From: an uncultured Alphaproteobacteria bacterium
Lineage (GTDB): Bacteria; Pseudomonadota; Alphaproteobacteria; Rhizobiales; Beijerinckiaceae
NCBI GenBank assembly: GCA_963824465.1
Contig: CAWGPL010000008.1
Span: forward strand, 1,820 to 65,819
Direction of reading: 5' to 3'
DNA: 64,000 bases
Shown: positions 1 through 64,000 of the stretch, piece after piece
Numbering within the stretch: position 1 is the first letter of the stretch
Layout of the letters: each line of letters starts with the position of its first letter
Program-made: the position numbers and the translations under genes
Notes under the pieces: model-generated
What the model was told of the DNA's origin: nothing
The model's database searches: none
What the model saw: only the letters and a program-made list of their open reading frames with translations

Positions 1-1047
1 GCAGGTCGAACATCCGGTGACGGAGATGATCGCGGGCGTCGATCTCGTCGCGTTGCAACTCGACATCGCTTCGGGACAGCCCTTGGCGCTAAAGCAAGAG
101 GACGTAAAGCTTTCCGGCCATGCGATCGAGGTGCGTCTGTGCGCGGAAGACCCGGAACTCGACTTCATGCCCCAGAGCGGCGCACTCTCCCTATGGGCGC
201 CGTCGCGGGCGCTGCGCGTCGAGCACGGACTTCGCTCGGGGAGTCAGAATTCCGCCTTTCTACGATTCGATGATCGCCAAGCTCATCGCACATGGCGCGG
301 ATCGCGATGCTGCTCGGCGGAAAATCCTTCGCGGGCTGGACGAGACGCTGGCCTTCGGCATCCGAACCAATCAGGACTTTCTCGTGGACTGCCTTGAGCA
401 CCCTGTCTTTGCGGCCGGCGGCGCGCACGACCGCGTTCATCGTCGAGAATGAAGCCGCGCTTTTTCCAGACCGCACGGCGGAAGAAAAAGCCGCGGCGGC
501 GCAGGTCGCCGCAATGCTCCACGCGGCCCCCGATATCCGCGTCACGCACGGCTTTCCGACGCCCGTCCGGCTGAGGCGCGGAGAGAAGATCTTCGCGATG
601 CGGGTGTTCGCGGGCGCGTATGGCGCGTGTAGGATTGAAAGCGACGGGGTCATATCAGAAGTGCGCGTTGTCAGCGTCCAGGGCGAAATTTTCGAGTTGC
701 TCGAGGGCGGACGCCGGCGTCGCGCGGTCCTGTCGCGCTTGAGCGGGAAAGTTTGGGCGCGCATCGACGGCCGCAACTGGGATTTCGAAGATATCAGCTT
801 CGAGCCAACGCTCCGCGCAGAGGCGGAAGGCGATGGAAGGGTGCGCGCCACGATGAATGGCCGCGTGGTGTCCGTGGACGTTGCAGTCGGCGAGCGCGTT
901 TCTCGCGGACAGAAGCTTCTGGTGCTGGAGGCGATGAAAATGGAGCACGTCCACGTTGCCTACATCGATGGAACCGTCGAGGCGATCCACGTCGCCGAAG
1001 GCGAACAGGTCGAGGCTCGTCGTGTCGTCGTCGAGGTGAAGGCGTGA
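1..1047 (+). CDS. Biotin-dependent acyl-CoA carboxylase alpha subunit (geranyl-CoA/3-methylcrotonyl-CoA carboxylase, AtuF/LiuD-like), 5'-truncated by window, two apparent frameshifts
   Basis: [22 protein letters not shown] and [16 protein letters not shown] biotin carboxylase motifs and the C-terminal EAMKM biotinyl-lysine motif, spread over ORFs 17-397, 120-452 and 292-1047. Confidence 0.88.
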
Positions 1048-1814
1048 GCGAGGTCCTGACCGAGAAGCGCGGCTCGCAATATCGCATCACGCTCAACCGT
1101 CCCGAGAAGCGCAACGCGATCAACGAAGAACTCATCAGGGGTGTCTCTGATGGCCTAAGGACCGCTGTCGCTGATCGGGACATCCGGGTCGTTGTGCTGA
1201 CCGGGGCGGGAGACAAAGCGTTCTGCGCTGGTGGCGATATTGCGCCCGGCGGCGGCTTCAACTTCGACTTTTCGCATCCGCGCACCGCTTACGGCGACCT
1301 GCTCAGGCTGTCGCAGGAATGCCCGCTTCCGATCATTGCCGCGATCAACGGTCACTGTGTCGCGGGCGGGATGGGATTACTGGCGCTCGCCGACATCGCC
1401 GTCGCGGTTGCGAGCGCCAAATTTGGTCTGCCCGAGGTCAAGATCGGGCTCTTTCCGATGCAGGTCCTGAGTCTGCTCGCCCGCCTGGTTCCGCCTCGCA
1501 TCGTCCGCGAATGGGCCCTGACCGGCGAGATGTTCGGCGCGGACGCCGCGCTCGCTGCCGGTCTCCTCAATTACGTCGTGCGACCCGGGGAGCTTGAAGC
1601 TAAGGTGGATCTGCTTTCGGCCACGCTCTCGGCCCGGTCGCCGACCGCGATTCGTCGCGGCAAATATGCCCTCAGGGCCCTCGACGGCATGAGTTTCGAG
1701 CAGGCGATCGCCTTTGCCGAGGGGCAGCTCGGACTTCTCACGCTCACAGAAGACGCCAAGGAGGGCTTCGCTTCCTTCAATGAGAAACGGGAGCCGCGCT
1801 TCTCCGGGAAGTGA
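1044..1814 (+). CDS. Enoyl-CoA hydratase/isomerase (crotonase family)
   Basis: ITLNRPEKRNAIN, FCAGGD, AAINGHCVAGG, FGLPEVKIG; GTG start overlaps the upstream TGA (GTGA). Confidence 0.92.
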   Translation: MSEVLTEKRGSQYRITLNRPEKRNAINEELIRGVSDGLRTAVADRDIRVVVLTGAGDKAFCAGGDIAPGGGFNFDFSHPRTAYGDLLRLSQECPLPIIAAINGHCVAGGMGLLALADIAVAVASAKFGLPEVKIGLFPMQVLSLLARLVPPRIVREWALTGEMFGADAALAAGLLNYVVRPGELEAKVDLLSATLSARSPTAIRRGKYALRALDGMSFEQAIAFAEGQLGLLTLTEDAKEGFASFNEKREPRFSGK

Positions 1815-1966
1815 GCGCAGGCTTCGCGGGCGGATCTTGTGGACCACGTAAGGTCGGAGCCCGACGTGGGGCGTCGTCGACGACCGTCGCCGAAGCTGCG
1901 CGCAGTCGATCGGCGTACGACCCGGCGGCTTTCCCTCGGGCCTCGTGACCTGTGCCGAGTCCTCGC

Positions 1967-2656
1967 TTACGCGCGATCACGGTCCTTACCGCCTGCAGAG
2001 CGTTGTCGCACCAAGGCCGCCGTTTTCGCGATATGTCTGCGCGCCGCGGCGTCTGCCGCCGCGCCATCTCCAGCGAGGATCGCCTCGGCCATGCGCGCGT
2101 AATCCTCGAAACGCGCGCGGGTGGTCAGCGAATACTCGCGACGGATGAGATGAATATGGATCGAGGGAATGATCCTGCGCAGTTCCTGGTTGGCCGAAAC
2201 TTCGGTGATGGCTCGGTAGAAGCGGTTGCGGGCCGCAACGAAATCATACCCGTCGGGCATGTCACGGAACTTCTGCAGTTCGCGCCACGTCTGCTCGAAG
2301 CGCGCCCGACCTCCGCCGACATTGATGCGCTCAGCTGCCTGGCGCGCCGCAAGCCCGACGCAGATCTCCATGACCAACAGGGCGTCCAGCGCCTCATCGA
2401 CCGACATTCGACGTATGACCGCACCGCGATTGGGAACCACGGTTACGATGCCCTCGGATTCCATCCGCCGGATACTTTCGCGAGCCGTGCTCCGACCGAC
2501 ACCGAATTGCGTCATGATCTCGGGTTCGGCAAGTCGCTGGCCGGGTGCATAGACGCCTTCGTAGAGACCGCGAACGATCGCGCGCACGATCCGCGCTGAC
2601 GCACTCTGCGCGAGCGCGGCAAGCGGCCGCTGGTCGGACCCGGTCTGCAACGTCAT
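1967..2656 (-). CDS. GntR/FadR-family transcriptional regulator (FCD domain)
   Basis: PGQRLAEPEIMTQFGVGRSTARESIRRMESEGIV winged HTH; divergent from the acyl-CoA dehydrogenase. Confidence 0.9.
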   Translation of the reverse strand: MTLQTGSDQRPLAALAQSASARIVRAIVRGLYEGVYAPGQRLAEPEIMTQFGVGRSTARESIRRMESEGIVTVVPNRGAVIRRMSVDEALDALLVMEICVGLAARQAAERINVGGGRARFEQTWRELQKFRDMPDGYDFVAARNRFYRAITEVSANQELRRIIPSIHIHLIRREYSLTTRARFEDYARMAEAILAGDGAAADAAARRHIAKTAALVRQRSAGGKDRDRA

Positions 2657-2912
2657 GACTCCTCATTGATGAGTCGCGCCGCGCGCTCCCGCGAGCGGGC
2701 GGCGCTTATCCCTCTGGCTGGACGAGGCCGCATCGCTTCCAAGGATGCCTGGACGGCCGTCCATGCCGACACCCTCCCGTTTCGGCGCCGTGTCCTGACA
2801 ACGCGCTGAAATCTTATCGACCCAGCCTTCATTGTCAAACATAATCGTCAGACGATCTTGCCGACCGAAATCCGTTGTCTTAAGATGCCAAAAGTCTCGA
2901 AGGGAGGAAGCG

Positions 2913-4187
2913 ATGATTCCGGAAAAGTCGGCGCGGGTTCGCGCGTTGGAAGAAAAACTGCTGGCCTTCATGGAGGACCATATCTACCCCAACGAGGTCC
3001 GCTACTATCGCGAATCCGAGGATCTCGGGCCATGGGCGGTACAGCCGGTGGTCGAGGAACTGAAGCCGAAGGCGCGTGCGGCCGGTCTCTGGAACCTCTT
3101 CCTGCCACATTCCGAGCATGGCGCGGGCCTCAGCAATTTGGAGTATGCTCCGCTATGCGAGATTATGGGCCGTTCGCATCTCGCGCCGGAGGTCTTTAAC
3201 TGTTCCGCGCCAGATACCGGCAACATGGAGGTCCTTGCGCGCTACGGCACGGAAACGCAGCAGAGGACGTGGCTAAAACCGCTGCTTGCCGGCGAAATCC
3301 GCTCGGCCTTCGCGATGACGGAGCCGGATGTCGCATCCTCGGACGCACGCAACATTGAGAGCGCCATCGTGCGCGACGGCGACGAATATGTGATCAAGGG
3401 CCACAAGTGGTACACGACGGGCGCCACCGACCCGCGATGCAAGATCATCATATTCATGGGCAAGACCGATCCGTCGGCGGAAACCTATCGGCAGCAGTCG
3501 ATGATCCTCGTACCGAAGGATACGCCTGGAGTCACCGTCAAGCGTTCGCTGCCCGTCTTTGGCTTCTATGGCGTGCCCGATCGCGCGTCCGAAGTCCTGT
3601 TCGAGAGCGTGCGCGTTCCGGCGGCGAACATCCTGCTCGGCGAGGGCCGCGGTTTCGAGATCGCGCAAGGACGGCTTGGGCCAGGGCGCATTCATCACTG
3701 CATGCGCTTGATCGGCCTTGCCGAGCGCACGCTCGCCAAGATGTGCCGGCGTGCAGAGCAGCGCGTCGCCTTCGGGAAGCCGATTGCGGAACAATCCGTC
3801 ACCCGCGAACGCGTGGCCGAAGCGCGCATCCTGATCGAACAGTCGCGGCTACTTACGCTTCGCGCCGCGCATATGATGGACACAGTCGGGAATAAGGAAG
3901 CCAAGGCTGAGATTGCGATGATCAAGATCGCCGTGCCCAACATGGCCTGCAAGGTGATCGATTGGGCCATCCAGGCATTCGGCGGTGGGGGAACGAGCAA
4001 CGACTTCGGGCTTGCCTCGGCTTATGCCACGGCGCGGCTTCTCCGCCTCGCCGACGGGCCGGATGAGGTGCATCGCGACCAGCTCGCCCGGCTGGAGTTC
4101 AAGAGGCAGCGCGGAGCGAATGCCCGCGGCGGCGTTGACAACTGGCGCCCGGCCCTTTCGAACCAAGCGCTCGGCGCGCTTGCCTGA
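2913..4187 (+). CDS. Acyl-CoA dehydrogenase (ACAD10/11-like)
   Basis: [54 protein letters not shown]; GGGAGG RBS before ATG 2913. Confidence 0.95.
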
Positions 4188-4416
4188 AACAAAAAGAAAC
4201 GGCGCTAAGGTCGCCCCTCCCTCGGCGCAGGTGATCTCGACTCCGTTCTTCGGCTGGGCGATCCGCGGCCATGAGCAGCGCGAGCGCATCCATCCCGGCG
4301 ATTCGACGCGCAAGTGTACGGCCGCAGGACTTGCGTTAAATGATATAGCTCGTCGCCGGCGCATTGGCGCAAGTGAGCGACGCCAGCGGCTTTAAGCTCG
4401 CCGCGGAGCAGGATCG

Positions 4417-6232
4417 GTGATGAACGGTGGCAATAAAATTGTCCGCATAGGCGGCGGATCCGGATTTTGGGGCGACACCTCGCTCGGACCGGCGCAACTC
4501 TTTGCGACCGAGGGCATTCAATACGTGGTCCTCGACTATCTCGCCGAGGTGACGATGTCGGTTCTTGCCAAGGCGAAAGCGAAGGATCCGGATGCGGGTT
4601 ACGCGATCGATTTCATAACGCAGGTGATGCGTCCCTTTCTTGCCACGATTGTTTCAAAGAAGGTCAGAGTCGTCACCAACGCCGGCGGGCTCAATCTTTT
4701 TGCCTGCCGCCGCGCGCTGGAGAAGTCTCGCCACCGAAGCCAACGTCCCGTTGCGGGTCGGCGTCGTGCTGGGGGACGATATCGCGAATTGTTTCGACTC
4801 GTATCGAAGCAGCATCCACGGAATGGATAGCGCGGAGCAACCGCCAGAGAAGATACTCAGCGCCAACGCCTATCTCGGCGCATTCCCCATCGCGCGGGCT
4901 TTGGACGCCGGGGCGGACGTCGTCGTCACCGGCCGTTGCGTCGATAGCGCGCTTGCGCTCGGACCGCTTATTCACGAGTTCGGTTGGAGCCCCACCGACT
5001 ATGATCGGCTTGCCGCAGGCAGCCTCGCGGGGCATCTGATCGAGTGCGGCGCGCAAGCGACCGGCGGTAATTTCACCGACTGGGAGAGCGTCGCCGCCAA
5101 CTGGGAGAATATAGGCTTTCCTGTTTGCGAGGTCGAAGCGGACGGCGCCTTCGTCCTTACGAAGCCGGGTGGGACTGGAGGTATTGTATCCCCGCTCACT
5201 GCAGCCGAGCAGATGGTCTATGAAATTGGCGATCCGAAGCGATACATCCTGCCCGACGTGATCTGCGATCTCAGCCAAGTCACGACGGAGGCCGTGGGGC
5301 CGGATCGGGTAAGGGTCAGTGGCGCGCGCGGCTCGGCGCCGACGCCGTTCCTTAAGGTCTCCGCGACCTATCTCGACGGATACGCCTGTGTCGGGGCTCT
5401 TGTCGTCGCCGGCCAAGGCGCCGTCGCCAAGGGGCGCCGCCAAGGTGAAGCAATTCTCGCGCGAGCGAGCCGCATGCTCGCCGAACGTCAGTTACCGCCT
5501 TTCGCGGCCACGAACCTTGCGATCGTCGGCGAAGAGGCGCTGTTCGGGGCTGCCGGCTCCGCGCGTACCGCCGAATGCCGCGAGGTCGTCCTGAGGCTCG
5601 CCGTTCAGCATGCTTCCCCCAGAGGCGCTGAGCTGTTCTCGCGCGAATTTATCGGTTCGGCCCTCACAATGGCGCCTGGAATTACGCTTCTTTCTCCTGG
5701 CCGTCCCAAGGCCTCGCCTGTCGTGCGTCTCTTCTCGTTTCTGATCGACAAAAGCGAGGTTCCGGTCACTGTCGGGGTTGAGGGCAAGACGGAGCTGATG
5801 GAATGGGCGCAAGGACCTTCAAGCCGAGGCGATGAATCGCCCCACCGCGCGGGGGACGAGCTTCTGCCGCCGGGTGAGCGCATCCACGTGCCCCTCCGGC
5901 GGCTTGCCGTCGCGCGCGGCGGCGACAAGGGCGACAAGGCCAACATCGGCGTCGTGGCGCGCGAGGAGACCTATCTGCCTTGGATCCGAGCCTTCCTGAC
6001 TCCGGAGCAGGTCGCGCAATATTTTCGACAGGTCAATTGCGGAGCGGTCGAACGTTTCGACTTGCCCGGCATCCATGGGCTGAATTTCCTCCTGCACAAT
6101 GCGCTCGGCGGGGGCGGCGCCGCGTCGGTCCATCTCGATCCGCAGGCCAAGACCTATGCGCAAGCGCTACTTGACGTGCCTGTTCCCGTGAGCCGCGAGA
6201 TCGCGTCTCGCCTTGAGGCGGCTTCTCCCTAG
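4417..6232 (+). CDS. Acyclic terpene utilization AtuA-family (DUF1446) protein; one apparent frameshift near 4724
   Basis: VRIGGGSGFWGD, DYLAEVTMS, TGRCVDSA, GHLIECGAQATGGN and C-terminal RGGDKGDKANIG ... DPQAKTYAQ. Confidence 0.9.
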
Positions 6233-6448
6233 CCCTGTCCACAAGGACGGGGGAAAAGGAATAGACGGCGACGCGCTGGGACAGGCGCCGCTCGCAGTCC
6301 TAGCAAGAAAGAGATTCACGCTAATTTCCGCGTAAATGCGCGGACGTCCGCGAGACGGCGGCCCTTTACCTCTGTGTGCGCCCCGGAGTAGGTTTGCCTC
6401 CAAAGTTCTGTCGGCGACGCGCCGCGTTCAATAACCCGGAGGAAGCCC

Positions 6449-8255
6449 ATGCTCGATGCGACGGCGGAGGGCCGCATCAATCACGTATTAGGCGAACTGG
6501 ACGAGGCGCTTCAGGCCAGCGATCTCGATCGCGCGCTGAAATTGTTTCAGGACGATTGCTATTGGCGCGATCTCGTCGCCTTCACGTGGAACCTCAAGAC
6601 CCTCGAAGGCAAAGACGCCATTCGCGGCATGCTGCAGGCGCAGCTTCCCTCCGTGAAGCCGATTGGATGGGCGGTCGATTCTGGACGCAGGCGCCTCAGA
6701 AGCGGAGGGCGTCACCGAGGGGTGGTTCACCTTCGAGACGGAGGTATTTCGCGGTTACGGACAGGTGCGGCTCAAGGACGGAAAGATCTGGACGCTGCTC
6801 ACTACCGCCGCCGAACTGAAGGGTCACGAGGAGCCAACCGGTTCCCATCGCCCATTTGGCGCGAAGCACGGCGCGGGCAAACATCGCAAGAGCTGGAAGG
6901 AAGAGCGCGAGGAAGAGGCGAAGACGCTCGGCTACACCAAGCAGCCGTACGCGGTGATCATTGGCGGAGGCCAGGGAGGCATCGCGCTCGGCGCACGTCT
7001 CCGGATGCTCGGCGTGCCCACGATCATCGTCGAGAAGAACGCCCGGCCCGGCGACAGCTGGCGCAATCGCTACAAGTCGCTCTGCCTGCACGATCCGGTC
7101 TGGTACGACCACTTGCCCTATTTGCCGTTCCCGCCGAACTGGCCGGTCTTTTCGCCAAAGGACAAGATCGGCGACTGGCTCGAGATGTATGTCAAGGTGA
7201 TGGAGCTCAATTACTGGGCGTCGACCACCTGCAAGTCCGCCAAATACGACGAGAAGAAGAAGGAATGGGCGGTCGTCGTCGAGCGCGACGGCAAGGAGAT
7301 CACGCTCAAGCCCAAGCAGCTCGTGCTCGCAACCGGCATGTCGGCGAAGCCGAATTTGCCGAAGTTCCCCGGCATGGAAAAGTTCAAGGGCGAGCAGCAT
7401 CATTCTTCCAAGCATCCCGGGCCCGACGCCTACGCGGGCAAAAAGGTCGTCATCGTCGGCTCGAACAACTCGGCGCACGACATCTGCCGCCGCCCTCTGG
7501 GAGAACGGCGCCGACGTGACGATGGTGCAGCGTTCGTCGACCCATATCGTGCGCTCGGACACGCTGATGAAAATCGGCCTCGGCGACGCTCTATTCCGAG
7601 GAGGCGGTGGCGAGCGGCATCGACGACCACCGAAGGCCGATCTCATCTTCGCTTCGATCCCCTATAAGATCATGCACGAGTTCCAGATCCCGCTGTACGA
7701 GCAGATGCGCGAGAAGCGACGCGGACTTCTACGAGGGGCTGGACAAGGCCGGCTTCTGGCACGACTGGGGCGCGGACGGACTCGGGTCTGTTCATGAAAT
7801 ATCTGCGCCGCGGCTCGGGCTATTACATCGACGTCGGCGCGAGCCAGCTCATCATCGACGGCAAGATCAAGCTCAAGCGCGGTCAGGTGAAAGAGATCAC
7901 CGAAAAAGGCGTGAAGCTCGAAGACGGCACGGAACTGCCCGCCGACGTGATCGTCTATGCGACCGGCTACAGTTCGATGAACGGCTGGGCGGCGGATCTC
8001 ATCAGCCAGGAGGTCGCCGACAAGGTCGGCAAGGTCTGGGGCCTAGGCTCGAACACGCCGAAGGACCCCGGTCCGTGGGAAGGCGAGCAGCGCAATATGT
8101 GGAAGCCGACGCAGCAGGAAGCGTTATGGTTCCACGGCGGCAACCTGCATCAGTCGCGACACTATTCGCAGTTCCTCGCATTGCAACTGAAGGCGCGGCA
8201 AGAGGGCATTCCCACGCCCGTCTACGGACTGCAGGAGACACATCACCGCGGCTGA
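6449..8255 (+). CDS. Type II flavin-containing monooxygenase with N-terminal SnoaL-like extension; several apparent frameshifts
   Basis: YWRDLVAFTWN extension, GGGQGG FAD motif, WRNRYKSLCLHDP, FKGEQHHSSKH FMO fingerprint, GSNNSAHD, YATGY; GGAGG RBS. Confidence 0.88.
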
Positions 8256-8272
8256 CCCGCCTTGGTCGGCGG

Positions 8273-9031
8273 TTATTGCGCCAGCACCGACAGCATCTGG
8301 TCGAAAGCGCCGGACGGCACCCGGAAGAGGCCGCTGAACGGCTGGCTCATTTCGAGAATGAGGAACAGCGCGCTGCCGACCGCGAACGCGCCGAGCGCCA
8401 GCGCGCCTATGCTCGTCGGCGTGATGCGCGACAGGAAGCCGAAGCCGCAGAAAAGGATCAGTCCCCAGGAAATCACGACCACGACCAACGGCCACGAGAC
8501 CGGGCTCGCAAGCTGAAGCGAGATGAGGATCCGTGTCTGCTCAATGATCGCCGCGTCCGTGGCGGCGGCCGCTGCGAATTGCCTTTGCGCCGGAGTTTTG
8601 GGATCGAGGGACGCCAGATACTCGTCCATCAGCCTGAGATGGGACAACGGCGCTCCAACCGAGAGATCCGCCGTGTTCGGCCCGGCCTCGCCCCAGACCG
8701 CATCGCGCACGCCCTGAAACGTCGCCTTCATGGCCTGACGGGCGACCTTTGTCTCAGGTCCGTATTCGCTCAGCGCCATGTCGAGTTGGACGACGCGCGC
8801 CGAAAGCGTTTCGATTTCCGATTTCTGAGTGGAGTAGAAGCTGTAGGACGAACCGACCAGCGTTCCGAGCACAAGGGCCATCAGAAGCGAGACGAGGCCG
8901 ACGATCGCGCCGATCATGTCGCGCGAATTGGAGGCGTGCTCTTCGGGCAGGATCTTGTGCAGATTGAGCCCGACCACGCCGGCGCAAAAGGCCAGAACCG
9001 CGACGCCTATGCAAAGCCAGAAAGACGCCAT
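8273..9031 (-). CDS. DUF4239-like membrane protein
   Basis: 4-5 hydrophobic segments; ALVLGTLVGSS and FLILEMSQPFSGLFRV motifs. Confidence 0.7.
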   Translation of the reverse strand: MASFWLCIGVAVLAFCAGVVGLNLHKILPEEHASNSRDMIGAIVGLVSLLMALVLGTLVGSSYSFYSTQKSEIETLSARVVQLDMALSEYGPETKVARQAMKATFQGVRDAVWGEAGPNTADLSVGAPLSHLRLMDEYLASLDPKTPAQRQFAAAAATDAAIIEQTRILISLQLASPVSWPLVVVVISWGLILFCGFGFLSRITPTSIGALALGAFAVGSALFLILEMSQPFSGLFRVPSGAFDQMLSVLAQ

Positions 9032-9187
9032 CCCGCTTGATCCCCCTCCGCCCCAATTTACCAGCGAGCGAACTTGCCGGATTGCGACGCACTATCCAAG
9101 GGTCTTTTCTGGCCTTTCAGGGGGTCGGCGGCGGCATGGCGAAGGCCAGCCCCGTTATCGAGGCTGCCCTCGCCCTTTTTTGCAGCC

Positions 9188-10177
9188 TTAGTTGCCCATC
9201 ATCGACTTGGCGTTATCCGGCGTGATCGCGGTCGTCGGCACCGTGACGTTGTCGGAAACGCTGTCGGCGCAGTCGAGCAGGACTTTCTTGGCCATGTCGA
9301 TCGCCTGATCGGCGCCGGTCGGATAGGTGAAGGTCGCCGCCCATTCGCCTTCGGCAACCGCACGGATGCCGCCCGAAGGTCCGGGCAGGCCGTCGGTGCC
9401 GATGATCTTGATGTCGCCGTCCTTCTTGCCCGCACCTTTCGCCGCGAGGCGCGCGCCCGCCGCCATCATGTCGTTGCTGGCGTAGACGGCCTTGATGTCC
9501 GGATGAGCCTGAAGCATCGCCGCGAAAGCGGTTTGCGCTTTGTCGGGCAGCCAGTCGGCGGCCTGCTCGGCGACAACCTTGATCTTCGGGTTGGCCTTCA
9601 CGCCGGCCTTGAATTCGTCGAGGCGCTCCACGGCGGGCGTCGAACTCGGAAGACCTTCAAGCACTGCGACGTCGCCGCCGTCCGGCAGCAGTTTGTCCGC
9701 CATATATTTTCCGGCCTCTTCGGCGATCTTGAAATTATCGCCGCCGATAAACGCAGTGTAGTCCTTGCCCGGCGTGCCGAGCGTCTTGCGATCGAGTTCG
9801 ATCACCGGAATGCCTGCCTTCATGGCGCGGGCGACGACGGGCGTCAGCGGCGCCGCCTCGAAAGGCGAGATGAGGATCAGGTCGACCTTCTGGGTGATGA
9901 AATTGTCCATCTGCGAAGTCTGGGTGTTCACGTTGCCGGCGCCGTCGGCGATCTGCAGCGTAAACTGCGGAACCTTGGCGGCTGCGGCCGTCAGTTGCTC
10001 GTTGACGTGCGCCCGGTAAGGCTCGGCGTTGTTGGCCTGCGAGAAGCCGATGACGTATTTGTCGTCTTTGCCGCAGGCCTTGGCGAGATGCGCCGAAGCG
10101 CCGCCCGCAATCAGCGCGCATGCGGCGACTCCAAGCGTCGCGGCGCGCATATGGGTTCGTCTTGTCCAATTCATCAT
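9188..10177 (-). CDS. Sugar ABC transporter periplasmic binding protein (RbsB/CUT2 type)
   Basis: Signal peptide; IGFSQANNAEPYR, VIELDR, FIGGDNFKIAEEAG, ASNDMMAAGA, IIGTDG. Confidence 0.92.
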   Translation of the reverse strand: MMNWTRRTHMRAATLGVAACALIAGGASAHLAKACGKDDKYVIGFSQANNAEPYRAHVNEQLTAAAAKVPQFTLQIADGAGNVNTQTSQMDNFITQKVDLILISPFEAAPLTPVVARAMKAGIPVIELDRKTLGTPGKDYTAFIGGDNFKIAEEAGKYMADKLLPDGGDVAVLEGLPSSTPAVERLDEFKAGVKANPKIKVVAEQAADWLPDKAQTAFAAMLQAHPDIKAVYASNDMMAAGARLAAKGAGKKDGDIKIIGTDGLPGPSGGIRAVAEGEWAATFTYPTGADQAIDMAKKVLLDCADSVSDNVTVPTTAITPDNAKSMMGN

Positions 10178-10218
10178 GTCACTCCCTTGCGTCGAACGGG
10201 TTCGTTCGCGCCGCACTG

Positions 10219-11266
10219 TTATCGACCCAATCCCTCGCGGCGGCGGACGAGAGACTGAAGGACCGCGGCAAGCACGATGATCGCGCCGGTGGCGAGCAGT
10301 TGCAGCGCCGCGTTGATGTTATTGAGCTGAAGGATGTTGGCGAGCGCGCCGAGCATCACGGCGCCGGCGACGGTTCCGACCATCGAGCCCGACCCACCAA
10401 AAAGGCTCGTCCCGCCGATGACCACAGCTGCGATGGCGGTCAATTCGTAGCCTGTGCCGTCATTGGCGCTGCCGAAGTTGAACTGTCCGGCGTGCACGAT
10501 GCCCGCAATCGCGGAGACCAAGCCGGTGATCGCGTAGACCGACACCTTGACGAGCGAGACCGGCACGCCCGAAAGTCGCGCCGCACGTTCGTTGCCGCCG
10601 ACGGCGTAAACATAGCGCCCGAAGCGGGTGAAGTTGAGCACGAAGGTTGCGATCACCGCCACCACGACGAACACCAGCGTCGCCACCGGCACGGTGTTGT
10701 CGAAAAGCCGATCGCCGAGAATGGCGAAGACGGGCGGCGCGAGGCCTGGGCCTACGCCATATGAAATGTTGATGTACTGGTTGTTGGAAATCACGAGCGC
10801 AAGTCCGCGCGCCACCTGAAGCCCGGCCAGGGTCACGATGAACGGCTCGAGCCGGAAGCGATTGGAGATGAGCCCCTGCGTCGCGCCGAACGCCGAGCCG
10901 CAGAGGAGGACGACAAGGATCGTGGGAATAAGCCCCCAGCCTCCGGTCGTCATGATCGTCGCGGTGAGCACGCTGCATAGGCTCAGGAGCGCGCCAACCG
11001 AAAGGTCGATGCCCGCGGTGATAATGACGAAAGTCATGCCGACCGCGATGATGCCGGTCTCGGACACGGCGCGGACGATATTGGCCATGTTGTCGGGCTG
11101 AAGAAAGAGAACCGCCCCGTGCCGGCGCGGCGAGAAAATAACGCCCCCGATCGCGACCAACACCAGGCCGATCACGCTCTGGAAGCGCACCGCGATGGCG
11201 AAAAAGTCGAGGCGCCGGCGGCCTGAAGCCGATGTGCCGGAAGCGAGAGTTCGCAGGCTGGCTCAC
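10219..11266 (-). CDS. Sugar ABC transporter permease (RbsC type); apparent frameshift near 11250
   Basis: GMTFVIITAGIDLSVG, TRFGRYVYAVGGNERAARLSG, GYELTAIAAVVIGGTSLFGG; GTG start overlaps the ATPase stop. Confidence 0.92.
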
Positions 11267-12804
11267 GCGTGTTCCTCCTCGTTGGCTTCGGCGGTCGCAA
11301 GCACTTCATGTTCGTCGGCGCCGCCGGGAAATTCGGCGACCGTGCGGCCGCCGCGCAGCACAACGATCCGGTCGCACAAGCCCAGCAGCTCCGGCATTTC
11401 GCTCGATGCGACGAGGACGCCCATGCCCTTGGCCGCGAGTTCGCGGATGCGCGCGTAGATCTCCCCCTTGGCGCCGACGTCGACCCCGCGCGTCGGCTCG
11501 TCGAGCAACAGGAGGCGTGGACCGCCCAGCACCTCCTTGGCGATGACGACCTTCTGCTGGTTGCCGCCGGAAAGCGCGCCGACGACAATCTCGGGCAGGG
11601 GCGGGCGCACGTCGAAGGCGCGGATCGCCTCCTTCGCGAGCGATGTCTCGCGCGATCTTGACATGAGAAAGAAGGGCGAAACGCGTTCGAGCACCGTCAG
11701 CACGACGTTGCGCCCGACCGTGTCGCGCAGGAGAAGGCCACTGCCGCGCCGGTCGTCCGTCACGAGGCCAAGCCCTTCTCCGCGCGCGTTGCGGATCGAG
11801 CCGAGACGCGCGGGCGCGCCGTCGATCTCGACGACGCCCGACCACGTTCCCGCGCCCGCGGCGCCGTAGAGCGCCGTAAGCAGCTCGGTGCGTCCTGCCC
11901 CCATGATGCCAGCGAGACCGACGATTTCGCCCGCGCGCACTTCGAGCGTCACATCCTCGGCCGCCTGCCAGCCGGGCCGCTCGGTCCGGGGAGAAAAGCG
12001 CGCGCGCTCCAAACGCAGAACGGGCGCGCCGAACTGGGTCGCGCGGGGCGGATAGAGTTCGTCGAGCGGCCGCCCGACAAGAAGGCGCACAAGCTCCGAT
12101 TGCGGCGCGCTCGCTGGGGCGACGCCCGCAACCTGTCCGTCGCGCATGACCGTCACCCGGTTCGCGACGCGCGCGACTTCTTCGAGACGGTGGGAGATGT
12201 AGACGATGCCGACGCCGCGCGCCGCGATCTCGCGCATGACGACAAAGAGCCGTTCGACCTCGGATGCGGTCAACGCCGCCGTTGGCTCGTCCATGATGAG
12301 GATGTTCGAGGCGTAGGTCAGCGCCTTGGCGATGGCGACGATCTGGCGCCGCCCGACCGACAATTCGCCAACCGGCTGATCGACGTCGATGTCGGTTCCA
12401 ACCGCGCTCAGCCGCTTCACGGCCTCCGCTCGCATCGAAGCGCGGTCGAGCACGCCGGCTCGCGTCAGTTCGCGCCCGAGGAACAGATTGGCCGTCACAT
12501 CGAGGCCCGGCACGAGGTCGAGCTCTTGGAAGATCGTGGCCACTCCATGCGCCTGCGCGGCGCGCGGATCGGCGAAGCGGACGGGCTCGCCTTCCAGCAG
12601 CACCTCGCCCGCGTCCGGCGCGAAGACGCCGGAGAGGATATTCATCAGCGTCGACTTGCCCGCGCCGTTCTCGCCGAGCAGCGCATGGATTTCACCGCGC
12701 TTGAGGTCGAAATCGACTCCGCGCAGGGCCTGCGCGCCGCCGAAGCGTTTGACGACGCCACGCATCGCAAGAAGAGGCGTCGCATTTTCCGCGGTCGCAT
12801 TCAT
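11263..12804 (-). CDS. Sugar ABC transporter ATP-binding protein (RbsA type, two NBDs)
   Basis: [24 protein letters not shown]; second domain [24 protein letters not shown]; own ATG at 12804. Confidence 0.93.
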   Translation of the reverse strand: MNATAENATPLLAMRGVVKRFGGAQALRGVDFDLKRGEIHALLGENGAGKSTLMNILSGVFAPDAGEVLLEGEPVRFADPRAAQAHGVATIFQELDLVPGLDVTANLFLGRELTRAGVLDRASMRAEAVKRLSAVGTDIDVDQPVGELSVGRRQIVAIAKALTYASNILIMDEPTAALTASEVERLFVVMREIAARGVGIVYISHRLEEVARVANRVTVMRDGQVAGVAPASAPQSELVRLLVGRPLDELYPPRATQFGAPVLRLERARFSPRTERPGWQAAEDVTLEVRAGEIVGLAGIMGAGRTELLTALYGAAGAGTWSGVVEIDGAPARLGSIRNARGEGLGLVTDDRRGSGLLLRDTVGRNVVLTVLERVSPFFLMSRSRETSLAKEAIRAFDVRPPLPEIVVGALSGGNQQKVVIAKEVLGGPRLLLLDEPTRGVDVGAKGEIYARIRELAAKGMGVLVASSEMPELLGLCDRIVVLRGGRTVAEFPGGADEHEVLATAEANEEEHA

Positions 12805-13803
12805 TGCGGCCTCGCGCAGGAATTCGCGAACGATGAGCCGGGTCGTCAGCCGGATCGTCCGCGGCGGGTCGTCCGGCGCCGCGATTCGTTCGATGAGTTG
12901 CGAGGCGGCGAGACGGCCGATGTCTTCGCAGGGTTGCGCCACGAGCGTGAGGCGCGGCTCGAAACAATCGGCCCACTCGAAATCGTCGAAGCCGACGATC
13001 GAGATGTCCCTCGGCACCCGCAACCCCCGCATGCGGAACGCCCGCATGGCGCCAATCGTCGCGAGATTGTTGCCCGTGACGATCGCGGTGGGCGGATCGG
13101 GGACTCCAAGCAGAGCCTCGACGGCGGCGATCGCGGAGGCGGTCGTGCAGGTTCCCGTCACGACGAGGCGAGGATCGACAGGAAGACCCAACCGCGCGAG
13201 GCTGTGGCGATAGCCGGCGACGCGTTCCCGCGTGGTCTCAAAGCCCGCCGCCCCTCCAACATAGCCGATGCGGCGATGCCCGAAGCTCAGAACATAATCG
13301 ACCAGTTCCGTCATGGCCTCGCGGTTGTTGACGCCGACCTGATCGAAGCTCGGATCGAGCATGCGGTCGACGAGCACGCTGGGGACGCCGGCCTCACGGA
13401 GAAAGTCCAGGCCCGGCCGGGAGGCCTCGCTGCTCGGGGCGAGGATCACGCCGTCCACACGGCGCTGATGAAAGGCCGTCAGCACCGCAAGTTCGCGGTC
13501 CGGGTCGTCCTGCGTGTCCGAGAGGAAGACCATCATGCCGAGCTTGGCGCATTCGGCCTCGATCGCGCAGATGATGTCGCTGAAATAGGCATTGGCGACG
13601 GTCGAGACCGCAATGCCGACCGTCCGGCTCGAGGCGGTCTTCAAGGAGCGCGCGAGAACATTGGGGCGGTATCCAAACGCGTCGATGACCGTCTGCACGG
13701 CGAGCGCCGTTTGCGGCGCGACCCGGCGCGTCCTGTTCACGACGTGGGATACGGTCGAAACCGATACGCCCGCCGCGCGCGCCACATCCGCGATCGTGGC
13801 CAA
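12801..13803 (-). CDS. LacI-family transcriptional regulator
   Basis: MATIADVARAAGVSVSTVSHVVN HTH, YRPNVLARSLK hinge, VPRDISIVGFDD; removing one base at ~12822 restores the C-terminus IVRESCARPQ-stop overlapping the next ATG. Confidence 0.93.
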
Positions 13804-13866
13804 GTCTCCTCCCCAGAGAGCGTCGATGACAAGGTTCCCCCTTGCTCGCGCAGCGTAACGCTATCA

Positions 13867-13896
13867 CATCGAAACGTTTGCGCAATCGTTTCGATG
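13867..13896. promoter_or_regulatory. Probable LacI-family operator (30-bp palindrome)
   Basis: CATCGAAACGTTTGCGCAATCGTTTCGATG: 14 of 15 symmetric pairs match; contains two AA.CG.TT LacI-type cores; ~65 bp upstream of the LacI gene. Confidence 0.75.
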
Positions 13897-13981
13897 ACCG
13901 TTTTCGTTCGTTCGACCGGGGAGGTTGATCCGGGCGCGGTTCGCTGAGAAGTTGCCGCCAGGGGCTGCAACGGAATTCAGA

Positions 13982-15809
13982 ATGAGCGAACTTGCGAGGG
14001 GCAATCGTCTCGACCGACCGGTGGACAGTTCCATCGACCACATCCTCGGGCCGAATCAATGCCCAGATTACGCTTGTTGAATATGGCAGCTACGCCTGCC
14101 CCTATTGCCGGGCGGCCAATGAGCGGATTGTCGAAATCCGCAGCCAGTTTGGCGAGGGTCTTCGCTACGTGTTTCGCCACCGGCCTCTCGTCGATGTCGA
14201 ACTCGCCCGGCGCGCGGCCGAACTGGTTGAACTGGCGGACACGCCCAAAAGCTTCTGGGCGGCGCATATCAAGCTTATGACCCGTTCGGAGACGCTGACC
14301 GAGGAAGACCTCGTCGTCGTTGCGCGAGATCTCGGCGTCGCCGAACCGGAGCAGGCGACCGACGGTCCGGCGATCGAGCGGGCAAGAGCGCGCGTCGACG
14401 CGGACGAGGCGAGCGCCTGGGCCAGCGGGGCGCTGATCACGCCAACCTTCTTCATCAACAGCCGGCGCTACGACGGCCCCTGGGACGAGAGCGCCTTCTC
14501 CGATGCGATCATCGGCACGCTCGGCAATCGGGTTCGCGCCGCCGCGCTCGATTTCGCCAATTGGGGTCCTTCGGCCGGCGTGCTGCTGCTCATCGCGACG
14601 CTCGCCGCCATCGGGCTCGAGAATTCGCCGCTCGGGCCCGGCGTTTCCGCCTTCTGGGAGCAGAAGCTCGGCGTGTCATTCGGCGGTCTCGATTTCGGGA
14701 TGTCGCTTCTCCACTGGATCAACGACGGGCTCCTGACCCTGTTCTTCCTGGTCGTCGGACTCGAGATCAAGCGGGAATTCACGGTCGGCCACCTGACCGG
14801 CTGGCGTTCCGCCGCGTTGCCGATCGCGGGCGCGCTCGGAGGCATGATCGTCCCCGCGCTGGTCTATCTCGCGATCCTGCCCCATGGACCCTGGACGAAC
14901 GGCTGGGGCACGGTCATGTCGACCGACACGGCGTTCGCCGTCGCCCTCATCGTGATGCTCGGCGACCGGGTTCCGGTGTCCTTGCGGATCTTTCTGACCG
15001 CCGCGGCGATCGTCGACGATCTCGGCGCCATCGTCGCGGTTGCGGCCTTCTATTCGAGCGCCATTCGGCTCGAGATGATCGCGCTCATCGTCCCGCTTGT
15101 CGGCCTGCTGGCGCTCCTGCGGCGATGGCATGTCTACACGCTGTTTCCCTATGTGCTCGTCGGGATCGCGCTTTGGGTCTGCGTGCTGGCGAGCGGGCTG
15201 CATGCGACGCTGGCGGGGGTGATCCTGGCGCTGTTCATCCCGACCCGCCCGCCCGCCGACCTGAAGGCGCTGATGGCCCAGGCGAACGCGATCCTTGGCG
15301 CGGAGGCCTTGCGGCAGGGCGAGGTGTTGCGCGACGGTCCGTCCACGCCCTCGTTGCGCGCGCTCGACGCAATTCACGACCGCATCGAATCGCCCGCCGA
15401 CAGGCTTCTGCGCAACGCCGGCGCCCGGTCGAGCTATTTGGTGCTGCCGCTGTTTGCGCTCGCCAACGCCGGGGTCGCGCTGAACGCGAGCGCTTTCGAG
15501 GGCCGGTGGCGGCTCGTCGCGGCGATCGTCGCGGGCCTTACGCTCGGCAAGCCGCTCGGCCTTGTCGGCGCCTCGGCGCTCGCGGTGGCCGCGAAGGCGG
15601 CGATCAAGCCCGACGACTACACGTGGACCCAACTGATCGGCGCGGGCGCGCTCGCCGGCATCGGCTTCACCATGTCGCTCTTCATCGCGGGGCAGGCCTT
15701 TCCGGCGGGCGGCGACATGGAAGCGGCGAAGATCGCGATTTTCGCCGCTTCCGCACTGTCCGCTCTCATCGGTGTAGCGGTGCTGATGATCGACGGCCGC
15801 AGCGAATAG
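13982..15809 (+). CDS. nhaA: Na+/H+ antiporter NhaA with N-terminal DsbA/thioredoxin-fold domain; apparent frameshift near 14053
   Basis: RLDRPVD..DHILG / ITLVEYGSYACPYC, FRHRP, TPTFFIN (DsbA-like); WINDGLLTLFFLVVGLEIKRE, AIVDDLGAI, SGLHATLAG, FALANAGV, GIGFTMSLFI (NhaA). Confidence 0.92.
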
Positions 15810-15893
15810 GCCCGACGCGCAATCGCAATGCGCGAAGATCTTCCATCGGCGCAAGACGATAGCGGTTCCGGCGCCCCGGAATCGGCCAAGGGA

Positions 15894-15910
15894 TTTGGAA
15901 TTGTTCTAAT
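15894..15910. promoter_or_regulatory. Iron control element (ICE, Irr-binding site)
   Basis: TTTGGAA-TTG-TTCTAAT versus the rhizobial consensus TTTAGAA-N3-TTCTAAA; directly upstream of the efe iron uptake operon, with TTGACA at 15942. Confidence 0.75.
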
Positions 15911-16085
15911 TATAGGTTGAGGCTGCTTCGTCGCCTGAAGATTGACAGGGTATTTGGATTCCTACACGCAAGTCACGGATGTCGACAAGGGGCCGGGGTT
16001 CTTTCCCGCGAGCGCCGCGAAAGCTTCGCGCGTTCCTTCCCGAGCCCGACATGCGTGTGGTGGTTACGGTCTTTCGTTAGGTTCG

Positions 16086-16940
16086 ATGCTGGCTCCTTTT
16101 CTCATCATGTTGCGCGAGGGCATAGAAGCCGCCCTGATCACCGGCATTGTCGCGAGCTACCTGCATCGCACCGGGCGGGCGCAGTGGATGCCGGCGGTCT
16201 GGCTCGGCGTGTTCCTCGCGGTTGCGCTCGCGCTTTTCGTCGGCGCCGGACTGGAGCTCGCCAGCGCGGAATTCCCGCAGAAGGCGCAAGAATTGTTCGA
16301 GGCCGTCGTCGGACTGCTCGCCGTCGGCGTCCTGGTCTCGATGGTGTTCTGGATGCGCAAGGCCGCGCGCTCGATCAAGGGCGAGCTCGAACATTCGATC
16401 GAGGAGGCTCTCGCTTCGCCCGGAGCGAGCGGCTGGGCGCTGATCGGCATGGTGTTCTTCGCGGTGGCGCGCGAAGCGCTCGAATCCGTATTCTTCCTGC
16501 TGGCGGTCTTTCAGCAGAGCACGGGTCCGGCCGCTCCGATCGGCGCGCTTCTCGGCGTCGTCGCCGCGACCGCGGTCGGTTACGCGATTTTCGTCGGCGG
16601 CGTGCGGATCAACTTGCGGCTTTTCTTTCGCTGGACCGGGGTGTTCATTCTCGTCGTGGCGGCGGGCATTCTCTCGGCCTCGATCCGCAGCCTGCACGAG
16701 GCGGGTCTCTGGAATGCCCTTCAGGAGACGCCCTTCGACTTCAGTGGCGTCGTCTCCCCGTCGAGCCTCACCGGGACGATCCTGACCGGCATGCTCAACT
16801 ATCAGGCGACGCCAACGGTCGGGGAGATGATCGCCTGGTTCGGCTTCCTCGCCGTAACGCTCTATCTCTTCCTCAGACCCGTGTCGGCGCCGCGTGCGAC
16901 CGCTCGCTCGACGCCGACGCCTCGCAATGTCCGCGCCTGA
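16086..16940 (+). CDS. efeU: Ferrous iron permease EfeU (FTR1 family)
   Basis: Two RExxE motifs (LREGIEA, AREALES), FPQKAQELFE, LHEAGLWN. Confidence 0.95.
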   Translation: MLAPFLIMLREGIEAALITGIVASYLHRTGRAQWMPAVWLGVFLAVALALFVGAGLELASAEFPQKAQELFEAVVGLLAVGVLVSMVFWMRKAARSIKGELEHSIEEALASPGASGWALIGMVFFAVAREALESVFFLLAVFQQSTGPAAPIGALLGVVAATAVGYAIFVGGVRINLRLFFRWTGVFILVVAAGILSASIRSLHEAGLWNALQETPFDFSGVVSPSSLTGTILTGMLNYQATPTVGEMIAWFGFLAVTLYLFLRPVSAPRATARSTPTPRNVRA

Positions 16941-18117
16941 GGCGGCGGCCAAAGCCGGGCGACCGCCGCGCCTAATTGGCCTCTATGTCGCGGGCGCGGC
17001 CGTGCTCGCGCTTGCCGGCGCCGCCGCCTTCTATCTCGCTTCGCAGAAAGCGCGCGCGCCTATGCCGGCGGCCGTTCAGATTACGATCGCCGCGCACGCG
17101 TGCAAGCCCGATAGCCTAACCGTGCCAGCCGGTCTGCGGACGTTCGAGATTCTCAACCAGTCCGACCGGGCGGTCGAATGGGAGATCCTGAACGGTGTCT
17201 ACGTCGTGGCCGAGCGCGAGAACATTGCCCCCGGCATTCGCCAGACCGTGACGGCGGACCTCCAGCCCGGCGCATATCAGATGACCTGCGGTCTTCTGAA
17301 CAATCCGCGCGGCGCGCTTCATGTCACGCCCTCGCAGGAGTCGGCGATTGCGTCTGCGTCGGCGCCAACGATGCGCGCCTTCCTCGGTCCGCTCGCCGAA
17401 TACCAGTTCTACGTCGGGCGCGAGAGCAACAGGTTCGTTGGGCGGGCGCAGGCGCTGGCCGAGGCGGTTCGGCTCGGCGAAGCGGGGTCCGCCCGCGCCG
17501 CGTGGCTTGCGGCTCGCGAGCCTTACGAAAAGCTTGCGACCGTCGCCTATCGCTTCTCGGATCTGGTCAACCGCATCAATCCATCCGCGGCTTATCTCGC
17601 CAAGCGCGAAAACGATCCCGCTTTCACCGGCTTTCAGCGGCTGGCTTATGGGCTCTTCAAAGAGAACAGCGTCGCGGGCCTCGCGCCGATCGCCGATCAA
17701 CTCGCTGCCGACGCCGCCGACCTCAAGGCGCGGCTGAGAACTCTGAAGCTTGCGCCCGCCGATCTCGCGAACGGCGCGCAGCAACTCGCCGGGCAACTCG
17801 CTTCGAGTCGCATCGCCACGGGCGAGGACGCCTATTCCAATACTGACCTCGACGACATCGCCGCCAATCTCGAAAGCATCGGTAAGATCGTCGCGCTGCT
17901 AACCCCCGTCATTCAGAAGGCCGCCCCGGACGCCGCCGCCGCAGCCGACAAGGCCCTCGCTGAGGCGCGCTCGACGCTCGAACGCCTGAAGAAAGGCGAC
18001 GTCTATCCCGCTTACGAGACCGTCGACGCCTCGACGCGAACAACCCTCGCGAAGGCCTTCGCCGCGCTCGCGCAAGCCATCGAGAAGCTCGAGCCGGCGA
18101 TGGATGTTCGTAGCTGA
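16927..18117 (+). CDS. efeO: EfeO-like protein (N-terminal TM anchor, cupredoxin domain, imelysin/M75-like domain)
   Basis: EWEILNGVYVVAERENIAPG, YQMTCGLLNNPRG, DPAFTGF, GEDAYSNTDL. Confidence 0.9.
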   Translation: MSAPEAAAKAGRPPRLIGLYVAGAAVLALAGAAAFYLASQKARAPMPAAVQITIAAHACKPDSLTVPAGLRTFEILNQSDRAVEWEILNGVYVVAERENIAPGIRQTVTADLQPGAYQMTCGLLNNPRGALHVTPSQESAIASASAPTMRAFLGPLAEYQFYVGRESNRFVGRAQALAEAVRLGEAGSARAAWLAAREPYEKLATVAYRFSDLVNRINPSAAYLAKRENDPAFTGFQRLAYGLFKENSVAGLAPIADQLAADAADLKARLRTLKLAPADLANGAQQLAGQLASSRIATGEDAYSNTDLDDIAANLESIGKIVALLTPVIQKAAPDAAAAADKALAEARSTLERLKKGDVYPAYETVDASTRTTLAKAFAALAQAIEKLEPAMDVRS

Positions 18118-18122
18118 AGACC

Positions 18123-19424
18123 ATGAGTAAAGAGATGCGCATTCCGACCTGTCCGTTCGCAACCAGCCGGCGCGGCTTCCTCGTAGGCGCCGGCGTGATG
18201 GCGACGGCCACGGGCGCTCTGGCGCAGGCCGCGCCCGCCCGTGCGGACGAGCCGCTCGTTGCGGACGCGCCGCTCTCGCACGAGAATGCCAAGGGCCGCG
18301 TTCCCTTCTATGGGATGCATCAGGCCGGGATCGTCACGCCCCGCCCCGCATCCGGAATGGTCGCCGCCTTCGATGTCGTGGTGAGCAGGCCGGAAGACCT
18401 CAAGCAACTCTTCCGGAAGCTTACCGAGCGCATCGCTTTTCTTACCCAGGGGGGGCCTGTCCCCGCCCGCGACCCGAAACTGCCGCCGCTCAATTCCGGT
18501 ATCCTCGGGCCAGTCATCGCGCCTGATGACCTGACGATCACGGCATCGGTCGGTCCCTCTCTGTTCGAGGACCGCCCGTGGTTGAAGCCGCTGAAGCCGC
18601 GGCGCCTGCAGCGAATGGTCGAGTTCCCCAACGACGCGCTGGTCGTTCAGAACTGCCACGGCGACATCGCGCTGCAGATCTGCGCCAATTCGCAAGCGAC
18701 CAACATTCACGCGCTCCGCGACATCATCAAGAACACTTCCGACCTCATGGTCCTGCGCTGGCGGCAGGAAGGCAGCGTGCCGATGACGGCGCCGTTGCCG
18801 GACGGGCGGACCGCGAGCGCGCGCAACTTCATGGGCTTCCACGACGGGTCCGCCAATCCCGATTCCAACAACGCCGCGCTGATGGACCGCATGTTGTGGG
18901 TGGGCGAAGCGAGCGACGAGCCGACCTGGGCGCGTCATGGAGCCTATCAGGCGGTCCGCGTCATCCGGATGTTCGTCGAGCAATGGGATCGAACGCCGCT
19001 TCACGAGCAGCAGACGATCATCGGCCGCGAGAAGACGAGCGGCGCGCCGCTCGGCCTGACGAGCGGCATGGAGCATGACACGCCCGACTATGCGTCCGAT
19101 CCCAAGGGACTTGCGACGCCGCTCAATGCGCACATCCGGCTCGCCAATCCCCGCACGCCCGAGACGGAAGCCAATCTCATCCTGCGCCGCCCGTTCAACT
19201 TTTCGAACGGGGTGAGCAAGTCCGGTCAACTCGAGGACGGCCTTCTCTTCATCGCCTATCAGGCTGATCTCGAAAAGGGCTTCATCACCGTTCAGAACCG
19301 GCTGAACGGCGAGCCGCTCGAAGAATACATCAAGCCTTTCGGCGGCGGCTATTTCTTCGTTCTTCCAGGTGTGCGCGACGAGCGAGACTACCTAGGCCGC
19401 GCGCTGGTCGAAGCGCTTGCGTGA
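18123..19424 (+). CDS. efeB: Tat-exported DyP-type haem peroxidase EfeB
   Basis: SRRGFL Tat signal, HQAGIVTP, GFHDGSANP, HIRLANPR, ILRRPFN, LNGEPLEEYIKP. Confidence 0.95.
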   Translation: MSKEMRIPTCPFATSRRGFLVGAGVMATATGALAQAAPARADEPLVADAPLSHENAKGRVPFYGMHQAGIVTPRPASGMVAAFDVVVSRPEDLKQLFRKLTERIAFLTQGGPVPARDPKLPPLNSGILGPVIAPDDLTITASVGPSLFEDRPWLKPLKPRRLQRMVEFPNDALVVQNCHGDIALQICANSQATNIHALRDIIKNTSDLMVLRWRQEGSVPMTAPLPDGRTASARNFMGFHDGSANPDSNNAALMDRMLWVGEASDEPTWARHGAYQAVRVIRMFVEQWDRTPLHEQQTIIGREKTSGAPLGLTSGMEHDTPDYASDPKGLATPLNAHIRLANPRTPETEANLILRRPFNFSNGVSKSGQLEDGLLFIAYQADLEKGFITVQNRLNGEPLEEYIKPFGGGYFFVLPGVRDERDYLGRALVEALA

Positions 19425-19467
19425 GGTCCATCGGGGCCCGCATTTTCCCAAGAAGAGGACGAATCAG

Positions 19468-20294
19468 ATGACGATCGGAAACAGGCTCAGGGCCTCGCTC
19501 CTTGCCGCCGTGCTGACGCTGCCGGCAGCTGCCTGGGCCGCGAAGGAGGAAGCGCTCGATCTCGTCCAACCGATCGCCGACTATAAACTCTACGTCGCGG
19601 AAAAAACCGACAAGCTTGTCGCGGACACGACCCAATTCGTGGCCGCGATCAAGGCCGGCGACATCGCCAAGGCCAAGGCGCTCTATGCGCCAACCCGCAT
19701 GAACTACGAGGCGGTTGAGCCGGTGGCCGAGCTTTTCAACGATATCGATGGCGCGGTCGATTCGCGCGCCGACGATCATGAGAAAAAGAGCAGGACCCTG
19801 GCTTCACTGGCTTCCACCGGATCGAATACGGACTGTGGGCGAAGAACTCGACCGACGGCCTCGCGCCGATCGCCGACAAGCTGCTCGCCGACGTGAAGGA
19901 TCTGGATGGCCGCGTCGCCAAGCTGACTTTCCCGCCGGACAAGGTCGTCGGCGGCGCGGCGGGCCTGATGGAAGAGGTCGCGGCGACGAAGATCTCCGGC
20001 GAGGAGGATCGTTACAGCCACACCGATCTCTGGGATTTCAAGGCGAATTTCGACGGTTCGCAGGAAATCTTCGATCTCGTGAAGCCGCTCCTCGACAAGA
20101 AAGACCCTGAGTTCGTAAAATCGGTTTCCGAGAACTTCAAGGTCGTCGACGACACGCTCGCCAAGTACAAGACCGCAGACGGCTATGAGCTCTACGACAA
20201 GTTGTCCCAACCCGACCGGACGGTCCTCGCGGCCAAAGTGAACACGCTGGCCGAGCAGCTTTCGACGCTGCGGGGCAAACTTGGCCTGAACTGA
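19468..20294 (+). CDS. EfeM/EfeO-family periplasmic iron-binding protein (M75 domain only); apparent frameshift in the A-run near 19785
   Basis: Signal peptide; YEAVEPVAELF, TGFHRIEY (after reframing), SGEEDRYSHTDLWDFKANFDG. Confidence 0.88.
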
Positions 20295-20343
20295 AGCGCC
20301 TTCCAGGCAGCCGCCGGATATGGTCCGGCGGCTTTGCGCTTGC

Positions 20344-21145
20344 TCAGGGCGCGACGCCGCGGCAAGCCCAGGCGACGTTCGCGAAGGATCTCGGTCCATC
20401 CGGTTGACCGGCCTCGTAGGCGTCACGGACGGCTGCCTCAACGCGGGCCGCGCTCGCCTGCCTCGAGCGTGGAGACGTATTTGCCAAGCGGCCCTTCGCC
20501 GGCGGCGATCGGCGCCCAGTAGTCGTCGAAGTTCTGGTAGTTCATTCGGATTAACAATTCGACTTCCGTGACGTCCAGAAGCCCCTGTTCGATAAAAGCC
20601 TGTTTCATTTCTCCCGGTTGCATCATCGGCTGAAAGCAATAGCGGGCGCGGAACTGTCGCCCGCTTTCGCTGAGGGCCGCCACCGTATCGACCGTCATGC
20701 GCATTCCCGGCATGCCCCCGAGATGGTCCCAGACAGCTGCCGCGACCACCCCTCCCTTGCGCACGACGCGACGCATTTCAGCGACAGCTTTGCCCGGCTC
20801 GGGCACGAAATGGAGGACCAGCATCGCAAATGAACGATCAAACGCGCCATCTTCGAACGGCAGGTCGCAGGCATCCCCCTGCCGGATGGTGACGCGTGGG
20901 TCGCTGTTGCGGCGGATCGCCTCCTCCACAAACACGGGTGCGTAATCGATCGCCACGATCTTCTTGAGCTCAGCCGCTTCGGCAAGGGCGAAAGTCAGGC
21001 TGCCGTTGCCACAGCCGACGTCAAGAATGGTTTCGTCTTCGGCAAGCCCCGCGAAGCCGATGAGCAACGGCGCCAACCTTTTGCTCCAGCGCCCCATCAG
21101 TTGCTCATATGCAGAGGCGTCATTGACGTTGAAGCTTGAACTCAT
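20344..21145 (-). CDS. Class I SAM-dependent methyltransferase; apparent frameshift near 20447
   Basis: YEQLMGRWS, ILDVGCGNG, QGDACDLPFEDGAFD, RRVVRKGGVVAAAVWD; reframing gives the C-terminus ...PDGPRSFANVAWACRGVAP. Confidence 0.88.
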
Positions 21146-22008
21146 CGCGGCCTTCCCCTTGTTGGCCTCAGGGTTCCCCGCTTACCACCGAGGCGTCGCC
21201 CCGGGAAACCGTTCGACTTGAGACCGCTCAACCCGGGGCGGCCCTGTCAGGACCACACGGCCCCCTCGCCGGAAAATCCGGCTTCCGAGGCGCTTGCATC
21301 CGAAGATCGACACCCTCAAGGCCCGCCCTAGCCCACCCCAGCAATGGCTGACCCGCTTCAACGACGCGACGACAAAGGCTTGCCGAGTTTCTACCCCGGT
21401 CGGCATCGCGCCTCAGAGCGTGCGTCGACCGGCTCACCCCGCCAATCTGGTCAAGGGCGTTATCGGAAAACCCAACCTTTCGGTGAGGCCGCTTGCGAAG
21501 ACGAACGACATCTTCACCGACTTGCCCTTTGGCAAACGAGGATCCAACCAGCTTCCGCAAAACGTTTAAGAAAAATATTTCCGATAAACCGAAAATGTGG
21601 TAGCGTCGGGAAATTGACGTCCGTGAAGCCCGGGGTCCGTCAACTCGGTTTTAATGAGCTCCTTCACTTCGTGCGGGCCATCTGGGCGCGCAGGCGACCG
21701 CCGGCGAAGGCGCGAGCGATGAAAGTTCAAAGTTGCATAACTGCCAAGGTCCCCAACTTCGCTCGCTTTCCGACTTGCCCCCCTTCTGGCGGGCTGCCCA
21801 AAGGAACATAGCGGAGCCGACCTGGGAACGGACCAGAATCGAAATGGGGCGCATCGCTGATCAGGCCCCGCGAACAGCCCGAAACGAAGCGGCGCCTGGG
21901 GAGTTGCAAACGGACAGTTTTTGGCGCCTAACCATCTGAAAAGACGCGATGGGCGCCAAACGTGACAGGGCTCTGGCCAAGCCAAGAACCTGGACCCGCG
22001 AGGACCTA

Positions 22009-22049
22009 AAGCCCACCTCTCGCGTCCCGAGGGACGGAGAGATGGGCTT
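22009..22049 (-). terminator. Stem-loop terminator after the rhamnose ABC operon
   Basis: AAGCCCAcCTCTCgCGTCCC-GA-GGGACGGAGAGaTGGGCTT inverted repeat 8 bp past the binding-protein stop. Confidence 0.7.
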
Positions 22050-22057
22050 CGGCAGGT

Positions 22058-23180
22058 TCAGAAGTCGAACTTGTCGATGTTCTCCTTGGTGAAGAGGAAG
22101 GGCGCGCCGAGCAGAACCTCGCTGCCGTTGATGACATTGAGCTTGCCGAGCTTACCGGCCTCGACCGAGGTGTCGCCGGGCTTCAACTTGCCGTCTACGG
22201 CCGCGCGCATGACGTAGGTCGCCGCATAGCCGAGGTCGATCGGGTTCCACAGCACGACCGACTTGACGCAGTCGGAATGGACGTAAGGCTTCATGGCGTT
22301 CGGCGTCGCCAGACCGACAACGGCGATTTTGCCGCACTGGCCCGCCTTGGTCACGGCCTCCGCCGAGGCCGGGGTCGCGACGGACGTCATCCCGAAGATG
22401 CCCTTCAGCTTGTCGCCGTATTTGTTGATGAGCGTGGTGGCCTGATTGAAGGAGAGGTTGTTGTCCTCCTGCGCCTCGACCGTTTCGAGCCACTGCATCT
22501 TCGGATGGCACTTGTCCATATAGGCCTGCATCTCGGCGATCCAGCGCGCCTGGTTCGGCGTCGTAAAGGTCGAGGTGACGATGGCGAAGGCTCCGTCCTC
22601 GCCGGCTTCCTTGGCCATGGCGTCCATCATCGCCTTGGCGATGCCGTTGAACTGCGCCTGGTTGACGAACCACTCGCGAGCGTCAGGACTTCGCGTCCGC
22701 GTCGTAACCGACAACGTGGATTCCCTTCGACAGAGCCTTCTTCAGAACGGGTGCGATGGCGACGGGGTCGTTGGCCGCAAACAGGATGCCGTTGACGCCG
22801 CTCGTGATGTAATTGTCGATGAACTTGATCTGCTCGTCGATCTTGGCTTCCGTCGGACCGTCGGTCTTGACCTTGACGTTGCCAAGCTCCTTGGCGGCTT
22901 CCTGTATGCCCTTCGAGGTGGCGTTGAAGTAGCCGATGCCGATGAGCTTGGGAATGTCGACGAGCGTGATCTCCTTGCCCGCCAGGTTCGGCGGATTGGT
23001 TGGTTGGCCGCCATTGTAGGGCTTCGAAGCAGGAGCTTCCGCCGCGCCCGTCCCGCAGGCAAGCGGGCTTGTCGGCTGGTCGTCGGCGCCGTCCCACTTG
23101 CTGGCGGCGTTGGCGGCGCCGCCCCAAGCGGCAAGCGCAAGCGCCGCGGTCGCCCCCATAAACAGATGTCTCAATGTCAT
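22058..23180 (-). CDS. Sugar ABC substrate-binding protein (RhaS/LsrB family); apparent frameshift near 22690
   Basis: Signal peptide; IPKLIGIGYFNATSKGIQEAAKELG, AANDPVAI, VVGYDAD, TPNQARWI, LWNPIDLGY, FTKENIDKFDF. Confidence 0.88.
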
Positions 23181-23242
23181 TGTCGCTTCCTTCCCTGTTT
23201 CGCCGCCAGATGCACGGCCCACTCTTCGTTATTGAAATCCGC

Positions 23243-24215
23243 TCACTCGCGCCGGCGCTGCAACGAACTCGCGATGAGAACCGACAGGATGAGCGCCACG
23301 CCGATCACGACGATCGTCGCATCGCCCTTGACGCCCGTCAACGCCAGACCATTCTTGAGAAGCTGGATCATGACAAGACCGATGACCGTGCCCCAGATCG
23401 TGCCGGAACCGCCGAAGATGCTCGTGCCACCGAGCACAACAGCGGCGATGACATCGAGTTCGTAGCCCGTGCCCATATCCATACGCGTCGTGGTGACCCG
23501 CGAAACGAGGACGATCGCCGCAAGACCCGATGCAAGGCCGGAGAGCGTGTAGACGATGAGCTTCGCACGATCGACATTTAGAGCGGAAAAGCGTGCGGCC
23601 GTTTCATTGGCCCCGATCGCATAGAGCGTCCGACCGAAGGTCGTGCGATCCAGCGCAACGCCAGCGATAACGATAAAGACGATAAGGATGAGGAGTTGTG
23701 TCGGCACCCCGAGCACGCTGCCTTGTCCCAGACCATAGAACCAGTCGGGATAGCCGCGCACCGATCGCGCCTTGCTAATTCCCTCGGCAAGTCCCCGATA
23801 GAGTGCGAGCGTCGCGATAGTCATAATCAGCGGCGGCACTTTCACCCGGGTTATGACGAGACCATTGACGAAACCCGCGACCCCGCCAACCGCGAGAGCG
23901 AACACGATTGCAAGCGGCAATGGGAAGCCGAAATTCTTCCAGGAATAGCCGAGCATAATTGCGCTCAAGCCCACGATGGCGCCAACCGAGAGATCGATGC
24001 CGCCGGTGACGATGACGAAGGTCATTGGCAGCGCGATAAGGCCAATCTCGGTCATCAGGCGGCCCTGATTCAGCAGATTGTCCAGAGTGAGAAACCTATC
24101 GTTGAAAGCGCCCAGCCCGGCGAGCGCGATCAGGAGGATGACACCTAGAATCGTTTCGTGCCGCAGGAGCCAGCGCGGAAGCGCGCGCGGCGAGGCGGCG
24201 GACGCGAAGACTCAT
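23243..24215 (-). CDS. Sugar ABC permease (RhaQ/LsrD-like); apparent frameshift just after the start codon
   Basis: LLRHETIL, ALPMTFVIVTGGIDLSVG, TTFGRTLYAIGANETAARFS, GYELDVIAAVVLGG. Confidence 0.88.
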
Positions 24216-24219
24216 GGGT

Positions 24220-25206
24220 CTACCTCCGCTCGGCGCGCCGCCGCCGGCGCAAGATGTCGACGATGACCGTCGCGAGGATCAAGGCCCCGCGGACCGCATC
24301 AGTCCAGTAGGGCGAGACGTTGACGAAGACGAGGGCGCTTGTGATCTCGGCGATGAGGATTGCCGCGAGAGTCGCTCCAACAACGGACCCTACACCCCCA
24401 AGGATACTGACGCCTCCCACGACTGAGGCAGTGATAATGGTAAGTTCGAGCCCCGCAGGCGTCGTTGACTGGATCACACGAAGCTGAGTTGCATAGACGA
24501 GCGTTGCGATTCCCGCGAAAAAGCCATGAAGCGCGAAGACCATCATCACGGTGCGCTGCGGATTGACGCCGCAGAGCCGCGCAGCCTCGGCATTGCCCCC
24601 GGTGGCGTAGATTGCGCGGCCATGTCCGCTATACTTCATCCACAGCGCGGCGAGCGCAGTCGCCACGACCATGATGACGACAGGCATCGGAACGCTGAAC
24701 AGATTCATATCTGCGAGGTGGAAGTTTGCAGGCAGATCCGTGATCCACCTTCCGCCAGTCACGCTGATGAGTCCGCCCTTCAGGATCGACAGCATGCCGA
24801 GCGTGACGACGATGGAAGGGATACGAAGGTAGGCGACGACGGCGCCCTGTGCCGCCATCACCGCCGCGCCGATCACCACGGGCGTAAGCCATGTGACGAC
24901 GACTGGAGCGCCAGCGACCGCGAGCGAGCCGCTCAGCGTGGCGAGAACGCCGATCAGCGCACCAACCGAAATGTCGATATTGCCAGAGATAATCACCATT
25001 GACATGCCAATCGCCGCGACCGCGATATAGGCGTTGCCGAGCAGAATGTCGGAAAGGTTGCGAGTAGCGAGAAACCGCGGATTGACGAAGCCGACCGCAA
25101 CCGCAAGCGCAACGATCGCGACCGCTAGCAGGGCCTCCTGCGTTGCAAAGCGACGCAAGAGGCTTGCACGCGCGGGCGCACGCGGGACGGCCGCAACTGC
25201 GCTCAC
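24220..25206 (-). CDS. Sugar ABC permease (RhaP/LsrC-like)
   Basis: GMSMVIISGNIDISVG, IPSIVVTLG, GRAIYATGGNAEAARLCG, LELTIITASVVGGVSILGG. Confidence 0.9.
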   Translation of the reverse strand: MSAVAAVPRAPARASLLRRFATQEALLAVAIVALAVAVGFVNPRFLATRNLSDILLGNAYIAVAAIGMSMVIISGNIDISVGALIGVLATLSGSLAVAGAPVVVTWLTPVVIGAAVMAAQGAVVAYLRIPSIVVTLGMLSILKGGLISVTGGRWITDLPANFHLADMNLFSVPMPVVIMVVATALAALWMKYSGHGRAIYATGGNAEAARLCGVNPQRTVMMVFALHGFFAGIATLVYATQLRVIQSTTPAGLELTIITASVVGGVSILGGVGSVVGATLAAILIAEITSALVFVNVSPYWTDAVRGALILATVIVDILRRRRRAERR

Positions 25207-26747
25207 GCGGCCTGCTCCGCGGCCGGCTCGCCGCCCATCATCGCGGCTCCGACCGCCTCGGAAGTGGCATGCTCACGATCGAACTCGGCGACGATTTTGC
25301 CCTCACGCATGACCAGCACGCGGTCGCTCATTCCGAGCACCTCCGGAAGTTCCGACGAGATCATAAGGATCGCAACGCCAGAACTGGCGAGTTCTCCCAT
25401 CAAGCGATGAATCTCCGCCTTTGCGCCGACGTCAATGCCACGCGTGGGCTCATCAAGAATTAGGAGCCGAGGATTGTTGGCGAGCCACTTGCCGAGAACG
25501 ATTTTCTGTTGGTTGCCGCCCGAAAGCCGCCCGGCGATCTCGTCGACAGAGCTCGTTTTGACACTGAAGCGCCGTACGCCGTCTTCCGCCATCCGGCGCT
25601 CCGCCCCACGGTCAATAAAGCCGCCACGCGAGAGCGAATTGAGCGCGGCAAGCGAGAAGTTGTGAAGGACGCTCATCGCGCGAACGAGCCCTTGAGTGCC
25701 TCGGTCCTCCGGGACATAAGCCACGCCAAGGGCGCGCGCGGTCCCGGGCGAGTCGAATCGCGACCCGCTTGCCGGCGACGACAATCTCGCCGGATTCCGC
25801 GGGCGTCACCCCGAAGAGTGTCTGCGCCAGCTCGCTGCGGCCGGAGCCGACGAGGCCGGCGAGACCAACAATCTCTCCCGCTCGAACGGTGAGGCTAACG
25901 CCTCGGGTCGCCGGACGTCGCACAATCGCCCGCGCCTGCAGCACCGGACCGCCAATCGACACCGACTTCTTCGGAAAAAGGTTGTCGATCTTACGGCCGA
26001 CCATCATCTGAATGAGTTCGGTGGAGTTCGTCTCCGCCACGTTTCGCGAGCCAACGTAAGCTCCGTCTCGCAACACAGTCACGCGATCGGCGATCGTGAA
26101 GATCTCGTCCATGCGATGACTGATGTATATGATGCCGACGCCGCGCTCTTTGAGACGGCGCACGATGTCGAACAGGCGCGTGACATCGGCTTCAGTCAGC
26201 GCAGCGGTGGGCTCATCCATTATGAGAATGCGCGCGTCATACGAAAGGGCGCGGAGGATTTCAACGCGCTGACGATGACCAACCGACAGCGATCCTACGA
26301 TCTGGTCCGCCGCGAGATCGTGAATATCGAGCGAGGCGAGCAATACGTTGGCGCGAGTTCGCATCGCGCGCCAGTCGATTCTACCACCTGCGCCGCGTGG
26401 CGCATGCCCAAGAAAGATATTTTCGGCGACTGTCAGTTCGGGGAAGAGCAGCAATTCCTGATAGATCGTGGCGATCCCGGCGTGACGGGCGTCGTCGGGC
26501 GAGGAAAGGATAGTTTTCCGCCCGTCAACAAGGATCTCGCCGAGTCCGGTTGATAGACTCCCGAAACGATCTTGATGAGCGTCGATTTGCCCGCGCCATT
26601 CTCGCCGAGCAGCGCGTGCACCTCCCCGGCCCGCACCTCGAAGGACACTCCCGAGAGGGCGCGCACGCCCGGAAACGCCTTTTGGATGTCCTTGACCGCT
26701 AGCAAGACCGCAGCCTTATCTCCAGCGGCGCTTACTCCATCACTCAT
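25203..26747 (-). CDS. Sugar ABC ATP-binding protein (RhaT-like); two apparent frameshifts (~26543, ~25756)
   Basis: [45 protein letters not shown] across three ORFs. Confidence 0.9.
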
Positions 26748-27556
26748 GCCGCCCTCGGGGACAACGCGCTGATGTCGACGACGATGGTTTGCACACCCGC
26801 CTCAGCAAGCATAGCGAGCGTGTCGGACGAAACCTGGGAGTCTGTGATTAACGTATCGACCTCGGTCAGCGGGCAAACGACAAGGCTGCCGCGGGGAGCA
26901 AATTTCGACGCATCCGCGAGCACAACCAGTCGATCGGCGCGCTTGAGCAGCTTCGCCTCAGCGCGCGCGATCAGCGGATCGCCCTCGATGACGCCAAGAG
27001 GGCCGATCGAGATCGCGCTCATGAACATCAGGCGCGCCGAATAACGTTGTATCGCATCGTCGTCGAAGGGAGCGACAATCAGGGCTTGATCGCGATAGAC
27101 TTCGCCGCCTGGCAGAGCGACCCAATTCTCCGTGTCCCTGATCAAGAAGTCAGCGAGCGGGTATGAATTCGTTAAGATCTTAAGACGCCTATCCCGGAGG
27201 AACTCTGACATCTGGTAGGTCGTCGTGCCGCCGTTGATTATTATTGCATCTCCATCCGCGCACATCTCGACCGCCCTCCGAGCGATCGCGCGTTTGGCCT
27301 CGATGTTGGTTGTTCGAGCGACATCGAAGGAGCCCGTAGCTAACCTTGCTTGGCCCACATCTTTTGCGAAAGGATTGGCGACGGCCTGAATGCCACCGTG
27401 AACGCGCTCTGCAAATCCCGCCTCCGCCAGCCGCCCCGCGTCTCTCCTCGCCGATGCAGCCGAAACGCCGGTTGCGGCCATGATGTCCGCAATCGAGACA
27501 AACCGACGCTCGGTCAGTAAATTACGCAGAATTTCGGCGCGCTGTCGCTCGCGCAT
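26744..27556 (-). CDS. rhaR: DeoR-family regulator of rhamnose utilisation (rhizobial RhaR-like)
   Basis: [50 protein letters not shown]; divergent from rhaD-rhaI. Confidence 0.85.
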
Positions 27557-27630
27557 GACCTTGGAGGTTTCCTCAATTTAGTGTTTGTTGTGGTCGAAGT
27601 TGCCATCCGAACTGCAGAGTGTCAATCGCA

Positions 27631-27660
27631 TTCGCTCAAACGCGCTCATTCAAGCGCATC
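27631..27660. promoter_or_regulatory. Candidate DeoR/RhaR operator: three direct repeats with 10-bp period
   Basis: ttcGCTCAaa / cgcGCTCAtt / caaGCGCAtc between the divergent rhaR and rhaD genes. Confidence 0.45.
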
Positions 27661-27735
27661 GATATGATCGTCTCTTGACCGAAACTGGCTGCTTTCATAG
27701 AGGACAGTAAAAATTAGTCGGGATTAGGAGAGGAA

Positions 27736-29848
27736 TTGCCCGTGAGCGGATTCGCTTCCCGAAGCAATGGATTGCTGCCCAACCTGTGGGATGACGACTA
27801 TGCCGCAAAGCTGGATGAGCCGGGGCGTCTGCTTTACCGATCAAACTTGCTTGGCGGCGACCTGCGCATCACCAATTTCGGCGGCGGCAACACGTCCGCG
27901 AAGATCCCCAGTTCGGACCCGATGACCGGAGACGAAACGAGCGTCCTCTGGGTTAAGGGATCAGGGGGCGACCTCGGATCGATGAAGCTCGACGGCTTTG
28001 CAACCCTCTATCTGGACAAGCTAAATGCTTTGAAGACTCGATATCGCGGCCCCGCCCACGAAGACGAGATGGTCGCGATGTTCAACCACTGCACCTTCGA
28101 TCTCAATCCGCGCGCGGCCTCTATCGACACGCCGTTGCACGGGTTCGTGCCATATCCGCACGTCGATCACGTCCATGCTGACGCCGTCATAGCGATCGCG
28201 GCGAGCGAAAACGCGGAAGAACTGACGCGCAAGGCCTTCGGCGAAGAGATCGGATTTTTACCCTGGCAGCGGCCGGGATTTGATTTGGGACTGAAACTCG
28301 GCGCGATGGCGAATACCAATCCAAAGCTCACGGGCGTGGTTCTCGGCGGCCACGGCCTCTTCACTTGGGGAGAAAGCGCCAAGGCCTGCTACGAGACGAC
28401 GATCAATATTATCAATAGGGCGGCCGCTTGGCTCGCCGCTAACGGCAAGGGTGAGACCTTTGGCGGCGAAGTCGTGGACGCGCTGCCGCCAGAGCGGCGC
28501 CGGGAGATCGCGATCAGCCTCATGCCCGAGATTCGAAAGCGAATCTGCAAGGGCGAGCGCAAGGTCGGGCATTTCTTCGACACTGCTGAAGTCCTGGAGT
28601 TTGTGAACTCCCGCGATCTGAGGTCACTTGCTGCGCTCGGCACATCCTGCCCGGATCATTTCCTGCGCACCAAGATCCGGCCCCTTGTGCTGCCATTCGA
28701 CCCAGCCTCGGGCAACCTCGATTCGGTCATCTCTTCCCTCGACCAGATTTTTGCCGACTATCGCACGGACTATTCGGCCTATTACGAACGCTGCAAGCGC
28801 GCGGACTCTCCGAAAATGCGCGATCCCAACGCGGTGATTTATTTGATCCCGGGCGTCGGCATGCTCTCCTTCGCGAAGGACAAGGCTACGGCTCGAAATC
28901 GCCTCGGAATTCTATGTGAATGCGATCAACGTGATGCGGGGCGCTTCCAGCGTCAGCAAGTATGTTGGCCTCTCCGAGCAGGAGGCGTTCAATATAGAAT
29001 ACTGGCTGCTCGAGGAGGCGAAGCTTCAACGGATGCCTAAGCCGAAGTCGCTTGCGGGCCGTATCGCCCTCGTAACCGGCGGCGCCGGCGGCATCGGACG
29101 CGCCATTGCGGAGAGGCTCATGGGCGAAGGCGCCTGTGTGGTGCTCTCCGACAATGACGAGGCGAGCCTCAATGCGACGGTCGCCGAATACGGCAAGCGT
29201 TTCGGCAGGGATGCTGTCCTGGGTACATTAACCGATGTGACTTCCGAGGAGGCGGTCGCGGCCGCATTCCGCGACACGGTCTTGGCCTACGGCGGAATTG
29301 ACATTGTCGTCGCCAACGCCGGATTCGCCTCAGCCGCCGCGTTCGAAGAAACGTCGCTGGAGCTATGGAACCGCAATATCGCCATCCTCGCGACCGGTTA
29401 CTTTTTGGCGGCGCGCGAGGGTTACAAGATCATGAAGGAGCAGGGGCTCGGCGGCAGCATCGTGTTCATCGCTTCGAAGAACGCGCTCGCAGCCTCTCCC
29501 GGCGCCTCGGCCTATTGCACCGCGAAGGCCGCAGAGATCCATCTCGCGCGCTGCATCGCGCTCGAGGGCGCTCCCCACGGGATTCGGGCCAATGTTGTCA
29601 ATCCCGACGCAGTGTTAAGAGGCTCAAAAATTTGGCAGGGTGAATGGCGGACCCAACGCGCCGCCTCCAACAAGGTCTCCGAGGCCGAGCTGGAGGAGGT
29701 TTATCGCCAGCGGTCGCTCTTGAAGCGCTCGGTGTTCCCCGAGGACATCGCGGAGGCTGTATATTATTTCGCCTCCGACCTGTCGGCGAAGAGCACAGGC
29801 AATATCCTTAATGTCGATGCCGGCAATGCCGTGAGTTTCGCGCGCTAG
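27736..29848 (+). CDS. rhaD: Bifunctional rhamnulose-1-phosphate aldolase/short-chain dehydrogenase; apparent frameshift near 28897
   Basis: YRSNLLGGDLRITNFGGGNTSAK, VKGSGGDL, SIDTPLH, HVDHVHAD, GTSCPDHFLRTK, IEYWLLEEAKL, TGGAGGIG, YCTAK. Confidence 0.95.
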
Positions 29849-29873
29849 AGGTGAGCTAACAGGGGAGGAGCGG

Positions 29874-31184
29874 ATGTCCTATCAGGATCATATCGCCTAT
29901 CGAATTCCCGACAGCCTGATCGCCGAGGAGAACGCCGGGCTCGCCAACGCGCAGGCTGAGGATTACGCCGCGCTTGCCCGACGGCTCGGCCGCGCCGGCG
30001 TCGATATTGAAAAGGTCACCGCCAAGGTCGCAGGCTTCGCAGTCGCCGTGCCAACCTGGGGCGTCGGCACGGGTGGCACGCGCTTCGCCCGCTTTCCAGG
30101 TCCGGGCGAGCCGCGCGGGATCCTCGAGAAGCTCGAAGACTGCGCGACCATTCATCAGCTCACGCGCGCGACGCCAACCTGCTCTCCGCACTTCCCTTGG
30201 GACAAAGTGAGTGACTATGGCGAGTTGGCGGAGCGGGCCAAGACCCTGGGCGTCGGCTTCGATGCGGTCAACTCGAACACCTTCCAGGACCAGCCTGGTC
30301 AGGCGCTCTCTTACAAATTCGGCTCGCTCACCCACAGCGACAAGGCGGTTCGCGAGCAGGCTATCGCTCACAATGTCGAATGCATCGCAATCGGCCAAAA
30401 ACTCGGGTCGAAGGCCTTGACCGTCTGGATTGGGGACGGCTCCAACTTCCCCGGACAATCGAACCTAGACCGCGCGTTCGACTGGTATCTCGAGTTGATG
30501 GGCGCGGTTTACGCTGCGCTCCCGGGCGACTGGCGGGTCTTCCTGGAACACAAATTCTATGAGCCGGCCTTCTATTCCACCGTCATCTCGGACTGGGGTT
30601 CGAGCCTGATGGCCGCTCAGGCCTTGGGGCCGAAGGCGTTCTGCCTCGTCGATCTTGGCCACCACGCCCCGAACGTCAATATCGAACAAATTGTCTCCCG
30701 GCTCATCCGTGCAGGCAAGCTCGCGGGTTTCCACTTCAATGATTTAAAATATGGCGACGACGATCTGGACGCCGGCGCGATCGATCCGTTCCGGCTCTAT
30801 CGCGTGTTCTTCGAGCTTGTCGACGCGGCCGAGCGAAGCACGCCGGGTTTCGACCCGGCCTACATGATCGACGAATCCCACAACGTGACCGACCCGATCG
30901 AGAGCCTGATCGCCTCCGCGACCGAGATCCAGCGCGCCTACGCACAGGCCCTGGTCATTGACCGACAGACGCTCGAAGCCGCGCAGGAAGCCAACGACGT
31001 CATGAGCGCGGCCCGCCTCTTCAGGGCGGGGTTCCAGACGGATGTTTCCCCCATCCTTGCAGAGGCGCGCAAGCGCTCGGGGGGCGCGATTGACCCGATC
31101 GCCGTCTATCGAACCTCAAAATACCGCGATCACAAGGCCAAGGAGCGCCCTGCCGCGGGCGGCTCTTCCTCGGGCATTGTCTGA
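29874..31184 (+). CDS. rhaI: L-rhamnose isomerase (RhaI type)
   Basis: VPTWGVGTGGTRFARFPG, HFPWD, VNSNTFQDQ, WIGDGSNFPGQ, EHKFYEPAFY, DLGHH, SHNVTDPIE. Confidence 0.95.
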   Translation: MSYQDHIAYRIPDSLIAEENAGLANAQAEDYAALARRLGRAGVDIEKVTAKVAGFAVAVPTWGVGTGGTRFARFPGPGEPRGILEKLEDCATIHQLTRATPTCSPHFPWDKVSDYGELAERAKTLGVGFDAVNSNTFQDQPGQALSYKFGSLTHSDKAVREQAIAHNVECIAIGQKLGSKALTVWIGDGSNFPGQSNLDRAFDWYLELMGAVYAALPGDWRVFLEHKFYEPAFYSTVISDWGSSLMAAQALGPKAFCLVDLGHHAPNVNIEQIVSRLIRAGKLAGFHFNDLKYGDDDLDAGAIDPFRLYRVFFELVDAAERSTPGFDPAYMIDESHNVTDPIESLIASATEIQRAYAQALVIDRQTLEAAQEANDVMSAARLFRAGFQTDVSPILAEARKRSGGAIDPIAVYRTSKYRDHKAKERPAAGGSSSGIV

Positions 31185-31214
31185 CCTCAGCGCCCCGGCG
31201 GAGCCGCCGCCCGA

Positions 31215-31652
31215 CTACTCCGCAGGCGTCGCGGGCGTGGAAAAGCGCTCGCCGCGCAGTGCGACCCGCGCTTCGCGGCGACGGAAACGACGGAACGCCA
31301 TGCGGATGTCCCGGAAGAGCCGTACGAGCGCATTAGGCTCCCGGAAGTGCTCCCCAAACTCCCGATTGGTCACGAACGGCGTCCAGTAGTCGCGCCTCCA
31401 TACATCGAACGTTGCGGCGAGCTCGTCGGTCTGCTCGGGCCGGATTTGCATTGCCGCGCAGCGACAATGCGCCTCGATCCGTACGCCGCCGCGGCGGTCG
31501 AAATAGAAACGGTGACGGCTCGGCACATGCTCCAGCGAACCCGTTGTGAACTCGAAGTCCTCAGGCTGCTCGCGCAACGCCGCGATCATCGGCGAGGCGT
31601 CGAGATAACGAAGCGTGCGGCCCGGGGCGTAACTGAAGTCGACATTTGCCAT
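31215..31652 (-). CDS. Hypothetical protein (~145 aa)
   Basis: Open frame with plausible composition and a GAAGGA RBS-like sequence upstream; HVPSRHRF and HCRC motifs. Confidence 0.65.
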   Translation of the reverse strand: MANVDFSYAPGRTLRYLDASPMIAALREQPEDFEFTTGSLEHVPSRHRFYFDRRGGVRIEAHCRCAAMQIRPEQTDELAATFDVWRRDYWTPFVTNREFGEHFREPNALVRLFRDIRMAFRRFRRREARVALRGERFSTPATPAE

Positions 31653-32306
31653 TGGGGTCTTCCTTCGCCTAAGAGCCCCAGCCCAAAGCGTCCAGCGATC
31701 TATTGCCGCAAGGGCGACTTCGACGCCCATAACGCGCGAGATCGGCTTTTGTGCGATGCTGCGCACTCAAATCGCCCCCTTTCAACATCATTACATCGGG
31801 TATCATTTCTTAGCGCTCTGTCGGATGACCGGCGACAGGGCGAGAAGCGATCGAGGCGAACCCATTCGGCCATCGGTCCTCCGTCCGGAACTCCACTTCC
31901 CGCGCGTCTCTCAGACAAGCGCAGAAATGTTTTCGAGCGAAACTTTTCAGAGGGTTAGGTGTCATTTTTTGCAACTTTCGAAACTTTCGCCGCCACGCGC
32001 CGTATCTCCGGCGCGATTTACCCTTGACCCATCGGACAACACCCTCGTTCCAAACGCCACATCTATTCTGCAGTAACGAAAGATCATATCAACAATTTCA
32101 TAAAAACACAATAAATTGCTGCAAGGCGTTCATTTCCCTCAGTTGAGGATAGCCCTCGACGCTGTTGTCCGCTTTCGCCTCTATCGCTCAGTGGAAAGGT
32201 TTGAAAAAGGGGAGCGCCGCAATCGCCAAAGATTTGGCGATTCGCGCCAAATCCTCTAATTCGGCGTCGCTTTCACGAAATTCTCCAACCTGGCTTTTTC
32301 GACACC

Positions 32307-35264
32307 ATGAACGACGCGCCCGGCGGCGGCCCCGACTATTCGCAGACCCTGTATCTTCCGAAGACCGATTTCCCAATGCGCGCCGGCCTCCCGCAGAAGG
32401 AGCCGGAGATTCTGGCGCGCTGGGCGCAGGAGGATCTCTACGGAGCGTTGCGGACCAGTGGCAAGGGCCGACCGAAATTCGTCCTGCACGACGGGCCTCC
32501 CTACGCGAATGGCGAGATTCATATCGGTACGGCGCTGAACAAGATTCTCAAGGATCTGGTCGTTCGCTCGCAGCAGATGGCCGGCAAGGAATCCAATTAT
32601 GTGCCCGGCTGGGACTGTCACGGCTTGCCTATCGAATGGAAGGTGGAGGAGGAGTTCTATCGGAAGAAGGGTAAGACCAAGCCGGATTTCTCAGACTCCC
32701 AGGCTATCATCGCCTTTCGCCGCGAGTGCCGCGCCTACGCCGAGCATTGGATCGACGTCCAGCGCGAGCAGTTCAAGCGGCTCGGCGTCGTCGGCGACTG
32801 GGATCATCCCTATCTGACGATGAGCTATCCGGCCGAAGCCCAGATTGCTCGAGAGATCTTCAAATTCGTCGCCAACGGCCTGCTCTATCGCGGCTCGAAG
32901 CCGGTGATGTGGAGCGTCGTCGAAAAGACAGCGCTCGCGGAGGCCGAAGTCGAATACGAAGATTATACGAGCGACACCGTTCATGTCGCCTTCCCGGTCG
33001 AGGGGGACGCCGCTTCCGTCGTAATCTGGACGACGACGCCATGGACGATGCCTGGAAACCGGGCGATCGCCTTCTCGCGCCGCATTGCCTACGGACGCTA
33101 CCGGGTAACGGATGCGGATGCAGACAATTGGGCGAAGCCTGGCGCGGAATACATCGTCGCGAAGAGCCTGGCCGAGGCGACGTTCGCCGCTGCGCGTGTG
33201 AAAGCCTTCGAATTTTTGGGCGATGTCGCCACGGAGACGCTGGAGTCGATGCTCTGCGCCCATCCGCTTCGCGCCCACGGCTACGGCTTTGTCGTGCCTC
33301 TGCTGGCGGGCGAATATGTGACCGAAGACGCCGGCACCGGATTTGTCCACACCGCCCCGGGCCATGGACGCGAGGATTTCGAACTCTGGACGTCCAATAC
33401 GCGCTTCCTGCAGGAGCGCGGGATCGACACGCGCATCCCTTCCACGGTGGACGAGAACGGCGCCTTCACTGAGGAAGCGCCGGGCTTCGAGGGCCGGCGG
33501 GTCCTCACCGACAAGGGCGAAAAAGGCGACGCCAACGAAGCGGTCATGCGGGCGTTAGTCGAAGCAGGTTCGCTCGTCGCGCGCGGCAAACTCAAGCATC
33601 AATACCCACACAGCTGGCGCTCCAAGAAGCCCGTTATCTATCGCAACACGCCGCAATGGTTTCTGGCTATGGATCGGCCCTACGCCAGCGCCCCCGGCGG
33701 CAAGACCCTGCGCGAAGTCGCCATCGCCGCCATCGAGTCGACGCGCTGGGAACCGGCGACGGGCGAGAACCGCATCAAGGGAATGGTGCAGAGCCGGCCG
33801 GACTGGGTGCTCTCGCGCCAGCGCGCCTGGGGCGTCCCGCTCGCCATCTTCGTAAACAGAGCGGACCGCCAGGTCCTCTACGACGAAGAAGTCAACGCCC
33901 GGATTGCGGACACTTTCGACAGGGAGGGCGCCGACGCCTGGTTCGAGGAGGGCGCCAAGGCGCGCTTCCTCGGCGATAAGCACAACCCCGACGATTACGA
34001 CAAGGTCGACAACCTCGTGGAGGTCTGGTTCGACTCGGGGTCGACGCACGCGTTTGTGCTGGACGACCCGATTCACTTCCCGGGTCTTGCCGGGATCAAA
34101 CGGATGGTCGACGGCGGGCGCGATCAGGTGATGTATCTCGAAGGCTCCGACCAGCATCGCGGGTGGTTCCAGTCTTCGCTGCTTGAGAGTTGCGGCACGC
34201 GCGGACGCGCGCCTTTCGACATCGTGCTCACCCACGGCTTCACGCTCGACGAAAAGGGGCGCAAGCAATCGAAGTCGCTGGGCAACCAGACCTTTCCGCA
34301 GGATGTCATCCGCACGTCGGGCGCCGATATCCTCCGCCTGTGGGTGGCCAGCGTCGATTATTCCGACGACCAGCGAATCGGGCCGGAAATCCTGAAGGCC
34401 GTCAGCGACCATTATCGCAAGCTGCGCAACACGATCCGCTGGATGCTGGGCACGCTCGCGCACCATCAGCCCGCAGACGATTCTTTCGACTTCGCGGCGC
34501 TTCAAAGCCTCGAACGCCTGATGCTGCACAAACTCGCGGAGCTCGACGGCAAGGTCCGGGACGCTTACGCGAATTTCGATTACGCGCGGGTCGTCTCGAC
34601 GCTGTCGGCCTTCCTGAATTCAGACTTGTCGGCGTTTTACTTCGACGTGCGCAAGGACGTCCTCTACTGCGATCCGCCGTCCAGCCAACGGCGGATGGGC
34701 TCCCTCGAAGTCATCGAGCGGATTTTCCGTGCGGTCACCGTTTGGCTAGCGCCCATTCTGGTCTTCACCTCCGAGGAGGCCTGGGCCTCGCGCGACCCAA
34801 GCCATCGCTCTGTTCATCTCGAGCAGTTCCCGGCGATTCCCGCCGAATGGCGCGACGAGGACCTGGCTCGAAAGTGGGAAACCATCCGCCAACTGCGCTC
34901 GGTTGTGACCGGGGCGATCGAAGTCGCCCGCGCGGCCAAGAGCATCGGCTCTTCGCTCGAGGCGGCGCCACGCGTCTACTTGTCGACGCCCGAGCAAGCG
35001 GACGCGCTCGTGGGCGTTGACTTCGCGGAGGTCTGTATCACCTCCGAGATCGCGATCGAGACGTCCATTCCAGCGCCCGCCGACGCTTTCAAGCTGCCCG
35101 ACGCGCCCGGCGTAGCGGTCGTGGTCGAGCGTGCACAGGGAGTCAAATGCGCCCGCTCGTGGCGCTATTTCGACCCGACGACGGCCCTGCCGGATTATCC
35201 CGACGTGACGCCGCGGGATGGGATCGCGCTGCGCGAACTCAAGGCGCTCGGCAGGTTGGCGTGA
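32307..35264 (+). CDS. ileS: Isoleucyl-tRNA synthetase
   Basis: [68 protein letters not shown]. Confidence 0.98.
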
Positions 35265-35761
35265 CTCCGCGCCGGCTCGGCGCTCTCGTCGCGATCGCGG
35301 TCGCGCTCGCAGATCAACTGGCGAAGTTGCTCGTTCTGCGTTTCGCCAGCGACGGTTCGGCGCCGCTCGGACCGTTTCTCGACCTTACCCTGCGCTGGAA
35401 TACCGGAATTTCATTCAGCTTCTTTGCGGGGAACTCCTCGGCCGGCCGCGCGCTCCTTCTCGCCTTTACCTTGGCGGCGACGGTGCTGTTGGGCTGGTGG
35501 CTGGCCCGCTGCCAGTCCTTCCTGGTGGGCGCGGGCCTCGGCGCCATCATCGGCGGCGCTGTCGGAAACGCGGCGGATCGCGCGTTGCATGGCGCAGTCG
35601 TCGACTATCTCGATCTGCACGCTTTTGGCGCACATTTTTTCGTCTTCAATCTCGCGGATGCGGCGATCAATGTCGGGGTCGCGTTGCTGATCCTTGACGC
35701 CGTGTTCGGAACACGGTCAAAGACGGCTGGAAACCGGACGGTAACCCCTCCGGGCGCATAA
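35261..35761 (+). CDS. lspA: Signal peptidase II
   Basis: [38 protein letters not shown]; GTG start overlaps the ileS stop. Confidence 0.95.
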
Positions 35762-35880
35762 ATTGCCATGACTTTGGTGGCGATAGCGTGGGTTTGCCGC
35801 CGGACCGGCCTTGCATTCGCCGGATTTGGCGGCGACTAGGGGCGGGGCGCATTGCGCTTAGGGCGCGCGTGGAAAAAACA

Positions 35881-36492
35881 ATGCGTACGAGCTTTTACAC
35901 AGCCGCTGCATCTCTTCTGTGTGTTTCGCTGTGCTGGGGAACCGCAGCACAGGCCGGAGACGACGGGTCAGCCCCGCTTTGGGTCGGCATAGGCTCAATC
36001 TTCAGCCCGCTTCTCGGGGCGACGGACGTCACGGGCCTGCTCGGGTTCGGCGGCAAGGAGGAGAAGCCGCCCATCGACTATCACGAACACGGAAAGATCG
36101 TGGTTCCGAAGAACTACGATCTTCCCCCGCCGGGCGGAGCGCCTGTCGCCGTCGAGGGCGGGGCATGGCCCGTGAACCAGGAAATAACCCGCCGAAAGCT
36201 TCGCAAGGAGGCGGAGAAGAAAGTGATCGCCGGCCAAGGCGATGCGCGCCTCCGCTACACGCATCCGTTCCCGAACGCGCCGGTGACGGTGCGCGCCGCC
36301 GACCAACCGGACGCGACCGACAAGTGCGCGAACGGAAAATGCGACGCGCCAACCTCTACGCTCGGCCTGCTTAATCCACTCGGTTGGGTTGGCATCGGGA
36401 AAAGCAAGCCGCTTGGGCCGGAGCCGGACCGGGAATGGCTGACCGATCCGCCAAAGGGATACCGCGATCCTGCCGGTCAGGCGGCCAATTGA
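35881..36492 (+). CDS. Exported hypothetical protein of the type commonly found after lspA in Hyphomicrobiales
   Basis: Signal peptide ending AQA; IDYHEHGKIVVP..DLPPP, WP and EPDREWLTDPPKGYR motifs. Confidence 0.7.
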   Translation: MRTSFYTAAASLLCVSLCWGTAAQAGDDGSAPLWVGIGSIFSPLLGATDVTGLLGFGGKEEKPPIDYHEHGKIVVPKNYDLPPPGGAPVAVEGGAWPVNQEITRRKLRKEAEKKVIAGQGDARLRYTHPFPNAPVTVRAADQPDATDKCANGKCDAPTSTLGLLNPLGWVGIGKSKPLGPEPDREWLTDPPKGYRDPAGQAAN

Positions 36493-36925
36493 GAAGGCCA
36501 TTCCGCGATTTTCCCGCGCTTTTGCTGTTTGTGTGGAATCGTGCTTGCCATGGGAGCAAAAGCCGCTATTTTAGTGTTGGGAATCGCCGATAGCCGCTGG
36601 TGCGGGGCTGCAGGAGGCGAGGTTGTCGGGATTGGATCCGAAGGATCGACCCGTCTATCCGAAAGCACGAACACCCTGTGATTCGACGATAAGGATGCTG
36701 ACGCGCCTGTGACAAGTCACAGCCTGGCGGTATCTTGCCTTAGCATTCGTTGGATCTCGGGAACCTCGGCGGCGCGGTTGCGCCGAGAACGGATGCGGGC
36801 TTCCGCCGTTTCGAGACGTCCGCAGGCCATGCAATTGTCCGCTATTGAGACGGCAATCGGCAACAAACAATCGAACGCCCCATTTGGCGTCGTTAGTCGA
36901 GACGCGGGACACTCCGGGTAAAGCA

Positions 36926-37876
36926 ATGAGACCAGGTCAAAACAAGCGTATGCGCGGTAGGCCGTCTAACAATCGCCGCGGCCCGAATCCTTTGACGCGA
37001 TCCTACGAGTTGAATGGCCCCGACGTTAAGATCCGCGGAAACGCGCATCATGTCGCGGAGAAATACCTTCAGCTCGCCCGGGACGCCCATACGGGTGGCG
37101 ACCCGGTTGCGGCGGAGAACTATCTGCAGCACGCCGAACACTACTTCCGCCTGATCGCGGCGGCTCAAGCGGCTCAGGCTCTCGCTCAGAGCGGCCAACC
37201 TCGACCGGCCGAGGGAGAATCGGAGGAATTCGACGACGAGGACGATTTTGGCGGGATGTCGGACCGTTTCGCTTCGCCGTCGGAGCGTACGGTCTATCCC
37301 CAGCAGGGGGGTGGTTTTCAGCAGGGCGGATTGCCGTCGCCGAACGCGCCGCAACCCTATGTCGATCGGCCGCCATTCGATCCGGATCGCCAGCCGCAAG
37401 GAGATAGGGGCGGGTTTCAACCAAGGCAGGATCGCCAGGGACCCAGATTTCAGGATCGCCCGCCGCGTCCGCAGAACGGCGACCGGAACGAAAATTTTCG
37501 GGATCGCCAGAATCGCGACCGCCCTCGGGAGTTCCGTCCCTACCGCGAGCAGCCTCAGCCAAATCCGGCCATCGAGGGTGGCGGTGGAGCCAATGCCCTG
37601 CCCGCCTTCATCACCACCGCGCCCAGGGCCGCTCCGGCCGAGAATGAGGAAGCGTCTCTTCCGCTGACCGAGGCCCCGGCGCCAACGCCGGCTGCGGAGC
37701 CATCCGACGCCCCCGCGTCCTCCGGTTTCCCGGACAATCCGACCGACTCCCGGTTTCCGGGTCGCGGACGACGTCGCCGGCTACGGTCGCCTTACGGCTT
37801 CAATGCGGCTCAAGGGGACACGGAGCCGAACGACTCCGCGGCGCCGATCAGCGACGAAACGCCAATCGGCGAATAG
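36926..37876 (+). CDS. DUF4167 domain protein with long disordered tail
   Basis: NPLTRSYE.NGPDVKIRGNAHHVAEKYLQLARDA...AENYLQHAEHYFR, then a Q/R/P/D-rich region with LPAFIT. Confidence 0.9.
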   Translation: MRPGQNKRMRGRPSNNRRGPNPLTRSYELNGPDVKIRGNAHHVAEKYLQLARDAHTGGDPVAAENYLQHAEHYFRLIAAAQAAQALAQSGQPRPAEGESEEFDDEDDFGGMSDRFASPSERTVYPQQGGGFQQGGLPSPNAPQPYVDRPPFDPDRQPQGDRGGFQPRQDRQGPRFQDRPPRPQNGDRNENFRDRQNRDRPREFRPYREQPQPNPAIEGGGGANALPAFITTAPRAAPAENEEASLPLTEAPAPTPAAEPSDAPASSGFPDNPTDSRFPGRGRRRRLRSPYGFNAAQGDTEPNDSAAPISDETPIGE

Positions 37877-37882
37877 GGCGGT

Positions 37883-38245
37883 CTAGCCCGCAAGGTCAGC
37901 GAACTTTGCGCTGAGGTGCTCGCGGTCGAATGGCTTGAGCATGAAGTCGTTGGCTCCGGCGTGGATTGCTCGCGCCAAGTGAGCGACATTGTTTTCGCTG
38001 GCGCAGAAGATGACTCTCGCGGCTTTGCCCCCGCTCATTTTGCGCAGGCGTTGTATGAACTCGCAGCCATCGATGTTCGGCATGCTCGCGTCGACGAATA
38101 CGGCGTCCGGCATCGCGAAAGCGCACGCCGCCAGCGCTTCGCTCCCGTTGCGGGCTTCCTCGACCATAAAGTCAGCGCTCTCCAAAATTCGGCGTGCGAT
38201 TTTCCGCACAACCGGAGAGTCATCGACGATCAGAACGGTTGGCAT
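37883..38245 (-). CDS. Single-domain response regulator (CheY-like)
   Basis: VLIVDDS, FVDASMPNIDG, GANDFMLKPFD; downstream of chpT. Confidence 0.92.
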   Translation of the reverse strand: MPTVLIVDDSPVVRKIARRILESADFMVEEARNGSEALAACAFAMPDAVFVDASMPNIDGCEFIQRLRKMSGGKAARVIFCASENNVAHLARAIHAGANDFMLKPFDREHLSAKFADLAG

Positions 38246-38303
38246 GTTCAATCTTCCGCCGGGCGCCAAGGCGCACCTTCGGAAGAACTGTCGCCAATTT
38301 CGC

Positions 38304-39029
38304 TTAACAAGCCCGAAACGTCGGCTTTGCTGTCGATTTTTTCAGACCGCCTGAGACGCGCCCGCCGCCAGCGCCGCCTCCCCGCCTTGTTCTGCGACCG
38401 TAGCCGCCAAGGTGACTTCGCTCCACCGACGCCGTGCCGGTGATCGTCATTCCGCACTGCTCCGCGAGCAGGGACGCGTAGTAGGGCTGGATCGAATGAG
38501 CGTCGATCGACTCGATAGGCTCGCCGGAGAAAAGCTTCGCCACAATGTTCGGAAGCCGTGCGTTCGTGCCCGCAGCTTCAATGCGAACGGCGGAAACGGC
38601 GTCGTCGCCGTCGAGGTGAACCGAAAGGACGCCGCCGCGCGGGATTGCCGCCGAGCCGATCAGGCACAAATTCAGGCAAAGCTTCACGATGTTCTTAGGC
38701 GCCAGCCGACGCGGAATGCTCCACTGCAGCGTCGTGCGGTCGTTGGCCAAAAGGCCGCGCGCCACATTCTCCGCGTCTCCCGTGTCGATCGAAGCTGTCA
38801 AAGACCCTGCCGCACCGAAAGCCAGGCGGCAGAACTGGATGCGCGCCGATGCTGAGGCAGCGCTTTTCTTGATGAGATCCATCGCGATCTCGCGCATTTC
38901 CGGATCTTCCTCGTCATCGAGCACCTCAAGTCCGTTGACGATCGCGCCAACCGGGCTGATGACATCGTGGCAGACCCGGGAGCACAAGAGCGCGGCGAGG
39001 TCGAGCGAGGCCAGCGAAACAGTCGTCAA
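38304..39029 (-). CDS. chpT: Histidine phosphotransferase ChpT (3' end probably frameshifted near 38418)
   Basis: LDLAALLCSRVCHDVISPVGAIVNGLEVL, FCRLAFGAAG, AIPRGG, DAHSIQPYY. Confidence 0.93.
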   Translation of the reverse strand: MTTVSLASLDLAALLCSRVCHDVISPVGAIVNGLEVLDDEEDPEMREIAMDLIKKSAASASARIQFCRLAFGAAGSLTASIDTGDAENVARGLLANDRTTLQWSIPRRLAPKNIVKLCLNLCLIGSAAIPRGGVLSVHLDGDDAVSAVRIEAAGTNARLPNIVAKLFSGEPIESIDAHSIQPYYASLLAEQCGMTITGTASVERSHLGGYGRRTRRGGGAGGGRVSGGLKKSTAKPTFRAC

Positions 39030-39165
39030 AGGGAGAATCCTGTGGTCGAGATCGACAGACGCGAAGAACGGCGGAAGCGAACAGGAATCGTATCCATTGT
39101 GAGTCTTCTATCCGATTCGTCGCCGAACGGCGACCCTGCTTCGCCGGGTAAGCGGCAGCCAGGGA

Positions 39166-40050
39166 TTGAGCGTCGGGAGCGCCGCTGACGTGGAGGCGTT
39201 CAATTTCGACAAAGCCGGGCCAGACGAGACTGCCGTTTTTCTCGCTCGCGCAGCGCTTGCGGCGGGGCCCGCGGTCATGGATGTTTATGCTCATGGCTGC
39301 GATGTCGAGGTCAAATCCGACGGCAGCCCTGTCACCATCGCGGATCGGCGGGCAGAGGACGTCATCTGTGCATTCCTCCGCTCCGCCGAGGCCTTGCCGC
39401 CCGTCGTAGCAGAGGAATTGGCGGCCGAGCAGTGGCCCCTCGCAGCCAATCGGCGGTTTCTGCTGATCGATCCACTTGACGGCACGCGGGAGTTTCTGGC
39501 CCGTAACGGCGAGTTTACGATCAATATCGCCCTGATCGAGAATGGCGCGCCGCTCGCCGGAGCGGTTTACGCGCCCGCGCTCGGCCGCCTGTGGTTCGGC
39601 GGGAGCCACGCCTATGTTTGCCAGGCGGGCCCGGGCGCCGACCTGCCCGACTCAGCCGGCTGGGTACCCATCCAAATCCGCCCCGCGCCTGCGACGCTGA
39701 CCGCAGTCGCCAGCCGCTCCCACAGCGACGCCCGCACGGAGGCGTTCCTCGGACGCCTGCCCGTCGCCGACCGCCGGTCTCGGGGCTCCTCGCTTAAATT
39801 TTGCCTCCTGGCGGAGGGCGAGGCGGATGTCTATCCACGCTTCGGCCCGACGATGGAGTGGGACACCGCGGCAGGCGACGCTGTGTTGCGCGCCGCCGGG
39901 GGCGTCGTGCTCGACCCCTCGGATGCGCCGCTCCGCTACGGCAAGGTCGAACAAGTCCTGAAGAACGGCCCTTTTGTCGCCTGGGGCGACGTCACGGCTC
40001 CCGCGCGCTTCGGTAACATTAACCCTTCGTCAACGCCGCACGGTCAATGA
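39166..40050 (+). CDS. cysQ: 3'(2'),5'-bisphosphate nucleotidase; exact start uncertain
   Basis: KSDGSPVTIAD, VAEE, LIDPLDGTREF, ASRSH, GSSLKFC, YPRFGPTMEWDTAAG. Confidence 0.93.
   Translation: MSVGSAADVEAFNFDKAGPDETAVFLARAALAAGPAVMDVYAHGCDVEVKSDGSPVTIADRRAEDVICAFLRSAEALPPVVAEELAAEQWPLAANRRFLLIDPLDGTREFLARNGEFTINIALIENGAPLAGAVYAPALGRLWFGGSHAYVCQAGPGADLPDSAGWVPIQIRPAPATLTAVASRSHSDARTEAFLGRLPVADRRSRGSSLKFCLLAEGEADVYPRFGPTMEWDTAAGDAVLRAAGGVVLDPSDAPLRYGKVEQVLKNGPFVAWGDVTAPARFGNINPSSTPHGQ
40019..40034. promoter_or_regulatory. Candidate CtrA-binding site upstream of eipA
   Basis: TTAA-CCCTTCG-TCAAC, one mismatch to TTAA-N7-TTAAC, ~90 bp before eipA; eipA is CtrA-regulated in Brucella. Confidence 0.5.
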
Positions 40051-40120
40051 TAGCGACAGCTCTGGGGCGCGCGTGTGCGAGCGAAGCTCGCCCAATGTAC
40101 GAGATGAGGGCGATATAATC

Positions 40121-40693
40121 ATGATGACGCGCCGACAGATGCTGGCCGGCTCAGTCGCGGCCCCCTTTTCCTCCGTCTTCACCGCCTCCACGCGGGCGGA
40201 CACGCCTCCCGACAGCTTCTCACCGGAGGAGGTGGTCGACAGCGGCCACCGGTTCTTCGGCGACATCTCTCGCGGTCTGGCCGAGGTCGTCCAGGAAGCC
40301 TGCCGGCGCTGGGGACTACCGAACGCCTACATCCTTGGACAGGAGGCCTCGGGCGCGTTCATTGGCGGCCTCCGATACGGCGAAGGGAAAATGTACACCC
40401 GCAATGCCGGCGACCAACGGATCTATTGGCAAGGGCCGTCGGTAGGGTTCGACTGGGGCGGAGACGGCGATCGCACAATGATGCTTGTCTATAACCTACC
40501 GTCGGTGCGAGCGATCTTCAGCCGTTATGGAGGGGTAAACGGTTCAGCCTATTTTGTCGGCGGCTTCGGCTTCACCGCGCTCGCCACGACCGACTCGGTG
40601 GTTGTTCCCATCCGCACCGGGGTCGGAGCGCGACTTGGCGTCAATGTCGGCTATCTGAAGTTCACCCAGAATCCGACCTGGAATCCCTTCTGA
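40121..40693 (+). CDS. eipA: DUF1134 envelope integrity protein EipA
   Basis: TRRQML signal; GHRFFG, YILGQEASGAFIGGLRYGEG, WQGPSVGFDWG, GARLGVNVGYLKFT..PTWNPF; near chpT. Confidence 0.9.
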   Translation: MMTRRQMLAGSVAAPFSSVFTASTRADTPPDSFSPEEVVDSGHRFFGDISRGLAEVVQEACRRWGLPNAYILGQEASGAFIGGLRYGEGKMYTRNAGDQRIYWQGPSVGFDWGGDGDRTMMLVYNLPSVRAIFSRYGGVNGSAYFVGGFGFTALATTDSVVVPIRTGVGARLGVNVGYLKFTQNPTWNPF

Positions 40694-40745
40694 GCCCGAC
40701 GTTCGCATAAAATCCGAGCACGCTCTACCGGGTGCGCCCGCCGGA

Positions 40746-41942
40746 TTACCCTTCCGCGCGAAGAGGCGAGGCGCGTCCCTGCTCCCCGGCAAAGCCATCC
40801 GCGGCCGCTTCCGCGGCGGCGGCCGCGGAAGAGCGGCGCCCGATCCAGGATTTCGCTTTGTCGAATCCACGCCCGAAGATGCGCGCCGTGGTGTTCGCGC
40901 AGGCGTCCTTCATGCGCATCGCTCGCTTCTCAACCAGATTCCACGAACAGAAAGCAAGCGCCCAGGAGATCGCGCCGGCGCTCAGCGCCATGGCCAAGAA
41001 CGGCAACTTTGGAAAAACCATCGCAAGCGTCTGTTGCACCGGGAAGGCGTAGATATAGATGCCGTAGGAATAATCGCCCCAATTGTTCACTGCGCGGATT
41101 CGACCGCCGGGAATATAGGCGAGGCAGAGCAGGAAAGGCGCGATGCACAGCAGATAGACCGCGAAGGCGAACGTGCGATCGACCGTCGCGGCCGCCGCGA
41201 CGAGCAAGGGGAGCGCGATAAAAATTCCCCGGTTGAGAAAAAGCCTCTCCCGCCAGAAGTAGAGAGACGCGCCATAGAAGAACATGAACATGGCCACGTC
41301 GGCATTGCTGAGCGCGGCGCGGTCGTTTTCCCTCAGCACCAGGACATAAAAAATCGCCGCCGCGACCGGAGCGGCGAAGCTCAAGACCCGCACCCGAAAA
41401 TGCGGCGCCCAGACGAAAGCGATCCAGCCTACGGCGAGATAGATATACATCCGGGCTTCGACGGGCAGCGTCCATAGCGAGCCATTGAATTCGCCCCTGA
41501 GGGGGGCGTTCTCAAAAACGCCGGGCAACGAATAGCGCATCCCCCAGAGGACAGTGGTGGCGCGGCCGAGATATTCCCAGGTCGTCTTCGACTCATAATA
41601 GTCGTGGAGGGAAAGCGAGGTTAGCGCCGGCGCGAGCAGAAGCACCGTGACCGGCGCCATAAGCCAGAGAGCGGGATAAAGCCGAAGCGCCCGCGCCCAA
41701 AGGAAATGATTGAGGTCGCCACGGTTGAACAGACTCGACGTCACGAGAAATCCGCTCGTCACGAAGAGCATGTCGAGCGCCATTTCCCCGAGCGACCGGC
41801 CGACATGACCGAAAATGAAGTCGCGCGACGGATCGAGCCCTAGAATTGGGCCGCTATGCGCGAGCACGACCGTGAAGGCGGCCAGGAGCCTGAGAAGCGT
41901 GAAGTTGTTGTCGCGGCTGCGCGCATATTCGGAGAGGCGCAT
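40746..41942 (-). CDS. Acyltransferase-3 (OafA-like) membrane O-acyltransferase
   Basis: DNNFTLLRLLAAFTVVLAH, FVTSGFLV, RALRLYPAL, NGSLWTLPVE, DYSYGIYIYAFPVQQ, SWNLVEK. Confidence 0.92.
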   Translation of the reverse strand: MRLSEYARSRDNNFTLLRLLAAFTVVLAHSGPILGLDPSRDFIFGHVGRSLGEMALDMLFVTSGFLVTSSLFNRGDLNHFLWARALRLYPALWLMAPVTVLLLAPALTSLSLHDYYESKTTWEYLGRATTVLWGMRYSLPGVFENAPLRGEFNGSLWTLPVEARMYIYLAVGWIAFVWAPHFRVRVLSFAAPVAAAIFYVLVLRENDRAALSNADVAMFMFFYGASLYFWRERLFLNRGIFIALPLLVAAAATVDRTFAFAVYLLCIAPFLLCLAYIPGGRIRAVNNWGDYSYGIYIYAFPVQQTLAMVFPKLPFLAMALSAGAISWALAFCSWNLVEKRAMRMKDACANTTARIFGRGFDKAKSWIGRRSSAAAAAEAAADGFAGEQGRASPLRAEG

Positions 41943-41973
41943 TACCCCTCCCCGCTTTGGCGCACCGGCGCGA

Positions 41974-43362
41974 TCATTCTGCCGCCTGCATTGGGCGCTC
42001 TGGCTGGGCGAGGCGCTGGCCCTTGAGGAGATCCGCGATCATGAACGCCATTTCGATGGCCTGGTCGGCGTTCAATCGAGGATCGCAATAGGTATGATAG
42101 CGATCGTGCAGGTCATGTTCCGAAATGGCGCGAGCGCCGCCGGTGCATTCGGTGACGTTCTTGCCGGTCATTTCGAGATGCACGCCGCCGGCGTGGACGC
42201 CTTCGGCGCTGCTGACCGCGAAGAAGTTGCGCACCTCATGGGCGATCCGCTCAGTCGGGCGGGTCTTGAAGCCAGTCGACGTCTTGATCGTATTGCCATG
42301 CATCGGGTCCGTCACCCAAAGGACGGAGCGCCCGTCGCGCTTGGCGGCCCGCATCAGCGCCGGCAGCGCAGCCTCGACCTTGTCGGCCCCAAAACGGCAG
42401 ATCAGGGTGAGGCGTCCCGGCTCGGCCTCGGGATCAAGAATGTCAATGAGACGCAGAAGTTCGTCGGGGTGAAGCGACGGCCCGCACTTGAGACCGATCG
42501 GATTTTTCACACCCCGGCAATATTCGACGTGCGCTCCACCCGGCTGACGGGTGCGGTCGCCGATCCAGATCATATGGCCGGAGGTAGCGTAGTAGTCGCC
42601 AGAGGTCGAATTGAGCCGGGTCATCGCCTGCTCGTAGCCGAGCAAGAGCGCCTCATGTGAAGTGTAGAAATCCGTGGCGCGCAACTCCGGATTGGCCTCC
42701 GGGTCAAGCCCCACAGCTCGCATGAAACCAAGCGTCTCAGTAATCCGGTCGGCAAGCTCCTTGTAGCGCTCCGACTGCGGGCTGTCCTTGACGAAGCCCA
42801 GCATCCAACGATGCACATTCTCGAGATTGGCATAGCCGCCGGTCGCGAAAGCGCGCAAAAGATTCAGCGTGGCCGCCGACTGGCGATAGGCTTCAAGCTG
42901 GCGGCGGGGATCAGGTTCGCGCGCGTCTGCAGTGAAGCCAATGTCGTTGACGATGTCGCCGCGATAAGCAGGCAACGACACGCCGTCGATCGTCTCGACG
43001 TCGGAGGACCGGGGCTTGGCGAACTGCCCGGCCACTCGGCCGACCTTCACGATCGGCGAAGCGGCGGCGAACGTCATCACCACCGCCATCTGGAGAAAGA
43101 CGCGAAAGAAATCGCGAATGTTGTCTGCGGAATGTTCGCCGAAGCTTTCGGCGCAATCGCCTCCCTGAAGGAGGAAAGCCTCGCCCGCCGAGGCCCGGCC
43201 CAACGCCCGTTTGAGCTTGCGCGCCTCACCTGCAAAAACCAGCGGCGGATAGCCCGCAAGTTGCCGCTCGGCCTCGGCCAACGCGGGCAGATCCTTATAC
43301 GCGGGCGACTGTTCGATGGGCCTCGCCCGCCAACTGTCTGGCGTCCAACGCTCTTTCAACAT
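41974..43362 (-). CDS. Class II DAHP synthase (3-deoxy-7-phosphoheptulonate synthase)
   Basis: [67 protein letters not shown]. Confidence 0.97.
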
Positions 43363-43724
43363 TTTCAATAACGCCTTAAGCGTCCCCTTAAAGGAGCCGC
43401 GTTTTGACCGGAATCGGTCAATTATACAAGGAATAACCTCGGGCCGCATACCGTTTTCACGGCGCGCTTGCTTGTGCTTTGGAGGCGCGAGCGTTCTCCG
43501 CCGGCAAGATCGGGCGTCGAGAACGGGACGACCCCTCCCCGCCAGGATAGGACGAACCTTACGGCGCATCGGGACTTCAGAAGTGCGGCAGCTTTCGCGA
43601 AGCTTGCGAGGTCGTCCCGGCCCCCACACAACCAAGGATTGCCGGAATACCTCATTAACCATATCTCGGTTGAATCGACTTCGATCGGCAACCCCTAAGC
43701 CGGGAGCATCGAAGGACCCAAGAT

Positions 43725-46186
43725 ATGGCGGCATGGGAGGCCGGCGGAAAACTCCGCGCGCGGGTCGCCGCCGGGGCGACCCTGTTCGCGCTGGCCGCAG
43801 GACAAAAAGCAGAGGCTTCTCAGGCTCTGACGCTGCGCGGCGCCTTGCAGGACGGCATCACCGTCGGAGTCGCGGTCGATCAGGAGGGCGCCTATGCGCC
43901 GGTTGGCTCAGTCATTCAGGCCGTCCAGACTCCCGACGGCGGCATGACGCTGGCCTATACGCCTCCAGCGGGAAGCGACCCTATCCTCTATACTTTGACG
44001 GAGCCGAGCGGAGGCTCGATCTTCGGCTACGCCGTAAGCCAAAATCTCACCGTCGTCGGGTCCGCGGAAACTGTGGACGGAACCTCCTACGCCTTCCGGT
44101 GGACGCCGAGCCTCGGCGTCGTGTCCATCCAAGACCCAGCCGCGGATTGGGCGGAGGCCTTTGCGGTCAACAAGGACGGGACGGTGGCGGTCGGCGGCGA
44201 AACACCGTCAGGTCAATGGTATCAACAGGCGTTCCGATGGGTGCTGACGGATCCGGCGACGGGAGCGGGCGTAACGACGAACATCGGCGCCGTGTTCAAT
44301 CCGGGCGGCTACAGCCAGGCGACGGGCGTGAGCGATGACGGGACAGTCGTCGTCGGCCTGAACACGGCCGATGGCGTCATCCATGCATTCCGTTGGGTGC
44401 TGACCGATCCAGCGACCGGCGCCGGCGCCTTCACCGATATCGGCTCTGGCACGCTCAATTCCAACGCCACCGCCGTCAGCGGCGACGGCGCCGTCGTGGT
44501 CGGAGCCCTCCAGCCCAGCGATGGGTCACCCTACGTTCACGCATTCCGGTGGACGCAGGCCGATAGCATGGTCGACCTCGGCGTCTTGAGCGGTCAGCTG
44601 AACTCGACCGCGCTCGCAGTCAATCACGACGGCTCGGTCGTGGTGGGCGCCTCGTGGATCGGCGACATTGGCGAAGACTACTACGGCGGCACGGCGCTCT
44701 ACGGAACCGTTCCGAGCAGTTCGCGGGCGTTCCGATGGACCCAGGCGACCGGCATGCAGGACCTCAACACGCTTATGTCCAGCGCCGGCGTCGACATGCA
44801 GGGATATACGCTTCTCACCGCCAACGCTGTCTCGGCCGACGGCCAATTTATCGGCGGGTCGCTGATCGAATCTGGCGCGGCGGCCGGCGCGAATGTCGGG
44901 CCCTATGTCGTACGCTATTGCGACGCGACCGTAAGCGGCGCCTGTGTCGCCTACAATCAGTTGATCCAAGGGAACGGCGGCTCTGGAAATGGCGGGTCGG
45001 GGAATGGCGGTTCTGGCGGCAGCGGCTCCGGGAACGGCGGCTCTGGAAGTGGGGGGTCGGGGAACGGCGGCTCGGGGAACGGCGGGTCAGGAAATGGCGG
45101 CTCCGGAGGCAGCGGCTCCGGAAATGGCGGGTCGGGCAACGGCGGCTCTGGAAGCGGCGGGTCCGGGAACAGCGGTTCGGGAAAGAACAACTCGGGGAAT
45201 AGCGGCTCGACGAACAGCGGCTCTGGCGCCATTTCCAGCGACGGAGGCTCGAGCAACGCAGATCCGCCTCCCAAGGGCGCGTTGATCGCCGGCCTCACGA
45301 CGCTGACCTCGGTTCAGTCCTCGGTCAATCAATTGGGGCTCGCCGCAAATTCCGTGATGCTCAACAATCATGGCTTCGCCGCGCCGCTCCTTGGCGACAA
45401 TGGGCCGCTCGGCGCAGGCAATGAGGCCGGAGCGTTTGGCGCCGTTGGCTCAGTGGCGGGCGGCGGCGGCATGCGCTGGAACCTCGGCAATCTCACTTTG
45501 CTGGCCGGAGTTGGCGGCGCGTCCGAAAGCTACACCGGCTCCCAGATGGAGAACGCGCTTCTGCTAGCCGGCGCAGTGCGCTGGATCCAGCCGATCAATG
45601 CGGTTTGGTCCGGTCTCGTCGAGGCAGGCGGCTGGTGGTCGCCGTCCGGCTCCTACCAATTCTCCCGCACCTATCTGAATGGCGCGGGCTCGGCCGAAGG
45701 CTCAGGCTCCGCGCCCGGGTCCCAGACTTACGCGTTCGGCCGCCTAGGTCCGGTTCTGCGCCTGTCCGCGCCGACGAGATTGCCGCAACCGGCGAAATCG
45801 GCGAACAGGCCCTCTACATCGGTTCCTGGCTCGAGCCTTTGAGTGCGGGCAATCCCTTCAACGCCTCGGTTTCGGCTTCGACCCAGACGATGGGGGTCGT
45901 GAAAGAACGCCTCCAGTGGACACACACTTTCCCCCTCGCCATAGACGCGACGCTCTGGGGAGCGCTTGCCCAGACTTTTGACGAGCGCACGAATCTCAGG
46001 GCCACGGTCGCCGGCTTTGGGACCCTTGGGCCAACGGCGTCCGCGCCCCAGTGGGGCGAATACGGAATTCGGCTCGGCTATCGTTGGACGAGCCACGCAA
46101 CCGTGGAAGCCTTCGCCGATGGGGTGAGCGCAACCGGTTACCAGACGCGCGTCCATGTCGGCGGGGCGCTGAAATGGACTTTCTGA
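43725..46186 (+). CDS. HAF-repeat extracellular protein with Gly/Ser/Asn linker and C-terminal outer-membrane beta-barrel (autotransporter-like); apparent frameshift near 45765
   Basis: Signal peptide; repeated A.(G/A)VS.DG.VVVG...(H/Y/Q/R)AFRW units; low-complexity linker; amphipathic strands ending GALKWTF. Confidence 0.8.
44970..45224 (+). repeat. Coding tandem repeat: 17 x 15-bp units encoding GNGGS-like pentapeptides
   Basis: GNGGS x9 plus [20 protein letters not shown] and TNSGS variants; synonymous codons differ between units. Confidence 0.9.
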
Positions 46187-46288
46187 AGTCGCGGATCGTC
46201 CCCCGCGTTCGTCGCGCCTTATGGCCCGGCAATCCGGATTCGCAGATTTCGCTTGGCTTCTGCCGGCGTTTTCCTATATGACCGACCG

Positions 46289-46326
46289 GTGGCGCGGCGC
46301 CGAGAGGCCCCGCGCCGCGAATTTTT
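46289..46326 (+). terminator. GC-rich hairpin with T-run between a promoter-like sequence and secE
   Basis: GTGGCGCGGCGCC-GAGA-GGCCCCGCGCCGC then gaaTTTTT; CTTGGC...CTATAT promoter-like motif at ~46253-46279 lies upstream. Confidence 0.5.
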
Positions 46327-46372
46327 CTGGACGGCGGCGCGAGGCCGGCCGTCCGACGTGGACCCCATCCGG

Positions 46373-46570
46373 ATGACGAATCCCTTCGAGTTCCTTCAGC
46401 AGGTGCGCGCCGAGGCCAACAAGGTTGTGTGGCCGACTCGCCGCGAGACCATGATTACGACCGGCCTGGTGCTTCTGCTGGTCATATTCGCAAGCGTGTT
46501 CTTTGTCGTCGTCGATGAGGTTCTGCGTGTCCTGGTCGCCTTCGTCCTCGGCTTCGGCCGCAGCGGCTGA
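46373..46570 (+). CDS. secE: Preprotein translocase subunit SecE
   Basis: NPFEFLQQVRAEANKVVWPTRRET plus one TM; immediately upstream of nusG. Confidence 0.95.
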   Translation: MTNPFEFLQQVRAEANKVVWPTRRETMITTGLVLLLVIFASVFFVVVDEVLRVLVAFVLGFGRSG

Positions 46571-46596
46571 CCGTTTCGTTTCGGAATCCCAATCCC

Positions 46597-47127
46597 ATGG
46601 CCATGCGCTGGTACATCGTTCACGCCTACTCGAACTTCGAGAAAAAGGTCTCCGAAGCCATCCGCGAAGGCGCGCATCAGCGCGGCCTGCAGGACAAATT
46701 CGAGGACATCCTGGTGCCGACCGAGCAGGTCGTCGAGGTCCGGCGCGGGCGCAAGATCAATTCCGAGCGGAAATTCTTCCCCGGCTACGTGCTGGTGAAG
46801 TGCGACCTCACTGATGAAGTCTACCATCTGATCAAGAACACCCCGAAGGTGACTGGTTTTCTCGGCGCCGACAACAGGCCCATGCCGATTACCGACGCGG
46901 AGGCCGACCGGATTAAGGGCCAAGTCGCCGACGGCGTCGAGCGCCCCAAGGCGGCGATCCGGTTCGAGATCGGAGAAAGCGTCCGCGTTGCGGATGGTCC
47001 GTTCGCCTCCTTCAATGGCGTCGTCGAGGAAGTCGACGACGCGCGCTCGCGGGTGAAGGTCGCCGTTTCGATTTTCGGCCGCGCCACGCCCGTCGATCTC
47101 GAATTCGGCCAGGTCGAGAAGGTTTGA
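46597..47127 (+). CDS. nusG: Transcription termination/antitermination factor NusG
   Basis: RWYIVHAYSNFEKKV, ERKFFPGYVLV, TPKVTGFLG, KOW motif DGPFASFNG, IFGRATPVDLEF. Confidence 0.98.
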   Translation: MAMRWYIVHAYSNFEKKVSEAIREGAHQRGLQDKFEDILVPTEQVVEVRRGRKINSERKFFPGYVLVKCDLTDEVYHLIKNTPKVTGFLGADNRPMPITDAEADRIKGQVADGVERPKAAIRFEIGESVRVADGPFASFNGVVEEVDDARSRVKVAVSIFGRATPVDLEFGQVEKV

Positions 47128-47148
47128 CCGCGCTTCGGGCTCACGCGC

Positions 47149-47967
47149 ATGCGAGCGGAAGATCACGCGCTCGATGAGGCGACCCGGCTCGCGATTTTGG
47201 ACGAAGGCCGCTACGCGGGGGCGACGCATCCCGGCTACGCCAACATGGCCGGACCGTTTGGCGGCGTAACGGCGGCGGCGCTTCTCAACGCGATCCTCGT
47301 CGATCCGCGGCGGCTGGCGGACCCGATCGCGCTCACCGTCAATTTCTGCGGTCCGATCACGAACGGTCGTTACGAAATCCAGACGAAGCTCCAGCGCGGC
47401 GGGAAGACCACCCAGCACTGGTCCGTCGAGCTCACTCAGGATGGCGGCGTCTGCGCGACAGCAAGTGTGGTCTGCGGGGCGCGAAAGCCCGTGTGGTCGC
47501 ACTATCCGGTGAAGGGCCCCTCCGCGCCGCCCCCCGAAAGCGTGCCGGAAATGCCGAGCGGATTCCGCCCCGAATGGGTGCGCCGCTATGCTTTCCGCTT
47601 CTTCGAAGGGGGACTCGACGATTATCCCCGCAACGACGGCGCGATCCGGAGCGCGCGGACCCTCGCCCTCATTCAGGACAAGCCCGCGCGGCCGCTTGAC
47701 TTCGTGGGCCTCGCCGCATTGTCCGACGCCTTCTTCGTGCGCATCATGCATGCCCGCGGCACGTTTCAGCCCATGGCGACGGTCTCGCTCACGACTTACT
47801 TCCACGCCGGCTCCGACGAGCTTGAGGCGCTCGGGGCGACGCCGCTCATCGGGGAGGCGGACGCCGCGATCTTTCACAACGGCTTCGCCGACCAGAGTTG
47901 CGCGCTCTGGACCCCTGACGGGCGGCTCATTGCGAACGGCGTGCAGATCACATGGTATAAGGAATAG
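47149..47967 (+). CDS. Acyl-CoA thioesterase-like double hot-dog protein
   Basis: YANMAGPFGGVTAA, LTVNFCGP, LAALSDAFF, TVSLTTYFH, GFADQ. Confidence 0.85.
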   Translation: MRAEDHALDEATRLAILDEGRYAGATHPGYANMAGPFGGVTAAALLNAILVDPRRLADPIALTVNFCGPITNGRYEIQTKLQRGGKTTQHWSVELTQDGGVCATASVVCGARKPVWSHYPVKGPSAPPPESVPEMPSGFRPEWVRRYAFRFFEGGLDDYPRNDGAIRSARTLALIQDKPARPLDFVGLAALSDAFFVRIMHARGTFQPMATVSLTTYFHAGSDELEALGATPLIGEADAAIFHNGFADQSCALWTPDGRLIANGVQITWYKE

Positions 47968-48076
47968 GGTGTTATCCGAGGCTTTCGCGTAACAATCGCC
48001 ATCCTCGAGCCGAAATAGGCGGTCATGGGGCGCTCGCCGTCCACGCCGTGCAGCTATTCGTCAGGAGTTCAGCGCA

Positions 48077-49036
48077 ATGCGCGTCATTCGCCGAAGGGGA
48101 TGGGAAATCCCTCAGTCGCTCGCGACGCCCGAGGCGGCGTTTCTCGACCGTCGGACGTTTCTAGCCGGGCTCGGCGTGGCCGGAACTCTTGCCACGGGCG
48201 CAACGCTCGCCTTGCCAGGGACCGCGCGAGCGGAAGGAAATCCTTCCGATTCGCTCTATCCCGCGAAGCGGAACCCCGCATACACGCTCGACCGCGACGT
48301 AACGCCCGAGAAATACAATCTCAGCTACAACAATTTTTACGAGTTCTCGACCAGCAAGAAGGTCAACGCCACTCCGCTGAAGACCCGGCCTTGGACGGTC
48401 ATCATCGATGGACTGGTCGAGAAAGAACAGACGGTCGACATCGACACGCTAATCAAGACAATGGGCCTCGAGGAGCGCCTTTATCGGCACCGCTGCGTCG
48501 AAGCTTGGTCGATGGCGATCCCGTGGACCGGATTCCCGCTGAAGAAGCTCGTGGACTTCGCCAAGCCTTTGTCCAAGGCTGCCTATGTCCGGTTCGAAAC
48601 GTTCCTGGACAAGAGTATGGCGCCCGGTCAGCGCGGCTTCCTGCCGTGGCCCTATATCGAGGGGCTGACGATTGCGGAGGCGACGAACGACCTCGCCTTC
48701 ATGGCAACCGGCGCGTACGGCAAGCCGCTCGCCAACGTGCAAGGCTCGCCGATCCGGCTCGCCGCTCCCTGGAAATACGGATTCAAATCGATCAAGTCGA
48801 TCGTGCGCGTGTCTTTCGTCGACAAGCGACCCCAGACGTTTTGGGAGACGTTAGGCCCGGAGGAGTATGGGTTCTGGGCGAACGTCAACCCCGCGGTTCC
48901 GCATCCGCGCTGGAGCCAGGCTGAAGAGACCTTCCTCAACGACGGGCGGAAACGCCCGACTTTGATCTACAACGGCTACGGCGAGCAGGTGGCGTCGCTG
49001 TATAAGGGGCTCGAAAAGGAGCCGCTCTTCATGTGA
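48077..49036 (+). CDS. msrP: Periplasmic methionine sulfoxide reductase catalytic subunit (molybdopterin)
   Basis: DRRTFL Tat signal, YNNFYEF, RHRCVEAWSM, WPYIEGL, PWKYGFKSIKSI, EYGFWANVNP..HPRWSQA. Confidence 0.96.
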   Translation: MRVIRRRGWEIPQSLATPEAAFLDRRTFLAGLGVAGTLATGATLALPGTARAEGNPSDSLYPAKRNPAYTLDRDVTPEKYNLSYNNFYEFSTSKKVNATPLKTRPWTVIIDGLVEKEQTVDIDTLIKTMGLEERLYRHRCVEAWSMAIPWTGFPLKKLVDFAKPLSKAAYVRFETFLDKSMAPGQRGFLPWPYIEGLTIAEATNDLAFMATGAYGKPLANVQGSPIRLAAPWKYGFKSIKSIVRVSFVDKRPQTFWETLGPEEYGFWANVNPAVPHPRWSQAEETFLNDGRKRPTLIYNGYGEQVASLYKGLEKEPLFM

Positions 49037-49145
49037 TCGTGAAGGCGCTCGCGTTGTCATCGTTACCGGACATGGTAGGAGTGGCGGCGTGCGGAACAGA
49101 CCGGGCTCATCAGAGCGCCGTCCGCCATAACGGAGGAGGACGCCC

Positions 49146-49454
49146 ATGGCTCTGCTGCTCGTCGTCTACAAGACGCCCAAGAACACCGCCTCTTTCGACG
49201 CCTATTACGCATCAACTCATGCGCCGCTCGCCAAGAAGATCCCAGGCCTGCGAAGCTACAAGATCAGCAACGGTCCGGTCGGTTTGCCGATGGAACCCGG
49301 AGGCGTCCATCTGGTGGCTCTCCTGGAGTTCGACAGCGTGGAGGCGATCCAAAAGGGCCTCGCGAGTTCCGAAGGACAGGCTGCGGCCGGCGACTTGCCG
49401 AAATTCGCCGACGGTGGCGCGGATCTGATGATCTTCGACACCAAGACGCTTTAG
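49146..49454 (+). CDS. EthD-family protein
   Basis: YKTP...FDAYYASTHAPLAKKIPGL, LEFDS, SSEGQAAAGDLPKFA; GGAGGA RBS. Confidence 0.88.
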   Translation: MALLLVVYKTPKNTASFDAYYASTHAPLAKKIPGLRSYKISNGPVGLPMEPGGVHLVALLEFDSVEAIQKGLASSEGQAAAGDLPKFADGGADLMIFDTKTL

Positions 49455-49472
49455 CGGGGCGCGAACGCCCCG
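49455..49472 (+). terminator. Short hairpin after the EthD gene
   Basis: CGGGGCG-CGAA-CGCCCCG directly after the stop codon; no U-tract. Confidence 0.4.
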
Positions 49473-49706
49473 GTCGCGGCGCTCCAGCTGTCGCCTGGAT
49501 TGCCACGCGCCGCCGTTGGCGTTAGCCTTGAATCGACCGAGGGCGACAGTGGGCGCCTTCGGCGATCTCAGGCAAAACAGCGAAATGAATCGAGACGATA
49601 CCGCCGGGACGGGCCTCGACGGCAAAATGCGTTTGCCACGCTGTGAGAGCGCCGATTGCGGCGCTACGGCGCGTCGCGCCTTTTCGCCGGCGGGGAGGGG
49701 AAACCC

Positions 49707-50843
49707 ATGACCTCTCAGGGCACTGCGACTCCTCCTTCCATTGACCGCCTGCTGGCGAACATCGACGTTCCGGTCGTCATCGTCGGCTTCGGCAACGCGG
49801 ACGATCTCGTCAACTGTCTCACGGCGCTGGACATGCAGATCAATTGTCCCCCCTTCGGGGTCTTCGTCTGCGAGAATGGCGGCGCCGGCTGCTACGATGC
49901 GCTCAGGTCGGCTTTGACTTCTCCTGACGGTCCTTGCGCGGCCGAAACTCAATCATTCGCCGGATCGCCGAACTTTCTGCGGATCGCTCGCCTCAAGCTC
50001 AAACTCTCTGGGAATCCGGTGTACATCTCGGAAGCCACCAAAAATCTTGGCTTCGCAGGCGGTAATAACGCGTGGCTTCGGCTCTTCCTCCAGGAAACCG
50101 GCTGGACGGGCGCTTGGCTTTTGAACCCGGACACCTGGCCGGAGCCGGCCGCGCTCGGCGAGCTTGTTGCTTTCGCGAAAGCTTCCGGAAAGGGCATGGT
50201 CGCCAGCCGCGTCATGCCGGCCGATCGCACCGACGTCAACGCCTTGCGCGGACTGAAATGGGAGAAGTTCAAGGCGACGACAGTGGCGGTGGATAGAATG
50301 GCCCCGGTCGTTCCCGCTCCGGACCCTGAAGATGTCGCGAGCCAGATGGACGCCCCGAGTGGAACATCGTTTTTCGTAAGTCGCGACTGTCTGGATCGCG
50401 TCGGTCTGATGGATGAGGATTATTTTCTCTATTTCGAGGAGCTCGATTGGGGAATTCTGGCCAAAAACGCCTGCGGCCTCGGATATGCCCACAATTCGGT
50501 CGTTCCCCACGCCCCAGGAAGCTCCACCGGCGCCGTGCTTTCCAAGGCGGGCCGCTCCCGACTCTCCGTCTATCTCACCTATCGAAACAGAATCCGTTTC
50601 GTACGACGCCGATTTCCCGCCTGGACGCTTTGGACGCTGCTTGTTTCGATGATGCGGTCTTCCGAGTATCTGCTCGTCCGCTCAACCCCGAACTTTTTTG
50701 CGGCTTGGCAGGGAATATTCGCGGCGCTTCGGGGCGAAAGCGGACCGCCGGACGCAAAGTGGCTCGTCAAGGCGAAGGTGGCCTCTGCTCCGACCGCTCC
50801 CCAGACAACCGCCTCGACCGGGGAACGCGCGACCGCCGGCTGA
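49707..50843 (+). CDS. Family 2 glycosyltransferase (rhamnosyltransferase-like)
   Basis: VVIVGF, VCENG, NLGFAGGNN, WLLNPD, VGLMDEDYFLYFEELDW. Confidence 0.9.
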   Translation: MTSQGTATPPSIDRLLANIDVPVVIVGFGNADDLVNCLTALDMQINCPPFGVFVCENGGAGCYDALRSALTSPDGPCAAETQSFAGSPNFLRIARLKLKLSGNPVYISEATKNLGFAGGNNAWLRLFLQETGWTGAWLLNPDTWPEPAALGELVAFAKASGKGMVASRVMPADRTDVNALRGLKWEKFKATTVAVDRMAPVVPAPDPEDVASQMDAPSGTSFFVSRDCLDRVGLMDEDYFLYFEELDWGILAKNACGLGYAHNSVVPHAPGSSTGAVLSKAGRSRLSVYLTYRNRIRFVRRRFPAWTLWTLLVSMMRSSEYLLVRSTPNFFAAWQGIFAALRGESGPPDAKWLVKAKVASAPTAPQTTASTGERATAG

Positions 50844-50872
50844 GCTGCTGCCGCCACGCGTCGGCGTCAGGA

Positions 50873-51522
50873 TTAGCGCGAGACTTTCGGCGTGGGATTG
50901 GCGTCGCCGGAGGTTTTGGCCGGTTCTCCGGGGCGCACTCGGAAGCCAATAGCCTTGGCGGGATTGCCGAACATGATGGCGTAGGGGGGCACCTCACCAT
51001 GCACCACAGCCCCGGCGCGCAATGATAGCTCCGTCGCCAATGCGAACGCCCGGTAGGATGATCGCCGCCGCACCGATCAGGACATCGTTGCCGACTATTA
51101 TTTCGGCCTCCTGCATGGCGTTGGAGCGGACCGGGGCCCCGTCGTTGAATCGATAGTTGGCCGCCGTCATGAAAACGCGCGGGGCCGATTCCGACGTCGT
51201 CGCCGAGCACGATTCGCCCACGCTCCGTTGGACCGGCCCACACCGCCGAATTCGCTCCCAGATGCAGGCGCGCGCCCGCCGTGATGTTCTGGGCGTTCGA
51301 CAGAATGGCGTTCGGGGAAATCTCGGCGCCCGGGCCACGCTTGAGCTGGCGCAACGGCGCCACGTGGCTGTAGTTGTATTGATTGACAACCTTCAGCATA
51401 TGCGCCCAGGCGCGCGGATCGGCGACGCCGGACAAAAAGCGAAATAGGCGCTGAAACTTCGAGAGCCGTTGCTTGTGCGCCGGAGCAAGGGGCAAAGCGG
51501 GCGAGATTGGAGTGTCGGTCAT
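50873..51522 (-). CDS. Left-handed beta-helix (hexapeptide) O-acetyltransferase; two apparent frameshifts
   Basis: IVLGDDVGIGP, IIVGNDVLIGAAAIILPGVRIGDGAII, AGAVVHGEVPPYAIMFGNPAK across three frames. Confidence 0.85.
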
Positions 51523-52118
51523 CTCAGGCTCTGACGATGTGGGAGTTTCGCGGACCGTAATCGCGCAGCTCAGTCGGCGCAAGAAGTCCGAAGCCTGTGG
51601 GATACGGCCCTGCTCAATAGGCCAAGAACAGCGGATTCACAAGCTAGTCGCCGGCCGCATCTCAAGGCGATCAGGTGAAGTCGCGGCCTGATCCAGGCAG
51701 CGTGATGAACCGGGCCCATCGGGTACTGGGATTCGAAAAGACTTATTGTGTTATTCAGAATTTATAGATATAATGGTTCGTCACGTCAGGAATTTGCTCC
51801 CATGCCGCAACTGCGTTCCATCTTCCCGAAGCAAGCCGACGGCAGGGATCAAATTCGGGGACTATCGCGACGCGAAATAAAGCGGTCTTCAAGTCTCTGA
51901 TAATGTTGAATCCGGCGCAATATGAATTCGGGTTTGCGCTTTCCCCCGTTGCCCTGGGCCCGCATCCCTGGGACCCGGCAGCGCGTGCAAACCTTCGACT
52001 ATAGGCGGTATCGGCAGATTGCTAGGCCTTTGCCGAACTCCCATCTTGATTAGACGCCCTCCGCCGGCGATGTTCGTCACGCGTCGCGAACCACGTTCAC
52101 GGCCGAAGCTGGGACAAA

Positions 52119-53483
52119 GTGATGGAAGGCGCGTTCTTTTCCGATCTTCTCGCCTCGATTGCCGAGCGGGGGCGCTCGGTGCTCAAGCTGTCGCCTTGGC
52201 CGCGCGACGTCGAGGACCGGGCCGCCTCGCTCATCGACATGTGCCGGGCGCTTCTCACCGGCCGCGGCGAAGCCTCGGGCGTTGCGATGGCAAGCGAGAT
52301 TCTCGCGCGCTACCGGAGCCTTCTGCCCTCTGACAAGGCGGCCGTCTTCCGAGCCTGGGCGGACGATTTCGGCCCGGACCCGAAGCGGGTCGAGGACGCC
52401 GTCGCCCGCTGGAACGCCACGCACGGCGAAGCGGCCGCAAGCGCCCTGCACTACGCCACCGAACCGAGGCGCCAGGAGCTTTTTCGACGGCTCAATCGCG
52501 TTCCCGGCGGCACGCGGGCGCTGGTCTTGATGCGGGCAGACCTTATCGAGGCGATGCGCGACGACCGTTCGCTCTCCGAGGTCGACCACGACTTCCAGCA
52601 TCTTTTCGCTTCGTGGTTCAACCGGGGCTTTCTTGTGCTCAGACGCATCGACTGGTCGTCGCCCGCTGCAATCCTTGAAAAGATCATCCGCTATGAGGCG
52701 GTGCACGAGATTCGCGGCTGGGACGATCTGCGGCGCCGCATCGATCCGCCCGACCGGCGCTGCTACGCCTTCTTTCATCCTGCCCTCGCGGACGAGCCGC
52801 TGATCTTCGTCGAGGTGGCGCTGACGCTGACCCCGCCCGACGCGATCGCGCCGCTGCTCGCCGAGCGACGCGCCGAGCTCACCGAGGACAAGGCCAAGGT
52901 CGCGACCTTCTATTCGATCTCGAACTGCCAGCAGGGTCTCGGCGGCGTGACTTTCGGGAATTTCCTGATCAAGCAGGTTGTCGAGGAATTGCGGCGCGAC
53001 CTGCCCCGAATCGAGTCCTTCGTGACGCTGTCGCCCGTTCCCGGCTTCCGACGCTGGCTGGAGACAAGCGAGGACACACTTGTCGCGCCCATGCTTACGC
53101 TGGCGCGCGAACTTGTCGCGGATGACGACTGGCCAAACTCTCCGGAAAGCGCGCAGCAGGTGAAAAGGGCGCTAGAGCCGCTGGCGGCCTATTACTTCCT
53201 GAAGGGCCGCAGACCGGACGGGCGGGTGACCAACTCCGTGGCGCGCTTCCATCTCGGCAATGGGGCGCGGCTCGAACGCATTAACTGGATGGGGGACATG
53301 TCCCCAAAAGGCCTGAGCAAATCCTGCGGACTGATGGTGAACTATCTCTACGATCTCAACGAGATCGAAAAAAACCATGAGGCCTTCGCCAACGCCGGGA
53401 CGATCGCCGCATCCAGTGCGGTGAAGAAGCTCCTGCCCAAAACGAAGACGGGCACCCCCGCTTTGCCCGCTCCTCAAGCGTGA
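52119..53483 (+). CDS. Malonyl-CoA decarboxylase
   Basis: WFNRGFLVLRRIDW, IRYEAVHEI, DRRCYAFFHP, EPLIFVEVAL, FYSISNCQ, GNFLIKQVV, TLSPVPGF, VARFHLGNGA. Confidence 0.96.
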   Translation: MMEGAFFSDLLASIAERGRSVLKLSPWPRDVEDRAASLIDMCRALLTGRGEASGVAMASEILARYRSLLPSDKAAVFRAWADDFGPDPKRVEDAVARWNATHGEAAASALHYATEPRRQELFRRLNRVPGGTRALVLMRADLIEAMRDDRSLSEVDHDFQHLFASWFNRGFLVLRRIDWSSPAAILEKIIRYEAVHEIRGWDDLRRRIDPPDRRCYAFFHPALADEPLIFVEVALTLTPPDAIAPLLAERRAELTEDKAKVATFYSISNCQQGLGGVTFGNFLIKQVVEELRRDLPRIESFVTLSPVPGFRRWLETSEDTLVAPMLTLARELVADDDWPNSPESAQQVKRALEPLAAYYFLKGRRPDGRVTNSVARFHLGNGARLERINWMGDMSPKGLSKSCGLMVNYLYDLNEIEKNHEAFANAGTIAASSAVKKLLPKTKTGTPALPAPQA

Positions 53484-53579
53484 TCGAGGAAGCGCCGGCT
53501 ATAGGCAACCCCTGGGAATGAGAGTAGGTCTTGCGGCAATCGCCGCGAAAAGCGGCTTGCGGTGGGAGGATCGGCGCTC

Positions 53580-53870
53580 ATGTATGCTGCAGTCCGCCAG
53601 TATAGATCCAGGCCCGGCATGGCCGACCAATTGGCCGAGAAGGTGAAGGAGTTGGTGCCCGTCATCAGCGGCGTCTCAGGCTTCATGGGCTATTACGTGA
53701 TCTACGCGCCCGACGACACGGTGACCGCAATCAGCATCTTCAACAGGGTCGAGGAAGCGCAGGAGTCGAACAAGCTCGCGCTCGACTGGGTTCAGAAAAA
53801 TCTCGGCGGCTATTTGGCTGGCGAGGCTAGCGCGACGGCGGGGCCCGTCATTGTGCATTCGATGGGCTAG
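53580..53870 (+). CDS. Small dimeric alpha-beta barrel (ABM-like) hypothetical protein
   Basis: MYAAVRQY, VPVISGVSGFMGYY, AISIF, ESNKLALDWV; GGGAGG RBS. Confidence 0.7.
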   Translation: MYAAVRQYRSRPGMADQLAEKVKELVPVISGVSGFMGYYVIYAPDDTVTAISIFNRVEEAQESNKLALDWVQKNLGGYLAGEASATAGPVIVHSMG

Positions 53871-54169
53871 ACTTATGCAGCGCCTCCGTTCTGAACTGCG
53901 AGGAGTTGATAGCGCGCGAGACCTTGCCTCGCCTCGAGCGTAGCAAGTTTGGATCAAGTCACGGACGAACGCCGTATCTTGTTGCCGCCGCACGCGGGGG
54001 AGAGGCTCGGGTGTCGGGGGTGAGGCGACGAAGGCGACAGCGGGGATTTGATCGGTCAACGACCGCGTCTCCAAATCGTCGCGGGTTCGCGCTATCCATG
54101 AGGCCAATTTGGCGCTCACACCATTAAGATCGGCCTCAAGCATTGAAGACACGAAAGCAGAAGCCCCAG

Positions 54170-54934
54170 ATGCGGCGACGCTTGGTTTGGCTCACTGCTG
54201 TGATTTTCACCTTCGCGTTCGCGCCTGCGCCCGCTCAGGCCGACCCCAACGCCCTTTGGCAGATTGTTCACGGTCAGTGCGTGCCCCATGTCGAAGCGGG
54301 CCTGGGGCCGAAGCCGTGCCAACAGGTCGATCTTGCCGGGGGCGTGGCCGAGGGCGTCGCCATCCTCAAGGACATCGTCGGCGCGACGCAGATGCTGGCG
54401 ATTCCGACCCGGCGGATCACCGGCATCGAGGACTCGCAGATGCTTGCGCCCGACGCGCCAGATGTTTTCGGCGACGGATGGAAGGCGCGGACCTTGATCG
54501 AGGCCATCTTGAAGCGGCCGGCGCCGCGCGAGACGATCTCGCTCGCGATCAACTCGAAATGGGCTCGTAGCCAACAGCAATTGCATGTCCATCTGGACTG
54601 CGTCGCGGTCTCGGTCGCCGCGGCGCTCAAGGACTACGCTCCCTCCCTCGACGAGATCTGGCGGCCCATGACCGTCCCGCTCAATGGCCAGATCTATTTC
54701 GCCCGGCGGTTGATCGCGGAGGACCTCACCGGTGTTAACCCGATCCTGATGCTGGCCGACGGAATGGAAGGCGCGAGGGCCAACATGGGCGGCTGGTCCC
54801 TGGCGGCCGTCGGGGCGAACTTCGAGGGCAAGGCCGGATTCGTCCTGCTCGCGGACCGGTTCTCGCTCGAAGGCGGCGGCCATGCGGAGGACCTCCAGGA
54901 TCACAATTGCGCGATCTTGCGTTCGGCGCCATGA
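54170..54934 (+). CDS. cdh: CDP-diacylglycerol pyrophosphatase, exported
   Basis: Signal peptide; DPNALWQIVHGQC, LKDIVG, IPTRRITGIE, LAINSKWARSQQQLHVHLDC, AEDLQDHNC. Confidence 0.9.
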   Translation: MRRRLVWLTAVIFTFAFAPAPAQADPNALWQIVHGQCVPHVEAGLGPKPCQQVDLAGGVAEGVAILKDIVGATQMLAIPTRRITGIEDSQMLAPDAPDVFGDGWKARTLIEAILKRPAPRETISLAINSKWARSQQQLHVHLDCVAVSVAAALKDYAPSLDEIWRPMTVPLNGQIYFARRLIAEDLTGVNPILMLADGMEGARANMGGWSLAAVGANFEGKAGFVLLADRFSLEGGGHAEDLQDHNCAILRSAP

Positions 54935-55029
54935 ATAGAGCCGGCTCGTCCTGGCGGGCGGCCGGAATGCGGGTTCGGGGGCCGCATCGGAATTTTGCGG
55001 CGCTGCGCCCGGGGTTGGGGAGCGTGGCC

Positions 55030-55605
55030 ATGCGTTTCATCCTGAAGGTGTTGCTGGGTCTCGGACTGGTTTTTGCCGTCCAGAGCCAGGCGCTTGCGTA
55101 CGTAAGCATAGACGTCGATCTGACGTCGCAAACCATGCATGTCCGGTCGGGCTCGGGCGCCAATTACGTGTGGCCGATTTCTTCCGGCCGGGAAGGCCAT
55201 GCGACGCCGCGCGGCGTGTTCCATCCGCGGGCGCTCTACACGATGGTCCATTCGGCCAAATACAACAACGCGCCGATGCCGCATTCGATCTTCTTCTACG
55301 GCCAATATGCGATCCACGGCACGAACGCGGTCGGAGCGCTGGGTCGGCCCGCCTCGCACGGATGCGTCCGGCTCTCGCCGGCCGCCGCGGCGACACTGTT
55401 CGCGATGGTGCAGCGGGAGGGCGCCCAGATTCGGATCATCGGATCGCCGGAGCCTATGGTGGCGCATCGCCATATGCACGGCCATCGCGCCTATGCGCAT
55501 CACCATGCCCATTCGCCGGAGACGGCGCTTGGCTATGCTTCTGTCCATCACGCCCGGACGGCCCGGACGCTCAGCCAATGGGCGAAGAACCCGGTTTTGC
55601 GATAG
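55030..55605 (+). CDS. L,D-transpeptidase (YkuD family) with His-rich C-terminal tail
   Basis: Signal peptide; WPISSGR..TPRG, APMPHSIFF, AIHGT...ASHGCVRL catalytic motif. Confidence 0.93.
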   Translation: MRFILKVLLGLGLVFAVQSQALAYVSIDVDLTSQTMHVRSGSGANYVWPISSGREGHATPRGVFHPRALYTMVHSAKYNNAPMPHSIFFYGQYAIHGTNAVGALGRPASHGCVRLSPAAAATLFAMVQREGAQIRIIGSPEPMVAHRHMHGHRAYAHHHAHSPETALGYASVHHARTARTLSQWAKNPVLR

Positions 55606-55828
55606 CGCCCCCCGCCACAAGTCCGCCACAGCGCTTGGCTACGGGCCCCGCAGGTTCCGTCATGGACGAATCGGCATGCGGCGAACGCGCCCTTGGCCGA
55701 TTGGAATATTGACGCGAGGGAAGCTCGCCGCCCGCGATTTGGCGCTGGAAAGCCTCCTTTGGCAGTCGCGTTTTGTGGCGACCTGCGGTAGTAGCCGCCG
55801 AGCGGCGGTGCATTGAGGAGGGTCTTGG

Positions 55829-56700
55829 GTGCGGAGACGGGATTTCTTGGCCGGCGCGGCCGGATTGGTCGGCGCGCCTCTCGCATCGCGTCTCGCCTTG
55901 GCGAATGTGCCGACGCCCTTTCACCTTCGACATGGCGCCGCCGATGAACGACAAGGCGAAGTTCATCGCCTGGGGCGTCGCGCAGCGCGGCGAGGAGCCG
56001 AAGTTCCTCGGCGAGCGGTTCGACCGCTTCAGCGCATGGTCCGCAACGAGGACCTCGTGCGACGACCGCAACAAGCGCGCCTTCCTGCTGACGCCGCGCG
56101 AGAGATTCGTGCTGCAGCAGAATCTCGGCCGCGCCTATGACCACGCCTTCCTCGACATCGGCTACGGCGTGACCATCTCCGGCCCGCATATCGTCGGGCG
56201 CATGACCTCGAACATCGATCCGAAGCAGGGCGAGAAGGTGCTCGAGGTCGGCACCGGCTCCGGCTACCAGTCGGCCTATCTCTCGCACCTGACCGACAAG
56301 GTGTTCACGATCGAGATCATCAAGCCGCTCGCCGAGCGCACGCGCGGCATCTACGACGCGCTGATCACGGATGGCTACACCGAGTTCGGCGAACATCACC
56401 TCCAAGAACGCCGACGGCTATTACGGCTGGGAGGAGAACGCGCCCTTCGACAAGATCATCGTCACCTGCGGCATCGACCACGTTCCGCCGCCGCTGCTGC
56501 AGCAGCTCAAGCCCGGCGGGATCATGGTGATCCCGGTCGGCCCGCCCGGCGCGCAGCACGTGCTGAAGGTCGTGAAGAACGAGGCGTCCGACGGCACAGT
56601 CACCGTCGCCCGCTCCGACATCTATGGCGGCCGCATCGTGCCCTTCGTGCCCTTCACCAAGCTCGAAGGCGATCAGATCGTCGGCACGCACAACAACTGA
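55829..56700 (+). CDS. pcm: Protein-L-isoaspartate O-methyltransferase homologue with Tat signal peptide; several apparent indels
   Basis: GAGGAGG RBS; MRRRDFLAGAAGLVGAPLASRLALA; TPRERF, IGYGVTISGPH, VLEVGTGSGYQ, TIEI, DGYYGW, APFDKIIVTCG, QLKPGGIMVIPVG, FVPF. Confidence 0.88.
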
Positions 56701-56781
56701 CGCGAGGCCGCGTTTTCGGACGCTAGCCGAAGGCGGCGCGCTCTGCGGAAGCGTGCGTCATGCACGGCCTGCGAGAGCGAC

Positions 56782-59497
56782 ATGAACGAGGCGAGCCCCA
56801 TTTCCCCGGTCGCCGGAGCGGTCGTCGAGCGACCACCACGACGACGCGGTTCTGACGGATCGCGAGCGGCTCGGGCTTTATTTCGCGGTCGGCCTTGGCG
56901 GCCGGCGCGGTCATCGCCCTGCAGATCGACATCATGCGCGTGTTCTCGGTCGGCAGCTGGGCGCATTTCGGCTCGCTGGTCGTGAGCCTCGCGCATGCTC
57001 GGCTTCGGCCTGACCAGCGCCGTGATGACGCTCGCCAAGGACTGGTTCGCACCGCCACTGGCGCGGCGGTCGCGACCGTCGCGCTCGGCCTGTTCGGGCC
57101 GCTCGCCGTCGCCGCCAACCTCTATGTCCAGCACCTTGGCTTCAACGCCATCTTCCTGGTTTCCGATCCGGCGCAGAAGTGGAAGCTTCTGCAGATCTTT
57201 CTGGCTCTAGCTGACGCCGTTCCTCGCCGGCGCGGTCTTCCTCGGCTGCGTCTTCCTCAAGAGCAACCGGACCTTCGGCCGCGTCTATTTCGCCGACCTC
57301 GCCGGCTCTGGGCTTTGCGGGCTTGCTGTTCCTGCTGGCGATGTATGTCTTCGTTCCGGCCAATCTGATCGCCGCGCCGCTTGGGCTGTGGCTCGCGGCG
57401 CTGCGTCGCCTGGGCGCTCGGCCCGGGCGGAAAGCGCGCGCTCGCTGCCCTATCTCGCCGTCGGCGCTGCTCGCGTTCGCCGGCCACTTCTGGATCGCGC
57501 CGGCCTCTCGGCCTCCAAGACGCTCGCGGTCAACGACTACAAGGGCGTCGCCTACGCCCGGAAATTCCCGGATGCGAAGCGCGTCTACGAGAGCGCCTCG
57601 CCCTTCGGCTATCTCGAGGTCTATTCGAGCTCCTACCTGCATTTCGCGCCCGGCCTGTCCGACAACGCGGCCTTCAGCCTGCCGACCATGCCGGCCAACG
57701 CCTATCTCGGCCTCTATATCGACAGCGAAGGCCCGATCGGCGTCATGCGCGACCTCGCCGACAAGGAGACGGCCTATTTCCGCTTCCTGCCGATGTACTA
57801 CCCCTATCGTGATCAAGAAGGACCCCAAGACCTTCGTCGTTCAGTTCGGCGGCGGCATCTCGACCGAGGTGGCGCTGCATTCCGGCGCGAAGGACGTCAC
57901 CGTCGCCGAGGGCAACCCGGCGGTCCTCGCGCGTTCCACGAGCGACGTCTTCAGGAAGTTCACCGGCGACATCCTCGTCGAAAGTCAGGGTCATCGACTA
58001 CGAGGGCCGCCACTATCCTCGCCCACACGCACGGAGCGCTACGACGTCATCGACCTGAGCCTCGCGGATTCCGTCGGCCTTTCCAACCCCGGCGGCTTCG
58101 CCATCGTCGAGAAGTACCCCTACACGAACGAGGCGATGGAGACCTACATGCGCGCGCTCGCGCCGGGCGGCGTCCTGTCGGTCACGCTGTGGAACAAGGA
58201 AGAGCCGCCGAAGTCGGTCCTGAAGCTCTACGCGACGATGGCCGCCGCCGGCGCAGGCGGTCGACCGCCAAGACGGCCGCCAATTCGTTCTTCGTCGCCT
58301 CGTGCTATCTCTCGACCGCGACGGTGCTCTACAAGCGCGGCGGCTTCACGCCGGACGAGATCGACGAAGCTGCGCAAGCACACGCGCGACATGTCGTTCG
58401 ACGAGATCTATTCCCCGGCTTTCCGTTCGACGGCACGCAGACGAACGCCACGCTCGACGGCTACGTCGCAGCAGATTTTCGGCGGCAGCCGGCGGACCGC
58501 CGGCGCCCGAGCGCCGACGCGTCCGCCGACGGCCGATCCGACAGCGCCGCCGCGACAGGACGCGGGCGACGACGGCGCGCCGCCGTCCGGCAAGGCGGAC
58601 GACGGCGTCGCTGCCCGCCACCGTCATGGGCCGGCTCGCCTGGCATGCCTGATCGACGGCGGCTGGCCGAGATCGCGAAGCGCTATGTCTTCAACACCCG
58701 GGCGCTGACCAACGACGGCCTTATTTCGCCGCCTATGTGAAGACTCGCGACCTGCCGCGCGTCACTCGACCGGCTGGAGCTGCTCCAGGACGAGTGGGGC
58801 TATCTGCTGATCTGGGCGACGCTCGGCGTCGCCTGCCTGACCGCGCGTCCTGCTCGCTGCTTCCGGTGGTCTTCGGCTGGCGCGCCGATCTTCTCCCATA
58901 CGCCCGGCAAGATGCGCGCACGATCGCTCTATTTCGCCTGCCTCGGCGCCGGCTACATCATGGTCGAGGTCGGGCTCATCGCCCATTTCGTGATGGCGCT
59001 CGGCAACCCCACCGTCTCCGCCTCGGTCCTGATCACCGGCATGCTCGTCTTCTCCGGCCTGGGCGCGCTGGTTTCCGAGCGGGTTCTGCCGCGCATGCGC
59101 GTGATCATGCCGGCGATTTTCCTGCTGATCGGCGGGCTGCTGCTGGCTTTACGCCTTCCGATCGACACCGTGCTCGAGGCCATCGGCGCGCTCCCCTATG
59201 CGGTGCGGCTCGTCTGCTGCTTCGCTGCTGATCGCGCCGCCCGCCTTCCTGATGGGCTTCCCGATGCCGACGGCGATGACCACGCTCGGCCGGCTCGGCA
59301 AGGAGCACATGTTCATCTGGGCCTGGGGCGTCAACGGCTGCTTCTCGGTCATCGGCGCGGCGGCTGCGCCCGTCATCGCCACCAATTTCGGGCTCGCCGC
59401 CGTGATCGAGATCGCAGCTGTCGCCTACCTGCTCGCGCTCCCCGCCTTCTTCGGGGTAATCGCCGAGCCGAGGGCGCCTGCCCGAGCCCAAAAATGA
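56782..59497 (+). CDS. Large polytopic membrane protein with central spermidine-synthase/class I methyltransferase-fold domain; many apparent indels
   Basis: Fragments tile into one gene: SLAMLGFG, PFLAGAVFLG, VYFADLAGSG; soluble SPFGYLEV, VVQFGGG, VTVAEGNP, EGR, YDVIDLSLADS, YT.EAM, LAPGGVLSVT; YFACLGAGYIMVE, FLMGFPMP, WAWGVNGCFSVIG. Confidence 0.75.
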
Positions 59498-60107
59498 GTG
59501 CGAGGGCGAACCAACAACACTTTACGGTCGCCCATCCGTGGCCTGATGTAATGCGACACTTGCATGGCAAAAAATTGACGGGGCCGCGTCAACGAGTGGA
59601 CACGAAATTTTCATAATTGCCAAAGCGTTACTCGATAAGCGCAAGAAAGGCCGGGAACGGCAGGTCGGAAAGGGAGCGCGAACGTCTCGTCACCCGCAAT
59701 TTGTAAGCGTGTGACCAAAGCGCTTCGTCTGGCGGGATTGCTCTAATCTTGGACTTGGAATCAAGCGGTTGTGCAAATACGATGATAGTGTGTATTAAAT
59801 AGCGTCAGCTTTGACGCTCTCGATCTACGGCGGCGGCAGAGTTCTTCAGTTGCTTGATGAGGCGCCCCGTGTCATAGTCTTATTGTTCCCAAGCAATCGA
59901 AGAGACCATTCCGTGTATTCCCTGTATTGCCTCGCAAAGATAGAGTAGGTTTTTCGAATAGTTTGATTGTCTCTAATCGACGTCTGGGGCGTCCGAAATA
60001 GAGTACTTGGTTTATACCGGCAAGATTGTATGGCCGGATCAGACCGAACAGAAATGGGTCCGAGTAGGGCTATTGAACGTCCGCGCGAGACGGCGGAAGG
60101 GGAGTCC

Positions 60108-60551
60108 ATGTCTTCACACACCGGGTCCGGATATGCAGGAGACTTGCTCCCAAGTGAAGCGTTTCGGCTACTTTCCGAAAAGGCGTCCGTTCTTGTCGAT
60201 GTGAGGACCAAGGCGGAGTGGGCCTATGTGGGGGCGCCTGATTTGAAGAGCCTGGGCAAGGAACTCTTCTTCCTTGAGTGGCAGACCTATCCATCAATGC
60301 AGCGCGACCCGCGTTTCACCGAGCGATTGGCCGCCCTGCTGAAAGATGCCGGCGTTGAGCAGGGCGCCTCACTGGTGTTTTTATGCAGGTCAGGCGCGCG
60401 TTCGCGTGACGCTGCTGCAGCCATGACTGCGGCGGGTTGGGGACCTTGTTTCAATGTTTCCGAGGGATTCGAGGGACCCCTCGATCCGAACGGGCGCCGG
60501 AATTCGGTCGGGGGATGGAGGGCGAGCGGATTGCCGTGGAAGCAGACGTAG
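60108..60551 (+). CDS. Rhodanese-domain sulfurtransferase
   Basis: YAGDL, LVDVRTKAEWAYVG.PD, FLCRSGARS, NVSEGFEG, GWRASGLPWKQ. Confidence 0.93.
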   Translation: MSSHTGSGYAGDLLPSEAFRLLSEKASVLVDVRTKAEWAYVGAPDLKSLGKELFFLEWQTYPSMQRDPRFTERLAALLKDAGVEQGASLVFLCRSGARSRDAAAAMTAAGWGPCFNVSEGFEGPLDPNGRRNSVGGWRASGLPWKQT

Positions 60552-60662
60552 CTGTCGCTTCCAAAAGCGTCTTTCTTTTCCGAGATCCTTCGCGCGAGTT
60601 CAACTCCCATGCCCTCTCAAACCGCTTCTGCTTCCCGTAAGCTAGCCCAAGGCGAGTCCGAA

Positions 60663-62103
60663 ATGTCCTCTGTCTCGGACTCTTGGCGGCGCTGTTGCGA
60701 GCGCCTGCGCGCCGAACTTGGCGAGGACGTCTTCAACAGTTGGTTCGGGCGCATCGAACTGGAACAGGTTTCGGGCGGACAGGCCCGCCTCTCCGTGCCA
60801 ACGCGTTTCCTCAAAAGTTGGATTGACACGCACTACCTGCCCCGAATTGCGACAGCGTTGTCCGCAGAATTTGGGCCCGTATTGCGAGTCATGATTACCG
60901 TGCGCTCCTGCGCCCGGTCGGAACCTCAGGCAAGCGTGCCTTTGGCCTTTCCCGCCGCAACCAAACCAGTGTCAGAGACGTCCCCTCGATCTGCAGAATT
61001 GGGACATTCGCCTCGTGTTCGCTCCGCAACCTCCTCCTCTTCCGCGAGTCGACTCCTTGGTGGGCTCACCGCTTGATCGCCGGCTCACTTTCCTGACCTT
61101 TCAGATTGGTCGGTCGAACCAGCTGGCCTATACGGTTGCGCGCAAGGTCGCCGAGAACGCGGCCGGTTCGCCGCCAGCTTTTCGGCCACTCTATGTCCAT
61201 TCGGCGGTCGGCCTGGGAAAGACTCACCTCCTGCAGGCGGTCGCCCATATGGCGACCCAGCAGGGCCGTTCCGTGATCTATCTGACTGCAGAAAAGTTCA
61301 TGTACGGCTTCGTGGCCGCGCTGCAGGCGCAGACCTCCATCGCCTTCAAAGAGCGGCTGCGCGCGATCGACCTTCTGATCTTCGATGACGCCCAATTCCT
61401 GCAGGGAAAGTCGATCCAGGCGGAGTTTGGCCATGCCCTGAACGCGCTCCTCGACGCAGGCCGCGAGGTGATCGTCGCAGCCGACCGCCCACCAAACGAC
61501 CTTGAGGCGCTTGACGAACGCGTGCGGTCGCGTCTGAGCATGGGGGTCTGTGTCGAGATTGGAGCGCTCGACGAGGCGCTTCGCATCAAGATCCTGGAGG
61601 CCCGCGTGACCGCGGCGCGGGCGCTGCATCCGAATTTCGAGCTTTCGGGAGCGGTCCTCGCCTTTGTCGCGCGCTCCATCCGATCGAACGGGCGCGATCT
61701 CGAAGGCGCAGTGAACCGACTGCTTGCCCATGTGACTCTAACAGGCGCGCCGTTGACGGTGGAAGCCTCAGAAGTGGCGATCCGTGACCTCATCCGTACT
61801 CATGAGCCGAAACGGGTCAAGATCGAGGACATCCAGAAACTGGTCGCTAACCACTACAGTGTAACCCGCGCGGACATTCTGTCGTCTCGTCGCACTGCCG
61901 TAGTGGTGAAACCCAGGCAGGTAGCGATGTTCCTCGCCAAGACCCTGACCATGCGGTCACTGCCTGAGATCGGACGCCGTTTCGGCGGGCGAGACCACAC
62001 GACGGTCCTACATGCGGTGCGTAAGATCGAGGCGCTCTCGGCAATTGACAGCGCCCTACGCGATGAACTGGAATTGCTCAAGCGCATGCTTCAGAACGAA
62101 TGA
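60663..62103 (+). CDS. dnaA: Chromosomal replication initiator DnaA; apparent frameshift in the domain II linker (~60990-61070)
   Basis: [25 protein letters not shown]; [61 protein letters not shown]. Confidence 0.97.
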
Positions 62104-62444
62104 ACCTTATCTTCAAGATCGTCGCCGCCGAGGAATGGCGGGCCGCTGAGGCGGTGGGCGTGTTTTACGGCGCCGCCGTCGATCTCAGGGATGGCTATAT
62201 GCATTTCTCGACCGCCGAGCAGGCGCCCGAGACCGCCGCAAAGTGGTTCGCCGGACGCGACGACCTCGTGCTGCTTGCCGTCGAGACGGAGCCGCTCCGC
62301 GAGTCGCTGCGGTGGGAGCCTTCACGCGGCGGCGCTCTCTTCCCACATCTCTACCAAGCTCTGCCGATGAGCGCTGTCCGCTGGTCCCGGCCCCTGCCGC
62401 TCAAGGCCGACGGGGCCCACGACTTCGGGACCCTTGAGGCGTGA
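62100..62444 (+). CDS. DUF952 family protein
   Basis: [31 protein letters not shown]; typical partner of pyrD; ATG overlaps the dnaA stop. Confidence 0.92.
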
Positions 62445-63500
62445 GCCTCGTAAGTCTGGCGCAGCCTCTCCTGAGAACTCTTGCCAGCCGAGACGGCCCA
62501 TCGCGCGGCGATCGTCGGGCTCAAGCTTGTCCCGCCCAACCCCGTCCCACCTGGTGACCCAAAACTTCGGACGACTGTCGCCGGCTTGAGCTTTCCCAAC
62601 CCGCTCGGGCTCGCCGCCGGCTTCGACAAGAACGCCGAGGTTGCGGGGGCCGCCCTCGCCCTCGGCTTCGGCTTCGTCGAGGTCGGCACCCTGACGCCAA
62701 AACCCCAACCCGGCAATCTGAGGCCGCGCGTTTTTCGGCTTCCCGAGGATGGAGCGGTCATCAACCGCTACGGTTTCAATAATGAAGGCTTCGCCGCGGC
62801 GCTGAAGCGCCTCGAAGGCCGGCCCTCCGAACTCATTGGTGTCAATGTCGGAGCCAACAAGGATTCGCTGGATCGCGTCGCTGACTATGCGCTCGGGGTC
62901 AGAACTTTCGCTGCAGTCGCGGACTATTTCGCCATCAACATCTCGTCCCCAAACACTCCGGGCCTAAGGGAATTGCAGGGCCGGGCGGCGCTTGACGGGC
63001 TGCTCGCCGCCGCCCTCGCCGCCCGCGACGAGGCGGCGCCGGGCAAGCCCGTCTTCCTCAAGATCGCCCCGGACCTGGACGAGGGCGCCCTCGACGACAT
63101 TTTGGAGGTGGCCACGGCTCGCAGGATCGACGCCCTTGTCATCTCCAACACGACGATTGCGCGGCGGGCCTCGCTGAAGTCTGCTGATCGAGCGGAAATG
63201 GGCGGCCTTTCAGGCCGACCCCTGTTCGAGCCTTCGACCCGGCTCCTCGCCCGCGCGTACCGTGCGACGGGCGGCGCATTGCCCCTCATCGGATGCGGCG
63301 GGATCGAGGACGCCGGAACCGCGCTCGCCAAGTTCGAGGCGGGCGCCAGCCTCATCCAGCTCTACACGAGCCTCGCTCTTAAGGGGCCGGACGTGGTGGG
63401 GGAGGTTCTTGCCGGCCTGGGCCGGGCGGTCAACGCGGCCGGCGGATCGGGCATCAGGGCGCTCGTGGGGACGCGGGCGGATGTCTGGGCTGAAGCCTGA
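62441..63500 (+). CDS. pyrD: Quinone-dependent dihydroorotate dehydrogenase; apparent frameshift near 62477
   Basis: AETAH, NPLGLAAGFDKNA, EVGTLTPKPQPGN, INRYGFNN, INISSPNTPGLR, LKIAPDL, SNTT, GGLSG. Confidence 0.96.
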
Positions 63501-63560
63501 AAACGGCGCACAGCGCCTCGTGCGTCTGTGCGCTGACAAATAAGCGCTCACGACCATTGC

Positions 63561-64000
63561 TCACTCCGCCTCACGCCTCCCCGCGTCCACAATGGCTCGC
63601 AGCGATGGGTCGCGAGCGATGGCTTCCTCGTTGAGACGATTGCATGCGGCCTCGATCCCATTCTGCAGCTTGCGGGCAAATTCGGCTCGCCTGAGCCCCG
63701 GTGGGATCGCCGGTAGATATTCGACGACCGCAACGCCGGGCCGGCGCAGGAAGTCACGGCGTCGCCAGAAGAGCCCGGTGTTGACTGCGACCGGGAGGCA
63801 GGACACATTCGACTCGGCGTATAGGAAGGCGACCCCTTGCTTGTAGCGGGGCGGGGCCCCGGGCGGGCGCCGCGTGCCTTCCGGATAAACCATGATTTGC
63901 CGGCCGGCGGCTAGCACCGGCTTCGCCTTGCCGACAAGGTCCTGCAACGCCCTGACGCCCTTGCCCCGGTCGATGGCGATCTGTCTCGATATGATCAAGT
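63561..64000 (-). CDS. 1-acyl-sn-glycerol-3-phosphate acyltransferase (PlsC family), 5' part outside window
   Basis: IAIDR, YPEGTRR, PVAVNTGLFW, VEYLPAIPPGL. Confidence 0.88.
   Translation of the reverse strand, partial: LIISRQIAIDRGKGVRALQDLVGKAKPVLAAGRQIMVYPEGTRRPPGAPPRYKQGVAFLYAESNVSCLPVAVNTGLFWRRRDFLRRPGVAVVEYLPAIPPGLRRAEFARKLQNGIEAACNRLNEEAIARDPSLRAIVDAGRREAE

Follow-up and report, generated by a model that had tools for sequence, protein, structure and literature searches.

The window, as we call the whole stretch of 64,000 nucleotides that was analysed, contains a gene for an exported-type PIMT (Pcm) of about 290 amino acids (55829–56700), followed by a gene for a 14-helix MFS-fold membrane protein (56782–59497); both genes and all their features lie on the forward strand. 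The PIMT gene begins with a GTG codon at 55829 and ends with a TGA codon (56698–56700). A ribosome-binding site, GAGGAGG (55815–55821), is located seven bases upstream of the start, and the gene opens with a twin-arginine signal peptide (55829–55903), in which an RRRDFL motif, a hydrophobic core and an ALA cleavage site are recognised by pattern. The signal is kept in relatives. The strong ribosome-binding site and textbook signal claimed in an earlier note on this DNA are borne out. The Thr-Ile-Ser isoaspartate-binding motif is encoded by positions 56172–56180 and SAM-binding motif I (VLEVGTGSGY) by positions 56238–56267.

After an intergenic gap of 81 bp, the membrane gene starts with an ATG codon at 56782 and runs to a TGA codon (59495–59497). 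In relatives its product has about 890 residues, in agreement with the earlier estimate of some 900 codons about 80 bp downstream. Helices 1–7 (approximately 56850–57510) form the MFS N-domain and a first extra helix. They are followed by an inserted class I SAM-binding domain of the spermidine-synthase fold (57511–58788, ends approximate, with the glycine loop at 57848–57856), predicted to be periplasmic, and by helices 8–14 (approximately 58789–59464), which form the second extra helix and the MFS C-domain. An msrP homologue is also located within the window.

In this assembly single-base indels disrupt both genes, which are intact in relatives. The PIMT gene is frameshifted at two places, near 55920 and near 56394, and has a further, compensating pair of shifts near 56035 and 56060. 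The signal peptide joins the PIMT core only across the frameshift near 55920; in relatives, the Tat signal is in frame with the core in 69 of the 72 PIMTs from close genomes scored with our heuristic. The membrane gene has about 30 single-base indels, common to comparisons with five orthologues, with no in-frame stops between them, and its nonsynonymous to synonymous count ratio is 0.42–0.51, versus 0.28–0.41 among four orthologues. The neighbouring cdh, LD-transpeptidase and rhodanese genes are each matched in a single frame. Judged from the sequence, assembly error is the likelier origin of the frameshifts; early decay of this copy is less probable. DNA similar to both genes together is present in 22 of 24 same-genus genomes drawn; of the exceptions, G011 has the two genes on different contigs and G015 gave the PIMT only. 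This conservation rules against a shadow-ORF or chance reading of the pair. An intact copy is present in a cultured carrier, Roseiarcus fermentans DSM 24875 (locus L066), which makes the function proposed below directly testable.

The exported-type PIMT

Pfam profile PF01135 matches both halves of the window PIMT. The PCMT domain is present, with a score of 148.9 bits against a cut-off of 20.3. The window PIMT matches the intact orthologue P0002 at 82–90% (tblastn). Its fold agrees closely with solved PIMTs (PDB entries 3lbf, 1jg1 and 2yxe; Z-scores 30.5–31.0, r.m.s.d. 1.2–1.4, 207–211 residues aligned). The intact orthologue misses the NCBIfam equivalog cut-offs of NF001453 (172 versus 188 bits) and TIGR00080 (143 versus 159.05 bits). 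In partner-linked PIMTs, the isoaspartate-binding Thr and Ser are conserved in 60 and 62 of 63 sequences and the SAM/SAH-binding Asp and Gly in all 63, features named in PMC11522691; the PIMT motifs are thus retained, as the earlier note had it.

The RRxFL motif, hydrophobic core and AxA site are found by pattern in the window and in relatives, while Pfam TAT_signal gives only a weak match on one orthologue (E-value 0.05). According to our own hydrophobicity heuristic, used here rather than SignalP, 176 of 182 scored partner-linked PIMTs bear a Tat, Sec or lipoprotein signal, compared with 2 of 29 control PIMTs. Among the 176 signals, 54 are scored as Sec-type and four as lipoprotein. The Tat type of signal, stressed in the earlier note, is thus not the defining trait. 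The Sec-type signals also remove the argument that the enzyme is exported by Tat with its cofactor loaded: they argue against SAM pre-loading, which is disfavoured as the sole supply, and imply that a local SAM supply is needed. A separate signal-less pcm, as surE-pcm, is present elsewhere in the genome; the earlier note had raised this question.

The membrane protein and its inserted domain

The best fold match of the modelled membrane protein is VMAT2 (PDB entry 9kqa; Z-score 28.1, r.m.s.d. 3.6, 347 residues aligned), with two six-helix domains predicted in the MFS arrangement. The 50 matches listed all have Z-scores of at least 19.8 and are nearly all MFS-type transporters; they include an equilibrative nucleoside transporter (6ob6, Z-score 25.1). 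The MFS-like character noticed earlier is thus upheld by fold, and the sequence itself has no Pfam MFS match. Comparison of the two membrane halves with hhalign gave no signal of an internal repeat (probability 0.4%). The closest MFS structures are those of carriers for amines, carnitine, oxalate and nucleosides, so the fold does not reveal a substrate. Helices 8–14 contain invariant Glu711, Asn833 and Ser837 and near-invariant Trp828 and Trp830 (P0001 numbering).

Lysine and arginine average 1.7–3.9 in the six even loops, versus 0.01–0.56 in the odd loops. Two fusion proteins have an extra hydrophobic segment, led by Arg-Arg, between helix 14 and a secreted hydrolase; this places the carboxy-terminus inside and, seven helices away, the inserted domain outside. 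Both SAM folds are very probably on the periplasmic side.

The inserted domain, of about 420 residues, is placed between the two extra MFS helices and has the spermidine-synthase fold (Foldseek E-value 1e-5, profile E-value 2.8e-14), as anticipated by its earlier description as a methyltransferase or aminopropyltransferase fold. Its best sequence and fold matches are spermidine synthases. The glycine loop, the acidic ribose-binding residue and the adenine-side [DE]xR are all present, and the adenosyl-binding residues are kept: Gly345 in 90, Gly347 in 93, Glu365 in 94, Glu/Asp396 in 87 and Arg398 in 97 of 99 sequences. In the window's clade, the first glycine of the loop is a glutamine. The acidic position of GGG[D/E]G aligns with Gly346, which is glycine in 79 and aspartate in 1 of 99 sequences, and the catalytic aspartate after strand 4 aligns with Ser414 (49 serine, 25 proline and 14 alanine of 99); aspartate is not among the six commonest residues of this column. 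PMC3725402 describes the GGG[D/E]G acidic residue as selecting decarboxylated SAM, its loss abolishing aminopropyl transfer. With both aminopropyltransferase aspartates missing, identity as a spermidine synthase was rejected. Equation of the loop GGGI with the Asp-to-Ile change of putrescine N-methyltransferase was also rejected, as the HMMER alignment puts the acidic position on Gly346. The family comprises 1,927 clusters at 50% identity (E-value up to 1e-30), and Atlas clusters suggest a spread over Pseudomonadota, Spirochaetota and Acidobacteriota. Databases label it 'spermidine synthase', which is a mislabel.

Association of the genes and a third component

The pairing of signal-bearing PIMT and adjacent membrane gene, suggested earlier from this locus, is widespread: of the 206 loci of the membrane gene that could be assessed, 190 contain a PIMT, and 14 further loci are cut by contig ends. 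Kin within these counts are not independent, and the sets may overlap slightly. Conversely, a single draw of 301 genomes at class level contained 13 genomes with a PIMT match at an E-value of 1e-42 or below, and all 13 belong to the 30 that match the membrane gene. Ten genomes with a solitary membrane gene were checked: four have an unlinked signal-bearing PIMT, and none was found in G095, G444, G449, G624, G493 and G485, which have more distant membrane homologues. These six genomes indicate that the membrane protein can exist without the PIMT, and it may itself be an enzyme. Genome G026, which is 100% complete, carries a signal-bearing PIMT, and neither profile A1 nor NF037959 finds a membrane partner in it. 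Distance matrices of 63 PIMT/membrane pairs correlate with a rho of 0.88, versus a permutation maximum of 0.22, although mirror trees also reflect shared ancestry. G535 and G745 each carry two pairs, from different clades, and unlinked and tandem paralogues occur.

The system has a third part, absent from the earlier note: a secreted serine hydrolase. Its gene comes after the pair in 30 of the 40 loci of the long clade and in none of the 19 loci of short-clade or Caulobacterales-like type whose flank is long enough (four more are cut). It occurs in six of the 301 class genomes, all with a long-clade pair, is fused to the membrane protein in two sequences and is unlinked to the pair in the source genome. 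A dedicated profile found it in 86 loci, 75 of which have the nucleophile motif A[YF]SGG. The hydrolase has no Pfam match; its best PDB sequence matches are carboxylesterases (E-value 0.18), and its Atlas neighbours are named alpha/beta hydrolase. Beyond the pair, the neighbour search, in which ORFs of at least 90 amino acids were called, found only genus-level synteny; its gene caller missed the hydrolase and may have missed further partners.

Co-folding of the pair, put forward in the earlier note, came out positive but weakly. The outer domain with PIMT and SAM scored 0.59 versus 0.00 for the best control, with runs agreeing in at least 29% of contacts and a partner pLDDT of at least 86. 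Among 157 solved complexes, 116 attained the mark, and so did 2 of 215 mismatches; with a score no higher than 0.60, however, it was attained by only 18 of the solved complexes and by both mismatches. The models give weak support to direct contact between PIMT and outer domain.

Proposed function and alternatives

We slightly favour the view that the membrane protein serves bacteria as a SAM exporter, with an MFS channel and a periplasmic SAM-binding domain. Its clients would be the exported PIMTs (with Tat, Sec or lipoprotein signals) and the secreted esterase, making up an envelope methyl cycle across several phyla. The probable route for SAM is the MFS cavity, which has a lining of conserved acidic and aromatic residues. 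The MFS-fold protein would likely export SAM in exchange for SAH, with the outer SAM-fold domain holding the cofactor as a loading dock, and would likely hand SAM to the exported PIMT. Isoaspartate damage in proteins of the envelope would then be methylated by this enzyme; the hydrolase might, speculatively, clear methyl esters or open the succinimide. Protein isoaspartate is, by a little, the better guess for the substrate. The complete chain, from SAM/SAH exchange through the membrane protein to envelope isoaspartate repair by the exported PIMT, is proposed tentatively. It agrees in part with the earlier note, whose predictions all held wherever they could be put to a computational test. We know of no dedicated esterase in PIMT repair, a point against the repair reading.

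The main rival to repair is dedicated envelope methyl-esterification, with which both the hydrolase and the presence of a second SAM-fold domain are compatible. SAM would pass via the MFS part, the outer domain would itself be a methyltransferase, and PIMT and hydrolase would drive a methyl-ester or aspartimide cycle for a single substrate, which could be a polysaccharide, a secreted peptide or the carboxyl of a cell-wall peptide. The link of the hydrolase to long-clade pairs, its two fusions and the membrane homologues that occur without exported PIMT fit this scheme, as does the work of PIMT homologues as peptide maturases (TIGR04188 and TIGR04364 match below cut-off). It is nevertheless doubtful: beyond the genus, the ORFs of at least 90 amino acids beside the pair include no conserved gene for a precursor peptide, a glycosyltransferase or the cell wall, the LD-transpeptidase neighbour occurs in 46 loci, none of them from the wide sets, and the catalytic aspartate of the spermidine-synthase fold is lost.

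Uptake or salvage is unlikely. The outer domain would capture SAM, SAH or methylthioadenosine outside for import by the MFS part, and the PIMT would use environmental SAM or act as a binding protein. An outer ligand-binding domain on an MFS protein suits uptake, the fold matches include an equilibrative nucleoside transporter, and bacterial SAM importers reportedly exist; however, the PIMT keeps its substrate-binding Thr and Ser, no salvage enzymes clustered with the pair in the neighbour search, and SAM in free form is unstable and, presumably, rare in soil. The exported PIMT might also serve the membrane protein as a subunit without catalytic activity, a reading for which the PIMT subunit of Paracoccus complex I is a precedent and the weak co-folding result speaks. 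It is very unlikely: that subunit, according to PMC11522691, has lost the Thr, Ser, Asp and Gly kept here in 60, 62, 63 and 63 of 63 sequences, and unlinked and tandem paralogues occur. A membrane-bound spermidine synthase or polyamine exporter with a secondary PIMT link, suggested by the name 'spermidine synthase' at the source and by the domain's best matches, is hardly credible given the replacement of both aspartate positions, HMM scores far below cut-off and no speD neighbour cluster.

Bacterial SAM chemistry is taken to be cytoplasmic. In the literature we found no description of periplasmic SAM chemistry, nor of the PIMT/membrane-protein pair, with subscription papers and supplements, where a mention is possible, thinly covered. 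If SAM export is correct, SAM delivery across the inner membrane would be a new kind of transporter serving a new envelope chemistry, and would explain how slow-growing soil bacteria cope with isoaspartate damage in their long-lived periplasmic proteins, as a counterpart of MsrPQ for methionine oxidation.

Comparison with known systems

METTL9 (bioRxiv 10.64898/2025.12.23.696137) is likewise a SAM-dependent protein methyltransferase outside the cytosol; it differs in being eukaryotic, in methylating histidine nitrogen and in its ER-Golgi route, and the available part of that source describes no linked transporter. The exported PIMT shares fold, SAM motifs and isoaspartate-binding Thr/Ser with Pcm/PIMT (EC 2.1.1.77), but has an export signal, about 30 extra amino-terminal residues in the mature protein and a linked membrane partner gene, and lies below the equivalog cut-offs. 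Fused MFS/spermidine synthases (NF037959) and membrane SpeE (PRK03612, NF002956) likewise combine helices with a spermidine-synthase-fold domain, but the aspartates for aminopropyl transfer are absent from our protein; NF037959 (cut-off 40 bits) gave no match at an E-value of 0.1 or below on three intact orthologues, and NF002956, whose cut-off is 472, gave a score of 13.4.

Rv1410 passes its cargo to an exported partner. The MFS transporters NorC (7d5p), the Rv1410 homologue (8pnl) and VMAT2 (9kqa) have the same fold (Z-scores 21–28), and the first two are of the 14-helix type with two extra central helices, as here; what sets our membrane protein apart is the SAM-fold domain between these helices. 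MsrPQ, the periplasmic methionine-sulfoxide repair system, pairs an exported repair enzyme with a partner in the inner membrane, which provides something made only in the cytoplasm. Only this logic is shared: there is no common family, and neither MsrPQ family, the molybdopterin oxidoreductase or the haem membrane subunit, matched these proteins. MsrPQ supplies electrons through a haem protein, whereas here the supply would be a small-molecule cofactor delivered through an MFS fold.

The gene pair

The PIMT (pcm) gene starts with a GTG codon at 55829 (+), downstream of the ribosome-binding site GAGGAGG at 55815, opens with RRRDFL, a hydrophobic core and ALA, and can be followed across two frameshifts to 56700. 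After a gap of 81 bp, the gene for an MFS-fold membrane protein follows on the same strand (56782–59497). The strong ribosome-binding site, the textbook twin-arginine start and a membrane gene about 80 bp downstream, all described in the earlier note, are thus present. The membrane gene has about 30 single-base indels common to comparisons with five orthologues; the stretches separating these contain zero in-frame stops, and their nonsynonymous share is slightly raised (0.42–0.51 versus 0.28–0.41 in the orthologue comparison). The damaged reading frame is read as an assembly error; alternatively, the indels may represent early decay of this copy. The structural work was done on two undamaged orthologues of the same genus: P0001 (membrane protein, 883 residues, used for numbering) and P0002 (PIMT, 290 residues).

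The membrane gene has close relatives in Roseiarcus, Methylocapsa and uncultured Alphaproteobacteria. Upstream of the pair are CDP-diacylglycerol pyrophosphatase and LD-transpeptidase genes (54143–55605, +), with synteny kept within the genus only. An msrP homologue with a twin-arginine signal (48077–49036, +) is located 6.8 kb upstream of the pair; the ORF list contains no msrQ-like ORF beside it.

Co-occurrence and export signals

With flanks of 1.5 to 8 kb inspected, a PIMT gene is present in 190 of 206 assessable membrane-gene loci, a further 14 being cut by contig ends. By set, this is 72/74 close, 9/12 order-level, 20/25 class-level, 22/22 new phylum-level and 67/73 metagenome loci; as kin are not independent, these counts are descriptive and not a test. 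The converse holds in a single draw of 301 genomes at class level: 30 have the membrane gene, and these include all 13 with a PIMT match at E ≤ 1e-42. In Phyllobacterium zundukense and on a Paraburkholderia plasmid, pcm is annotated directly before the membrane gene. Pairwise distances of 63 PIMT/membrane-protein pairs correlate with a rho of 0.88.

A simple hydrophobicity rule finds an export signal in 176 of 182 scored PIMT neighbours (12 without the anchor motif and 4 cut ones being unscored), of which 118 are Tat-like, 54 Sec-like and 4 lipoprotein-like. Among the best PIMT matches from 30 genomes without the membrane gene, it flags 2 of 29 scored, one probably falsely. The co-occurrence of signal and membrane gene, which the earlier note proposed to examine, holds, with signals that are not all of the Tat type.

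The partner-linked PIMTs fall into a long, a short and a Caulobacterales-like clade, the last encoded downstream of the membrane gene; two genomes each have two pairs from different clades. Beside a single membrane gene, signal-bearing PIMTs can also stand in tandem, two or three at a time (L198:2862–5753, L146, L147 and L313:9671–11269), an arrangement that suggests several clients or substrates per supplier.

Ten genomes have the membrane gene but no adjacent PIMT. Four of these contain an unlinked signal-bearing PIMT; none was found in the other six, all of which have distant membrane homologues. In the complete genome G026, no membrane partner was found for a signal-bearing orphan PIMT (L305:6937–7656). 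The link is strong but has exceptions, and the membrane family extends beyond its PIMT client. A distant membrane homologue also occurs on a plasmid of the Gram-positive Alkalihalophilus pseudofirmus (L362, NC_013792.1), with serine hydrolase, YncE and molybdo-reductase-like genes as neighbours and no PIMT annotation within 6 kb.

Structure of the membrane protein

In the P0001 model (99-row alignment, pLDDT 90, pTM 0.91), a soluble domain of about 420 residues separates two sets of seven helices. Searched in full against solved structures, the model retrieves MFS transporters (best Z 28.1, r.m.s.d. 3.6, 347 aligned residues); its layout, a core of twelve helices with two more in the centre, is that of 14-helix MFS proteins. 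By profile (E 2.8e-14) and by fold, the soluble domain resembles spermidine synthases, which confirms the MFS-like protein with an inserted SAM-fold domain first noticed in the sequence.

The domain retains the glycine loop, Glu365 (94/99) and [DE]396-x-Arg398 (87 and 97 of 99). When aligned to spermidine synthases, the acidic loop residue selecting decarboxylated SAM corresponds to Gly346 and the catalytic Asp to Ser414. When the acidic loop residue is replaced, aminopropyl transfer is reported to be lost and SAM to become usable (PMC3725402). Because of these two replacements and the mutant data, the database label "spermidine synthase" is unlikely, and the residues retained point to a likely SAM/SAH site. 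Polyamine synthesis by the membrane protein is a less likely reading. The helices have five invariant residues (Glu711, Asn833, Ser837, Tyr160 and Tyr864), and Trp828/Trp830 vary little; such a set would suit a cationic, aromatic cargo.

Mean Lys/Arg content per loop is 1.7–3.9 after helices 2, 4, 6, 8, 10 and 12 and 0.01–0.56 after odd helices, a pattern that places both termini inside and the soluble domain outside. In two different sequences, L219 (7980–11462) and P0126, a natural fusion joins the membrane protein to the system's secreted hydrolase, which follows helix 14 via an Arg-Arg-led fifteenth hydrophobic segment. This layout implies a cytoplasmic C-terminus and a periplasmic soluble domain, seven helices earlier. 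Loop charge and fusion layout thus agree in predicting a periplasmic location.

The PIMT and its paralogues

P0002 matches PF01135 with 148.9 bits, and its model (pLDDT 93.5) superposes on solved PIMTs with Z 30.5–31.0 and r.m.s.d. 1.2–1.4. The P0002 scores lie under the NCBIfam equivalog cut-offs, so the exported PIMT is regarded as a distinct subfamily. According to PMC11522691, inactive PIMTs lose the isoaspartate-binding Thr and Ser and the cofactor-binding Asp-Gly; here, Thr, Ser, Asp and Gly are kept in 60, 62, 63 and 63 of 63 non-redundant partner-linked PIMTs, in line with the motif conservation reported earlier. That the exported PIMT is a non-catalytic subunit is less probable. PMC5705917 treats a different PIMT paralogue, deficient in the substrate site.

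A separate signal-less pcm, whose existence the earlier note had considered, is located behind surE in the same genome. A second, intact twin-arginine PIMT (C8:74364–75209, on the contig of the window; L024:10365–11210) lies about 8.5 kb beyond the window end, with TITPP instead of TISGP, a dienelactone-hydrolase-family gene directly upstream and no membrane partner beside it. Similar extra copies are present in many genus members. Convergent on it is a secreted lipase-like ORF (L024:11229–12188, −), the tail of which we take, from its motif, to be PEP-CTERM-like.

Co-folding of the outer (soluble) domain with mature PIMT and SAM, proposed in the earlier note for the two proteins, gave a score of 0.59, whereas none of three controls exceeded 0.00; contact agreement was at least 29%, and the pLDDT of the partner was 86 or more. 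This mark is reached by 116/157 solved complexes and 2/215 mismatches, yet scores of 0.60 or under include only 18/157 solved complexes and both mismatches, a calibration roughly valid for the alignments used and the riding ligand. The model stands above its controls and weakly suggests a contact.

The secreted hydrolase

A third part is a secreted alpha/beta-hydrolase-like protein, with A[YF]SGG in 75/86 sequences, for which no Pfam family was found. It is encoded downstream of the pair in 30/40 long-clade loci and in 0/19 loci with enough flank from the other clades. Six of the 301 class-draw genomes contain it, all among the nine with a long-clade pair, as do 29/29 high-quality genomes of the genus. 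Here the gene is unlinked (C3:433435–434450, on another contig; L363:7436–8587, minus) and has a lipoprotein-like signal. The gene immediately after it encodes a twin-arginine DsbA-family protein, and a mepA-type endopeptidase region is divergent from it.

Possible mechanism and comparison with known systems

An active SAM-dependent enzyme outside the cytoplasm would require SAM there, and SAH would have to be removed. Tat export of a SAM-loaded enzyme could suffice for one turnover; Sec-type signals imply export in an unfolded state, so that a local SAM supply would be needed. The PIMT's constant partner has a transporter fold, and its adenosyl-binding domain is predicted to lie on the PIMT's side of the membrane. 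The simplest reading, a tentative one, is that the membrane protein exchanges SAM for SAH and passes SAM on to the PIMT, which would repair isoaspartate in envelope proteins. A dedicated methyl-ester or aspartimide pathway, retaining the SAM supply, is the main rival; it is somewhat favoured by the secreted hydrolase and still rather unlikely. Repair and dedicated pathway taken jointly make a periplasmic SAM supply somewhat more probable than not. Uptake by the membrane protein is less likely.

The PIMT–membrane protein system is real and conserved. The literature searched contained no description of an exported bacterial PIMT or of this membrane family; as far as it could be searched, the system is undescribed and belongs to no described one. 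If SAM transport is shown, it would be a new kind of system. Analogies are offered by MsrPQ and Rv1410–LprG, and it is the logic of MsrPQ that the PIMT–membrane protein system would appear to share.
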